64,000 bases of DNA from Pelomyxa schiedti (Eukaryota; Protista; Evosea): NCBI GenBank assembly GCA_020536535.1, contig JAHLWZ010000834.1, positions 26,337-90,336 on the forward strand, written 5' to 3'. Of this stretch, positions 1 to 64,000 are shown in pieces. Position 1 is the first letter of the stretch, and the number at the start of each line of letters is the position of its first letter. The notes beneath the pieces were generated by a model that saw only the letters and a program-made list of their open reading frames with translations, was not told the origin of the DNA and made no database searches. Both the position numbers and the translations under genes were made by a program.

Positions 1-161
1 TGGTCTGGGGCAGTTGTTTCGGGCTCGGGGTGCTTTGTTTCCTCAGTGATCTCAGTTGGTGTTTGTGGAGGGGCAGATTCGGTAGTAGTAGAAGTCGTCG
101 ACACCTCCTGGGCGTCGCGGCTTTCGCTTTCGGCTACTTCGTCCGGCGCACCATCAGCCAT
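1..161 (-). CDS. 5' end of a hypothetical protein with an acidic/Thr-rich N-terminus; runs off the window
   Basis: ATG at 161 (-) reads MADGAPDEVAESESRDAQEVSTTSTTTESAPPQTPTEITEE..., open to the window edge; divergent from the ATG at 233. Confidence 0.55.
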   Translation of the reverse strand, partial: MADGAPDEVAESESRDAQEVSTTSTTTESAPPQTPTEITEETKHPEPETTAPD

Positions 162-232
162 TGAACTGGTTTTGTTTTTTCTCGGATCAGTTCCCATCAG
201 GCAGAACACAAAACAAAAAAAAAAACCGAAAA

Positions 233-2178
233 ATGGACGAGATACGACGGCTTGGGTACATGTTGACGCCTAACTTGGACTTGCGCCAACAAAACGGTGT
301 GTCTAGTGTCTATAAAACCTGCCCCAATGGTGTTATGGGAATAACGTTTCGAATTTGTCGACTGGGCAACAGGGGGCCAGTACCAGTGGGTCAGTCAACC
401 TGCTTACGAAGAATTGGTATGTGTCCGACAGTTTTGAACTTTTTGAGTGAACCAAGAATTCCACAGGGGCGAGCTGTATTGGTACACGTGCAACACTTAT
501 TGGAAAGTGAGCACCATATGTCACCTATGAGGATTCCCCTCGATGCAAAACCATATGAGCCAACCGCACTTATCTTTGTGGGCAATGGATACCGAAATGC
601 AGAGAGACTCTTGATTCTGGTTGCGAACCCGGAAGATAGGATTGGGTATCTTCATTTTCTTCCAGTGCATCTGGCTCTAATTGCTTGAACTCGAAGACCT
701 GGCCAGTGGTGCCGTGCTGTGTGTATAAACGATGGATTGAAAAACGGTTCCGTTCTGGAATATGTCAAAAGAGGAAATGAACTGGGATTTGGTATTTTAC
801 TTTTTTGGTAAATCCTTGACTGCTGATTTATTTTGCAAAGCCTCTATTGTGCTCAATACAGTTGATCATGTGAGAGGCAGCGCCAACCCCGAGTACAAAT
901 TTCTGCACTCCCATCCACTCTCATCATTTACAGAGAGCACATGCAATACGTTTGGGACAACGTCATCGATAACTGTAGGGCCTCACAAATTGCAATCGTA
1001 GCAAACAAGAAAGGTGGTGATGCTGTTATGAACCTCATCAAGAGATCACGTGAGCATGCTTTTTTCCTTATTGTTGAACTCAGGGAGTTGTGTTGATGAC
1101 AGCCGGGATTCTACAACGCTTTTTGTGCCTTGCCCTTGTTGACTGCGAGTTTTCTTTCTATGGTTATCCACCGGCACTGCGCAAGCAAGTTGTCTCGATA
1201 TCGAGGAATTGGTTACGCTCACGTGACCCATTGGATGCCCCCATACTGGGAAAATCCAGTACTGGTACTATTATTGTATTTCTCCACTTGTATCTTCTCA
1301 ACAGAACAGATATGATTTATTGTGTATCGTCTGGAACCGACAAAAATGACCGTGGCATTGGCTATGCCAGAGCTAGTGTAATGGGATACATACAGTCTTC
1401 AATAAAAGTACCGAATCAAAAATCCAAAAAAAGGGATTACGGCAACCAACAACTGTAGCCCATTGAATCCTCAGTGAGAACACACATAGTGGAGCGCAAC
1501 AACGCAAAATGGCGTGTGTGCACGACTTCCACCACTTTGGAAGGTTTGTGTGAGAGCATCAGGGGTGTTTTATGTCTTCCCGCCGCCCTAACACCCGGCC
1601 ACCTGGAGTACTGGTCCGAAGTCCTCAGGGATTGGATTGTACCAAAGGTTATAATTCTTCTGCATCCGAGATGCCATTGTAACTCTGTTTAGGTTCTTTC
1701 TGAAATTCCTCTGGGAAGTGCAATGCGAATCCGAGACCACCGTCCGTTTGAATCCCCTTCCAAACAACCATAATAAAGTAAGTAATTTTCTTGCACAGCT
1801 GTTGAGATTCCAGCCACGCCTTTGGTTGCATCCGCACCCCTAAACTCCAGTGCTGCCCTCAGGACAGCAGCAGCGACAACAACAACTCCAACACCAATCG
1901 CCGCATCAACTCCTCCCCCTTCAACAACTTCAACAGCAACAACACCTTCCGAAAATCCCGAAGACAATCTCTGTTGCATATGCATGATTGGCTCCAAGGT
2001 AACTAATTAAGTCCTACTACAACAAACAACAAACACTCAACACAGGAAGCAGTGATCATTCCATGTGGGCACGTTGCGACGTGCTTGCCGTGTGCCCAGC
2101 AGCTGGTGTCATCAAAGCACACCTGCCCAATTTGCCGCTCTGCAATTGTATCTGCTGTGAAACTCTATAAAGTTTAAT
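233..2178 (+). CDS. FAM172A/ARB2-like alpha/beta-hydrolase-fold protein fused to a PB1/ubiquitin-like segment and a C-terminal C3HC4 RING finger (multi-exon)
   Basis: Spliced translation gives IPLDAKPYEPTALIFVG, PGQWCRAVCINDGLKNGSVLEYVKR, EHMQYVWDNVI and CVSSGTDKND, co-linear with FAM172A motifs. Phase-0 intron 1408-1458 joins in frame to the downstream exons, which end CCICMIGSK|EAVIIPCGHVATCLPCAQQL...CPICRSAIVSAVKLYKV*. Confidence 0.75.
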
Positions 2179-2199
2179 AACAAAGCCACATAGCCACAT

Positions 2200-2900
2200 T
2201 CCCATTCATCATTAAGAAAGAGGAGATTGAAAACTTCCTCTTTCTTTTTCCTGTCACTGTGCTGTGGCGCAGTCGAGGGAGCAAATTGTATGGGTGGTGT
2301 TTTTGTTTGAGGTTGTTTATGTCTATTGAGGGTAATGGTGATGATGAATCATCAGATAGACTAGAATGTAGATAGAACCATCCTTGGGATTTGGTTGTTT
2401 ATCTGTGAAGAGGGCACTTGCTGTCGTTGTCGCTACTGTTGTTTGGGGTGTTTGCGTTGCACATGGGGAAGAATGGTGACTCTGTAACTGGGTAATGCCC
2501 AGTTACCCAGCATCTGTGAGTGTTGCTGTATTAATCGGCATGGTGCTAGTGGCCTGAACTGAATGTTCGACCAATGACCGCAGCTACTGGGCCAGCCAAG
2601 CAATTTGATTTGGCGTCAATCTGTTAGCTGCTAGCTGCCCAAGCAAAACACCAGGATTGATCCTTTGATTCAAGAACAGGTCGATTGTCGCTAGGCCAGG
2701 GGTTAGTGACCAAAAACCCAGCTAGGTTTAGCTGGCGTAGCACTGCTGTCAAAGCCATTGCATCGGGGTTGATTTCCTTTCATTGGAAAGGCCTGATTAA
2801 TTAACGTTTCCCGAGGGTGGTGGGACGTTGGAGCGGCGAGCCGAGTCGCCCCGGCACGTGATGCACCCCTGGGCACGTCACCTCCTCGTCGCCTTACCAT
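2200..2900 (-). CDS. Possible hypothetical low-complexity protein; exon structure unresolved
   Basis: ATG at 2900 (MVRRRGGDVPRG...) with plausible splice sites; no recognisable domain. Confidence 0.3.
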
Positions 2901-3229
2901 CTTGTTTTGTTGTCCTAAGTGGGTATATAAAAAAAAAAAAGCCACGTTTGCACGTCCGTTCCCGTTCCCTTTTTTTTTTTCTGTTTCTTGTGTCGCGGAT
3001 CGAATTTTGTCCCGGATCTGTGTCATAAGGGGCGGCACCTCTCACACAGAGATCTTGCCTGGCCCCTTTGTCGTCTGTACCGCCGTTACCAACACACCGT
3101 GCCCCTTTGACCTGACTTTGGAAACCCTCAGTTGCGCCAAAATTTGGGAAATTTCGCCACGTTGTGTGTCTTTATCCTTCCATTTCTTCAAAACAAATCA
3201 TAAAAATAAAAAAACCCAGCGGACCAACT

Positions 3230-4541
3230 CTACCGCAAGCATCTTTGTAGTCATCTTCGTAGTCGTGCAACGCACGCAAGGTATTACAATTCATTTTACA
3301 TCGAGACGCTTTGCTTCTACACCTACGTATCGTTTAAGCACTAATTTACCACAAAATCACCTTACTTTACCTCCACGCCTAATATTGATTTGCAGAGAGG
3401 ATGGTCTCTGTAGAAATTCCTCTGAGCAGTATAAATTTCCTTCCTACTATTAATCTTTTTTACCTTGCACAGTGTATCATATCACATTTATTAACAACTA
3501 CAACAAAATCTCCAAGGGTGGTTTCATTGCTGCAAAAGGTAAAAGGTAGGTCTCAAAACACACCCCTTGGTGCCGATTGGCGCCAAGGGAACAAGGGAAA
3601 ACTCCCCTGTCTTTGTAATTTTCAACGGACCGGAATGCTTTTATTTTCTCTTTCCAAAAGTTTGTAGTTTTTTGGTGCTGGAAACGAAAGTTGCGGACGA
3701 GTTCCCACTTGGGGTAAAGAACATTTTATGGTAACACTTTATTGGAAAATGTGAAAGGCGGTTCTGTGGTGTGAAGGGATTTCTTGATGAGGTACCCTGT
3801 GAAGTGTTGGTTATCTGGTGTGATGCGATATACATGGAGGTTCAACACTCCAGCAATTGCAGACTTCGAGGCCAGGTACTGAAACGTCCAGTTGCTTGTG
3901 TGATAAAGTCAAAAAGTCATCTACAAGATACAAAAGAACCTGTGGCCACCCTGTTGATAGTAATAAGAAGATAATAATTGCAGCCGAGGTTTCAAAGCGG
4001 TCTCACCTGAGTTGAAAATGCCATCTTTTCATCGAGAAGATTGAAGCCAGAAACAGTCCATTCTTGCCCTAAATGTGACATAACATGTCTTGTACTGAGG
4101 GTTTGAGTGACAGGATCTTCTTTAACAAAAATGGAAGATAGAAAGTGCACGTCGGCCCATAATTCGTCGTAGACCTGATGAGACAGAACAGAGTGAGCAA
4201 TTAGAGGAGCGGTTATATTTATCTCCTTTACCCCATTCCAAGCAGATAAGGACACTTCATTTCGCCACATCGATGGAAAGAATAGAGACCAAGATATGGC
4301 GGAGGCTTGTCGTTTTGCTTCGTGATACGACGCGGCAAACCAGTGCTTGCTGTGATGTCGCCAAATTTTTTCATTTCTCCAAACAACCCTCATGAAACCG
4401 TAAGTTGAGATTCGAAGGTAACGTAGGTACGTACCTGTGGAGAAACGTCGAGACCATTGACATTCTGCAACAATCAACGGGGCTCAAGATCTTCAAGATA
4501 ATCTCCCACACCTCCGACGTCAACTCTTCGGCAGAGCACAT
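3230..4541 (-). CDS. F-box protein (multi-exon; 3' end uncertain)
   Basis: N-terminus MCSAEELTSEVWEIILKILSPVDCCRMSMVSTFLH...RNEKIWRHH matches the F-box consensus. Confidence 0.6.
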
Positions 4542-4764
4542 TTCTTTCTTCCTTGTTTTTTTTGGTCGAATGTCTCTTAGATCTTAGACAGGCACGCGCT
4601 CGTTCGTGTTTCCAAAATTCAAGCGTGAGAAAAATGTGTCAGGGTTACGACAGCATTTTGACAGGTGATAATTAAGAGCCGGGCAATGCTGTCAATTTCG
4701 TATTTGACAAGTGGCGGACAGTGTTTCGGTTGGAATATCGGCACAAAAAACCAAGAAATCAAGT

Positions 4765-7230
4765 ATGGATTCAACAACCAGAGGATTGGAGGCCAGAGCG
4801 TTACAGCTGAGGATCGACAGCATCAGGTGCACATCGAAGGCGAGATCAGGTCACCCGTCATCTTGTTTGTCTGCGGCAGATCTCGTTTCTACGTTGTTCT
4901 TCCACGTAGTCAAGGTGTGGTTTCACCTTGGAGGAAATTCGTTGTCACCAGGCCTCAAACAGATCGATCTGAAGAACCCTAATGCTGTGAACAATGACCA
5001 CTTTGTGTTGTCCAAGGGTCACGCGGCACCCATCCTCTACGCGGTGAGTAATTTGTTTTGATTAAATCTCGTAACGGTGTGAAGGTATTCAAGCAGTTAG
5101 GGGTGATATGCGACAACGAACTTCTCAAATTGCGTAAATTTGGTTCTCGTCTTGTATGCTCTCGCATTGTGGTTTTTATGTTTGACAAAAAACCACAGGA
5201 GGGTCACCCCACTCCAAGGTTTCCTTTTGTTCATGCTGCAACGGGTTCACTGGGCCAAGGGTTGGGGATTGGCAGTGGAATTGCACTTGGGAAAAAGTTG
5301 CTGAAGGCACAGTACCCCACACAGGGTTTTTAACATAACAACGTGTGCAGGTTCCCTCACGTGTGTATGTACTCATGGGAGATGGAGAGTACGCAGAGGG
5401 TTCTGTTTGGGAGGCAGCTGGCATTGCTGCGGCTAGAAACCTTGACAACATAACCTTGATCGTGGATGCAAATAAATTTGGGCAATCAGGTCCTTCAGTA
5501 TGCTATTACAAGCCCTGCTACTGTTGACAAGTGCACAGCTTCATCAACATGATCTCACAGCAATAGCGGGCAAGTTTTCTGCTTTTGGGTGGCACACAAT
5601 ATGCATCGATGGCCACAACTTCAGAGAAATTCTACGTGCATTTGAAGAAGCACTGCAACAAAAGGTTGTAAGACAAATTTTGTACCTACGCAAACCCTCA
5701 TGCCTGGGACAGGGGAAGCCTTCCGTGATCATTGCAAAAACTGTGAAAGGATACCCTTTCAAAGAGCAGCAACATGGAAAGCCATACCCTGCGAGTGAAG
5801 TTGATGTGTTAGTTGAGCAGTTGAAAGAGCAGTAATCACTCAGTTGTGTAATAAATGATGACTCTTCTTCTACAGGTACATAAGTGCTGAAGCAGTCACA
5901 CTATCCCCTACATTCCACATGGCTGCTGCACTCCCTGAATCGGTTTCCCTTGATCGAAGCCCCTCAATTAAGGTCAACTTGGGGACCAGTTCTTTGAAAG
6001 ACGAGTTCCTTCCCAATAAGGTAAGTCTTGCTATTCCTTTGTCGTTCACTACTTAACCATTTGGTAAGGTAATATCAACCAGAAAAGCTTTTGGTCTAGC
6101 GCTTTCTGCTCTGGCTGCAGCGTCACCTCAAGTGATCGCCTTGGATGCTGATGTAAAAAACTCTACCTACGTAGAGATAGTTGAGAAGGTAAGGCAGTTC
6201 CAAGTCATTTCTGAATGGCTCACGTGACCGCCAAGGCTCACAGCAACCAAGTTGTTGAATGCTATATCGCTGAACAAAATATGGTTTCTATGGCAATTGG
6301 TTTGAGCATCGTGGGATTTATACCCTTTGCTGCTACTTTTGGTTGCTTTTTGACAAGAGCGTTTGATCAAGTGTGTCACACTTTTTTCCCAAATTTTCAT
6401 AACACAAGCAATTAGATAAGGATGGCTGGTGTAGGATCCAACCCCATAAGAATTGCAGGTTCTCATTGTGGTGTATCGATCGGGGAGGATGGACCTTCTC
6501 AGGTACGGTACAAAAGTTTGTGTGTTACACCCGATAACAAAATAAGATGGCTCTGGAAGATATATCAATGTTCAGATCGATACCAAACAGTGTTGTTGTG
6601 TACCCGGCTGACGGTGTTGCGGCGTTCAAGTTGACCGAGTGCATTGCAAATAATCATGATGGTGTATCCTATATCCGCTTAAGCAGACAAGATTCGTACG
6701 TACTTTCTCCGAGATTTATTCTCGGGAATCAACAATCCCGCAGTACAATCATATATTCCACGGAGGACGAATTTCATATAGGAGGAAGCAAGATTATTCG
6801 TTCCTCTGAAGCTGACCAGTGCTGCATCATTGCGTGTGGAATTACACTTTTCGAGGCTCTAAAAGCAGGTGTGCAAGTGAATTCCCGTGGATAAATGAAG
6901 TCTTACAACGCCTCAGCGGAATTACTGAGTTCAACAAACATCAATTGTTGTGTGATTGACGCTTATAGTGTGAAGCCCCTCGACGAGGCTACCATACTGG
7001 CAACTGCCAGCAGGTGCAAGCGATTGGTCACTGTTGAGGATCACTATGAAGCAGGTGGACTTGGAGAAGCAATATCCACACTACTAAGCAATAAGTGTGA
7101 GACGAAGGTTCAAGTACAAACACTCTGTGTGCGCTCAGTTCCGTCATCCGGCTCTCCAGAAGAATTGCGCAGCTGGGCTCGTATAGACAGCCGCAGCATT
7201 GCGGCGAGTGTCCTCGCCCTTATTCGATAG
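4765..7230 (+). CDS. TKT: Transketolase, animal/short-type (multi-exon)
   Basis: SGHPSSCLSAADL, DHFVLSKGHAAPILYA, EGHPTP, ATGSLGQGLG, TPP motif MGDGEYAEGSVWEA...DAN, YIAEQNMV, SHCGVSIGEDGPSQMALED, TVEDHYEAGGLGEA. Confidence 0.95.
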
Positions 7231-7370
7231 GAACTGCCGCCTTCCACGTTCCAAAGAAGATTATGGTATTCACCACATTCAATGAAGAAGATTATGGTAT
7301 GCTAGTGCAAAAAAAAAACTTCATTTTATTTCCTGTGGCTACATTGGCAAAAAGGAAGTGGTTTTGTTAG

Positions 7371-9295
7371 TTAAGGCTTGATGACCGTGAAAGGAATATC
7401 CAGGGATTGGTTGATGTTGGTGGTGATGTCTACTACTGAAAGGCACATGACAAATTTGCCGGCTTTGGTAAGTTTGAGAGGGCACGTGAATTCGAGTGCC
7501 GGTGATGCTGTGGGTGTCTCTATCTTCGCATCAATCTTGGCAGTGTTGGGTGTTCTAAGTGCCAGCTTTTGTTTGATTGGGTGTAAGTTCATCGAGTTTT
7601 CATAACATTGTAGAAAAAACCTGATTGGTTTCAACGTCACGTATGTTGTAATCCAATTCTGAAGAAAGAATTAGAAAGATAATACCAGATGAGTTACTTA
7701 CTAGCAACAACACGCCTGCCACTTGGAGTTAAACCCTCACATACGATTTTCATATACCTGGATTCTCCCTTCCACCCAGCTGTTTGGAAAGTTAAAAGAA
7801 AGAAACCCTTGGAGGTTGTGTATACAAAGAGAGACTGAAGAAGTGCATGCACTGTCAGAATAGAAAGATAGCTTGGCTATCACTATCTGGGTTGGCCTCT
7901 CGTATTTAAAGTTCCTTTTAGGTAATCAAACTCTCATGTTATTTTGTGAGAAGGAGGAACCGTGAAAATGACGCAGTTTGTCCTGTTCTGTGGTCCATAA
8001 CAGAATACTCCACTGCGTACCTGTGAAAATGTGATTTTATTGATTTTGTGTAAATATGAGGAAGTACATTCCAAAGGCAAGTTTTTTCTTTGCCAAAGAG
8101 AGATTGAAGAATCCTGAGAAGAGGTTATTAACAGAAGGAAAGGAGGACTATGTAGAGTATACCAGAGAGTTCGTCACCCCCTAAAAATAGAGTTGGAGTG
8201 GAGGGGTACGCATTTTGATCCAGTACTTTGTGAGTAACAGAATCCGTAATGCGGATGGTAGAGGTTACACGAGTTTTGTTGCGGGAATCAACTTTGAGCC
8301 CACAGATAGAAAAACGGTAAACTATCTTGGGGAACCATTGAGAAAAGAAGACATCGTAACAAAACTAAGACCTGGGAGTGTGGATAATAGGCGGTGATTG
8401 GGGTTTCTGCAGCAGGTCCATAAGGGCCAGCATAACAGCATTCAATATCTACGAAAATCTTTGTAAGCCCAACAGTTTGCGAAATAAAACTGCCACACCC
8501 GCAATTTTGAGGGGTCCACCGCCCGTAGAGTCGACTATGCAAAAGTTGAATGGATCCCAAAGTTAGCCAAACATAGCGACACAAGGATTTTCATTAATGA
8601 ATCATAAGCAAAAGCTACGCACCGACATCAGGCTCCACAATTGACAGCTCAATCTTTCCCAAGGCCGAGCTCGTGCCCCCCTCGTTCCACGCGTCGTCGT
8701 CCGCGTCGGCGTCGTCGTCGGCCAGCAGCCTGTACTTCTCCTCGGACGACCCGTGCTCCTTGGTGATCGCGGGCTTGGAGTGCAGCCTGGGCGACGACGT
8801 GGGGCTCGCGGTCGCCGCGGATGCGGCCGAGGACGACGAGGAGGAGGAGGACGACGGCGAGGCGCAGCCCGACCCGGAGGGGGAGCTCGGCGTGCCACCC
8901 CCGGTCGTGGCGGCGTTGCCGCCCATGTGCTGCTGCACCACGGTGTCGAAGGGCAGCCACAGGCCCCCCTGCCTCTCGGGCACCGAGCGCGGCGAGTTGT
9001 GCGGCGACGTGGAGTGGGGCGACGTGGGCGCCGTGGGGATGAGGAAGGTGTGGCCGCCGCCGTTGGGCGGGATCGGAATCGCCTGCGTGGGCGACGGGGC
9101 CTGCTGCGTGCGTGAGACCGTGGGCGAGGACGGCGTCGAGGAGCAGGAGGAGGCGGAGGAACGTGAGGTCTCGACGGTTATGTTGGCCCGTGGGCTGTCC
9201 CTGTCCGAGGACGAGGTAAATCTCGAGAAGAACGAGGACGAGGAACTACGGCTCCTGGGTCTGTTGGTGTTGCTTGGTGGCGGCAATAACGACAT
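7371..9295 (-). CDS. Hypothetical protein with a Ser/Pro-rich disordered N-terminus and a folded C-terminal region (multi-exon)
   Basis: GC-rich first exon 9295-8620 (MSLLPPPSNT...), then short exons with GT-AG boundaries ending LDIPFTVIKP* at 7371. Confidence 0.55.
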
Positions 9296-9482
9296 CCCCT
9301 CGTATCTTGATTAAATTGGTTGGTGTTGTGATTTCTGGCGGGTTTTTTGGAGCTTTTCGCTTTTTCGCGAAGAGAAAAAGCCGAAAGGAAAATGGGGTGA
9401 TCAAAACAACAGAAAGCGAAGTGGTGAAGGTAGAGTGAAGGATAGTCTTAAAAACATCATTTCAGAAGACTGGAAAAATCTT

Positions 9483-10275
9483 CTAGGATTTCTCTTTCTT
9501 CTCTGCTGGCTTCGCGGCCTTCTCTTTCTTGGGTGCCTTCTCCTTCTTTGGTGCCTTGGCTGCCTTCTCAGCTGGCTTGGCGGCCTTTTCCTTCTTGGGT
9601 GCCTTTGCGGCCTTCTCTGTTTTCTTTCCTGCTTTCTCTGGTTTGGCTGCCTCTGGTTTTTTCTCTGCGGGTTTCTCAGCGGGTGTTGGTGCTGCTGGGG
9701 TTTCTTCGGCTTTGGCGTCCTCGGCACCCTCCATTGTGCGGAGGATATCTGAGTCTCCGGGGTCAATGATGCTCATTACACCGACCTTGTAGAGTCGCCC
9801 ACAGGCAGTTCCGAGATCGATGTTGGTGCCCTGTGCAAAGTTAGGGGCTGGTACATAAATTGGCAGGGTGGCACATTGTAGTGATGGACAGTAGTTCCGG
9901 AAAGAAGAGAGTAGTACTCAATTTGTGATTTGACAAGAGTGGGGCAATTGTTGCTGATGATTACGAGCTTAGCTATTACAAAAAATGAGTGCCGTGGAAA
10001 AAGCAAACTGAACACAAGAAAACAGGCACAACACAAAAACCGTAACGATACACTTTCGCAACCACACGGAAAAAAAACAAAAAAAAACCCGTAAAAAAAC
10101 GAGGAAACAAGATCCAACCAAAAAGACATCACAGGGATAATAGCGTACCGCTGTCGTGTCTCAAATTTTTCAGGGTTTGGTTGGTCCCCAACGTGTACTT
10201 GCCGCTCTTCATCACAAGGGCCAATCGCGTGTTGATGTTTTCCGCATTCTTCTTCACCTTCTTGGCTGCTGGCAT
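9483..10275 (-). CDS. RPL30: 60S ribosomal protein L30 (eL30) with a long Lys/Ala/Glu/Pro-rich C-terminal extension
   Basis: [30 protein letters not shown]...|[25 protein letters not shown]...|[29 protein letters not shown]; two introns. Confidence 0.95.
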
Positions 10276-10537
10276 TTTTGTGTTATTTTACGTCGTTGGC
10301 GACGGGGCGGTGACGATGGAGACCGGGGCTTAATGACAAAGATATTCGGAAAAAAATAAAAAAAAAAAAAGGACCCATCAAATCAACTGCGGCAGTTCCT
10401 TACGTAGAAATGCCAACTGCAACATTCTATCCGACATTTCTAACCAAACCTTTTTCCCAGTAGATACGAGATGTGCGGGTGAAGTCATTCGTCGACACTC
10501 ATTTTTTCACGAAATAAATAAATACCCAGCAAACAAG

Positions 10538-11885
10538 ATGCATTGTGCCACGCAAGCGGAGACTTATGGTGTTTCCATCACATTTGGGGCGTTGTCGGCC
10601 TTAGCTTGCATCGTTGTTTTCGTGACTTATTTCATGTTCCCGGTGGGTTCTTTCTTATTATGTATTAAATTTATTGGCCCATCTCTCACGGTCCTGTTTT
10701 TATTTTCGCCAGGAAACGCGAACTAAGGCAAGGTTTCTTGTTTTGATGCTTTCTATTTGCGATTTTGGCCAGGTAACTTTTTTTACTTTCCTCCGTCCAC
10801 ACCAATTTCAACCAAGAAAATTTCGTTTTAGCAACTTCTTGCAATCCTTCACATAGGCTATTTTCTTTTGTATTGCAGGTGACTTTGAAGGCACGGGGTG
10901 CAGAATTCTTGGAGCACTTGGTTCTTCACTTGTGTTACTTTTTGCAACAAATAACTAGCATTAGGATTGTTTTTCGCAAATTGCACCTTCATATGGACCG
11001 TAATACCAAACATTCTTTGTTGGTATTGAGTCTCACATGACACAGGCTTGCATTTCTGTTTTTGTATTCGTCAGCATACGTACCACGGAAAAACGTCTGA
11101 ACGACAATTCTGTGGCAAAAATTAATCGGAGTAAGTTCATTGTGTTGTCAGAAGTGCTAGGATGGGGCGTCCCAGCAATACTCAGCTTAACAGTTCTCTT
11201 TGCTGGTAAGACTGAAACTGATCCCGAGGGATTTTGGTGCTTTATAAAGTAGTTTGTAACTTCTTCTTTTTTTTTTACTTACTTCTGCAGTTCGGAATTT
11301 TTTCTTTGGCGCCTGTTCAGCCTTATTGTCCCATTACTTGTTTGTTGGGCAATCACTGTAGTTATGTACTCATTGGCCAATATTTATGTTGTCCGCGTTA
11401 AAAGGTTACTCAAGTTGCAGCAGGTTACTCACTACAGTTGCCGGGGAATCTATCTAAGAGTTTTACAATAGGTGAAGCACGGAGCGGAGCTCAAAAAAGT
11501 TCACAACCAAAAAACTTGGGCTTGGCAGCTGCGACTTCTTTTGATTCCCATAGTTTTCTTCATTTTGCGTATCTGGGATGTTATTTATCGCTTGTGGGAA
11601 ATCATTTGTGAGATCACTGGGGATGATGTGCCAACCTTCTTCTGCACACCAGTTTATGTTGCACTTGTCATTATTGGCGATGCCTCTCAAGGCTTGGTCA
11701 ATTGCATTATCTTTGTGCTACTTGAACCCGAGGTTCGAGTAAAGTGGCTGCACTTTTTCCGAAGTATCAAAAGCTCAGGTGCCTCAACCTCATCACACAG
11801 ACAGTCAACTATCATTGAACTGCAAGCACCACTAATACCCGATTTGCACGAGTCTGACGGCGTCATGATGCAACAGGACGCTTGA
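10538..11885 (+). CDS. Seven-TM GPCR, slime-mould cAMP-receptor/Crl-like
   Basis: TM1 FGALSALACIVVFVTY, FLVLMLSICDFG, GWGVPAILS, GFWCFIK, LLLIPIVFFILRIW and SQGLVNCIIFVL are typical of the cAR/GCR1-like family. Confidence 0.8.
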
Positions 11886-12033
11886 CACTTATTGTATATA
11901 CTTCCCATACAATGTGTACACAGACTACAGATAGCATCTACCAGCAGAAAAATAAATTGCCTTTATTTTTTTACTGTTGTTTTTCCTCAGGTTCGTCTCG
12001 CTGTTGCTCCAAAGGTCATTCCCGGAAGTTGAA

Positions 12034-15000
12034 ATGACGCAGGCGAGTACGACATACCTACGCAGGGTGCGTGTGCTGCTATGCTTGTTGTTATGTGGGT
12101 CTGTGACCGCAATTATGGGTAGCTCCGACGATGTCAGTGTAGAGTTGGCGGTTATGCCGTCCGCGGTAGTGAGTGTGGGGCAGCAGGGTGTTGTTTTGGT
12201 TGTCACCGCCAGTGGGATTATGGGTTCTTCAGGATTCACATTCGAGTTTGTCAAGAACGGCACTTCCTTTTGCACTTCTGATGACGTGTCCAGGCAAAGA
12301 GTGTATGAGACAAACTCACGTTTTAAAATTTTCACCCCTAATCAAATCTAGGAAGTTTGTGGATTATAGAACCCAGTACTTGTTTAGGTGGCCTGATGAC
12401 ATGCCTAGAACAACAAGTGATGCTTATACAGGATATTGTCCACAATCCATTGTTCACAAAGGGTCATCAAGGATCACTGTGCGGCATGTTGATGGGGCTT
12501 CAAATGCAACCTTGGCATTCTCCTGTGTAATGCGATCAGATAGTGGCAGCTATACTGCTGCATTGAGAGATTCTGCTGGCCAAATTGTGGCTACTTCCAA
12601 TGCAATTGATTTAGAGGTATCTGGACAGCCAAAACAGATGTTAGTGTCTGTTGGCTCCAAAGTATACAGCACTGGCGAGGAATACTCACTTGAAAACCAA
12701 CAATTTATGGTGTTTCAGCAGCCACCATTTTTTGTCCTTGCAAATTTCAGTGGGGGAACCTATGTACAAGTGGCTTTGGACATAACAAAACTTGATATCT
12801 ATGCAATAAATCAAGCAAACGACTCTGTTGGCTGGGTCTACCCTCTCTCTGAGGAGACCCTTGATGTAAAGTCTGTTCTTCAAAACTATATTGAAAATAA
12901 TGACATTTCCACCCCACAAAAATAGGAATACAACCGCAATTGCTAACATGATGATAATTGGAAAGCAAGGTGACTATAGATTAGGATTTGTGATGACGGA
13001 TACTTGTGCGGCAACGGTTTCAGCTTTTTTCTCTGGTCACTTTTCCTAAACCTCTCCAGGAGGCATCCACTGTCTTCCACCATGAGTATTACAAAAATCC
13101 TTTTGTGCCTGTGCTGATCGTTGCTTCTGTCTTATTAGGCATTTTCGTGACTATTGCCGTTACACACTGTTTTGTAATGAACATGAAATCTAAAGATGTG
13201 AGAAGCCTAGTCCTATTCCCATGATTAAAATGCCATTCCAGAGAGTTGGCATCAAAAAATTTTGCCATGAAGCATTCGACTTCTTTATAAAAATGAGTTT
13301 GGAAGATGTAACTTGTTCCCACATTGTTCTATATTAAATTTCCCCAGGTGGCCAGGAAGTCTGGCACAGAGGCAGCAGCTTATCTGATACTATCTAAGTT
13401 CAGTATATATCTTGTGTCCGTTCTGACGGTTCTGTCATTCGCAGTTGTTCTACCAGTGCGCTATCCACATATCCAATTTTAAACCTGGAGTTTTAACTCC
13501 ATTGTGTCATTCAGATTTACTTGCTAAGTGATCGTGTAGACAATCCACTTATTAAATTTACTTATTTCAACCTGAATACTGACAATCGGATGTAGTTCTT
13601 TTCCTTTCTCTATTTGTTTTTGAAAATTATTCCACAGATGGATCATATGGGCAGTGGCTGTTATCGTTTGCTTGGCAGCCATAATTAATGTTCTTTTTGC
13701 AGAACGGCACGTAAAAATCTGGCTGAAAACGTAGTTCTTTAATCTGCATCATTGTATTCTAACCCCTCCCAGGTTTGAAATGTCCAATCCTGCTATTTAC
13801 CATGGTCCTGCCAATTTACATACTATCTGGCTTAAAGGAATTGAAACGGGAACCAGAGAAGAAAAGCTCCAAGAATTTTTTGAAGCCAAGTAAGCCATTC
13901 GTGCAACTGAATTGCCAATCATTGATTGAATAGATACCCTGGGGAGGTTTTACAGGTTTCCATTCTTCCTAGGATGGATAGAATATTAAATGCCGAGCAG
14001 TCACTGAATAAGCTCACTCTGTACATATTATAAGTAAGACTTGAACTAAAAAAAGAAGTAAAAAGCGAACACCAAAGATTGAACAGCAGCTTAATGAGAA
14101 GCACAAAGAACTTGAATCTTTGCTAAGTGAACGTCCTGATAATACTAGGATTGCTCTTATTGTTTTTAAATCGACAATAACAGCCCAGCATGCCCTGGAA
14201 TCACTGCACAACTCCCGCTTAAGTGCAGTAAGTCATCCATCCAAATATATTCCTCCTGAATTGGCAACAATAGCTGCGGGCACATGCACCATATGTAGAA
14301 CATGCACCTATGCCAGAAGAAATATTTTGGAAGAACCTTCATATTCCAGCATATAAACGTGTTATAAGAGTTCTGCTTTTATTGGGTATGAAACTGGTGG
14401 TTGCTGCGCTCTTCTATATTGCTGTTTCAGCCCTTTGGGGTGTACAACTTTTCTGGGTAATGCTATAGTTCTCAATTGTCTTTTTGTTGTATGTAACTCT
14501 CAATAGCATTATTGGGTTCCTAGCTATGGAGTGCAGTTTAAAGAGATGGCCACAACACTGTTTTTCGTGTCCCTCATTTTCTTGGTTGTTGCCGCCAATG
14601 TAATTCTGCCTCCGATTTTCGGAAAAATTACAGAAAGATATGGCCACCACACAAAGTATTCACTTCTTTCTCTCAAACTCGAAGTAAGAGAAATACAGAG
14701 TTGCCTTTGATATGAGCGTTACACTAACAACATACGTTCTGGTAATGGTACCTCTCACTGAGATCCGTTACATTATTGTAGCCCCTTATCAGGAGGTCAA
14801 TCCCTTTTTCCTCTGTTTCGGACTCATTGTGATAAAAGATGTTTGCAGCTGTGATGGACAAATCTCAGGCAGATGAGCTTTTTATCTGGTTTACAACTGT
14901 TTTATATTTAACTTTCTTTATTGCCGTATGTTTACTCTTTGATCTGTGAAATCTTACATTACAGTCTGCAATAGTGCAACCTGCAATGAACTTCTTTGCA

Positions 15001-15693
15001 GGCGAGATGCCCAGGCAGAAAAGCGAATTTAAATTTGTTCAACAATGTATTGCGGCTCTTTATTTGACAGAGTTTTCTAAAAACCCTAGATTGTACACAG
15101 CTAATACTCATTTCACTTGCTATGCAGTCTGTAATATATATACCTCTCGCAGTTCCCATTCCCCTGGCATTCTTTTTCTTAAAGGTTGGTCAGTTGTGAC
15201 TACCCACATAATGGCTAAAACAAGCTCCTAAGTATTACGTCGATAAATACAATTTGTATTATAAATCCAAACCAGTCCCACCAAGAGGTCATATGACTAT
15301 GTTCAGGTTTTATACCATATCCTGCACCATCCCTTAATTTTTTTATATCCTCACATTCCACCCAGAACTGCTGATTCACTGTTCTTTATATCATTAATTA
15401 ATGCCTGGATGGGCCCACTATATCTATGCCGCTACACCCCCATCTCGTTCCGGGTTACAGTAATCATCACAGCCTCACTTATAGTACTTGTGGGAATACT
15501 CCTTGCTCTGCTCAGAATGGGTGTTTTTTGGTGCCACTGTGGGCGGTGTCATGGACCAATTTCCCGGTTGCTTCTGCCTGAAGGTGACTACAGAGATTGT
15601 ACTGAGGATGTCCTTGTTAAAGCCTATCTGCCTCCATTTCCAAAAATACAATCACAGGCTCCCGCTACGGAGCTGGACCCCCTAATGCTATGA
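12034..15693 (+). CDS. OSCA/TMEM63 (CSC1-like) mechanosensitive channel with a signal peptide and a large N-terminal ectodomain
   Basis: EAAAYLILSKFSIYL..VVLP, HTIWLKGI..EKLQEFFEA|YPGEV, IALIVFKS and HAPMPEEIFWKNL are RSN1/PHM7 motifs, followed by many TM exons. Confidence 0.75.
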
Positions 15694-15774
15694 AATTTGA
15701 AAGCAAAAGACGAGTGATTTGGAAAAAGCACAGCTTTTCTTTTTTTTTTTTTTTTTGTATTGACTGGAAAGTCA

Positions 15775-17777
15775 CTAATGAACACTGCTGGCTCTGTATT
15801 CTGCAATTAAATTGTTCACTTGGTAGGACAATGTTTCAAAATCAGAGAGTTCCAGGTATCTTCGTGTGTTGGAAACAAGCAACTTGGGGAAAATGGTACA
15901 TGGAAGCAGATATTCTTGTCCATATGGTTCCATCTGGGAGTTGATAAATATACATCACTTTGTTGTACCTAGACAGAAGAGTGTCCTGAAATAGAGTGTG
16001 GTCAGGGGGAACATTTGGCAATTAAATTGGGAATTTGTAAGTGGCCCACATGAACCCAGTTGGCAAGCTCCCAGTCATCTTCAGGGAACTTAACATCAGC
16101 CATTGCTGATGCAACTTCGGGTGGTCCTGAAATAACAGTTCCCCAGGTTGATGACAGGAATTCTGCCGCGGCCCACGCCAGGTTTATATTGTAGTCCTTG
16201 ATGGCTTTATCTCCACCAACATAATCCCGCCAGGTAAATACATCGACCATTGTTGAAAAAGGGCAGTAGTCGCGAGTGCCGGTGTAACTTGGTATTGGTT
16301 GTTCATTTCCCAATTTGAAAGAGGGCGTACGAGAAGCGATCTGGAAATGCATTGACATACTCGGAAATGATGGGAGGCATTGGATTCGACTTGGTTTGCA
16401 GTGAGTTTCTTGCATATAAGAATCCGGTTCCTTTGGGTGCAAAAAACCACCTATTGATTCTTCTTACACTCAGTAGGATTCAAGGGTTGAATGACACTTG
16501 TATGCAGTAGCGACATAGTAATCGGGATCTATAGCTGTAATATTGATGTCTATATTTCCCATTGCCTGAGATCCATCAACAGCAACGGTAATTCCGTAGG
16601 AGTGTGCCATTGCTACAAGTTCTGTGACGGGGAGGACAGTAGATGGAGCCGCCTCAACGTCTGTACTTTGTGTTAGGTGTTTTTTCTTCATATACATGAT
16701 ATACCATACGTGAGAAAATAGCGAATTTAATGGGACTGGCAATATTCGCCTCAATGAAACTGCGAACAGCATCCACAATTTGTGTGGTAGAGTTCAAGGG
16801 ATATGTAAACGGTGGGACAACAAGAACCTCAATTCCTGTGTGTGTTCAAAACAAAGGTGAGAAGTACAAGACAACCTTCGACCTCAGTTAGATAGTCGAG
16901 TATTTTTTTCACCATTGGGTAGGCACTATCCAGTACCAAAATTCGATCTCCAGGCGAAAATATCTGGGATCTCAGCACTGAGTTCATTCCCCCGCTTCCG
17001 TTTTCAACCATAACGATATCACTCTCATTGGCACTGACATAAATCGCAATGGCTGCTCGGCTCTGCAACAAGTAGCCGTGATATCCTTCAATGAAATTGA
17101 ACCATATTTCCACCCTCTGCTCTGCCAACTGCTCAAATCTATTGCGATAAAGTTCAAGTCAGGACAGTGTTCATTACTCAGTAAGAAAATACAAAGGGGC
17201 AGAGACAGAATACATACGAATGAAGCTTGTCAAGTATCTTAAGTGGAACAGCCCCAAAAGAACCCTGGTTCAAATTAACCCAATCCTCATCAAACCCAAA
17301 CTCTGACCTGGAATGAATCACCCATTTTAACTCGAAAATAGCAACATTACATAGGTCATAAAATCAAACCAACCTCATTGGGTGACCAAAAGCCGGGGAC
17401 ACCCCGTCGTCGCTGCTGCTGCCGCCCCCCACCAGCACCTCGAACATCACCCCCACCCCCACCACCGCTCCAACCAGCACCACCACCCCGGCCACCAGCA
17501 CCACGGCCCAGGCCGCCTTCCCTCTCCCCCTGCAGCCGACCCGCCGGGTGCCCCCAGGCTTCCCCTCACGCAGCCCCGTGGTCTCCTGCGCTCCTCCGCA
17601 CTCCCCGCAGCCGGCAGGGGTGTCCCTGGCCCCCTCGTAACCAGCCAGCAGACCCACGCCTGCTGCCCCCTCCCCGGGCGCGATTGCGTCCATAGCCACA
17701 GGGGCGCAGGAGGAGGCCCCCTCGTAATCTCCCTCTCGCGCCCCCTCACCGTCTGCCGTGTGCTGCCCGAGATCCAT
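15775..17777 (-). CDS. PLP-dependent class-V aminotransferase-fold lyase (Egt2 / L-cysteine desulfhydrase / isopenicillin-N epimerase-like) with an N-terminal TM anchor, paralog A
   Basis: NLNQGSFGAVP, VENGSGGMNSVLRS, VDGSQAMG, PDYYVATAYK, YTGTRDY, RISASIYLELSDF. Confidence 0.85.
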
Positions 17778-17860
17778 CGGGCTCACGAATCGCGACTGCT
17801 TTGTTTGGTTTTCGACGGTTGGGCGGTTTTCTGCACCGAACCGGTTCGACCAGATACGAG

Positions 17861-19599
17861 ATGGGTGGGTCGGGGCGCGCGTTTGCGTGCAGTGTGGGGG
17901 TGAGTGTTGGGGTGGTGGTTGCGATAACGGTCGGCGTCCTAGTGTGGATCTTGGTAACGACGGACGACGACCAGTTTGGCCATGACATGTTGTATGTGGT
18001 CGGAGACTGTGTCTCTGAGGGTCGCTGGGATTGGATTTCGTTTATATGTAATCTCTAATATTGACCGAAGGAAGGAATTTGGACTGGCGTCGAATTGGAC
18101 GAGTATTAACAATGGTGGGTTTGGGTCAGTGCCTAACAAGGTCATGGATAAGCTGACTGAGTACTGCGCATTCTCATTCTACACTATCCATTAATTGCAG
18201 AGCACCTCTAAAACAGACTGCGAAGAGAAGTAGAAAAATCTCCAGATATATGGTTTACCGAATCATACAAGAACTTGGTTGATTCAGTAAGAGATAAGCT
18301 GGCAAAGATGGTCAATGCGTCAGATACATCAGAGCTTGTCCTCATTGAAAATGCCAGTACAGGAATAAATGATGTTTTGAGAACCTTCCCCTACAGTGTT
18401 GGGGATAAGATTCTCATATTTGAAAGAGCATATCAGTCTGTTATTCAGACTCTCACGTACTTGAATGACATCAAGCGTTTGTCCCCCTATTTCTGACTGT
18501 TTCATCCCTGAGATTCCTCCAAGAAATAGAGATTCTTAGAGTACCGAACTTCGTCTATCCTCTTCCATCCCAGCAGTATGTAGTCGATACAGTGGAAGCT
18601 TTTGTGGTCCAACACCTTCCAATCAGACTAGCTTCAATTTCGCGTGTGCATCTCTGTACAAAGAAAAATACTCATCTTGTAACAGATATCGAGTCAAGAC
18701 CCTCAACCGTATTTCCTCTGCACCTGCTCATCCCAATGTTGCATAACTACAACATTACCGTAGTTATTGATGGCGCACATGCTCTTGGTAATATTCCAAT
18801 TGATTTGCAGGCTCTGAAGCCAGACTATTACTTTTGCAATACCCACAAGTAAGAATGTATTCAGTGAGGAAGTTCTAGCTAATTAACGCCTTCAGGTGGC
18901 TTTTTTCTCCCAAGGGAACTGGGTTTTTGTGGGTCAAGCCAGGCATGCCAAGGGTTGTACCAACAGTTATTTCAGCGACTTGGGGTAATAGTGATTGGAC
19001 TGACGACTTTGTGTGGGCTCCTTGAATCCTTAGATCGTCCTAACCTTTTCCCATAGATATACAGGCACCAGAGATTACACCTCCTTTGCTGCCATTTTGG
19101 AAGCCATTTCATGGCGAGAATCAATCGGGGGGGAACAAGCAATAATGGATTACAACCGCAACCTTGCGTAATTCCTTCTTGTCTATGGAGACTACATTTA
19201 ACGGGTTGCCACTACTGCTAGGTGGACAGCTGGTCAGTACCTTGCTGGGCTCTGGAACTCAACGGTCAGCATTCCTCAAGACATGGCTTCTGCAATGATT
19301 GATATTAAGCTCGTCAACAATGACCAAGGAGCGATGTACTACACCAGAGTATGTTACTTTCAAAGCACCAAACAGTTAAGATAATACAGACGGCCCTAAT
19401 AAATCGCTATGGGGAATATCCCGCTTTCTATCCGATGGATGGCACAAACTGGATCAGGATATCGGCACAGATGTTCTAAACCCCTTCACTTTGGAATATG
19501 TTAATCATTTGTAGATTCTTGGAACTCTCTGACTTCCAAGTTCTCGGGGATAGAATAAACCAACTCTATGACGAGTACTATGCACAATCGAACCTTTGA
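17861..19599 (+). CDS. PLP-dependent class-V aminotransferase-fold lyase with an N-terminal TM anchor, paralog B
   Basis: SINNGGFGSVP, IENASTGINDVLR, IDGAHALG, PDYYFCNTHK|WLFSPKGTGFLWV, YTGTRDY, RISAQIFLELSDF. Confidence 0.88.
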
Positions 19600-19840
19600 T
19601 ACCTCCATTCTCCCTGTGTGTCCGTGTCGATGCAGGCAAATCAGTTTGAAGAAAAAATTAAGGCGAAGAATAGAATAGGGAACTGTTCTATTTGTCCACC
19701 ACATATCCAGTACTCTGATAACTAAAACATTCGCCATATCTTCTTTTTATTATTTACGTACAACAAAGGCCAGACCCATTCTCGTCAGAATTATCCTTGA
19801 CTGTACAAAAATGGACTGCTGTTTGATCTCAGATCGGATT

Positions 19841-21030
19841 CTAGAAGCACTTGCGGTGTACAACGGTTGGCCCAGATTCGTCGTACTCCTCCTTGTTGAT
19901 CCACATCTGCTGGAATGAGCTCACAGATACAAGGATTGATCCTCCAATCCAGGCAAGGTACTGGCTCTCACGCCGCGCAATGACGCGGACTTTTGTGTTT
20001 GCGGGGGCAAGTTGTGCCATCTCCTTCCGCAACCTCTCAGCAATGCCCGGGAACTTACACGTGCCTCCAGAAAGCACAATGTTGTTGTAGAGCTCTTCAT
20101 GGATACCGGGGTCACACTTTGTGAGGGATTCGTAGCATGCGTCATGGATTCCGGGAGCATCCAGACCACTGAGGTATGGTTGGAAGAGTACCTCCGCGCA
20201 CCTGAACCTCTCGCTGCCGATTGTGACGTTACTCCCATCAGGAAGTCTGTAGCTCTTTTCAAGGGACGAGGTCTCGGCGGCGGTCTTCATCTCAGCTTCA
20301 AAGTCAAAGGCAACGTATGCAAGGCGTTCCTTGATTGCACATACAGCCTCCCGTTCGGTTTTGGTTGTCATCAAAGAGTATCCGCGCTCAGTTAAAATTG
20401 TCATCATGTGGTCAGTGAGGTCCCTGCCGGCAAAGTTCAGCCTGCGAATGGTGTTCGGGAGTGCGTAGCCTTCATATACCGGTACAGCGTGAGTTAGACC
20501 ATAGCCACTATCCACGACAATTCCCGAAGTTCTTTCTGAGCCGTAGAGAGACAGGACTGCAGGGTTGGCGACGAACATTCCCGGGGTGTTGAATGTCTCG
20601 AACATGATCTGTGTCATTTTCTCGCGGTCGGGCCTGCAAGGGAGCGGAGAATCAGTGAGCAGGACTGGGTACTCCTCTGGTTCAACCCCCAACACCTTTT
20701 CGAAGGTGTGGTGCCATATTTTCTCCATGTTGTCCCAGTTGACGACGGTGCCGCGATCGATTGGGTACGTCGACTTCATCATCAACCCGGCCGTAGCGAC
20801 TTCGTCACCCACGTACGTCTCCTGCCCAGGAATTCCTCCGAGGGGACGCCCAACGATTGTCTGCCGTTTCAGTTTGTAAGGTCAGTGGAAAACAAAAGTA
20901 CTATTAAAGAGGAAAGGTAGGAACGCACGGGGAAAATGGAGCGAGGGGCGTCGTCGCCACCGAATCCGGCCTTGAAACTGCCTGAGCCATTGTCAAAAAC
21001 GAGCGCCGGCACTACTTCTGCTTCCGTCAT
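19841..21030 (-). CDS. Divergent actin paralog (one intron)
   Basis: [80 protein letters not shown]. Confidence 0.92.
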
Positions 21031-21256
21031 CGCAAAGTTCTTTCGTGGTTGTTGCGCCAACCACCCTTAAAAGCAGCTACATCCAACTTGTTGGGGTCGT
21101 GCTTCCCAACTTGTTTGATCGTCTTTTTTTAACAACACCCAATTGATCGGTCTTTCGTCGGAAATCATCAAAGCACAAACTTTCCCTTTTGTTTCAAACA
21201 TACAATACAAGCTTCAGTGTTACAACTGCGAGGGAGAAGGTACCGACCTCCACCTC

Positions 21257-22992
21257 CTACAACAACAGCGGGTCATCGTCCTGCACCTCAAAAGGGAACT
21301 GGAGCGTCCTGAAGTCCAAGAGGCAGCGAGCAATCTCAGTGAGGCAGAACCCGTTGAGCAGGGCAGCGGCGCGGCATCGCGCGCCTGCTCGTGGCAAGCT
21401 GCACGCCATGAACGCGGCAGCGGAGCCCCGCCAGTCGAACGACTGGTAGCACAGCCGAGCCAGCGACTCCACGAACTTGGAGATGATCTCCCCGCGGCAG
21501 TCCACGATCTGCAGGCTGGTTCCTTTGCCTGTGCCTGTGCCTGTGCCTGTGACTCTGCTTTTGCCTTTGCCTTTTCCGGTGCCTTTGCCTGTGGCAGTTG
21601 CAGTTGCAGTTGGAGTGTCTGCGGTCCTCCTGATGCACACGGGGGCGCACCACATGCCCACATCCTTGGGGTGCTTCCTCACGGGGCCGTGGTACACTTC
21701 GTACAGCCCCTCGCAGTATTGCAGCTGTATCACCACTGTGTGGTGTGCTGGCTCTGTGATGGTGTGCCGGCCAATGGGGATGGACACTTTCTTCTTTGCG
21801 TGTTTGCAAGCCAGCAGGACGTCAGACATCAGGTACGCTGTTTATTTCCGAGACTCGTACTTGGGCAGGATGGCCGGCAGTTCCCTTGAGGATTTATGTT
21901 GGTTGTTTTTGTTAGGTTTTTGATGTTTGTTGTGTTGGGGAGTGGATGCCACGTACATTATGAGTTGCCTTTTTGGGGGCCATACACCTTTATAATGGAC
22001 AAGTTTTGGTGCCAACTGAAGGGCCTCTCGTATTCGTTCTTGAGTTTGCAGTGCCTTATTGACAACTGCCTCACGTTAAGTAATTTTATTGTTTGGTGAG
22101 TTCACATACAGTCTGCCAGTTCCCTCAATGCGGTGATTATGGTATCAATCTCAGGGCAGGGAACGCCAATATTTCTTTTCATATCCTGTTTGAATTAATA
22201 GTTTTGAATGTCACAAGGAAAACTGGCCTGGAATAGAAGCATATACCTTGGAATTCTACAAACTTGTGCTTTAAGCAGGGTCTCGAGATTTAGACCCTCC
22301 ATTGTAGCACTGAAGTCCAAATCCTGGGAAAATAAGTCAAAGCGTTCACCTTACTTCAAAGTACCTTCAAGAATTTCGCCCAGGTTGGGTTCTTTGCCTT
22401 TAGCGTAGCAAGAATGTTGTATCCACAGGCATAGGACTCCCCAACCATCAGATACACGTTATAAAGATCCGCTGTTTTCTTTGGAAATTAGCATATTTGC
22501 CAAGAGAAAAGAGAAAGGAACCATCCACTGTATAAACACTGCCAAAAGGTCAGGAATTAGTGTTTCCTCTGGTATTCCATAAAACTGCTCAGACAACCTA
22601 TTTTTACCAGGTTCTCAGAACTGTGTAGGGAAAAAAAAAGAAAAGAAATGACACCGTCCATGGGCCTCTTGAAGCGCTTCCATTGACTTGAAAATAGTCG
22701 TGAATTGGGAAGGTGTCATCGCCAGTTTGGCTTCGGCAATGTACAGCCTGTGTTTCGACAACGTCGTCACGAAGCTGGCCTCGGTCGTTACTATCTCCCG
22801 GGCCACCAGTTTGGCCCTGTGCCCGTAATCGGGTTTGGGTGCAGCCTTTGGTGGTGGGGGTATGCGTGGAGGCGGTATAAACGTTTCATCGAAGGCTGGT
22901 GGTGGTATGTATGTATCATCGAAGGGTGGCGCGTCGTAGCTCGGGGGCGGGATTGGTGACTGCGACGTTATCGGGTTATCAACAGCACTCAT
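21257..22992 (-). CDS. RhoGEF (DH-PH) protein with a Pro-rich N-terminus and a C-terminal extension
   Basis: RAKLVAREIVTTEASFVTTL (DH helix 1), VCRIPRYMLLFQ|DMKRN, then PH-like YAVYLMSDVLLACK. Confidence 0.75.
21524..21612. repeat. Coding hexamer microsatellite (GCCTGT/GCCTTT/GCAGTT) encoding TA/KG/TG dipeptide runs
   Basis: Visible tandem hexamers encoding TATATATGKGTGKGKGKSRVTGTGTGTGKG. Confidence 0.8.
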
Positions 22993-23065
22993 AGTACAAA
23001 ACGCCCAACCGATTTTTTTCCTTTTTGGGGTACCACAAGACCTTCAAAGAGAAAAACATGTTTCT

Positions 23066-24208
23066 TCATCCTCCAAAAGTCTCAAGAACACCTGAAGCAC
23101 CAGCACAGCAGGCAACGAGGTTTAGCCAGCACATACGTTGGCGATCAGTTTCATTTGGACAAGCGGAGAGTACCAAAAGTTGCTTGACTGGCGATGTGGC
23201 CAGGCTTTCCTTCCGTGTGTGGCTGCTGTTCATTGACCAGGCATGCCACTCGGAATAGTAGTCTCTCTTGGCCAAAGGGAGCCACGGTTTGGGTATTGAG
23301 CCATACGTAGCCATCTCAGATAGCGGGGGTGGAGGAATTGGGTCACCGCGGTTCATAACACAGAACCCAAGCCTTATCTCTCCACTCTCAACTTTTCCAT
23401 TCCTCTCGCCCACTGAAACATCTCCAACAGAGAACATAAACACTTGTGCATTCCCACCAGACACTTCAAACATGATCACGCCAGAAAAGCTCTGATCATC
23501 GCTCAGCGACAATTCGTTGTGGCACTGTATCACCCGAATGCCCTCGAAAAACTTTCTCAGGCTTGCCTGCGATTTTGCGTCCAGGTACTCCCAGCGCGCG
23601 TCCTCCTCACCTTCCAAATCTGCCGGTTTGGCATCCGCCACTTGCAACTCCCACTCTTTCCTCTCAATAAGTGCTTTGGCGAATGCACTCAAAGTCTCCA
23701 ATTCACCCATCTGCATTCGAAGCAATTTCCTGTGCCTTGTACCATCTGTGATCGCGCTTCTAGCCTCTTTCAGGTCTTTCAGCTCGCGCCTCGCACATGA
23801 TGTCTTCATGTTGAATACCAGGCTCACTCTGGTGCAGGCCTCCCAGCACTTATGGGAGCACCGAGCAAATGGAAACAAGCACTCCGTGTGCGACACCTTT
23901 GGCGGCGAAACAGCAGTGGGTGGTGTATACAATTGTGGGATTGACGACACAGGTGGAGGTGGATGCGGCCGAAGTGAGACAAAAGGAGGGAGGAGTAGCA
24001 TTCCCACAATCACATCGAGCACATTCGGCGGCAACACCGTGTCCAGACCCCCACTTTCGCAACGAACTGCACCCGCGTGGCCAGTTCCGCTCGTGGTTGT
24101 TGTGTCTGGCAGAACGCGCACAGGGGACGACGCTGGCGGCTGAGGTTGTGGTTTGATCCTCCTGCGTTTTCCTTGTGCTTGTTGCGGCGAGCCTTCCTCG
24201 TTTTGCAT
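23066..24208 (-). CDS. Intronless 380-aa hypothetical protein with a weak F-box-like motif
   Basis: Long uninterrupted ORF; LDTVLPPNVLDVIVGMLL...FARCSHKCWE resembles a split F-box. Confidence 0.65.
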   Translation of the reverse strand: MQNEEGSPQQAQGKRRRIKPQPQPPASSPVRVLPDTTTTSGTGHAGAVRCESGGLDTVLPPNVLDVIVGMLLLPPFVSLRPHPPPPVSSIPQLYTPPTAVSPPKVSHTECLFPFARCSHKCWEACTRVSLVFNMKTSCARRELKDLKEARSAITDGTRHRKLLRMQMGELETLSAFAKALIERKEWELQVADAKPADLEGEEDARWEYLDAKSQASLRKFFEGIRVIQCHNELSLSDDQSFSGVIMFEVSGGNAQVFMFSVGDVSVGERNGKVESGEIRLGFCVMNRGDPIPPPPLSEMATYGSIPKPWLPLAKRDYYSEWHAWSMNSSHTRKESLATSPVKQLLVLSACPNETDRQRMCWLNLVACCAGASGVLETFGG

Positions 24209-24374
24209 CTCACAAAAAAAAAAAAAAAAGCGTTTTGCAAGAAGAGCCGAAACATTTTCTAACGCCTTGCCAAGTCAACAGACCGGAACGCTGTCATTTT
24301 CGTTATCTTCGTTCAGGATTGGCCGTTTGTGGCTTTTTAACTGACTCGCAAGTTATTTGGTTCAGGGCGAAAAA

Positions 24375-27300
24375 ATGGGCAATAACGCACGTGGGCCAGC
24401 ACGGCCACGCAAATGCACTGTTGTGGGCTACGACGCCTTTCAACGCGCTCAGGCAGAGCGCGCCTCGTTCTTCTCTCGTTTGGAGGCAACAGCCAAACAA
24501 GCCGNNNNNNNNNNNNNNNNNNNNNNNNNNNNNNNNNNNNNNNNNNNNNNNNNNNNNNNNNNNNNNNNNNNNNNNNNNNNNNNNNNNNNNNNNNNNNNNN
24601 NNNNAACGCACGTGGGCCAGCACGGCCACGCAAATGCACTGTTGTGGGCTACGACGCCTTTCAACGCGCTCAGGCAGAGCGCGCCTCGTTCTTCTCTCGT
24701 TTGGAGGCAACAGCCAAACAAGCCGACGTTCCTAACGCAGCCACGAGCGTCGTAGTGGCTCGGAACTTCAAGCTTGTGAGGAAAATCGCACATGGCAGCA
24801 ACGGTACCTCACCCTATTTTCAGTTGCTTTTGTTGCCAGCAACGATTGACCTGGAACTTTGGAAGGGATTGTTTACGAGGTGAAGTGCATTGGTGATGGC
24901 CACCCTGAGCTCTTCAGGGACCAATCTTACGTGCTCAAGGTGCCATTTAATTACTGGGGTGTGCACACGAGTTCAGTCTCAAATGCATTTGAGGTGTGTT
25001 CTTTAAAATGCCACCTTTTTTCCCCCATTGCTTAATGACACATTGGCTGAAGAATGAATACCTTGTGTCATCGACACTTGAAGGGCACCCAAATGTGAAC
25101 CAGTATTTCTGTCACTTCACGGACAGGCCCCCTCGGGAGTATTATGACGTGCTACCACCAGTTCCAAAGGAGTTGGCATTTGATCCAGTGATGAAAAGGA
25201 TCCACGCATGTGTGTGGATTGTTCTGGAGTATCACTCAGAGACACTCGATCATTTCTTGAAAACCCTCAACCAGTCCACTGGCACTCAGCGGCCTCTCAC
25301 AACGACACCCTGGTGTGTTGTTCACAAGTACTCAAGAGATATCTGTGCAGGACTTGTTCATCTCTTCTCGAACCGAACGATTCACTTTGACATCAAGTTG
25401 GACAACATCGTTGTCTCTTCGGTGTGTCTTGTGCCACACAAACTTGTCATTACCCAACTAACCAAAAAAAAAGAACAAAGAGCAAGCCATTGTGATAGAT
25501 CTCGGATGCGCCAAGAAATTCCCAGACGGATTACTTGAGAGGGAAACAGGGTTCTTTGTTGGGACAGTTGGGAATCTGTCTCACCTTGCACCCGAAATTC
25601 TCAATGGCATTGCACTGCACACGCAGCACCCAGATCGCTGTCCTAGATTGCCTTGTGAAAAGGTGTGTCAAAGCACTCTCGCACCGCCCTGACTCCGCCG
25701 CTCTCCAAAACCAGCAACCATCATTTTGTTTGAACTTGCAATGGGTGGTCAACATCCACTGCCAGGATACCCGGCGGCTTATGGTCCAACTGGCCAGGTT
25801 GCCTTTTCAGTTCAGAGTGAGGAGCAGTTTCCATTGAGACCGCCAGAATTCCCCAGGGAGTTCTGCCACCTTGTTCGTGGGTTGCTTGAGTATGATCCCG
25901 CGAAAAGGATTCCCCTTTTGGAGGCATCCAAACTGTTGGAAACTCTTATTCCTGATCCAAGTCCTCAGGAACAGTTCTCATTCTACACTCTCTTTGAACC
26001 AAACAATGATCCAGGTTACATTTCTGAGCTTTCGTGGTGGAAATGATTTTTTTCAGGGAGACTCACAGCAAAGGCTTTTTGCCAGATTCTGAGTGGCAAT
26101 TCAACGGCAAAGGACTGCGTTGACACTCTCCACGTAGCTCTTGATATTGAACCATTGTTCTCACCTGCTTTATTGATTCTTCATTACTTGCTGTCTTCTG
26201 GTGCCTCTGTGCATGAAACTGGTGTGACGAGAAAGGGAATACGTGCAGCCATCTCCGGGAAGGCTTCATTCACACACGTAGATGTAGAATTTGAGAGAGC
26301 CATCAACCATACGCACAGGACCACTCTCCCTGAATTACTTTTAAGGGCACTGAGGATGAGGCACATCGGCTGTGATGACAACAACGCAATCAAAAGCTGC
26401 CTGGGGTTGCTTCAAGGAAAGGTCTCATCTGTGTACTTTACCAGGTCCAGACAAGTACCGTCTTCTGATCATTTCTCAGCAGACAATTTTTTGAGGAATA
26501 TTATTGACTCGTGTTCAGAAGAAGACTGCGTCAAACGAATGTGTAGCGACCAGCTCACTATCTGCACATGTAAGTACCCAAGCAAACTTAATTATTAAAT
26601 TAATATTTTTATCTCTGTGAGACAAATACCAACAAAAAAAAAGATCAACAACTTCCCCGAAGCAAACTGATGCTTCAGGCACTTTTTGAGTTTGAGGAAG
26701 TAAACATTGAGACTGCCATCCACCTCGTCTCAGATGCTTTCAAACTATTTGAGAGTTGCCGCAGTACGCGTTTCAAATGGAATGAATACTGCACTTAATA
26801 CAATACTATTCCAAAAAGGAAGCCCTGAATCACAAATTCAGTTCCAGGATGAGTTGTGTTACCTCCCAGGCCTTCTGTTTCTTTATGGTCTCCGTTTTTT
26901 CGCTGATGATCATGTGGCTTTGCACCAACTCATTCCACCAAACTTGTCATCTGTATATTCTCGTGCCATCTCCAGCTCCATTTCCTCAATGCGAGACTAT
27001 TGTCAAATGGTGTTACGGACACAACTACAAGTTCATGAAGAGCAAGCTGAGGAAACGGTGAGTATTACAGAGGAGTGGGATGCACTCATTGCTTCAGTGT
27101 CTGCAATTACTGATTTTCGTGATCCCCCGTCAAAAGGGTTGGGCAAACAGGGGGCATGTGAATATTTTGTTGCTTTGTGGACCACCTTTTGTTTGGAGAA
27201 ATCTTCAGGGGGTCTCCTTCAGATCGTGGGCTGTATGGCACACAAGGAACCAACCGCACTTTGGTTGTCTTCCACTATGACACTTGTTGGTGCATGTTTT

Positions 27301-28074
27301 CTTACTGGAACTGGTGTGGACAGAGACCCCAGCAAAGCTGTGTCACTTTTTCAGAAGGCTGTTGATGCCGGAAATGCCTCTGCAATGAACAGCCTTGGTT
27401 GGTGTTACGAAAAGGGCAATGGTGTTGGTGAGGACATGAACGAGGCTGTGTCACTTTACAGGAGGGCTGCTGATGCCGGAAATGCCAATGCAATGAACAA
27501 CCTTGGTATGTGTTACCAAAATGGCAATGGTGTGAACAAGGACATGACCGAGGCTGTGTCACTCTTCAGGAGGGCTGCTGATGCCGGGGATGCCAGTGCA
27601 ATGTTCAACCTTGCTTTGTGTTACAAGAATGGCAATGGTGTTGACAAGAACGTCAATGAGGCCGTGTTACTCTACAGAAGGGCTTCCAATGCTGGGGATA
27701 CCGATGCAATGAACAACCTTGGTGTGTGTTACCACCATGGCAATGGTGTTGACAAAGACATTAACGCAGCTGTGTCACTGTTCAGGAGGGCTGCTGATGC
27801 TGGAAGTTCCACTGCAATGAACAGCCTTGGTTTGTGTTACTACAAAGGCAATGGTGTTGACAAGAACATCAACGAGGCTGTGTCACTTTACAGGAGGGCT
27901 GCTGATGCCGGAAATGCCAATGCAATGAACAACCTTGGTGTGTGTTACTACAAAGGCAATGGTGTCAGCAAGGACATGACCGAGGCTGTGTCACTTTTCA
28001 GGAGGGCTGCTTCTGGGGGGTGTGAGAGTGGTAGAGTCAATCTCATGAAAGTGAGGGAACCTCAAAACGGGTAA
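24375..28074 (+). CDS. Ser/Thr protein kinase with ~7 C-terminal Sel1-like repeats; spans a gap and has an apparent frameshift at ~25725
   Basis: KIAHGSNG, YVLKVP, IHFDIKLDN, IDLG, HLAPE; Sel1 units AMNNLGxCYxxGNGVxKDxxEAVSLxRRAADAG. Confidence 0.85.
24384..24725. other. Scaffold gap (100 N) flanked by an identical 121-nt duplicate
   Basis: 24384-24504 is identical to 24605-24725; collapsing them restores the kinase reading frame. Confidence 0.9.
27275..28030 (+). repeat. Tandem 108-nt coding repeats (Sel1-like)
   Basis: GCAATG(A/T) recurs at 27382, 27490, 27598, 27706, 27814 and 27922. Confidence 0.95.
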
Positions 28075-28379
28075 TAACATTCCACAGTACATCATTAAAT
28101 AGACAGTGCTGTAATTTACAACTTGGAAAATGTCCGCGTCTAAACTCCAACACAAAAGNNNNNNNNNNNNNNNNNNNNNNNNNNNNNNNNNNNNNNNNNN
28201 NNNNNNNNNNNNNNNNNNNNNNNNNNNNNNNNNNNNNNNNNNNNNNNNNNNNNNNNNNCAATCTCATGAAAGTGAGGGAACCTCAAAACGGGTAATAACA
28301 TTCCACAGTACATCATTAAATAGACAGTGCTGTAATTTACAACTTGGAAAATGTCCGCGTCTAAACTCCAACACAAAAG
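28038..28379. other. Scaffold gap (100 N) flanked by an identical 121-nt duplicate
   Basis: 28038-28158 is identical to 28259-28379. Confidence 0.9.
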
Positions 28380-28584
28380 CAACCAAGAAACCGAGTCCAA
28401 GGCAAGCTGCTCCGCGATGTGAGGACCGAACTCACACGAGTCCTTGTTGAAAGTGCCACTAGTTTTTTTTTACTCTCGAGAGAGTATCTCAGTAAGTTTG
28501 TGGATGACAACCAACCAGAGACACCCACATGATTGTCCTAAGGATACCCTGAAGAAGAAGACAATTCGAGGAAGACGAACGACG

Positions 28585-29822
28585 ATGAACAGTAATCGGA
28601 AAAACACGCCTCTGTACAATTTATTCTGGAAGCCCGAATGGGCCATTCCCAACTCAGGAGGTCTCACTCTCACTGGCCACTCCAAGGCCGCTGGTATTTC
28701 TTTTTTTTCTTTTTTTCTTTTTTTCTTTTTTGTACCCTTTTCCGTCTGTGGTGGCTAAAGACCAACAGAAAAAACTGGCTTTAGAATTCCTGAGTTGGCT
28801 TTGTTTTTTGATGCTGGGGTACAGTGTTACCAGGACCCTGAAGTTATTGCCATTACACACGCTCACACTGACCACTCGTTTGCTTTGCCAATGTGTATGC
28901 TTTTTCTCTTCGAACATTCCTAGTGGTTTCGTTTCAAAAAGTGCTGAAACTTCCATTATGCAAGTATTGACAGGGATTCACAAAACTCCTTTGGTCATGG
29001 TACCAGTTGGATGTGGACAATTCTTTGACAATTTTGTGAGAAGCACCTTTGAATTGAGTGTGTGCAGCACGGATGCTATACATACCAAGGAATTGTTCAC
29101 TCTGAAAGAAGTGGCCCCAACTGAGGTCGTAGAGATGCAACTCAAAGGCCGCCGATTTAATGTACTCCTCCTTGAACAATAAGTGCACTTGGCTGAATTG
29201 ATTCCACTTGAAACTAACACTTGGCGGAAGCTGGAAATATTCAGGTGTGAGCACACTGTTCCTTCTGTTGGATACGGCCTTTGTGAAATGAGGCCGAAAT
29301 TGAAAGCTGAATATTCTTCCTTGGACGGGCCCGCTCTTGGAGCACTAAGAAAAACAGGTATGCTACTTAAAGGTTCCGGAAATTTCTACCATATGCACAG
29401 GGGTAGCTGTGACAGAGCCACAACCTCACCGAATTATCTGTTTCCTTGGGGATACCCACCATTCTGCATTATTGGCAGCTGGGCTTAGGGTTGATGCCAC
29501 AGCACCAAAAGTTGGGCTTTCCTTGTACCCGGTCATTGTGGTGGAGTGTTCCTACTTCCTAAAGGAGAATTCTGATTCAGCAGAGTCCGCCAAACACATT
29601 CATTGGGATGCGTTATTGCCGTAAGTTCGTTGGGTTTGACCCTTCCTTAACATTGCAAATAGGTTTGTTTTGGCCAATCCCGAAATAACATTTGTTTTGA
29701 TTCATTTCAGCCTCCGGTATAGTGACACAGAAATTGCTGAATTTTTCAAGGCAGCCTGTGCTGAACACCACATTACCAACATAGTTGTCTGGCTAGATGA
29801 AGCACCTCTTGTCTTCCATTGA
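28585..29822 (+). CDS. Short-form (TM-type/plant TRZ1-like) ribonuclease Z, MBL fold; alternative start at 28504
   Basis: FFDAG, ITHAHTDH (HxHxDH), EHTVPSVGY, KLKAEY (KL motif), FLGDT, VVECSY, KHIHW, LIHFSLRY. Confidence 0.85.
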
Positions 29823-29895
29823 AGAAGCATGTTTTGTCTTTCCTTTTTTTAAAAAAAATACAATATCTTTTGCCTTGGAGGGAAAAGAGACTATT

Positions 29896-30832
29896 CTATG
29901 GTCTGTAGTCGTTGTCAATTTGAGTGCCACACAAATCGGTGGTCCCTGTGATTTGTTTCATCACTGGGCTGGTCCACCCGCCAAAATTCTTCCAGTCTGA
30001 AAATGATGGGTTGTTGTCATAGTGTGCATACCAGATGGGATAACTGGAAAACTCTGTTGTGTCACACATAATTGGGGACCTAGATGTTTTATTATTTTGT
30101 GGGAGGCATTGACTTGGGCATTAATTTGTACCATTGGCTTGCAGAAGAGTATATTCCAATACAATATTTCAAGCCACAATCGGAATACATTGCCTCTGCT
30201 GTTGAAATTACTGTGCCGGGGTGAGTGACCGATACTTAAATTTCCTAACTTCATGCCTGTATGCAAAAATTGGATATTTTCGTCGCAAGTCCCGATCCAG
30301 TACTCTGTACCCTCTACATCCATCCATATCCTAGAAAGTGCCTTCAGTAAAGATGAAGAACGAAGAGGAAATACATGTTATCATGGTAAAGTACATCATC
30401 CTCGAACAGAGAGGTTATAGTGCTATTAACTTGACCGGCGGGGTCAAGACCATAATCCGGGAAGATGTACACATCCACAGGATATATTCCCGCTGAGACA
30501 GCATTGTGGTAATTTTCCCCAATATCTTAAAGTATGACACAAGTTAGGGACAGTCTAGTCAGAGATAAGAGGTTGTCCACACAAGGATTATAGTGCCCAG
30601 TTCCAGGAGGGTGACCAGTCTGGGCTTGCATGATTGCATACCTATAGCCACCAGAAAACAAGCACTCATAGGAACTAGTATTAACAGCCCCTTGGTAGTA
30701 ACTGTGATCAAATCTGGTTCAAAACCAAACTGTGAGAAATAGTTGTAAAAAAAAATTGACTCACCCAGAGGTGGCTAATGAGAGTTGTAAACAAAAAGCA
30801 CTGAAGACAAACACCAATGTCAACGCCACCAT
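29896..30832 (-). CDS. Secreted GH25 (Lys1/Entamoeba-type) lysozyme
   Basis: Signal peptide, FDHSYYQG, VDVYIFP, IWMDVEG, IGIYSSASQW, HYDNNPSFSDWKNFGGWTSPVMKQ. Confidence 0.88.
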
Positions 30833-30949
30833 TTGAAAAAAAACGACGTTTCTCCTTGATCGTTGTGTTTTAGATTCGTGATTTTGATGAAAAAAATTTT
30901 TTTGCTTCTCAGATTGGTTTCAACTTTGTGTAGGGACAGCACAGCCAAT

Positions 30950-32728
30950 TTAGAGGTTGATCATAGCATAACGATCACCACCAACACCAATCCACCTAAT
31001 AGTGTTGATTGGTTGGTTAGAGAGGAAGTGGGGATTTGGAAGGGAGTGTTTACTTGATTGGTACACCAAGGAATGCCTCGATCATCTTGATGTAGTTGCG
31101 GCAGTTTTCGGGAAGCTGATCAAAGGCCCTGATGGTGCTGATGTCCTCAGTCCATCCAGGATAGCTGCGATACACAACAGTTGCTCTGCTGAGTTCTTCA
31201 CTGGTGGCTGGGAATAGTGTAACTTCCTTTCCATCAATTACATAGGCAACAGCAACCTGGGAATATTTTGTTAGCTGGATAGTAGATGAGAAAGGGCAAT
31301 AAAAACGCACCTGAAGGGTTGGAATTCCAGTGAGACAATCAATCTTGGTAAGGTTGAGTGAGGTGTATCCATTAATGACACAGCTGTATTTCATGACAAC
31401 AAGGTCAAGCCATCCACACCTCCTTGGTCTGCCAGTTGTGGTTCCAAATTCATGACCGACCTTGCGGATGAGGTCTCCAGTTGCATCTAGCACAAAACAG
31501 TGAGAAACGGGTGTATTTGGTATTAAGTACCTAAAAGCTCAGTGGGGAATGGTCCCTCACCAACCCGGGTTGTGTAAGCCTTGATAACTCCAATTACAGA
31601 CCCAACTTTGTTTGGAGAAATTCCCAAACCAGTGAAGACACCACCAATGGTGGGGTGAGATGAGGTTACAAATGGATATGTCCCGTAGTCAATATCTAGC
31701 ATATGCGCATTTGCACCCTCAACGAGAACCCTTCTCAGCAATGAGGAAAGAAATAAATACATACAAACGTTAACACACCTTTTCCTCTCTGTGAATGCCC
31801 TATCAAGGTATTCAACAGTGTCGATAATCATTGGGGTCAAGGCAGTGGCATACTGACGGTACCTATTCGCAGTGAGTCCATTGAGCTAGCTCGATTACTT
31901 TTCATACTTAGCAAGCTCTGCATCAATGTCAATCCTGAGAGTTGGGAATCGAATCATGTATCCAGAAGCAAGCGTGTGGAACTTCGCAGTGAATCTAGAA
32001 AACCTATTTAGGGCCGAAAGGGTGCGTACTCTACTAGTGCACACGTTTCAAAAGAGAGGAGGTCACCCAAACGGATGCCTGTGCGCGCAGCCTTGTCGGC
32101 ATATGTTGGTCCGATCCCCTTCCTTTCAAGCTTTAAGTTCTTGCCATGAAGTTAAAACTTCTCACCTGGTTGTGCCAATCTTTGATCCCTCGGCACGAGC
32201 GCCTTCCTGCAGCCCATCCACATCCATATGGAAGTCGAAAACAATATGAGCCCTATTGGAAAGAACCAATCTTCCTATATTCAAATGTAAGCGTTTTATT
32301 GCACAAGGAAAAAAAAGTTACCAGTCAAGTTGCAACCAGCCTTTGTGAGTGAATCAATTTCACTGAACAAACTTGGAATGTGCACAACAACTCCGTTGCC
32401 AACAACTCCAATAACTTTGGGGTTCAAGACTCCAGAGGGAACCAAGTGGAATGCGTACTTAACTCCCGACACCCATAATGTGTGTCCCGCATTCGTGCCT
32501 CCGTTGTACCTGGTTAGGAAAAAAAAAAAAAATTTTAGTTCTGGTGTCTCGATGGCAACATAGAACAAAAACAGGAGTAAAGTAAAAAGACAAAAAAGAA
32601 GCCACGAGACAACAGCATTTAAAAAAAAAATACCTGCAACACAAGTCACATTCAGAGGAAAGGATGTCCACAATTTTTCCCTTGCCTTCGTCACCCCATT
32701 GGGCTCCAAGTACCACGATAGCCGACAT
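30950..32728 (-). CDS. purA: Adenylosuccinate synthetase
   Basis: [77 protein letters not shown]. Confidence 0.97.
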
Positions 32729-32844
32729 CCTTTCAACAGTTTTTTGGTTACAGTTTTTTTGTTTTTTTTGGACTTGTTGGTTACGTTTATTCTGTGTTCC
32801 AAAAAAATTCCCTGAACGAAACTTTGTACGGCATTTCTCCGGTG

Positions 32845-35385
32845 TTACGTGATAAGGCAATTAGAGGGTTTCTCCACAGAATAGGCTCCTCTGCGTGTTG
32901 CTGTTGTTCGTATTGCCCCAGGTGATGTGGGAAGAATCTGGCGCGATAGAAAGTCCTCGCCCAAAAGCTGTGCCATGCGGAAGAAGGCCAGGTCAACATT
33001 CTCGTTGGTCTTGGCACTGGTTTCAATGTAGTCTACTATGCGTTTGGTGGGATCGTGGTGCTCCGCGATAGTTCTGGAATGAAGGAAGTCATGGACCTGG
33101 GTGCGTTAAAGTCGATTTGATTGTGAAGATAGTTTTTTTTTTTTTTTGGGAACCTGGGAACAGGAAACTAGCCTTGCCGCAGTTTTATCTCTTTTGTTTC
33201 CGACGATCAAGATTACCTTTGGATCAGCTCTTATTGCCTCCTTATGCGCGGTTAAGATCAAGAAAGCATGACAGGAAAACGCGCCTGGAAGAACTGTTCA
33301 ACGGCAGAAAAAGATGAAGCCTCAGTCAGATCAAACACAATAATTACCCCAGGGACAGTGTATGAGTGAGGTGTTATCGTCCGGAACCTAGCAGGTAGTT
33401 ACAACGGGTATTGACAACAGTATAACCACCTCTCTTGACCAGCAGTCTCCCAGATTTGCATCTTGATAGTAAGACCGCAAATGTCTACTGTCCTGAAAGT
33501 ATGTTTGTACATAGTATTGTTATTTGACCTTACTTAATTTTGAAATCAACACCAATTGTTGGTATGTATGAGTCAGTGAATTCGCCATCTGCAAACCGTA
33601 GAAGGAGGCATGACTTCCCCACACCAGCACCACCAAGGATAACTATCTGTTGAGAAGTTAATTTTCCTTAAATTCAGCGATTGAAAACCTTGAATATACA
33701 GTCATACTCAAAAGCCATGGAATTTGTCTTGGGAATGTGCACAGGGGGCGCAACGAGGGCCGCTCCGACGTCACTATGCAGTTGTGAATAGCCCATTGTG
33801 GGGGAATGGTAGTACTCGAAGGCTTCCTTTGCAACAAAAAAAGATAGTTGTGAGACTAAGAGATTTATTTGCTTCATGCGTAAAACAAACCTTGGAGGCG
33901 GAAATAGACTCCCAGTACGCCTTTGATAGAAGAATTTGCTTCGATAACTTCATCAATGCCTTGCAGACCCGCTGTACACGATACAAGTCTTTGGGGAGAA
34001 GCATGGACAGTATTTGTATAACTACATCTTGGGGAAATGTCATCAGATGCTTCAAAGTGCGTAAATTCCAAGAAAAATGAATGGTGTTGGTACTGTCGAA
34101 AGCAAGCGAACGATTGGTTCAGGTGTACCAAATGAAATTGCCCAATCAACACAGTTGTTCCCTCCTTGAACATCCTGAAGGCGTTTATTTCCCCACTAGT
34201 AAGTTGGTTTTGCCACCTACATTCGGGTCTGCTCCAGCCTGTAACAGTAATTGTATTATAGAAGTGTCACACTTCCCTCGTAAGGCATGGAATAGAAGGC
34301 CAAAGCCATCAGGTCCGGTAGTATTAATTGTACGTTGTACAAGGTCAAATGCCAAGAGAAGACGAATCGCAATTAAATTCTTGGATTTCACAGCAACAAA
34401 GAGTGGGGTCTCTCCTGAAATAGATTTGAACATTATTTGCATTGAGTAAGAGCAACCATACCACTTGCGTTTTGTTCCACAACCACTCGGTCATTTACTG
34501 CTACGATTGAGGAAAAGACAACTTTGAATTCATCTTCGTTCGTCTCAGGCCTCATCCGACACAAGTAAATAAGGGCAGAGGTTCCAAAATCGGTTTGCAT
34601 AGTGAGATCTGCGCCTGATTGGATGAGGTATCGGGCAACCTAAGAGTGTTACTTGATTCAATCAGTACAAATATACACTACCGGTAAATGGCCCGCAGAC
34701 AATGCACAGAGAACGGGGGTCCGGCTGCTATAGTCCGTAGCATTCACTTTGGCCCCATTGTTGAGGAGCCATTTTGCTAACGCTAAATTTCCAGCAGTAC
34801 TTGACTACACCTTAGGAGGGAGGAATGTATAACATAGCACACCTGGCAGCATGTAATAATGTTTGGCCACTGGAATCAAAATCTTGAATCAGAGGGCTTT
34901 TTCGAGAGAGTTGAGTTATTTCAGCCACAAGTGCTTTGTTTGAGGGACTGTTGATCTCGGATGATGGGGGCATTGCCGTTATTTTATCTACAATCGAGCT
35001 GACATGCACATTGAAAGGAGGCTTGATGTGTGCTATCCAGTACACTGCGTAGTATTGCTTGAACTGGTGGGAAAGGAAAAAACCAAAAAGGAATAAAGAA
35101 AACTAACCATGTCTTTAGGAACTGTAAGCATAATTCTGGTGTGTAACACCTGATACGAAGCTGGAGGCACAACCACCAAGTTCGCGACTGAAGGTGACAC
35201 ACGGGCCCATACCCGTACACTGGGAAGCACACCATCCACAGGATATGGAGGACAAAAAGGAAGAATATACTCTCTTCTGAGGCTATTTTGTTTTAGTTTG
35301 AGATTACATAAGGCAGTGTCTGCAAAGTACGTAGTATTTTTTCCACTTTGGAAATGACAACTTCTCACCTAGGTAAAGATTAAAA

Positions 35386-35426
<41 letters not shown>

Positions 35427-35518
35427 GGCAGAGACTCGAAGAACGAAATAATAACACGACCAAATGCCTCCTCCTGGTCCTGGGTGTTAGATTTACCCGC
35501 CGCGCTTAAACCCTGCAT
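32845..35518 (-). CDS. Ankyrin-repeat / F-box / Rab1-like small GTPase fusion ending in a CaaX motif (CLIT)
   Basis: Ankyrin: [45 protein letters not shown]-box: [29 protein letters not shown]. GTPase: [37 protein letters not shown]. Confidence 0.8.
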
Positions 35519-35689
35519 TATAACTACTTAGAACTACTTCCGACTTTCTATCCCCAAATTTTAAATAAACTAAAAAAAAAGTGATGATGTATTGGATCGA
35601 CACCGTTACGACGCCTTGTGCCAGTGGCGGTTTTTAATTTGTTTCTTGGCTTTCGTGGGCAGCAATTGCATTGCCGGGGTGTGATAACG

Positions 35690-37120
35690 ATGATCAGCCC
35701 GCGATGGATTTTGATTGTTCTGTGCACGTCGTTCCTCATCTTTTTATCTGTGACTTTGCTAGCCAGTAGTCTCCTTTCTTTTTTTTTTTTTCCCTTGTTT
35801 TTTCCCCACTATCGCGGTTTCGGTTTTGTACTTGATGGATTGATTCTAACACCTGCACGTCACATAGGATTGTCAGTCAGCGAGCCGAGTGAGGAATTGA
35901 CCAAGGTTATTGAGGCATCTGACCAGGAGCAGAGGGATAAAGTTGCACAAATTGCATCACAAAGTAGTTCTAGGGTAGCGAGTGTAGAATCACAGCAGCA
36001 GGGCACGTCGGCGGCACTTCCTCCGGAGAGAGTAAAGATACCTGTGACTGTTGCATTTGTGGCCACTAATGGAATGTATCTCAATGGAATTCTGGCTCTT
36101 GTAGAAGTGTGTTTCGTTATTCTAACTCCAAATATAACTTTGTGTACAGGGCATACGGGGGTTCATACAAGAGGCTCAATTAGTTCTTCTTTGGACCCCA
36201 AATGTACCTCCTGAATTTAGGGATATCCTTGCACACTTTGGATTCGACCTTATTCGTAGTTTTCAAACTTAGTATGCCAACCACTAATACAAAAAAATAC
36301 AGAACTCCGGAATGCCCCAACTCACAGGAACTGGAAACCGGAAACCAACAAATGGAATGACCTCCTTGTCAAACTCGAGCTTTGGAACCTGGATCCCATC
36401 AAATACCCACGGGTGCTGTATTTCGATGCCGATATCGTTCTGCTCAAGGACCCAATGTGGATTTTCGATTTACCAGTACCGTGAGTGCACTTACTGGGTT
36501 TTTTGTTTCTTACATGGCGGAAGGTTTGCAGCACAAGAAGACGCTCACAACTGCAACCTTCCAAAAGGTACTACAGTAAGTAGGGTATGCTCTGGTGTAA
36601 TGCTGTTGCACCCGGACAGGTATTGAACGTTCGATACTCTTTTACTTTTAAAACAAGACAGACAAGTTTTTTCAGAGATGTGGAACATACTGGAGTTCAG
36701 CACAACACCGGTTATAAAAGGTGACCAGGAATTGATTGAGCGTTACTGGTCTGCTGCCATTGGTCCAGATAAAATCGTCACCCTCAATGAGAGTGACGTC
36801 GCATTTGTACACAAGTGCTGTGGGTGCTTTGACAGGGAGATATGGACAGGACAGACTGCAATCCACCTAATATCTGGGAGTAGTGGGTAGGTCCTCTTTC
36901 TTTCATGTACAGGAACTTACTGAATACCAGATGGTTTGACCGGGCAGCTTTTGTTGGTTCCGAGGCAGCCGAGTGTGATTGTCAGAGGGGATGGTTTGAT
37001 GTGTGGCAGAAGTTGTACGTTTCAGCTTTGAGGAAGCTTCAAGGAAGGTTTTCTGGGCTAGATATCAGCACACAGAATTACGCCCTTACCACTTTGCCTG
37101 GCTTTGGTTCCCAAATATGA
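35690..37120 (+). CDS. Glycosyltransferase family 8 (glycogenin-like), type II membrane protein
   Basis: N-terminal TM, YLNGILAL, KLELWNLD..YPRVLYFDADIVLL, CSGVMLLHP, GDQELI. Confidence 0.8.
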
Positions 37121-37189
37121 TGCTACCACACAGTTCTTGAAGAGCATTTTATGTTCCAGCTGTAACAACAAAGAGTTTTTTTGTTTTAC

Positions 37190-38347
37190 TTAGAAGAAAA
37201 ATGTTGTTTGTGGCATAACAATTCCAGCCAACCCATCTGCTGTGACATCAACCCCCTTGTAGCCAGAACCAACATGCACCAGATAGACTTTATGCCGGTG
37301 CTCAGTTGAAATTGTTGCTAGCAGAGTTTTGTAGGCCAGATGAACATCAGAAGGGGAAACAGGGCCAAAGTGGCAATCCTGAAACACAAAAGTTGAATCT
37401 GCCAAATCCTGAGGTGGTGGTGGTGAGGTAGTGTCTCCACTGTAATAAATGAGTTTGTTTGGTGATTGAGTGCGTATTCTTATGCCAAAGTTGGGCATGC
37501 CGGGAACGTGCTGTTGTTCAAATAACTCTATCTCCGGGAATCCAGGAATGTGTACACGTGGGCCTACAACAAGATTGAAGTAGGTGTCAATTGTAGCAGA
37601 GCAAGGACAGCCAGAGTCGTCAATGTAGCGTGACATTCCTCCACTGAGGGAATTCCACAGTGATGAAACAAATTCTCTGTCATGACAGCACAAAGTAGGC
37701 TTGGTCTCCGGAGTTTGATTCTTGAATGCAAAGAAACTCATTTGACCCAGTGACTCGAGCCCGCCTACCTAATTTTCATTCACGGTTGAGTTAGTGCGGC
37801 ATTTAAAAGAGAGTAAACGGAGGGAGGTTCTTACGTGGTCAGAATGCAGGTGTGTAATTATTATGGCTACAATATTTTTCAGCTTTCCTGAGGCCAATAG
37901 AGCTGGGGTTATAGAGTATCCACTACAACCCAAATAATTAAGAAGAGATTACAATATTGTCTCTTACGGAAACACAAATTTTGTTGTAATATAAAATTTC
38001 TTTAGCTAACCCCTTTCATAGATGAAAATAAAATATTGCAGCAATATTTACAAGTTCACTGATGTACATGCAAAAAAAAAAAAAAAAGGAGGAAAAAGCC
38101 AGAAAAAGGCAAAGTGGAAAAAACGGTGCCACATATTTGCATTTAGAAAAGACACACACCAGTCCAATAGAATTGCTCTGGCGGGGTTCCTTCTATCATA
38201 CAAAATAGCGCTCGTGTTTCCCAGGGCGGCATTGAACCCCGCGCCCGTTCCTATCCACTCGAGGCAGTAGTTCCCGGACGCACCGACGGTCGTCCCGCCG
38301 CCGAGGCTCGCGTTCACGTTTGCGTTGTTGTTGCTGTTGTGTGACAT
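37190..38347 (-). CDS. Bacterial-type MBL-fold metallo-hydrolase (RNase Z / phosphodiesterase-like)
   Basis: WIGTGAGF, ILLD|CG, IITHLHSDH|VGGLE, HVPGMPNFG, YYSGDT, FQDCH, HLAY, LVH. Confidence 0.82.
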
Positions 38348-38637
38348 CGACGTCCCTGTTGCAGACACGACGTCTACCGTTGTTGCACAAGACCACGCCC
38401 CGCAACCAATTTTCGGTGCAAGTTTGAGAATCTCAAGTTGGCAGGCCCTTGTGCTCCAATCTTCACTCCTTTTTTTGGTTCTTTGGAGTTCTTCTAGAAA
38501 ATTCCGGCCAGAACAGGGAACCGGGAGATTGTGTCCTTTGAGGACTAAGGTGCAGAGGCCCACTTGTTTGTTGGCACGATAGATAAAACAAAATTCACTC
38601 TTTAGAAATCCTTCTTTTTTTGGTTTGGGTATATGTA

Positions 38638-40153
38638 TTATATGTGGGAGTGCCTATAGTGGGAGTGAGTCACAATGTTCTTTTCCATGAGAACAAGGGC
38701 TTTGCGGCGGTAGTGGAACAACACATAGAGGGCAAGCATAAGTCCCAGCAGAAGAATATCTCCGGCAGTTGAAACTATAATAAGTGTAATCTTTCTCACA
38801 TACTCTTCCTCATCCACATCCATCCATTCCACCACAATTGCGTTCTCGGAGATTCCGTAAGCAAAGGTGTCGTTGTTCTCCACTATTGATAGGGCCACTA
38901 CGCTGTCAGTTGTTCCACTCTGCAGGCCGCCATGGGCATCGTCGTCAAACCACTTCTTCATGCAGCGGGAAGCGGAGCGGGCTTCTTCTGTGTTGCAGTT
39001 AAGGTTGCTTGAGGTATCACAAATGGCAAAGAATGTAACAGGCTCAATCCCTGGTGTTTCAGGTGTCTCCAGCCTCCCTAAAATTGGTGCCACACAGGTA
39101 TAGGAGCCACTTGAGTCCGCCGATCCAGATATTGCATCAGTGCCAATACGTGCATTGTAGAATTGAAACACGCTGGCTTCAGTGTAGTTATTATTAAGGG
39201 GGACACCGGTGTTGACATCCAGAACAACGGATGCAAATGGAGCCACCTTAAGAAACAGCCATCCAGAAGAAAATACGAAAGCCGGAACCGTGATAAGAAG
39301 GAAAATGAGCCCACTGCTGCACACCACTGTAGGATAAACTTGCTCTCGATGGAAAAGCCTTCTAGCATCATTGAAGAACCATTCGTTGAGTACCTTACTC
39401 TTAAATGTTCCGCACCAGAGTATCATCAGTACAACACACCCTAAAAAAAAAACAGCATTAGCTACTGCTATCAATCAAACAAAAAACAGGGAGAGAATAC
39501 AGCACGAGAACATTACCTCCGGCCAAGCCAACCACCATTCCCGTGATAACAGACACAAAGCCAAGTCCAAACGCGAGCACTTGAGAAAGGTACACAACGG
39601 CCACCGTGAGGAGTATGAATGCGCCCCCCAGCCTCAACAGTCGCAGCAGCTTCCTCGGGGCGGGCACGTCGGCCTCGGGGAACAGCGGCTCCGAGTCCAC
39701 GCCGGCCCCGCGGCCCCCCGCTGCGCCCGCCCCCGCGCCGTCCGGGCCCCCCACGCCCGTCACCAGGACCCCGCCGCCCCCGCTGCGGCCCCGCTCCTGG
39801 TGGCGGTGGTGGTGCTTGTGCTTGTGGTGGTGGGGGTGCTCGGCGGGCTGCGGCTGCGGCTGGGGCTGGGTCTGGGCTCCGGCGGAGCTGTCTGGCTGCT
39901 GGTGGCTGCTGGGCTTGGGGCTGCGGCTGTGGCTGGGACTGGGGGTGGGGCTGGTGCTCGGGCTGTGGCTGTGGGTGTGCTTGTGGCTTGGGGAGGTGGG
40001 CTGGGGCGACTGGCTGTGGTGGTGGTGATGGTGGTGTGTGTCGGGATTGCGGGAGGGAGCGACACCGACATCGGTTGCGGTTGCCGGGGGGTTTTCGTCC
40101 CTTCGTTGTTCGGCGGAAAGAAGTCCCACTTTGGCCTCGTCGTCTTCGGTCAT
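38638..40153 (-). CDS. Multi-pass membrane protein with a His/Ser/Pro-rich cytosolic N-terminus and a Cys-containing loop
   Basis: Two large exons with ~5 hydrophobic segments; CVAPI-type loop; no confident family. Confidence 0.65.
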
Positions 40154-40241
40154 TTTTTTTTTAATTTTTCTTCTTGTCGTTGCCTTCGCTTTCCAGTTTT
40201 CTTGCACATTGATCAAGATCCCTTTGATCGTCTATGCCATA

Positions 40242-40340
40242 ATTATGAAATTTCTAGCTCACTCTGCGGCAGCGTTGGCGGGGATCACTTCCCCTGATGA
40301 AAAGGATGATTCAAGTAATCACCATCTTTCGGCTGATCCC
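40242..40340 (+). ncRNA. Box C/D snoRNA predicted to guide LSU rRNA 2'-O-methylation at the yeast Am807 / human Am1511-equivalent site
   Basis: Guide TCACCATCTTTCGG (40319-40332) directly precedes D box CTGA (40333-40336) and is complementary to conserved LSU CCGAAAGAUGGUGA. CTGATGA at 40294-40300 and GGATGA at 40304-40309 supply C or D'/C' boxes. The 5' end is uncertain. Confidence 0.7.
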
Positions 40341-40477
40341 ATGTGAGTGATTTATACTTGTCTCTGATTATGTGTTTGCTTTTTTTTTTTGGAGCCTTCC
40401 ATACCTGCCTTTTTGTTTTGGTGAAAGCGAAAGTGGCAGTGTCCGAATGAAATGTGGCAGGAGATAGGATAGCTATC

Positions 40478-42687
40478 TTAGCTTAATTTACACGTATCTT
40501 TGAGTTTGTGTTTTGAGGGGTGACTGGGAGGCAAACAGACAGCCCTGATAGCATAGTCCAAAGCTTCTTGCACACCCAATTGATTGTGAAGGTTCCTTGA
40601 TGACGTTTCAAAGTACCCAAATGCACCAATGCTTCTGGCCAAGGCAGATGCTTCCTCAAAGGAAACAACTTCTGTAGGTGGCACCAGTGCTACCATATCC
40701 AATTTTGTGCCTGTGGTGGTTGGTGATTACTTTCAAAAAAGGGCACTCATATGTATAGTTTGACTAGCACAACAACCACATACCTACTATTATGAACCTC
40801 ACACCTGGGCAGTGCCTGGTCACATCTGGAAGCCACCGCTTCTTGATGTTGAGAAAGCTTTCCCTTGACGTCAGTGAAAAGAAGAAGATAAAGACATCTG
40901 TTGGTGGGTAGCTCAATGGTCTCTGTATTATTTTTTTTGGGTTTTAGTTTTCCTTTTTTAATTGGCCAGTGCGCCACCAGTCCCCATCCATCCCTTCATT
41001 TAATTTAACAGCATACAAGGCGGTCGTAAGAGGCATCTCCCATTGTATCCCACAACCCAAGATTGACTGACATCCAACCATCAAGAACAATAGAGCGGCT
41101 TATGTAGTCACATATCGTCCCAGTGCCTCCCAGAAATGCAGTTTTCCCTGTGCCCGAATCTCCAACAAGCACGCACTTGAGACACTGGGTTCCTCCACTT
41201 GCCAAGGAGCTATTGGCGCGTGGCTTGCCAAAAGACACCCACGCAGAATTGAGAGGTGTAGGCCTAATTACTGAGTGATATACACTCCTGGGGTCAGACC
41301 CTCCAGGAATTGACATAATCTCTTCTTGTTGTAGAAGCCGGCTCCACAATGAGGGGTGCAGAGTAGCACGGTTCCATGATTCTGCGAGAATTAGGGCAGT
41401 ATTTCTACCGAAAATGTGAAATGGAGACATACTACAAACTCTTGCACACATGGCAATTCCTGCCAAGGGGAGAAAAGAAAATATTTCAACAAGACATAAC
41501 AGAGGAAAGTTTTCAGCTTGAAGGAGTCCACCCAGGTTTCTTTGGGGAGAGCTTAACTCCTTCAATATTTTCAAATCCCCAGAGCAGCGGGGACCCAACA
41601 ACATTGGGTCCGCACGAAGGAAAAACCACATGGACTTCCGTTCCTGAGAAGAGTCTGGAGATGGTACAACCCGGTGAAGAGTGGGTTTTATTCCCTCATC
41701 GTTTTCTCTGCAAGCTGGCACAAGGTATTTCATATCTATCAAAATCATCATGAACTCAAGAAGTAAAATGCAGAGAAGTCAAATCACCTGTTCCGACGAG
41801 AATGGTGATCCAGCTAAAAGGCTTGTCATCAGTTCTACCATTATCCCTGGGGGGCTCCACTGGCCTCCATTGAGGGGGGTTCCCCTCAAACACTTCCAGG
41901 CCACCTCTGTCCCCACACCCAACAACCAATAGTCCGGTGTCAACATGCTCTCCCTCACCAGCACCGTCCCCAATCCCAGCCCCAGGGAAAGAGCGGAACA
42001 TTCTCACAAAGGAGCAATTCGGTGGTCCTATAAACTTCAATCCAGTGAGGCCTGCATGTTGTGCAACAAAGGCTCGGCAAAGCCTGTTGAAACCAGAAAA
42101 ACATGTTTCCAGACAAGCACGGAATTCATCAGAAGGAAGGGAAGCCAAATCTGCCGATTCCCTACGCAACTGGATTTAGTTCCTATGTTAGTTCGACTGT
42201 GAGTACACAAAACATGTACAACCCCCAACCAATCCTTTCCAAAAGCATAAAAAAAAAAAAATGAATAAGAAATACAGAATATAAGGGGACTGGCAAGCAC
42301 CTGCAGTGTGTCCTTTCCGTTATTCCATAAATAGAATTCGCCCGAGTCCGCATGCGCCAGCAGAGGGGGCTGGTACACATCCATTCCCGTCCCATAATCT
42401 CCACGCCCCCCAGTGCTAGTGCCGGTGGTCGTTGTCGTCACGGCAGCTGTGGTGGTGGTGGTGCTGCTGCCGAGGGCACTGGGACCGAGACCCCCCGGGG
42501 GAAGTGTAGTCTTTGTCGGCGGCGGCGGGGGTGCACGAGGGGGCAGCAGGTTCATGTCGTGCATGCTGTCGATGAGGCCAGGTAGCAGGGCCAGGGCACT
42601 ACGGCACGCGGCGGCCTCCTCCGGCCCCAACACCCCGTACCTCACTCCCCCGTGCTCCACGTACTCGCTGTTGCTAGTGTCACTCAT
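40478..42687 (-). CDS. 2OG-Fe(II) dioxygenase / F-box / atypical Rho GTPase fusion ending in a CaaX motif (CKLS)
   Basis: Dioxygenase: GEHVDTGLL, GGLEV, ILVGT|DMKYL, TLHRVV, ERKSMWFF. F-box: FPLLCLVEIFSFLPLAGIAMCARVC|KSWNRATLHPSLW. Rho: LKCVLVGDSGTGKT, LGLWDTMG..YDRL|RPLSYQQTDVF, RWLPDVTRHCP, GTKLD, YFETSS. Confidence 0.82.
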
Positions 42688-43064
42688 TTTTTCGTCCGCT
42701 TTTTTCGTGAGTCCTACCCCACTGGGCAACAATTGTAATCTCAAACCAGTGCCTGAGGCCAACCCAGGGAAGCAAAAACAGGAAAAAAATGGAAGAAGGG
42801 GCAGCTCCTCTTGTGATCCAGTTTGTGATTTATCGGTAAAGAGAAAGGGAGTGGTGTTGATGGCGTTTCAGGGACAACCGGCACCAAAACACCAACGCAC
42901 ACGTTAAAAAAAAAAACACGGAGTGCAAACCCAAACACTTCAACCTGTGCAGTACAACGGAGCACGAGGCATTAATAATATTTTCCCCCGCCTGTATTAT
43001 CTATCAGAATGGCTGATATTATGTATCCCACCCCACTATCCCCAAAATGATGCATGCACCACCA

Positions 43065-43235
43065 CCACCCAAACTGCTCTGCTCCCAAATGCACCCCAAA
43101 CTGCAGCAACCACCCACTCTTTGCTCCCAAATGCTCCCAAATGCTCCCAAATGCGCCTTGCTGCTCCCAAATGCTCCCAAACTGCAACCACTCTCCAAAT
43201 GCACCACCGCTCCAAATGCACTGGTACCCAATGCC
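43065..43235. repeat. Degenerate 10-bp minisatellite (GCTCCCAAAT)n, intergenic
   Basis: Perfect copies at 43081, 43123-43152 (three) and 43163, plus variants. Confidence 0.8.
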
Positions 43236-43342
43236 CCACTTCGGCTTCCCTGCTGTGTTTATGGAGTCTCTTTGCCGGTTGTTATTCGCGCCTCCTTCTC
43301 CTTTTTTTTTTTTGTTGTTTTTTTTATAAAACCAATTTTCCA

Positions 43343-45983
43343 TTAAAAAAGTGAAAATTTTGGCGCGAAAAATTTTGCTCCCAGAGTCTTGTGGTTTGAA
43401 AGGCGCCTTGTCGTTCTGTTTATCTTTGGCACGGTGTTGGTTGTAGTGAGCAGTACTAGGCTACAGTCTGGGAACAATTCTGCCATCAGGAAGAACCCAA
43501 CTTGGAGCTTGTGGTAGAGCAGTTGTGAGGGTTTGCGTATGATCAAGGGGAAGCGCTATTCTATTATTTATTTTTACATGTTGTTTATCACAAGAGCGGT
43601 AAATAACCACCATTAGTGCTTTAGCTCTTGACCTTGGTGCCCTTGTTCTTTCGTTCTGCTGTTTCAGCGTTCAAAAAAAGGGTGTGAAGGGAACATTAGA
43701 CAATCAAATCGGCCGGTCTGTTGCTTATTTTATTCAGCCAATTATTCTTGGTTGGTGTTGGAGAGTGAGGGTGCCGTAGGGGTGGTGCTAATATCCGAAA
43801 CAAGCTGAGTGGTAGTGGTTGAGGATGTTGTCGTGGAGGTGGTTGTTGTGACTGTGTGAGGAAGAGTTGTAGTGCTACTGCGGGATGTTTTTGTCTGTTC
43901 TTTGGCAACTTCATACATTTCTTTATTTAGTCTGTTGGGCTACTGTGAGCAGGGTAACAAAAGGACTTGTTGAGGATACCTTACAACAGTGAGAGATGTT
44001 TTAATTCTCACACTGAAGTCAGGGATCCATAGGTCAGTCTTAAGGGCATCAAGGCCCATGATTGTAAATGGACCACTTTCAGAACTAAAGCCTTCCTTCC
44101 CAGACTTAATAGAAACTCTTCCCTAATATGCAGTGATCAGAATATGGAATTGAAGTCTCTTACCAACCTCCATAATTACAGAGAACCAGCTGTTAGCTAC
44201 GCCACGCTTATATAAATAATCTTTGTGATCACGCTGTGCTTCCAGTGAGGGTGCTGGGATGTATTCAACAATCGCCTGTGTTAATTTGATACATTAGCCA
44301 CTAATCGATATCGGGGAAACATGCCTGAGATAGCATCAACTGTAAGATATCCTTGGATATTACGGGGTTACTGAATTCCTCAAGTGTAGAGACAAATAAC
44401 GTCAAAGCACTAAGCTGATTTTGGTTCAGTTTGGGAGATACGCCTTTATTCATTTTGGAGAGCATTTCTTTCAGACCAGGCTTTTGTGAAACATCTAGGC
44501 ACCGTTACATTTCAAAGTGGAACTGATGTAAAGGCTACCATAACTGTCAGTGTCATCCGCAATGTCATGTTGAATTATCTGTTCAATGACATCTTCTATC
44601 GTTACAGCACCAACAATTTCATAGAAAGGATCTCCGGGTCCTTCATTATTGATACGTTGTACCATGGCCATTCTGCTTTTATGCGAAGTGAACTCCGATA
44701 GCATTTTGTCAAGTGTTGTACTCTCATCTACATGAGGAAGTGGGCGCCTATACCCTTATGTGAATGAATTCACAGTGAATGAAAGCCACACGCGTAAAAC
44801 GAGAGAACAGATCGTAAAGGAGTGGCATCCTTTGGGGTTGTTGGCATTATTGTTATCAAGAAAAAGAAAGAACCTCAGGATTAAAAAAGGTCAAGTCCTT
44901 AACATACAAGCACGAGTGTACATTATCTCGATTTCCAACAAAAACTGGAACACGGGATACCCCTCGTTGGATAAGTTCAGAAATGGTGGTTGAATCAATT
45001 GACGATTCAATCTGTGATTCGCAAAAGGAAGGAATACAAAATTAGGGGGAAGAAAAATGAAAAGGTAAAAGACTGATGTACGTCAAGCATAAAGACATCA
45101 TCTGCTGGTTGCATGATATCTTTCACGGTTTGTTTCGGAAGCTCCAGCACACCAGACATGAGAGATGCATCTGGGTAGAAAAAGTGTGACTTTTGTTTAA
45201 AAAAACACGAGCCGTTGGAGGCAAAAACACATGAGCATACCTTGTTTTGTAAGGACAGTAGATGTGTGCGCATCAATGAGGTGCTTGAGCTTCAGTTGTG
45301 TAAGGATTTAAAAGAATTTCGGAAGATAAAGAAACCTCAGTTCGTGTGTATGTAGTAGGTACCTCCTGCCCCAGGAGGAAATCAAGAGCTTTACTCACCG
45401 GGAATGTAACCGGGAACAAAAGGAACATTATTACATAAACAAGTGGAAATACATGTCCACCCACAACTACAGGTAATAGAATAGTTAAATCAAGCTTGTG
45501 GAAAAAAGATAATACAAAGAGCGTGCCGGGAGCAAATGGACTGTGGCAAAATTTCACCAAATGTGGTGATGATAACAGTTGATACAAAAAAACCAACAAG
45601 ACCTAATACACATAAACCCGTGGCAGGTACTGTGAGGTATAATAACCTGTGGTTCTTTCAGCAAGAAGGATTGACAACAAGCTATTGACAGCCACATTTC
45701 CTATCAACAATGTGCACAATAACAAATTTCCTCTTTTCCTTATTGGGTATATTCTACTAGCGTACTTAGATTCCGTGGACTCCCCACTCCTTATTACAAT
45801 CTTGAAAAAGGAGTTAAAAAGTCCACAAAAAACTGTCATTGAGGAAACCTTCAAAGTGTTTTTGTCCAAAGCGAGAATTCCCAAATTGAGACCAGAAAAC
45901 GTAGCCGACAAACACAAGAGGCCAATGATTGCGACCCATTCGAAAATTTCGACAATTACTTCGACTACGTGCGACACCACCAT
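43343..45983 (-). CDS. CNNM/DUF21-CBS metal (Mg2+) transporter with a cNMP-binding-homology tail; 3' end approximate
   Basis: LSATFSGLNLGILALD, RKRGNLLLCTLLIGNVAVNS, FGEILPQSIC, GVLELPKQTVKDIMQ, GYPVF-region CBS exons, SRMAMV, GAVTIEDVIEQIIQHDIADDTD. Confidence 0.88.
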
Positions 45984-46121
45984 CAACACCCCAACGAAGC
46001 GAAAAAATTCAAATTTTTATGCACCTTTCCGGTTAGGCGAAACGACCAAAAAATTCTTCTCGTATCTGCTACGCCAAAAAAAAGAAAGCAAGAGGTACTT
46101 CCCTCTTTGTTTCCCATTTCT

Positions 46122-47126
46122 TCATTCCTCAAACAACCTCTTGGCAAGGAAAAGAATAGAAGGGGTACTGCCGGTGACACAATCCTGGCACACATCAAAT
46201 CCACATTGGGGACAGTGCATCACTGTGGTGAATTGAGGTTGCTGAGAGCAACACAGGTCACAGGAAAACCTATGAAAGTTATAAGAGTGGCGTGATAGTC
46301 ATGTAATGTTGTAGTGTTGTGGCACACCCTTCAGAATAGGAAGAATCTTCGGCAATTAATTCCTCCTTGGTATGCATTTCAAGGGTGTGCCCCTGGTTGC
46401 ATGTAATCCTTGTGCAGTCGAATCCTATAGAAGACCGTATGGCTATCTCGCTTCCTTTTGTGGCAAATCGCAGGAGTTTAATGGCCGCAACTACCACCGC
46501 TTGCCACACAAACTGGTTTTGGGAGTTCAGTAAGAAACTCTGTGTAATCCACTTGAGGCACAAACTAATTCCTCGGAATAGTTCTTCCTTAAAACCATGC
46601 ATACAACTGCTGTTGTCCAAATTTCCTCGGCAATCTCAATTCCACTAATGCAAGGTGGAACATTTGTCAATTTAAACAAGTCAATCCCCATGTAGTTCTA
46701 CGCATCAAAAATACACATTAAGTCCATTAAGTCCACATTACATTATCTTACATAATACGATAAACAAACTATATGTACCGCTATAGCCGGGCAAGGTGAC
46801 CAAGCCGGGCCCCTCTGACAGTCCCCGTCACTCCCTATCCCAGTCCCTGTTGCCCTCTCAGTGTCCCTATCCGCCCCATTCCTTGAAGAAGAACCCACAA
46901 CTACACCAGGCACATTAGCGGTCCCAGTTTCTCTGTCACAGCCGCGAGTGCGCTCAGCGTCACTACCACTTGCAGCAAAAACGCATGCGGGGTGTGACAT
47001 TGTGACCAGCGACGTGCATCTGGGCACTCGCAGAGCACCGCCAGGCCTCCCGCTGCTGCTAACATTAAAAGCCCCATGCGAAAAACCAACTCCGCCGCGG
47101 CCTCCCCCTCGCGCTGTGCTGTGCAT
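46122..47126 (-). CDS. Hypothetical protein with a C-terminal Cys/His zinc finger (C1/ZZ-like)
   Basis: CNQGHTL...FSCDLC...MHCPQCGFDVCQDC near the C-terminus. Confidence 0.55.
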
Positions 47127-47173
47127 CTCTTCGGGCTTCTTCTCTTTGGAAGAACATTGGTCGCCGAAAAACG

Positions 47174-48260
47174 ATGAAGGCTGTTGGTGTCAAGGTAGGT
47201 TATATGGGATAAGGGCGCACTCCATATCCCGCAGTGTGCTAAACACAGTTCTAGGAGATGAGTGTAGACGCAGGGGGCCAGCAGATTCCCGTTATGGTGT
47301 TTGAGGTTACCCCACCTCCCACCAATTTGCAGTCTTTGATTGTATTTGCTCATGGTTGGTTGACTTCAATTGATGTAATTACAAACTCCATGTCTTGATT
47401 TGTTGGCCTCTCCTAAATTCCTCCTTTTTTTTTTGGGAAGTATTATGAGAGTTGGCTAAAGGGAATTGCTCTGTCTGGCGCTATTGTTGTTGGATGCAAC
47501 TCACACAATAATATTTGTGTGTGCCACACCTCATATGCAGCGAATGTGCTTCGCACTCTTATTTGGTTATTGTTCACTTCATCACTCCTAACTCACACAA
47601 AGAAGGGCATCAAAGTACTTCGCAGGCAGATATTCGCAGGACCAAGTCCACCTTTGTGGACACTCCCTTGGTGCTGGAGTCTCCTTACTTTCTGCTTCTA
47701 GGCTATTTTCTGGTGAAGGTGGTACATTACTTGGCGGGGATCTATCCGATGTTCCACCCATTGCTAGTATTATGGCATTTGCCCCTTGTAAAACTATACC
47801 TGGCTGCCTGTCAATTCTACGCAACATTGAGTGTACAGTAGTGGTTGTAGAAGCAACTAAAGACAATGTTGTTAGCAGCAGTCCGTCATGTACTTCACTC
47901 TCCCAACTATAAAGTAATTACGACCATTCTACTTAAATTCCACAAGGCATTTGGAAAAACCTTGCCCGACACCGCGGCAGCACTTCTTCACCTTCTTCTA
48001 CAGCTCCCTCGTCACCAACAGTGACTAGTGCAGCAAGCTCTTCCTCTGTGCATCTAGTACCCACTAGGTATTATATCAAGATTGAAGGAGGAAATCACAC
48101 ACAGTTCTGTGACTTCTGGGGGTCTGCCGTCGAATGGCTGGATGGAAAACCAACCATATCCGGTGAACACCAACGCACCATCGCCACTCAAATTGTATCA
48201 TCTGTCATTCATGGTCAGTGGCCTATTCTCATTTCTCAAGCCCAAAACACCAGTTCCTGA
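47174..48260 (+). CDS. Alpha/beta hydrolase (chlorophyllase/cutinase-like)
   Basis: IVFAHGW, nucleophile elbow CGHSLGAG, KDNVV (Asp), IEGGNHTQF (His). Confidence 0.75.
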
Positions 48261-48310
48261 CGAAAAAAGATTTTCCTTTCCCATAAGTACCCAACCGGAT
48301 AATTTTTTTG

Positions 48311-48575
48311 TCTGGGCTCTCGGCAGTTCAGGGTATTCTTTCGGGGTTGGTGTTGGTGTAATTGGCAGGAGGAGCTCGCTGCGTTTACAGCCGCGCCCTG
48401 GGAAGCCTTCAGTGAACAACGTTGCCAGGGGCAGCCTTAGCACCGTGGTTCGTGTAATGACGCTGCGCATCGGAAGAGGCCGGAAACGGAACATTCAAAA
48501 GCGGGCACTGAGGGCGGTCACAGGAAAACGGGGCTGAGTGGGGGTTCCAATCGTTGATTACACCGAGATCAACCC
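48311..48575 (+). ncRNA. Signal recognition particle RNA (7SL)
   Basis: Helix-8 motif GAAGAGG-CCG-GAAA-CGG-AACAUUC-AAAA at 48473-48500. Helix 5: 48344-48366 pairs with 48553-48575 (~22 bp) and GCCTTCAGTG pairs with CACTGAGGGC. A 5' hairpin at 48312-48331 and a T8 run directly 3' complete the layout. Confidence 0.88.
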
Positions 48576-48583
48576 TTTTTTTT
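48576..48583 (+). terminator. Pol III oligo-T terminator of the SRP RNA
   Basis: T8 immediately follows the closing helix. Confidence 0.75.
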
Positions 48584-48664
48584 AATGACTGCCCCCAGGC
48601 AAAACCAGGTTTTGATCGATTCGGAAAGGTAAAGAGAAAAATCCGGAAAGAAACCGTTCCCATC

Positions 48665-49882
48665 ATGAAGTTCGGTTGGGGTTGTCTGCTTCTCGTGTCG
48701 TTTGTCCTGTTGTTTGGATGTGGAGTTAACGGGGAAGTGGTTTTGGATATGGGGGAGGCTTATTCCACTCTCTACTACGCCTTTTCTGCTTTTTGTGTTC
48801 CTGACATTCTGGTATTGGCTGGAGACCACCTCCCCTTTTGGTGTTCTCTTAACTATGAAACTAGGCTACATGGAACTGCACTGCTTGTCAACACAACCCA
48901 TATTTCCAACTTGACACTGTTGTGAGTGACAAAGAAACAGGTACTTAAAATTTCGTGGGATTATTAACTTTGAACCTCTTCTAGGAACGTATGGCTATGT
49001 GGGTTACGATCCTGTTAACTGTATCTTCAATATATTATTTAAGATTGCAGTAACGGCATATAGTAACCGTTGTGGCGGCGTACCGGGGAAGCTGGAACAT
49101 CAGGAATGATATCATTGATATTGACGTAATGATGAACTATGATTACGAGGACATGCCGGATGCTGGTGTCCATTCAGGGTTCTATGCTGGATGGCTGGTA
49201 CGAGTATACCGTTTTGTTAGGTTTTGAGGTCCCTCTTAGAATTCGAACACAGGCACTGAAAGACCAAGTAGTCCAGGCTGTGAATAGACTTCTCTCAAAT
49301 CACACAGATACGAAAAGAGGTAAACCACTTGTCATACTTGACTGTTATATTTATAATTATAGTGCTTTGCACTGGCCATTCTCTGGGAGCTGCACTTTCA
49401 GGATTTACAGCAGTACATCTCCGGAACATACTACCGAGCACTATTGAGGTACAACTGGTACCTCAATGGCTACTTCAACTTCTTACTGTGTCTAGGTTGA
49501 GATGAAAAACTTCGGCATGCCACGTATAGGTGATGCTGATTTCGCGTTTGGAGTCACCACTATGCTTCCTTCTTCATGGAGGATGGTACATTTGTGTGAT
49601 ATGGTTCCACACGTGCCGCTAGATGTGCGGTTCCATCACGTACCAACAGAGATATGGGAATACGATGTTGGATTGTACAAGGTACCCGTACATCCACACA
49701 CCCAAAAATAACATTACCGTAATATTCCCCATTCATTCCTCACCAATAACAACAAGGTGTGTGACCTAACGGGCGAAGATCCAACCTGTGCCGATTCAAT
49801 ACCACCACTGCAGTGGTCTCCTGATGACCACATGGTATACATGGATGTACCAGTGGACTGCTGTGGCCCCTGCAAGGATTAA
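48665..49882 (+). CDS. Secreted class-3 lipase
   Basis: Signal peptide, YGYVGYD, AYRGS, VHSGFY, TGHSLGAA, NFGMPRIGD, RMVHLCDMVPHVP, HHVPTEIW, GEDPTCADS, DDHMVY. Confidence 0.92.
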
Positions 49883-50067
49883 GAATGAATGTGAACTTCT
49901 AATAGCTCCGCTCTCATCGTCGAGACCGGGAAAAATAACAATTCACCACCGCATCGACTTCGTTTTCGCCAAAAAACCTTTATTCAGCGAAACGAACATA
50001 ACAGAGCAAAAAATTCGCACCAACACAACCAAAAGGAAAAAGGGGAGAGAGCGCAAGGGCAAAGTCA

Positions 50068-53000
50068 ATGCACAACAACAGCACGAGCACAAACAGCTCG
50101 CACGGCCGCCTGCGGGCCCTCAAGGTGGCCCCCTCCGGCACCGCGAGTGCCGCCCAGCAGCTGATGCAGCAGCAGCGCGGCACCAGGTCGCTGTCCCCCC
50201 GCCCCTCGCCCACCGCCTCCGCCCTGGCCTCTGCCCCCACCGCTGCAACAACCCAAGGGGGGGCCGCGGCGTCCGGGGCCAGCGGCGGCGGGGGGCCGTC
50301 GCAGCTGCAGCAGGCCACGGCAATCACGACGACTGCCTCGGTAACCACTGGCGCCTCTTTGAACTTCCAGGCACCCGGCGGGGTGCTGATGGGCGGAATC
50401 CCAACTACGTCGTCGGGTAACGCCGCGATTATGGGACAGATGATGTCTCAGCAGCTGCTGCAACAACAGCAGCAGCAGATTCAGGCACAACAAGTTCAGA
50501 CCACGCAACTTGCGCCACTGCCCCAGGAAGTTGTGCACAACATCAACTTGGCGGCCAACAGCGCGATTTTGCAGACGCAACAGATGCACCCGCTCGTTCA
50601 AATGCAACTTGCGATGCAGCAGCCTCAATTGACACCTTTGTTCGATAGTTCCGGTGTTGGAAACACGGCGTCTGCTGCTAATGCTAACGCAAATGCCAAT
50701 GCCAGTGCCAGTGCTAATGCTAATGCGGCTGCCACTGGGGTTTCTAGCCCTCTCAGGGTTCTTGCTTCCTTGGATACCATGAAATATGGAAGCAAACCAA
50801 AGTAAGTGCCCGTCTTCATTCACATCGAATTATGGGGTGGGACCAGTGAATTTGTTTTGCGTAATTGCTCATTTGAATAAAGCCCACCCCTATCACGCCG
50901 AAATTCACAGGCACTTAAATCAAATAAAACGAGGAGTACACGAGGTGCCCTTGCATTGGCGGACTCTATAGAGGTCTTTTTTTTTTTTTTTGTCATCATT
51001 AAAGAAAAGAACTTTAATTTTGTCCAGAGAGTAGAGGAGTTGGAAAGTATAATAGCATTAAAAGACAGGCAAGTAAAAAGGCTTGAACAACAGCTTGGTC
51101 TGAAAGTAGTTAACTATACTCTTAAGGTATTCTTACTCCTTTTCAGGGTGGAAGCTCTTTCAGCCAACCTACAAAACTTTCCAGTTTAAGAGTAAGTTTT
51201 ATTCATTGATGGCGTGTAACCAAACTAACTATTCAAATAGGTTGAGGGTGGGGCCTTACTTGGCCAAACTTCCGCTAACCCACAAGTTCCAAACAGGTTG
51301 TACAATACTCAAACTTTTGAAGGCACTAAATAATAGCAAGTTACTTCAAAAGAAACCAGAGATCAATCCGAAATTTAGTGAAACCAAGTCTTGATCAAAA
51401 CTATCACGGGTAAGGTCTCATTTATTACTGATACAAATTAACTCAACTGTAACAGGCCTTTACCACCAAAGATAAATTCTCAAACCAAACTTCCTACACT
51501 ACAAATCAAGAATGGACATTCAAAGTTAGCCACTATCCCTCAACCTTCAGTTGTAGCCCAGCCAACAACAGCCATCCCTCCCCCACAACCTGTTACAAAC
51601 CCTCCAGCTGAAGTTCCTGCTGTAACTACAATTCCGTCATCAGTAATTTCTGTTGTTTCCACTCCCTCAATGGTACCCTCAAAAACTACAATACCAAGTA
51701 CATCTACAGCTGCCACTAGCAGTGGCTCAGGCCATGTTAATACTCGTACGTCAACACACACACAAATGGTTGGTGGCTCTCCATCCCCACAAATTTCTGC
51801 CAAACGATTTGAAGAAGCATGCCTTAGGTAAACAGCAATTTCCCACGTTTGTCGTTCTCACCTAATTTAGTCTAAATCACGTATTTGAGTTTATCTCCTC
51901 TATATCAACTTCACTTCATGATGTTGAGCAAGCCCGACAAAGAATTTGTTCAGAGGTAGAAGTGACCTAAAGCCTGAGACCCTCACCCTTTAGGCAGGTG
52001 GTTAAGCTCTTCAATGTGGAACGGGCCTATATATATGAAGTCCACAAGCCTCAAAGTTTATTGGCACTCCATACACAGTTTCTACTTGTAAAACTAAGGA
52101 ATCAATCTCATTTCTTGACAGAGATCCTGCCTCCACCGAGTTGCAGACATTTTTTTATCCAATGACCAAAGGAATATGTGGGAAAGTGGCTACGATGAGT
52201 AATACGCTAAACATTTCAAATGCAACTTTACACAAAGAATTTGATCATGATATTGATGACAAAGTTTTTATACCATTTGTTCTCATTTTTTTATTAATTC
52301 CAAAAAAGTATGGTATAAAGACAACCACAATTCTGTGTGCCCCAATTATCACTGATGGGGCAGTATCTGGAGTTATCCAGCTTGTAAATAAAAATCCTGA
52401 CCAGAATAATTCCATCCTGTTCACAAGGCAAGATGAACTTTTGCTACAATGTGTTCTGCCACACATAGGTTTCCCTTTTTCCCCCCTTCTTTTATGTCTT
52501 ACACTGGGAAAGCATCCAGTCTTCGTAATTCTCAAATGCTGTCATCCAGAAATCTACTATTAGCTGCAAATCGTACAATTTCGTCGGAATTGGAGCTACC
52601 TCATCTCTATTGGACTATTACTGCTAAGGCTGCCCATTTACTTTCTTGGTTTCATATTCTGTTGAAGGCCTTTTGTACTTAAACATCTTACAGTGAATCT
52701 GCAGCACTCTTTATGCTTGATACACGCTCCAACGAATTATTTCTTACCCCTTCTGGAAGAGATAGTGAATTAACTACGGTAACTAAAGGGGACAATATTG
52801 CTTGGCATGTCTGCACAACTGGTTTTCCTTGCACTCACATCACCTCTTTTTCTCAAAATACTCTTAGGGGAATTCATTCACCTACCAGATGCACAGGCAT
52901 CAACACTATTTAATCCTCTGGTGGACAAACCAAAATCTGTGGAAGCCGTAGTAAATATGATGGCTGCGCCAATTTTCAACTCCAAGTCAACAATAGGTTC

Positions 53001-55875
53001 TCCATGTGACCCTTACTTAATCCACTGATTTTCTCCCCAGGAGTCATTCAAGTAGTTAATAAAATGGGATGTTTCACAGATGAAGATGTCTTCCTCCTGC
53101 AATCGTTTGCATCTCAGGTATGAAAAGTGTTTTATCATGTACCAACTGCAAGGGATCCTAGATCTCCGAGGCTGTTGGCAATGCTACAACATTCACTACT
53201 ACTTTGAGAGGATTTCAGGCAGCCATGTCGACTCAGCACAAGTTCCAAGCACTTCTTGAAATTGCTGGTAGGATTAATTTGTTCGCCCCTGTTACTAACC
53301 AAGGGGAAATCCCTAGAGTCACTCACCAAGCACCTTGATGGAGAAAATCTAATTAAAATGATCCTTCAAAAGGCGCGAACTCTTGTTGATGCTGAAAGGA
53401 GCTCCCTTTTTCTTATTGATGCCTCTGCCAATGAATTGTGCTCTCAAGTTGCAGAAGGGGCAGAAGAAATTCGTTGTCCCATGAACCAAGGAATTGCCGG
53501 GTAAATTGTTAGTGTCTTGCAAAGAATTTTACACATTTAAAGCCATGTGGCAACAACGGGCGAAGTATTGAACATCACTGATGCTTATGCTGATAAAAGA
53601 TTCAATGATGAAGTCGATAAGAAAACAGGTTATCACACACGCAATATTATTTGTGTGCCCATCCGTAATACCCAGGATGACATTATTGGTAAAATTCATG
53701 CTATCATAGAGCCATTTCCACTTATCTGTAATTGAAGGGGTTACACAGATTATAAACAAAAGGAAAGGGGCTTTCACAAAAGAAGATGAAGAGCTTCTAA
53801 AAGCATTTAGCATTTTCTGTGGAGTAACCTTGCACAATTCGAATTTGTATCAGAAGGCTATAGAAGCACAAAAACGGTCTCATGCCCTTCTGGATATTGT
53901 ACAAGCTCTTTCAACAGATGCCGAAATTGGACATCTGATGAGGTTTGCTCTGCTTCCTAAAATTCAATACTCACTTTTTCATAGCACAATAATGAAACGA
54001 GCCCGAGAATTGATTGATGCCGACCGTGCTTCTCTTTTTATACTCGATCCAAAGAGCAAAGAGCTTCGATCTCATGTCGCTGACGGAACGGACCAAATCA
54101 TTGTTCCTACATCTTCTTCGATTGTGGGATATGTTGCTTCTACGGGACAAGAGGTAGTGGTTCCCGATGCATACAGTGACCCAAGATTCAATCCTGGAAT
54201 TGACAAAGCAACTGGCTATCACACCAGGAATGTTTTGGCAATCCCAGTTCTCAATGAAAACGGGGAAGTTATAGCTGTCACTGAAATGATTAACAAAGTA
54301 CTTGCATACAAGAAAGATAATTGTTTAACGCAAGTCAGAGAGGGAAAAACCCATTCCAGGAAGAGGACAAGCAATTGCTTAAGGCGTTTGCTCTTTTCTG
54401 TGGAAAAGGCTTATCTGATGTAGCACAACATTTTAAAAGTGCCTTTTTGAAGCCCAAGAGAGTAAGAAAGAAGTCTTCCTATCCTCAACTCACCTGTTTT
54501 AGGCGTATCCTTTGCTTACTCCAAGTGAGAGTGATAAGAATTTGATTCCCAACTTTGACTTTGATGTCCGTGCTTTTGAGGATAGTGAATGTACTTCAAA
54601 CTCCTTTATCTTTCTACTCACTGAAATCCAGCTCTGATACGACTTATTTTTGCAATGTTCGATTCATTTGATCTATTTACGGAGTTCAACATACCAATTC
54701 CAGCATTCTTATGTTTTATGCATGAACTCAGCAAGTCTTATAACTCCGTCCCATATCACAACTTCTACCATGCCATTGATGCAACACAATTTCTGTATTC
54801 TCTTATATGTCACAGCAAGGTTTTGGCCAGTCTTCCCAAGATAGAAATATTCTCAATTTTACTTGCTGCTCTGTGCCATGACGGTTTTTACATAATGGGT
54901 ATTAGTGAGTGTTAACAGTTATAAGTTGATCATGGCGGACTGAATAATACTTTCCAAATAAATGCTCAAACACCTCTGGCACTGCTTTTCTCTGATACTT
55001 CGATCATGGAGACATACCATTGCTCTCGCTCGATTGCTCTGCTTTCTTCCGAATCGAATAATATCCTAGTTAATATGACGGAGAGCCAAAGGCACACAGT
55101 GTGGACCATTGTAATCAGCACTATTTTATCTACAGATATGGCGGTTCACTTTGCGGTTCTAGAAGAGGCATGCATACATATCTTTGATCTGCTTCGTTAA
55201 CTGTGTTAGTTTGAGGCCGCCATTAAATCAAAAGCCACAGTGGACACAGTATCACATAAGTTATTAGCAAAAGTTCTTATGAAGGTGCGTTCCCCTGTTT
55301 GTGATCAATACGTCTAATAACAATTAATCAACAAAAAAAAACTACAGTGCTCAGACATTTCCAATGTTTGCCGGCCCTTCCCTCTAGCTAGAAAATGGGC
55401 AGAGATACTGCTGAACGAATTTTTCGTGTACGTTTTCGCCAGACACTTTTCACACCAGAACAAACACTGTTTAATAGACAAGGAGACATCGAGCGCAGCC
55501 GAGGATTGCCTTCCGCTCCATTTAATCTTCGCGGGAATGTTGTTGTAGCACAAATGCAGATTGGATTCATGAACTCTATAGCGTTCCCCATATTTGGCCT
55601 TCTTTCACAGTTCTTGCCTGACCTTAAGCCGCACACTGTTGATATCCTTGTCAAAAACGCCCAAGAAGTATCCTATCCACTCCCTTGTTTGGAAATTCAC
55701 TAACCCAATTTCTACCCAACCACAAATTCAGTGGACACAAATACTCTCCAATCAATCCAAAAACACAATTACATCACCACCCACATCCACATCCACGTCC
55801 ACACCCACAGCAAGCCCCGCTGCAACTAAAAAGCCTGCAGCAGAGAAAGAACCAACTACCGCCTCTAAGCTCTAA
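50068..55875 (+). CDS. Class I cyclic-nucleotide phosphodiesterase with a Gln-rich N-terminus and about four GAF domains
   Basis: GAF motifs (GICGKVAT..., [13 protein letters not shown]|[37 protein letters not shown]); catalytic [12 protein letters not shown]|VDH, METYH, STDM, SDISN, QGD, QIGF. Confidence 0.93.
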
Positions 55876-55976
55876 CGTGTCTTTGTACATAAATGTGATA
55901 TGATAAACAACACAAGGAAACCTGAAACTTTTTTTTTTTTAAAAACGGCTCTACAAAAAGAAACCAGTGGGATTTC

Positions 55977-58932
55977 TTTATGCAATAGACACAGAAGTAA
56001 ATGTAGCTGCAACAGCTGCAGTGCAAACAGACAAAACAAAGTTCCTAACAGAAATCAACCTACTTAAAGGAGAGCAGAATGTACATTGGGACTGGAAGTC
56101 TTGAAAAGAGAACGTAGGACAGCAGCAACACACAAGAGAGATAGAACAGGTTGCTCACCATAATACTAAAAATGGTTGCTTCTGTGGTGGTCACTTGAAC
56201 CACCTGTGGTTGGAGCTTGTGCTCTGGGCGCGCTTGAAGGAGTCTGTGGGTAAACGGTGAGACAAAGCAAACGGAGTAATGTGAACATAATAAAAAGGAT
56301 GGGATGATAGGGTCATATTAGTGGGATAAATTTCTATTAACGGAGGAGTACAACCTGCTTTTCTGGATCTGAGCCACATTGTGATAGGCAAAAGATATCA
56401 CAACCGCGGAGCCAAGTGATGTTACTAAGTAAACACCAGCATAATCCACCACGTGCATATCCTTAATCGCGTGGAACAGGACTAGATATCATCCAAATGT
56501 TAAGAAATTACAACCCAAAAATAGTAGTAATACGAGGAAAAAGGAGGAGCGAATGTTGTACTAATAGGAATTTGTAGTATTCTGTGTCTCGATGTATATA
56601 CATATTTGTAGTAATATGTATCAGGTATTCACTAAAATGTAGGACACTCACAAACTGGAGCCAAAGAAACCAGAAGGCCGCACAACAAGTACAGAACCCT
56701 CTCAGTCGAATTTGGCTTCTCAATAACAACGGGAGCTGGTGCAGTCCTCATTTCAATTTGGTGGGTTTTCTGGGGAGAAAAAATCGGCACGAGGTTACAC
56801 AGGGGATGTAGGTCAAACACTACGCACTTTGATGCCTGGAGTTTTTTTGTAGAGACCGTGACCCCTCGGCGACGAGAAGCACCAAACTTTTGATCGAAAG
56901 TTTTTTTCCTGTTGTTGACTATTGGGTCAAGACCCTTGACTGCCTAAAAATAGGAAGTGGTGGTGCCACCCAAGTCACAGGCTCTGATTGGGAGTGGACA
57001 GAGGTCCTCAGTTCCAGTCATTGGTGGCAGAGTTGTGGATTTAAGTAAGCTGAACCTATTCTCCACTTAGGTTCTGTAACCATTGGTGCCAACAACACAG
57101 GAAGCAAGAAAAATGAATGGCTTTGTTTCTGATTTTGGTGTTGTTTAGTATCTGGAAGAGCGCCACCTAGCTTGATTGGCAAGGTGGAAGCAATCGGCTC
57201 TGTACGAGCCGTTGGTGCTCAGCCAAAAGGTCACAAATACAACACTAAGGGACAATAGAAGTGCCCCAATACTGCAAAACATGAGTATCCACAGGAAGAT
57301 GTCAAACCGCGCTTCTGCTACCTGGAAATTATCACAGTATTCTACTCCTGTATCTTTTTTCTTTTGGTTAGTTCGTTGGACGGAGCGGAATTTTGGAATT
57401 CACGCACATGGTGAAACGGTCATGTTGTAGCTCGCCAGCAAGTCTGCCTTGTTACTAACCAGAATATAAAAGTACCACTGGAGGGTCGCGAGGAAGTCCA
57501 AATCGCATTGGAAATGTGTTAATTTGGTCCATGAGGAAGAGCAGTTGAACGATTCAGTGCCAAAGGAAGTTGTCAGATGATTTGAATCCTCTCCAGGAGG
57601 TTCGCCTTCCTTGGCATATACGGAAATCGGTCCATTGACACAGAAAGCTCTATAGATAAGTCAAGAAGAAGACAAGAGAAGAGAATTATGTCAGTACATC
57701 TGAAGAGCACTTGTGTCTATGTTCAGAGGAATTGACCATTTGTATAGTTGGGTCTGATGGGCTTCAATTAGTGCAGTCGTTGACCATGGTACACCAAGCT
57801 GCATATTCACAACACCAACTACATCTTTATCTGCTATTTCTACATTGGTGCGGAGGAGCTGTTTCCATGCTGGGAAAAGTACTGTTCCACAGCCTCCAAA
57901 CACAAACAGGATAAGTCCAACAACTCCCATTACAATGCCTGACCACAGTGACTTGCGCCTAAAAGAATGGTCAATATTCATCCATTATTTACCCCCTTCA
58001 CCACCTTCTCACACGTTATTACGAGGATTGTTGTAGTACCTAAAAACAGTTAAGCGGTACTGTTTCATAGCCATCTTGTATCGCTCTTTTCTGTCGGTGA
58101 CATTGAAGGCCATGTCCATCCCATAGCCTGCGTTATTTGGCGCCGGCGCACCCCTGTCGCTTTCAATTTTCGTGCCGTTGATTATCCCTCTCTCCTGCCT
58201 CTTGTCGTCAATAGCAGCAGCAGCAGAGCCGCCAGTGGCGCTGCTATCAGATGCAAAGAGGGGCGAATGGGAGCGGGTACGCAGGAGCCTCAGCTGGCTG
58301 TAATCATACCCCCCGCTCTGCTGCAGCGGGTCGGCTGTCCCCGTCCCCCCTCCACCTGGGGCGGCCCCCCCGACGCTCCAGTCCACCCCCGCCCCGGCCG
58401 CCGCCCCCGAAGCCGAGGAGGACGGCGGGACCGCGGTGGAGAGGTGCGGCTGGTGCTGCTTGTGGTGCGACGCCGCCTGGTGCTGCTGCTGCTGCGGGTA
58501 GTGCGGGTTGGCGATGCTGGTGTGGGCGCTGCGGTGGTGCACCGTCGATGTATGCGACGACGACGACGGGGGAGGCGCCAGCCTGGGCACGGTGGCCGCT
58601 GCGGCCGCCGAGGACGAAGACGCATCGAGGGCCGGGGAGGTAGTGGTCGCAGTTGGTGTCGTTGCCGAGGGTGTGGCGGTGGTGGTGGTTGTGGTGGAAG
58701 CAGAAGGCGTTTCGGCTGGTCGGTCGTCGGTGGTGCTGGCGGTGTCGGGGGCGGTGGCGATGGCGGCTGTTGGGGGTGGGTGCGTGGGCTGCTGGGTGGG
58801 CGATGCCGACGACTTGCGGTCCTCGAAGGGCGACCACTGCACAGACCCCGCGCCAGGCGCGACTGCCACTACGTTCGTGTCGTCGTCGGCTGGTTTCGTG
58901 CCGTCGCCTTCTGTGCCCAACGGTTCGGTCAT
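55977..58932 (-). CDS. Hypothetical multi-pass membrane protein with a long disordered N-terminus; 3' end approximate
   Basis: First exon of ~300 aa, then exons with TM segments (SLWSGIVMGVVGLILFVFGGCG; IFLWILMFCSIGALLLSLSVVFV). Confidence 0.6.
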
Positions 58933-59025
58933 TTGCCTCCCGCAAAATCAGATCGCTGTCTGATGGCGAGGAACCCAACTTGGGGTATCTGACCATCAAA
59001 TCCGATCAGACAACACGAGAAGGTG

Positions 59026-61809
59026 ATGACGGCAGCCTCTGACGTGGAAGTGAGGGTCAAGTATCACGGGCGCGTTGTTGCTGTTTCGATGCCGTTGAGT
59101 GCTACCGTTGACGACCTACAAAATGAAATTATGGTTTGTGGGGCTTGGTAGTTGGTGTACCAACCTTCCCCCTTTTTTTTGTTTTGGTCTTTCCCACAAA
59201 AAGGTGAGGACTGGAGTCGAGCCATCCTCTCAGAAGTTGATGGGAATCAGTGTTCGTGGTTACCCTGACGATCGACCTTTGGGGACAGTACTGCGTGGGC
59301 GCGCAAAGGGCCCTTTGAATATCATGCTTATGGGACTTGCTCCTGATGAAATGGCTCTCACTATTGCTAAGGAAGAACAGTGGAAGGTTGATTTTGATGG
59401 GTTTTTTTTCTTCTATCTTGCTTTATGTGTCTAATTGTGCATAATGTGGAGGAAGATACGGCGGATGTAAGGGCTGCTATAGCTGCACATGAAACCGAGG
59501 AGAATCAAAGGAGGGCCCAGGAACTTGAGAGAGAAAATAGACTGAGGGAGCAAGCTCAAAGAGAAAGGGAGAGGCAGCAAGCTGAGCAACTTAGACGGTG
59601 ATCATACGTCTCTCCTGCAATTTTCTCACTCATGTGTCCAGTGCTCAAGCGTGGAACTATGATAGAAGTGGGTTGTGGAGTTCCCAATCATTTTCTCTCA
59701 GGACCTCAGGTGGACCTCATCCACCGGGAGTTTACCCCCATAATATGCCTCCAATGGTTTTCTTCCAACTAAAATTTTATGGTTTCCTAAGTCAATACAG
59801 GCGGCGGAGTCTGACCCAAATGCTGCCCTTACGATTACACTTCAAGTTTTTTCTGCTGCAATGAACCCAAAACACGAAGAATCACCAATGAACCTCGAAC
59901 TCGCGGACAAATGTATGATATTTACTTTTTCTTTTGGTTTTTTTTGACGTGAAGCAGTCATCCTTCCCCCTTCAGTACTGGATAGTATAGGTAAGATGCA
60001 TGGCTCTTCTATACCACTGACGGTGAAATGAAGTGTCCCGCAGAATTGCAATGCCAATCGTTTTTCGGGTGGAATCTCCATCTCCGAATTCAGCCGCCAA
60101 GACTTCTCTTTTCACCCATGGAAGTGCTTTGGAGTTCACTTCTCCTGAAGGAATAGCCTACCTTCCATTTTGGGTTTTCTTGCAGAACCCAATTTATACT
60201 GCTAACTCTCATTTTTAATACAAGATGATGAACAAACTACTTATTCAAGAAGGTGACAGCGCCATTTTTTCTACTGTAACTCTGCCTCGCGGAAGCTCCG
60301 TTGTTCTACAGCCCTTATCTGCTGAGTGGGTGCGGCTTGGCTCCCCAAAAGCAATGTAAACGACACTACCTAAGTTCTTCAACAAACCTTTTTTCAGACT
60401 AGAAGAGCATCTATCTCGTTTTCAATCACTGTCAACTGGAGATGTCATACACATACCATACCAAGGGCATACACTCCCTTTGAACGGTAACGACATGTTC
60501 CAGTTTCTACCGTATTTATTGTGTCAGTTGTGAGTGTATCCTCTGAAACAACCGAAGAGATTCCAGCAGTTATTATCGCGGAAACAGATTTGACAATTAA
60601 CCTCTTACCACCCGTGTCAGTCGATTCCCTACCCAAACACACCACACTTGAGAATGCAGTACCTGTGGACGACAGGCTCGATCCTGGTTTGAATGTCTAC
60701 CTGCTTTGGGGACTTCGCCATTAAATTACTGGTAGACAAATATGCATATTTTACGTTTGTCGTGGACTTTCCCACAGCGTTGAAGATATCGGTGGAACCC
60801 ATCACTGACACTCCAGAATTTGCTCTGTAGATATATAGTTTCTTCCTTCTCTTTAATACCTGTCACACAGAGGAGATCCAGATTTGTATTTATCACATAG
60901 TTGTGAATACCCTTCTTTAACTTGCTTTACCTGGGAAGCGCAAGAACAAGGTTTCTTTCACATTGGTGACGTTACTTGTAACCTGCGACAGGTGCAACAG
61001 CAATCATCTTGGACACAAGTGACAAAAATTACACGCAAGGACGGTACTTCCTTGGTGTTCATGCATATAAACATCCGTTACATTTCAAGTTGATCCTTCA
61101 ACCATGTGTGTGTTTTCAGTACCGCCAATTTACTGACTTACTTTCAGGTGAAGGAAGTCTACTGGGTACCGCCAGTTCCGTTGTTGGCACAGATTCCGTG
61201 ACTTGTTCAAATTGGTAGAGGTGCTATTTTCTTCTTCTTCTCACCTACGAAAGCTTGCAACAGATATCGTCGGCTTCTTCAAGTATGCACGAACTTCATT
61301 GTCGAAGGCGCAACACCCGGTGCTCGAAATGTGGCAAAGTTATGTTGATAAATCAAAGAGACAAACACGAAGGTATTTACAAACCCAACAACAGATCTGA
61401 TATTCCCCACTAAAAGATATTTCTCATACCTTGGTAAGTCCCCTTCTCTCCTGCAGGCTAACCCCATGACCTCAAGTTAAAATGCCACTGTGGAGCCTTA
61501 TTTGAACAAAAAGTTTTGATGATCCACATGCAAACAGAGTGTCCTCAAAGACTGGTTTTCTCCACAGCCATTCAACAGAACCCCAGTTCTTACCTTTATT
61601 CAAAGGTACCCTGTTCCTATTGCGAGTTACAATGCCCAGCAGCCACACTAGGGGACCACCAAAATGCTTGTGGTTCCAAAACCACCAATTGCCCCATTTG
61701 CGATTTCCCATTGGCCCGAAAAGGTTATTTCTTCTCAACTGTGCTCTCTACCTTAACATCCTCCCAACCAGAATTGCAAAACCACATGATCCAGGCACAT
61801 ACACACTAA
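59026..61809 (+). CDS. UBL / coiled-coil / UFD1-like / PPC-like / TRAF-type zinc-finger protein
   Basis: UBL: VRVKYHG..TVDDLQ..TGVEPSSQKLMG. UFD1: DK|VILPPSVL, PIVFRV, THGSALEFTSPEGIAYLPFW, LPRGSSVVLQP. Then GDPDLYLS..YFLGVHAY and several CxxC/H..C fingers. Confidence 0.8.
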
Positions 61810-61928
61810 TACTATTTAAAAAAATGCAATAAAAGACAAAAAAAAAAAAGCGCCGATGCAGTGTGGGTGCATTTTTAGAACCAAAATTAAACAAGAAAGT
61901 GATGCGGTCCGCGATAAAAACAGAGGAG

Positions 61929-63550
61929 ATGGCAGCCGAAGAATCACTACAGCAACCACAACAAGAGCCGGGCATAACCACAGTGGCACCACCTCCACAG
62001 CAGATCCTCCCTGAGGCCAGTGACCCTCAATTGCCTGAATACAACACCACAACCATATGCACTGTGCCTCAGGGTTTGGCAGGAGTGGGAGACATGGGAG
62101 TAAGAGAAGGAGGTGCCTGCATGCCAATGATGGGTTCTTGTGGTTTCGAGGCTGCCGCTTCTGATGGGGTTTACCCGGCGTTGAGTGGGGGTTGCGTGGT
62201 CGGGGGTGCCGGGGTGTGTGGTTCGGTGGGCGGAGGAATGGAGTTTCCGGGTTATGGGACTGGAACCGGAATTGCAAATGGAATTCCCGGGTGCGGAATT
62301 GTTGGTACACCCATGGGGTTGTTTTGTGGGGAAAGTGGTTTCTCTGTTCTTGGGGGCGCGGACGCGGCGTGCTTACTTGGGCCGCTGGATCAGTTCAATC
62401 AGTTCCAACTCACGGAAATGCTGAGCCAAGTTCAGAACTACCTCCTGCACCATTGCTCTATCTCACCAGAACAGCTTCAGCTCGCCCTGCAACAACTGAA
62501 TAGTGCAGTCCCAAGTGAGGCTCCTCCCTTGAACCCTATGGTGCAGTCCACGGTACTTTGCTATGCAGTATTTGTTGCAGGAGTATTTTTTTCAAGGTAA
62601 CATATACAAGGTTGAGTTGCAGAGCAACGCTGCAGACGGTTTCCTTGGAACAACGCCTTGCATGTCAATAGCGTGGGGAAGGAGGTTCAAAATAGCCCAG
62701 GAGCCACAAGAAACTCAGCGGAAATCATACAAGAATGAAAATAGATACATTCTCCCAAACCCTCTGGTTATTGCATGGACTGGGCAGCCACAAGTACGAT
62801 GTAGTGCAGTGAATGAGTTTTGACTTTTCTTGCCTAGTCGAATGTGGAAGGAACTGTTACAGTGTCGCTTGCAGGAGAGACTGGAGAAGAGCTGAGCCAG
62901 GAGTTACAGGATATACTAGATGGCCCTTCAAAGACCAAGACACTAGATGATGATCACAAAGCCCTTTTCCCCCTGAAGATGCTTGCTACAAGTGCAGAGG
63001 CGAGATACAGGCTAATCTTCAGAGTGAGATACCAACTCGATTCATCCGGGGAATGGTTCGATGAAGAGCTAATCACAAAGTCATTCAGAGTAGAATCCAA
63101 TAGGAAGAAGAATGCGTATGGTATGGACCTCTCAATGTTCTGAAAGCATCACAGTTCTGGCTAAATGTTGCTGTAGATAGGCCCAAGGTATTCAAGATGA
63201 AACCTTCAGAAGGATATTGTGGCAGTGAGGTGGACGTGTGGATTTGGGGTGCCAAGTTCAATACTGATAAGGCAAATATGAGAGTAATGTTTGGGAACGA
63301 ATATGCCAACATTCATGAATCAGGTGGTACCATTCTGGGCTGCACTGCCCCTCCAAGGTATTTATGTTTCATTTCTCTAAGTGTTATTTGTGGCTTAGTT
63401 GGTTTTGTATCGACAATCAGACCTGGTTTGGGACACGATGTTACAGTGAGAGTGAACGTGGCCAATGTGCACCCTGTGCAGGGGATCATGTGGGCACAGG
63501 ACTATATGGCATATACCTACCTGGCATCCCAGCAAACAAATTTACTGTAA
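61929..63550 (+). CDS. Putative transcription factor with an RHD/p53-like Ig-fold DNA-binding domain and an IPT/TIG domain; alternative start at 61902
   Basis: FKIAQEPQETQRKSYKNENRYILPNP...YRLIFRVRY...ITKSFRVESNRKK, then PKVFKMKPSEGYCGSEVDVWIWGAKF..VMFGNEYA..LGCTAPPR (IPT). Confidence 0.7.
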
Positions 63551-64000
63551 AGCTATAGTAACCAAAGGAATTCCCGTTTTTTCATTGGAGGAATTAATGT
63601 TCCGTTGTTGCCCCTGCTCCTGCTGCTGTTGCTACTGGTGAACTTTAGGAGCAAGGGTAGCAACAGCAGCAGGAGCATAAGCAACCAACTGACTGAACTT
63701 TGCTGTTGTTTCACTTAAATAACTGGACCCGCAATGAAAATCGCAACACTGGCATTAACAAATAGCGTGCACTCAATTGCGCAGTTCAGGTAGGCAGCAA
63801 TTGCATGTGCATGTTGCATTACCACGCTTCTCCATCAAAATCTTTGCCCTTGCGAAAAACGCATCAAAGCTGGAGCATTTGCATATCTGGATCAATGGGC
63901 GGTGATTTTTTTTCCCGATCAAGTTCCTGTAAACGGCTCTGCCCCGTTTTTTTGGGCGGTGATCCAGTCAAAAAGCTGTGAAAAATCACTGCCCGGGGCG

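What the first reader, a model, noticed from the sequence alone, without database searches (positions are those of the whole stretch)
40478..42687. 2OG-Fe(II) dioxygenase - F-box - atypical Rho - CaaX in one protein: candidate oxygen-sensing SCF adaptor
Seen: one spliced frame carries a dioxygenase with an intact HxD...H iron triad and RxS 2OG-binding motif (EHVDTG, TLHRVV, ERKS), then an F-box, a Rho fold and terminal CKLS. The HRV/RKS motifs, the F-box and the P-loop all lie in the same uninterrupted ORF (41005-41751), so the fusion does not depend on my splicing. Known: these enzymes need O2; F-boxes bind Skp1; Dictyostelium senses O2 by 2OG-dependent hydroxylation of Skp1 (PhyA); RhoBTB proteins link Rho folds to cullin ligases. 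Inference: a membrane-tethered module coupling O2-dependent hydroxylation to SCF ubiquitylation or cytoskeletal control, which would be notable if the host is a microaerophilic amoeba. I know of no described protein with this architecture.
Basis: partly seen in the sequence, partly recalled or inferred. Interest (0 to 1): 0.88.

Follow-up and report, generated by a model that had tools for sequence, protein, structure and literature searches.

The report
Oxygenase–F-box–Rho fusion protein, Pelomyxa
An anaerobic amoeba (Pelomyxa schiedti) expresses one spliced gene that joins an oxygen-requiring enzyme domain, a ubiquitin-ligase docking motif (F-box) and a lipid-anchored, switch-defective Rho GTPase. 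The combination is real and conserved in a few other amoeboid protists, but its function is untested.

Summary
Window 42687-40478 (minus strand) is one six-exon gene of Pelomyxa schiedti encoding 602 aa. Spliced RNA contigs support all five GT..AG introns.

The domains are:
- a 2OG/Fe(II) oxygenase of the PF03171 (thymine hydroxylase/ACC oxidase/IPNS) class, with HxD..H and RxS invariant in all eight family members and a predicted DSBH fold;
- an F-box (41.5 bits);
- a Rac-like domain with G12S, Q61D, a deleted switch I and a shortened Rho insert;
- a CKLS farnesylation box.

The architecture is not unique. Seven other proteins share it: Acrasis kona, an amoebozoan-like contig and protist metagenome contigs. 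F-box–Rho/Rab/Ran fusions are already catalogued in Naegleria, and this scan noted other F-box–GTPase fusions in the same genome.

My reading is a membrane-anchored SCF substrate receptor carrying an active oxygenase. The O2-sensor/PhyA analogy is only weakly supported: the enzyme belongs to a different class, and the family also occurs in an aerobic slime mould. It is a new variant of a known kind, of moderate interest.

The parts
42688..42696 (-). 5' UTR; probable mRNA 5' end at about 42696
   Evidence: The X1 RNA contig ends at 42696 and is followed by a loose end resembling a template-switch oligo (table 7). That reading of the oligo rests on my own knowledge of SMART-type libraries.
42301..42687 (-). 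Exon 1 (aa 1-129): N-terminal part of the oxygenase region, with a Pro/Thr-rich low-complexity insert
   Evidence: Translation equals P0001 1-129. The donor at 42300 is supported by RNA joint 42169/42301.
41788..42169 (-). Exon 2 (aa 130-257): oxygenase core with HxD (H204, D206 at 41947-41939)
   Evidence: RNA joints 42169/42301 and 41735/41788. HVD translation. Invariant H85/D87 in alignments A1-A3.
41433..41735 (-). Exon 3a (aa 257-358): distal His277 (41676-41674), R289-x-S291 (41640-41632) and the first half of the F-box (from 41511)
   Evidence: Invariant H158, R170, S172.
41382..41432 (-).
   Evidence: The joint 41381/41433 is seen in two runs, X1 and X2. Ends checked. The F-box-like score rises from 23.3 bits unspliced to 41.5 bits spliced.
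41017..41381 (-). Exon 3b (aa 358-479): second half of the F-box (to 41329), linker, Rho P-loop (41178-41140), degenerate switch I, switch II DTMGDASYDRL
   Evidence: Rac1 alignment.
40784..40922 (-). Exon 4 (aa 480-526): Rho core RPLSYPPTDVF...
   Evidence: Pfam Ras positions 66-110. RNA joints 40922/41017 and 40709/40783.
40478..40710 (-). Exon 5 (aa 526-602 plus stop): TKLD, ETSS, basic tail, CaaX box CKLS (40492-40481), stop 40480-40478
   Evidence: Pfam Ras positions 113-160. Translation. RNA contig X1 record 1 is contiguous over 40465-40709, so it reads through the donor used by the NCBI model.

Best explanation
This is a single expressed gene of Pelomyxa schiedti for a 602-aa, C-terminally farnesylated F-box protein.

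Shown:
- The five-intron structure and the continuity of the oxygenase, F-box and Rho parts on RNA.
- A PF03171-class 2OG/Fe(II) oxygenase domain whose iron ligands (H204, D206, H277) and 2OG-binding R289-x-S291 are invariant across a family of eight proteins.
- A canonical F-box.
- A Rac-like G domain that keeps the P-loop Lys/Thr, the DxxG Asp/Gly and TKLD. It has lost Gly12 (Ser), Gln61 (Asp), the PTVFD switch-I segment and part of the Rho insert.
- A CaaX box ending in Ser.

Inferred mechanism: the F-box docks the protein on Skp1-Cul1, which makes it a substrate receptor of a membrane-bound SCF ubiquitin ligase. The farnesylated, probably GTPase-dead Rho-like domain sits where F-box proteins normally carry their substrate-binding domain. 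It supplies membrane targeting and binds Rho partners, much as RhoBTB does for Cul3. The N-terminal oxygenase adds an O2-, 2OG- and Fe-dependent catalytic step of unknown substrate to the same complex.

In evolutionary terms it is an F-box-Rho-CaaX protein, a type catalogued in Naegleria, that gained an oxygenase at its N-terminus. The Pelomyxa branch then let the GTPase switch decay.

The confidence figure is for the whole statement. The architecture and transcript alone are about 0.95; the SCF-receptor mechanism is about 0.5.
For: - Splicing and continuity: five GT..AG joints in RNA contigs from three single-cell transcriptomes, with one contig covering 41839-40465.
- Identity: P0001, 'rho gtpase [Pelomyxa schiedti]', equals the exon translations over residues 1-582.
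- Domains: Ras 8.5e-25 and F-box-like 1.1e-10.
- Family: P0002, P0004, P0005, P0007, P0008, P0010 and P0071 share the order oxygenase, F-box, Rho, CaaX. PF03171 is over its cut-off in P0002, P0005, P0008 and P0010, and is among the precomputed Pfam domains of P0071.
- Catalytic residues: H, D, H, R and S are invariant.
- Oxygenase homology: hhalign 97.3%. The profile hits T7H, ACC oxidase, EFE and IPNS at 3e-11 to 1e-7. AF2 pLDDT 80 with Foldseek probability 1.0 to 3on7, 5c3p and 5gja, and atlas TM 0.70-0.72.
- Rho domain: Rac1 is the best hit at 8.5e-36, and the alignment shows the substitutions and deletions.
- F-box: nearest solved sequences are FBXL2 and KDM2B.
- Skp1 genes are present in the genome.
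- Literature: Naegleria F-box-GTPase fusions, read there as GTPase-dependent ubiquitination (PMC8296547 supplements).
Against: - No binding, enzymatic or localisation data exist for any member.
- The Pelomyxa oxygenase domain itself is below Pfam thresholds.
- The full-length AF2 model is poor (pLDDT 57), so domain packing is unknown.
- Skp1 binding was not modelled.
- Some F-box proteins act without a cullin (Roy1-Ypt52, PMC3084679), or use the F-box mainly for their own turnover.
- All RNA comes from one study and one sample. Exon 1 is only partly covered, and it carries an odd 239-nt skip.
Confidence: 0.55

Rival explanations
1. Oxygen-gated SCF. The oxygenase hydroxylates Skp1, another SCF subunit or the recruited substrate, so that ubiquitylation or Rho-type signalling at the membrane reports O2 to an anaerobe. 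This would be functionally analogous to PhyA-Skp1 in Dictyostelium.
For: - The catalytic residues are conserved in all members, and every 2OG oxygenase needs O2 (established knowledge).
- The host is an anaerobe with methanogenic symbionts (PMC8887013, PMC10579272).
- The six-frame search found no PF13640 (PhyA-type) enzyme, nor any other 2OG-oxygenase family, in the assembly.
- Pelomyxa Skp1 keeps the Pro of ..NDFTPEEEEQ...
- The F-box would hold the enzyme next to the Skp1 C-terminus.
Against: - The domain belongs to the RxS/PF03171 clade. Its nearest solved relatives act on small molecules: thymine, ACC, penicillin and gibberellin precursors. It does not belong to the prolyl-4-hydroxylase clade.
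- The family is also present in the aerobic Acrasis kona.
- The genome-wide negatives are weak, because the gene itself does not ring in that search.
- No kinetic or substrate data exist.
Confidence: 0.1
2. The protein is a membrane oxygenase regulated by its GTPase and by turnover. It is primarily a small-molecule oxygenase placed on membranes by the farnesylated Rho-like domain. The F-box serves only to control its own abundance, through autoubiquitylation or Skp1 binding.
For: - The nearest relatives of the oxygenase are metabolic enzymes.
- Vargova et al. proposed GTPase control of enzyme activity for an Arf-2OG oxygenase fusion in Emiliania (PMC8358228).
- F-box proteins are commonly unstable through autoubiquitylation (established knowledge).
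Against: - The F-box is as well conserved as the catalytic residues across about 28% identity.
- F-box-GTPase fusions without any enzyme are frequent in Naegleria and in this genome. This points to the F-box-GTPase pair as the functional core.
- In the Pelomyxa branch the GTPase switch is degenerate, so it would be a poor regulator.
Confidence: 0.18
3. Non-SCF F-box function. The F-box-Skp1 pair acts without a cullin as a regulator or chaperone of the attached GTPase domain, as yeast Roy1-Skp1 does for Ypt52.
For: A precedent exists for a cullin-independent F-box protein that controls a small GTPase (PMC3084679). The Rho domain here is non-canonical.
Against: The F-box is canonical and closest to SCF-type FBXL2 and KDM2B. 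There are no data either way on cullin binding.
Confidence: 0.08
4. Annotation artefact: two or three neighbouring genes (oxygenase, F-box protein, Rho) wrongly read as one.
For: The public model for this locus is itself wrong at its 3' end: it is 942 aa and merged with the downstream membrane-protein gene. Exon 1 to exon 2 continuity rests on overlapping contigs, not on a single contig.
Against: - One RNA contig joins the end of the oxygenase exon, the F-box, the Rho exons and the stop.
- Catalytic motifs, F-box and P-loop share exons 3a and 3b.
- The same domain order occurs in intronless single ORFs on metagenome contigs and in Acrasis kona.
Confidence: 0.02

Closest known systems
F-box-Rac/Rho-CaaX fusion proteins of Naegleria gruberi and N. 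fowleri (catalogued in Herman et al. 2021, PMC8296547, Additional files 4 and 10)
   Same: The F-box lies N-terminal to a Rho-family G domain. The protein ends in a basic stretch and a CaaX box, often CxxQ as in this family. Those authors read the fusions as GTPase-dependent ubiquitylation.
   Different: No oxygenase domain is reported there. Those proteins have nothing, Kelch or BTB before the F-box. Orthology with the present family was not tested. None has been characterised experimentally.
RhoBTB (atypical Rho fused to BTB domains; Cul3 substrate adaptor)
   Same: An atypical, switch-defective Rho domain is joined covalently to a cullin-ligase docking module.
   Different: RhoBTB docks through BTB to Cul3, not through an F-box to Skp1-Cul1. 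Its Rho domain is N-terminal. It has no oxygenase. No BTB domain was found here.
KDM2A/KDM2B (JHDM1; JmjC 2OG oxygenase - CXXC - PHD - F-box - LRR)
   Same: A 2OG/Fe(II) oxygenase sits N-terminal to an F-box in one polypeptide, followed by a C-terminal interaction domain. The KDM2B F-box is among the closest solved F-box sequences.
   Different: That oxygenase is JmjC, a histone demethylase, not the PF03171/RxS type. It is nuclear and chromatin-bound, not prenylated. Its C-terminal domain is LRR, not Rho.
FBXL2 (CaaX-prenylated F-box protein)
   Same: An F-box protein anchored to membranes by a C-terminal CaaX box. It is the best solved F-box match (4.2e-5).
   Different: FBXL2 has an LRR substrate domain, geranylgeranyl rather than predicted farnesyl, and no oxygenase or G domain.
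PhyA-Skp1 oxygen sensing in Dictyostelium and Toxoplasma
   Same: A 2OG oxygenase is functionally linked to SCF. Pelomyxa Skp1 keeps the target Pro.
   Different: PhyA is a separate, cytoplasmic PF13640-class prolyl 4-hydroxylase. The domain here belongs to another clade, and nothing shows that it acts on Skp1.
Thymine 7-hydroxylase, ACC oxidase, ethylene-forming enzyme and IPNS-type 2OG oxygenases (PF03171)
   Same: Sequence-profile and fold matches, the HxD..H triad and the RxS 2OG-binding motif.
   Different: Those are free-standing soluble enzymes of 280-350 aa with a full DIOX_N region. Here the domain is fused to an F-box and a GTPase, and the substrate is unknown.

Membership tests
2OG-Fe(II) oxygenase superfamily, PF03171 class | HxD...H iron-binding facial triad | tested here: met
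   H204, D206 and H277 are present and invariant in 8/8 family members.
2OG-Fe(II) oxygenase superfamily, PF03171 class | RxS motif binding the 2OG C5 carboxylate | tested here: met
   R289 and S291 are present and invariant. They align to the RxS of T7H.
2OG-Fe(II) oxygenase superfamily, PF03171 class | Double-stranded beta-helix fold | tested here: met
   AF2 model pLDDT 80.2. Foldseek PDB probability 1.0, E 2.7e-8, TMq about 0.6 to 3on7, 5c3p and 5gja. Atlas TM 0.70-0.72 to PF03171 clusters. This is a predicted structure, not a solved one.
2OG-Fe(II) oxygenase superfamily, PF03171 class | Pfam gathering score on the protein itself | tested here: not met
   P0001 and its exons give no PF03171 hit at E<=0.1. 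Relatives P0002, P0005, P0008 and P0010 pass. The Pelomyxa domain aligns to their profile at 97.3%, E 2e-11.
2OG-Fe(II) oxygenase superfamily, PF03171 class | 2OG- and O2-dependent catalysis | not testable with these tools
   Needs a biochemical assay.
F-box proteins (SCF substrate receptors) | F-box motif above the curated threshold | tested here: met
   F-box-like 41.5 bits (cut-off 24.3) and F-box 28.6 bits (cut-off 20.5) on the spliced protein. The core reads LPxxxIxxxxxVCKSWxxxxxxxxLW.
F-box proteins (SCF substrate receptors) | Binds Skp1 and assembles with Cul1 | not tested
   Skp1 genes exist but are split into at least four short exons. No unjoined reference could be given to complex prediction.
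Rho family of small GTPases | Ras-superfamily G domain closest to Rho/Rac, with the Rho switch-II/beta-4 signature | tested here: met
   Ras 8.5e-25. The best solved matches are all Rac1 (8.5e-36), then Rac2/3, plant ROPs and Cdc42. The signature reads DTxGxxxYDRLRPLSYPPTDVF.
Rho family of small GTPases | Catalytic Gln61, Gly12 and switch-I Thr35 (a working GTPase switch) | tested here: not met
   G12S, Q61D and a gap of about 10 residues in place of YIPTVFD. The same decay is seen in P0002, P0004 and P0007. The motifs are canonical in P0005, P0008, P0010 and P0071.
Rho family of small GTPases | Rho insert helix | tested here: not met
   The alignment to Rac1 has gaps of 8 residues in the insert region. 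It is shorter still in P0010 and P0071.
Rho family of small GTPases | C-terminal CaaX prenylation box | tested here: met
   CKLS* lies at 40492-40478 and RNA reads through to it. Relatives end in CxxQ after a basic run. X = S or Q predicts farnesyl (established knowledge). The modification itself was not tested.
RhoBTB | Tandem BTB domains C-terminal to the Rho domain | tested here: not met
   No BTB hit.
PhyA/EGLN-type prolyl 4-hydroxylases | PF13640/P4Hc-type catalytic domain | tested here: not met
   No PF13640 hit. All profile and fold matches are to the PF03171 clade.
KDM2 (JmjC-F-box) | JmjC domain | tested here: not met
   No JmjC hit.

The most novel reading that the evidence does not exclude
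The F-box tethers the oxygenase beside the C-terminus of Skp1, or beside a substrate held by the Rho-like domain, and the oxygenase hydroxylates it. In an anaerobe that appears to lack a PhyA-type enzyme, assembly or output of a membrane SCF ligase would then be switched by O2. This would be an independently evolved, cis-acting counterpart of the Dictyostelium PhyA-Skp1 oxygen sensor, wired to Rho-type cytoskeletal partners.
Probability: 0.08. Interest if true: 0.85.

Novelty: new variant of a known kind. Interest (0 to 1): 0.55.

Why it matters
Small GTPases fused to cullin-ligase docking modules are a recurring but experimentally untouched theme in amoeboid protists. Examples are RhoBTB and the Naegleria F-box-Rab/Rho/Ran proteins.

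This family adds a catalytically intact 2OG/Fe(II) oxygenase to that design. It is conserved between Amoebozoa and Heterolobosea at about 28% identity, with every catalytic residue kept, which argues that the enzyme activity matters. It gives a concrete protein in which to test whether ubiquitylation at membranes can be coupled to O2, 2OG or iron availability.

In Pelomyxa it may be one of very few O2-dependent dioxygenases retained by an anaerobe. It also corrects a public gene model that is merged with its downstream neighbour.

Tried and rejected
- Exon-by-exon Pfam scans found Ras and a sub-threshold F-box but no oxygenase. The oxygenase assignment needed relatives.
- Two word-indexed homology searches were swamped by ordinary Rho proteins and added only P0079. 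The region-restricted search gave P0071, from Acrasis.
- The protein-atlas feature search gave no usable hit.
- The full-length AF2 model was too poor (pLDDT 57, pTM 0.37) to say anything about domain packing.
- A Skp1-F-box complex prediction was not run.
- For the same reason I never built the joined spliced protein myself. I used the database protein P0001, whose residues 1-582 equal the exon translations. I examined the last 20 residues only by window reference.
- Six-frame searches of the assembly for PF03171, PF13640, JmjC, AlkB-type and Cupin_8 found nothing. These are weak negatives, because the gene itself does not ring either.
- The 239-nt skip 42413-42651 in one RNA contig was considered as an extra intron. 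I rejected it as a probable template-switch or assembly artefact: its ends are GG..AC, it has 5-nt microhomology, and it breaks the frame.
- No paralogue of the oxygenase region was found in the genome.
Full report
**What is in the sequence.**

The finding lies on the minus strand. Exon-wise Pfam scans by reference placed three consecutive parts of the Ras profile on three separate exons: positions 1-64, 66-110 and 113-160. They also gave a just-sub-threshold F-box-like match (23.3 bits against 24.3). They gave no oxygenase hit.

**Transcript evidence.**

One study holds three single-cell RNA-seq runs of a "protist metagenome" and a DNA run that carries this stretch. Laying their contigs on 40300-42900 gave five joints:

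| Intron | Length |
|---|---|
| 42170-42300 | 131 nt |
| 41736-41787 | 52 nt |
| 41382-41432 | 51 nt |
| 40923-41016 | 94 nt |
| 40711-40783 | 73 nt |

All five are GT..AG on the minus strand.

It lies inside the "uninterrupted ORF", is in frame, and removes 17 codons from the F-box. After its removal the motif reads ...LPLAGIAMCARVC-K-SWNRATLHPSLW, the canonical VCKxW...LW core.

One 1107-nt contig runs from 41839 (end of exon 2) through exons 3a, 3b, 4 and 5 to 40465, beyond the stop. Two further contigs tile exon 2 and join it to exon 1. A loose end at 42696 looks like a template-switch oligo and probably marks the mRNA 5' end; that reading rests on my own knowledge.

The model is therefore six exons, 1809 nt and 602 aa.

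One contig also skips 239 nt of exon 1. Its ends are GG..AC, it has 5-nt microhomology, and it breaks the frame. I treat it as an artefact and list it as unexplained.

**Note on method.** An exhaustive phmmer search with the unspliced exon 3 returned database protein P0001. A later search names it "rho gtpase [Pelomyxa schiedti]". Each exon translation occurs in P0001 in order, covering its residues 1-582, and I used P0001 parts as references. P0001 continues to 942 aa because the public model splices from about 40541 into the downstream membrane-protein gene. The RNA contig instead reads straight through to CKLS*. The last 20 residues were examined only by window reference.

**Domains.**

*Pfam on P0001.* Ras scores 8.5e-25 (residues 426-576). 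F-box-like scores 1.1e-10 (41.5 bits) and F-box 1.2e-6. There is no oxygenase hit on the Pelomyxa protein alone.

*The family.* The phmmer search found six relatives (P0002, P0004, P0005, P0007, P0008, P0010). A region-restricted search added P0071, "Ras-related protein [Acrasis kona]".
- All have the same order: N-terminal domain, F-box, Rho.
- All complete ones end in a basic run and CxxQ.
- PF03171 (2OG-FeII_Oxy) passes its curated cut-off in P0002, P0005, P0008 and P0010. It is also precomputed for P0071.
- In the alignments the iron ligands (H204, D206, H277) and R289-x-S291 are invariant in all eight, although overall identity to the Pelomyxa protein is about 27-35%.

*The oxygenase domain.*
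- The Pelomyxa N-domain aligns to a profile of the relatives at 97.3% probability, E 2e-11, with the motifs in register.
- The family profile hits solved structures of thymine 7-hydroxylase (3e-11), ACC oxidase, ethylene-forming enzyme, GA oxidases and IPNS.
- An AF2 model of residues 120-325 (pLDDT 80.2) matches the same enzymes with Foldseek probability 1.0.
- It also matches PF03171 clusters of the ESM Atlas at TM 0.70-0.72.

The dioxygenase is therefore real and looks catalytically competent. It belongs to the RxS/PF03171 clade, whose nearest characterised members act on small molecules. It does not belong to the prolyl-4-hydroxylase (PhyA/EGLN) or JmjC clades.

*The Rho domain.* It is closest to Rac1 (8.5e-36). 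It keeps the P-loop Lys/Thr, DxxG, the RLRPLSYPPTDVF signature and TKLD. It has Ser for Gly12, Asp for Gln61, a gap of about 10 residues where switch I (YIPTVFD) should be, and a Rho insert shortened by 8 residues.

The motif table splits the family in two:
- The Pelomyxa group (P0001, P0002, P0004, P0007) has a decayed switch.
- The Acrasis group (P0005, P0008, P0010, P0071) has fully canonical Rho motifs.

The ancestral fusion therefore probably had a working GTPase.

*The F-box and the tail.* The nearest solved F-box sequences are FBXL2, itself a CaaX-prenylated F-box protein, and KDM2B, a 2OG oxygenase with an F-box. CaaX boxes ending in S or Q predict farnesylation (established knowledge).

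**Context.**
- The gene is single-copy in the assembly.
- P0007 sits on an 11-kb contig next to a STATa_Ig gene, which suggests an amoebozoan.
- P0010 and P0005 are intronless single ORFs on metagenome contigs. This independently shows that the three domains form one protein.
- Skp1 genes are present in at least five loci, each in several short exons, with the ..NDFTPEEEEQ.. proline kept.
- Six-frame searches found no other 2OG-oxygenase Pfam family in the assembly. This is a weak negative.
- The scan's own notes record an ankyrin-F-box-Rab gene in this window; I saw its F-box and ankyrin ORFs. They also record Rho-F-box-Vint genes elsewhere in the genome. F-box-GTPase fusions are thus a theme of this organism.

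**Literature.**
- Herman et al. [quoted passage not shown] They suggest GTPase-dependent ubiquitylation. No oxygenase is mentioned.
- Vargova et al. 2021 (PMC8358228) note Arf-F-box and Arf-2OG oxygenase fusions.
- The P. schiedti genome paper does not discuss this gene.
- I found no paper that describes the oxygenase-F-box-Rho combination.

**Interpretation.**

The best-supported reading is a farnesyl-anchored F-box protein, that is, a membrane SCF substrate receptor. Its C-terminal Rho-like domain occupies the position of the substrate-binding domain, and its N-terminal oxygenase adds an O2/2OG/Fe-dependent activity. The architecture, the transcript and the conservation of catalytic residues are shown. 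Skp1/Cul1 binding, prenylation, nucleotide state and enzyme substrate are inferred.

The enzyme class differs from PhyA, and the family also occurs in an aerobic organism.

The rivals are a GTPase-placed metabolic oxygenase whose F-box controls only its own turnover, a cullin-independent F-box function, and an annotation artefact. The last is essentially excluded.

**Verdict.** This is a real, expressed and conserved but uncharacterised domain combination. It is a new variant within the known class of F-box-small-GTPase fusions and atypical Rho cullin adaptors. Interest 0.55.

Noticed in passing
window 39458-40540 (minus strand), downstream of the gene: The public protein model (P0001, 942 aa) leaves exon 5 at about 40541. 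It continues into a downstream gene for a His/Pro-rich protein that looks, by eye, like a membrane protein. RNA contigs instead read through to the CKLS stop, so the NCBI model looks like a merge of two genes.
   Followed up: partly
window 42413-42651: One RNA contig skips 239 nt of exon 1, the Pro/Thr-rich low-complexity part. The ends are non-canonical (GG..AC) and there is 5-nt microhomology. The skip breaks the frame. It is probably a template-switch or assembly artefact. If it is real, Met-102 would be the next in-frame start.
   Followed up: partly
window 32845-35518 (minus strand): A second F-box gene lies nearby. ORF 33774-34055 carries an F-box-like motif (..[28 protein letters not shown]..) and ORF 34185-34442 carries ankyrin-like repeats. 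The scan's note s1-611529 reads the gene as ankyrin-F-box-Rab-CaaX. I did not check the Rab part.
   Followed up: partly
G000 contigs C76, C911, C832, C165, C1244 (loci L008-L014): There are at least five Skp1 loci in the assembly, each split into several short exons. The proline that PhyA hydroxylates in Dictyostelium Skp1 (..NDFTPEEEEQIRKENEW..) is conserved.
   Followed up: partly
whole assembly G000: Six-frame family searches found no PF03171, PF13640, JmjC, AlkB-type or Cupin_8 domains. If that holds, this gene would be one of very few 2OG oxygenases in the anaerobe. The negative is weak because exons are short and the gene itself does not ring.
   Followed up: partly
L001 1-5016 (metagenome contig carrying P0010): The intronless homologue P0010 lies between a multicopper-oxidase gene and a glutaredoxin gene, both redox- or O2-related. 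This may be coincidence.
   Followed up: no
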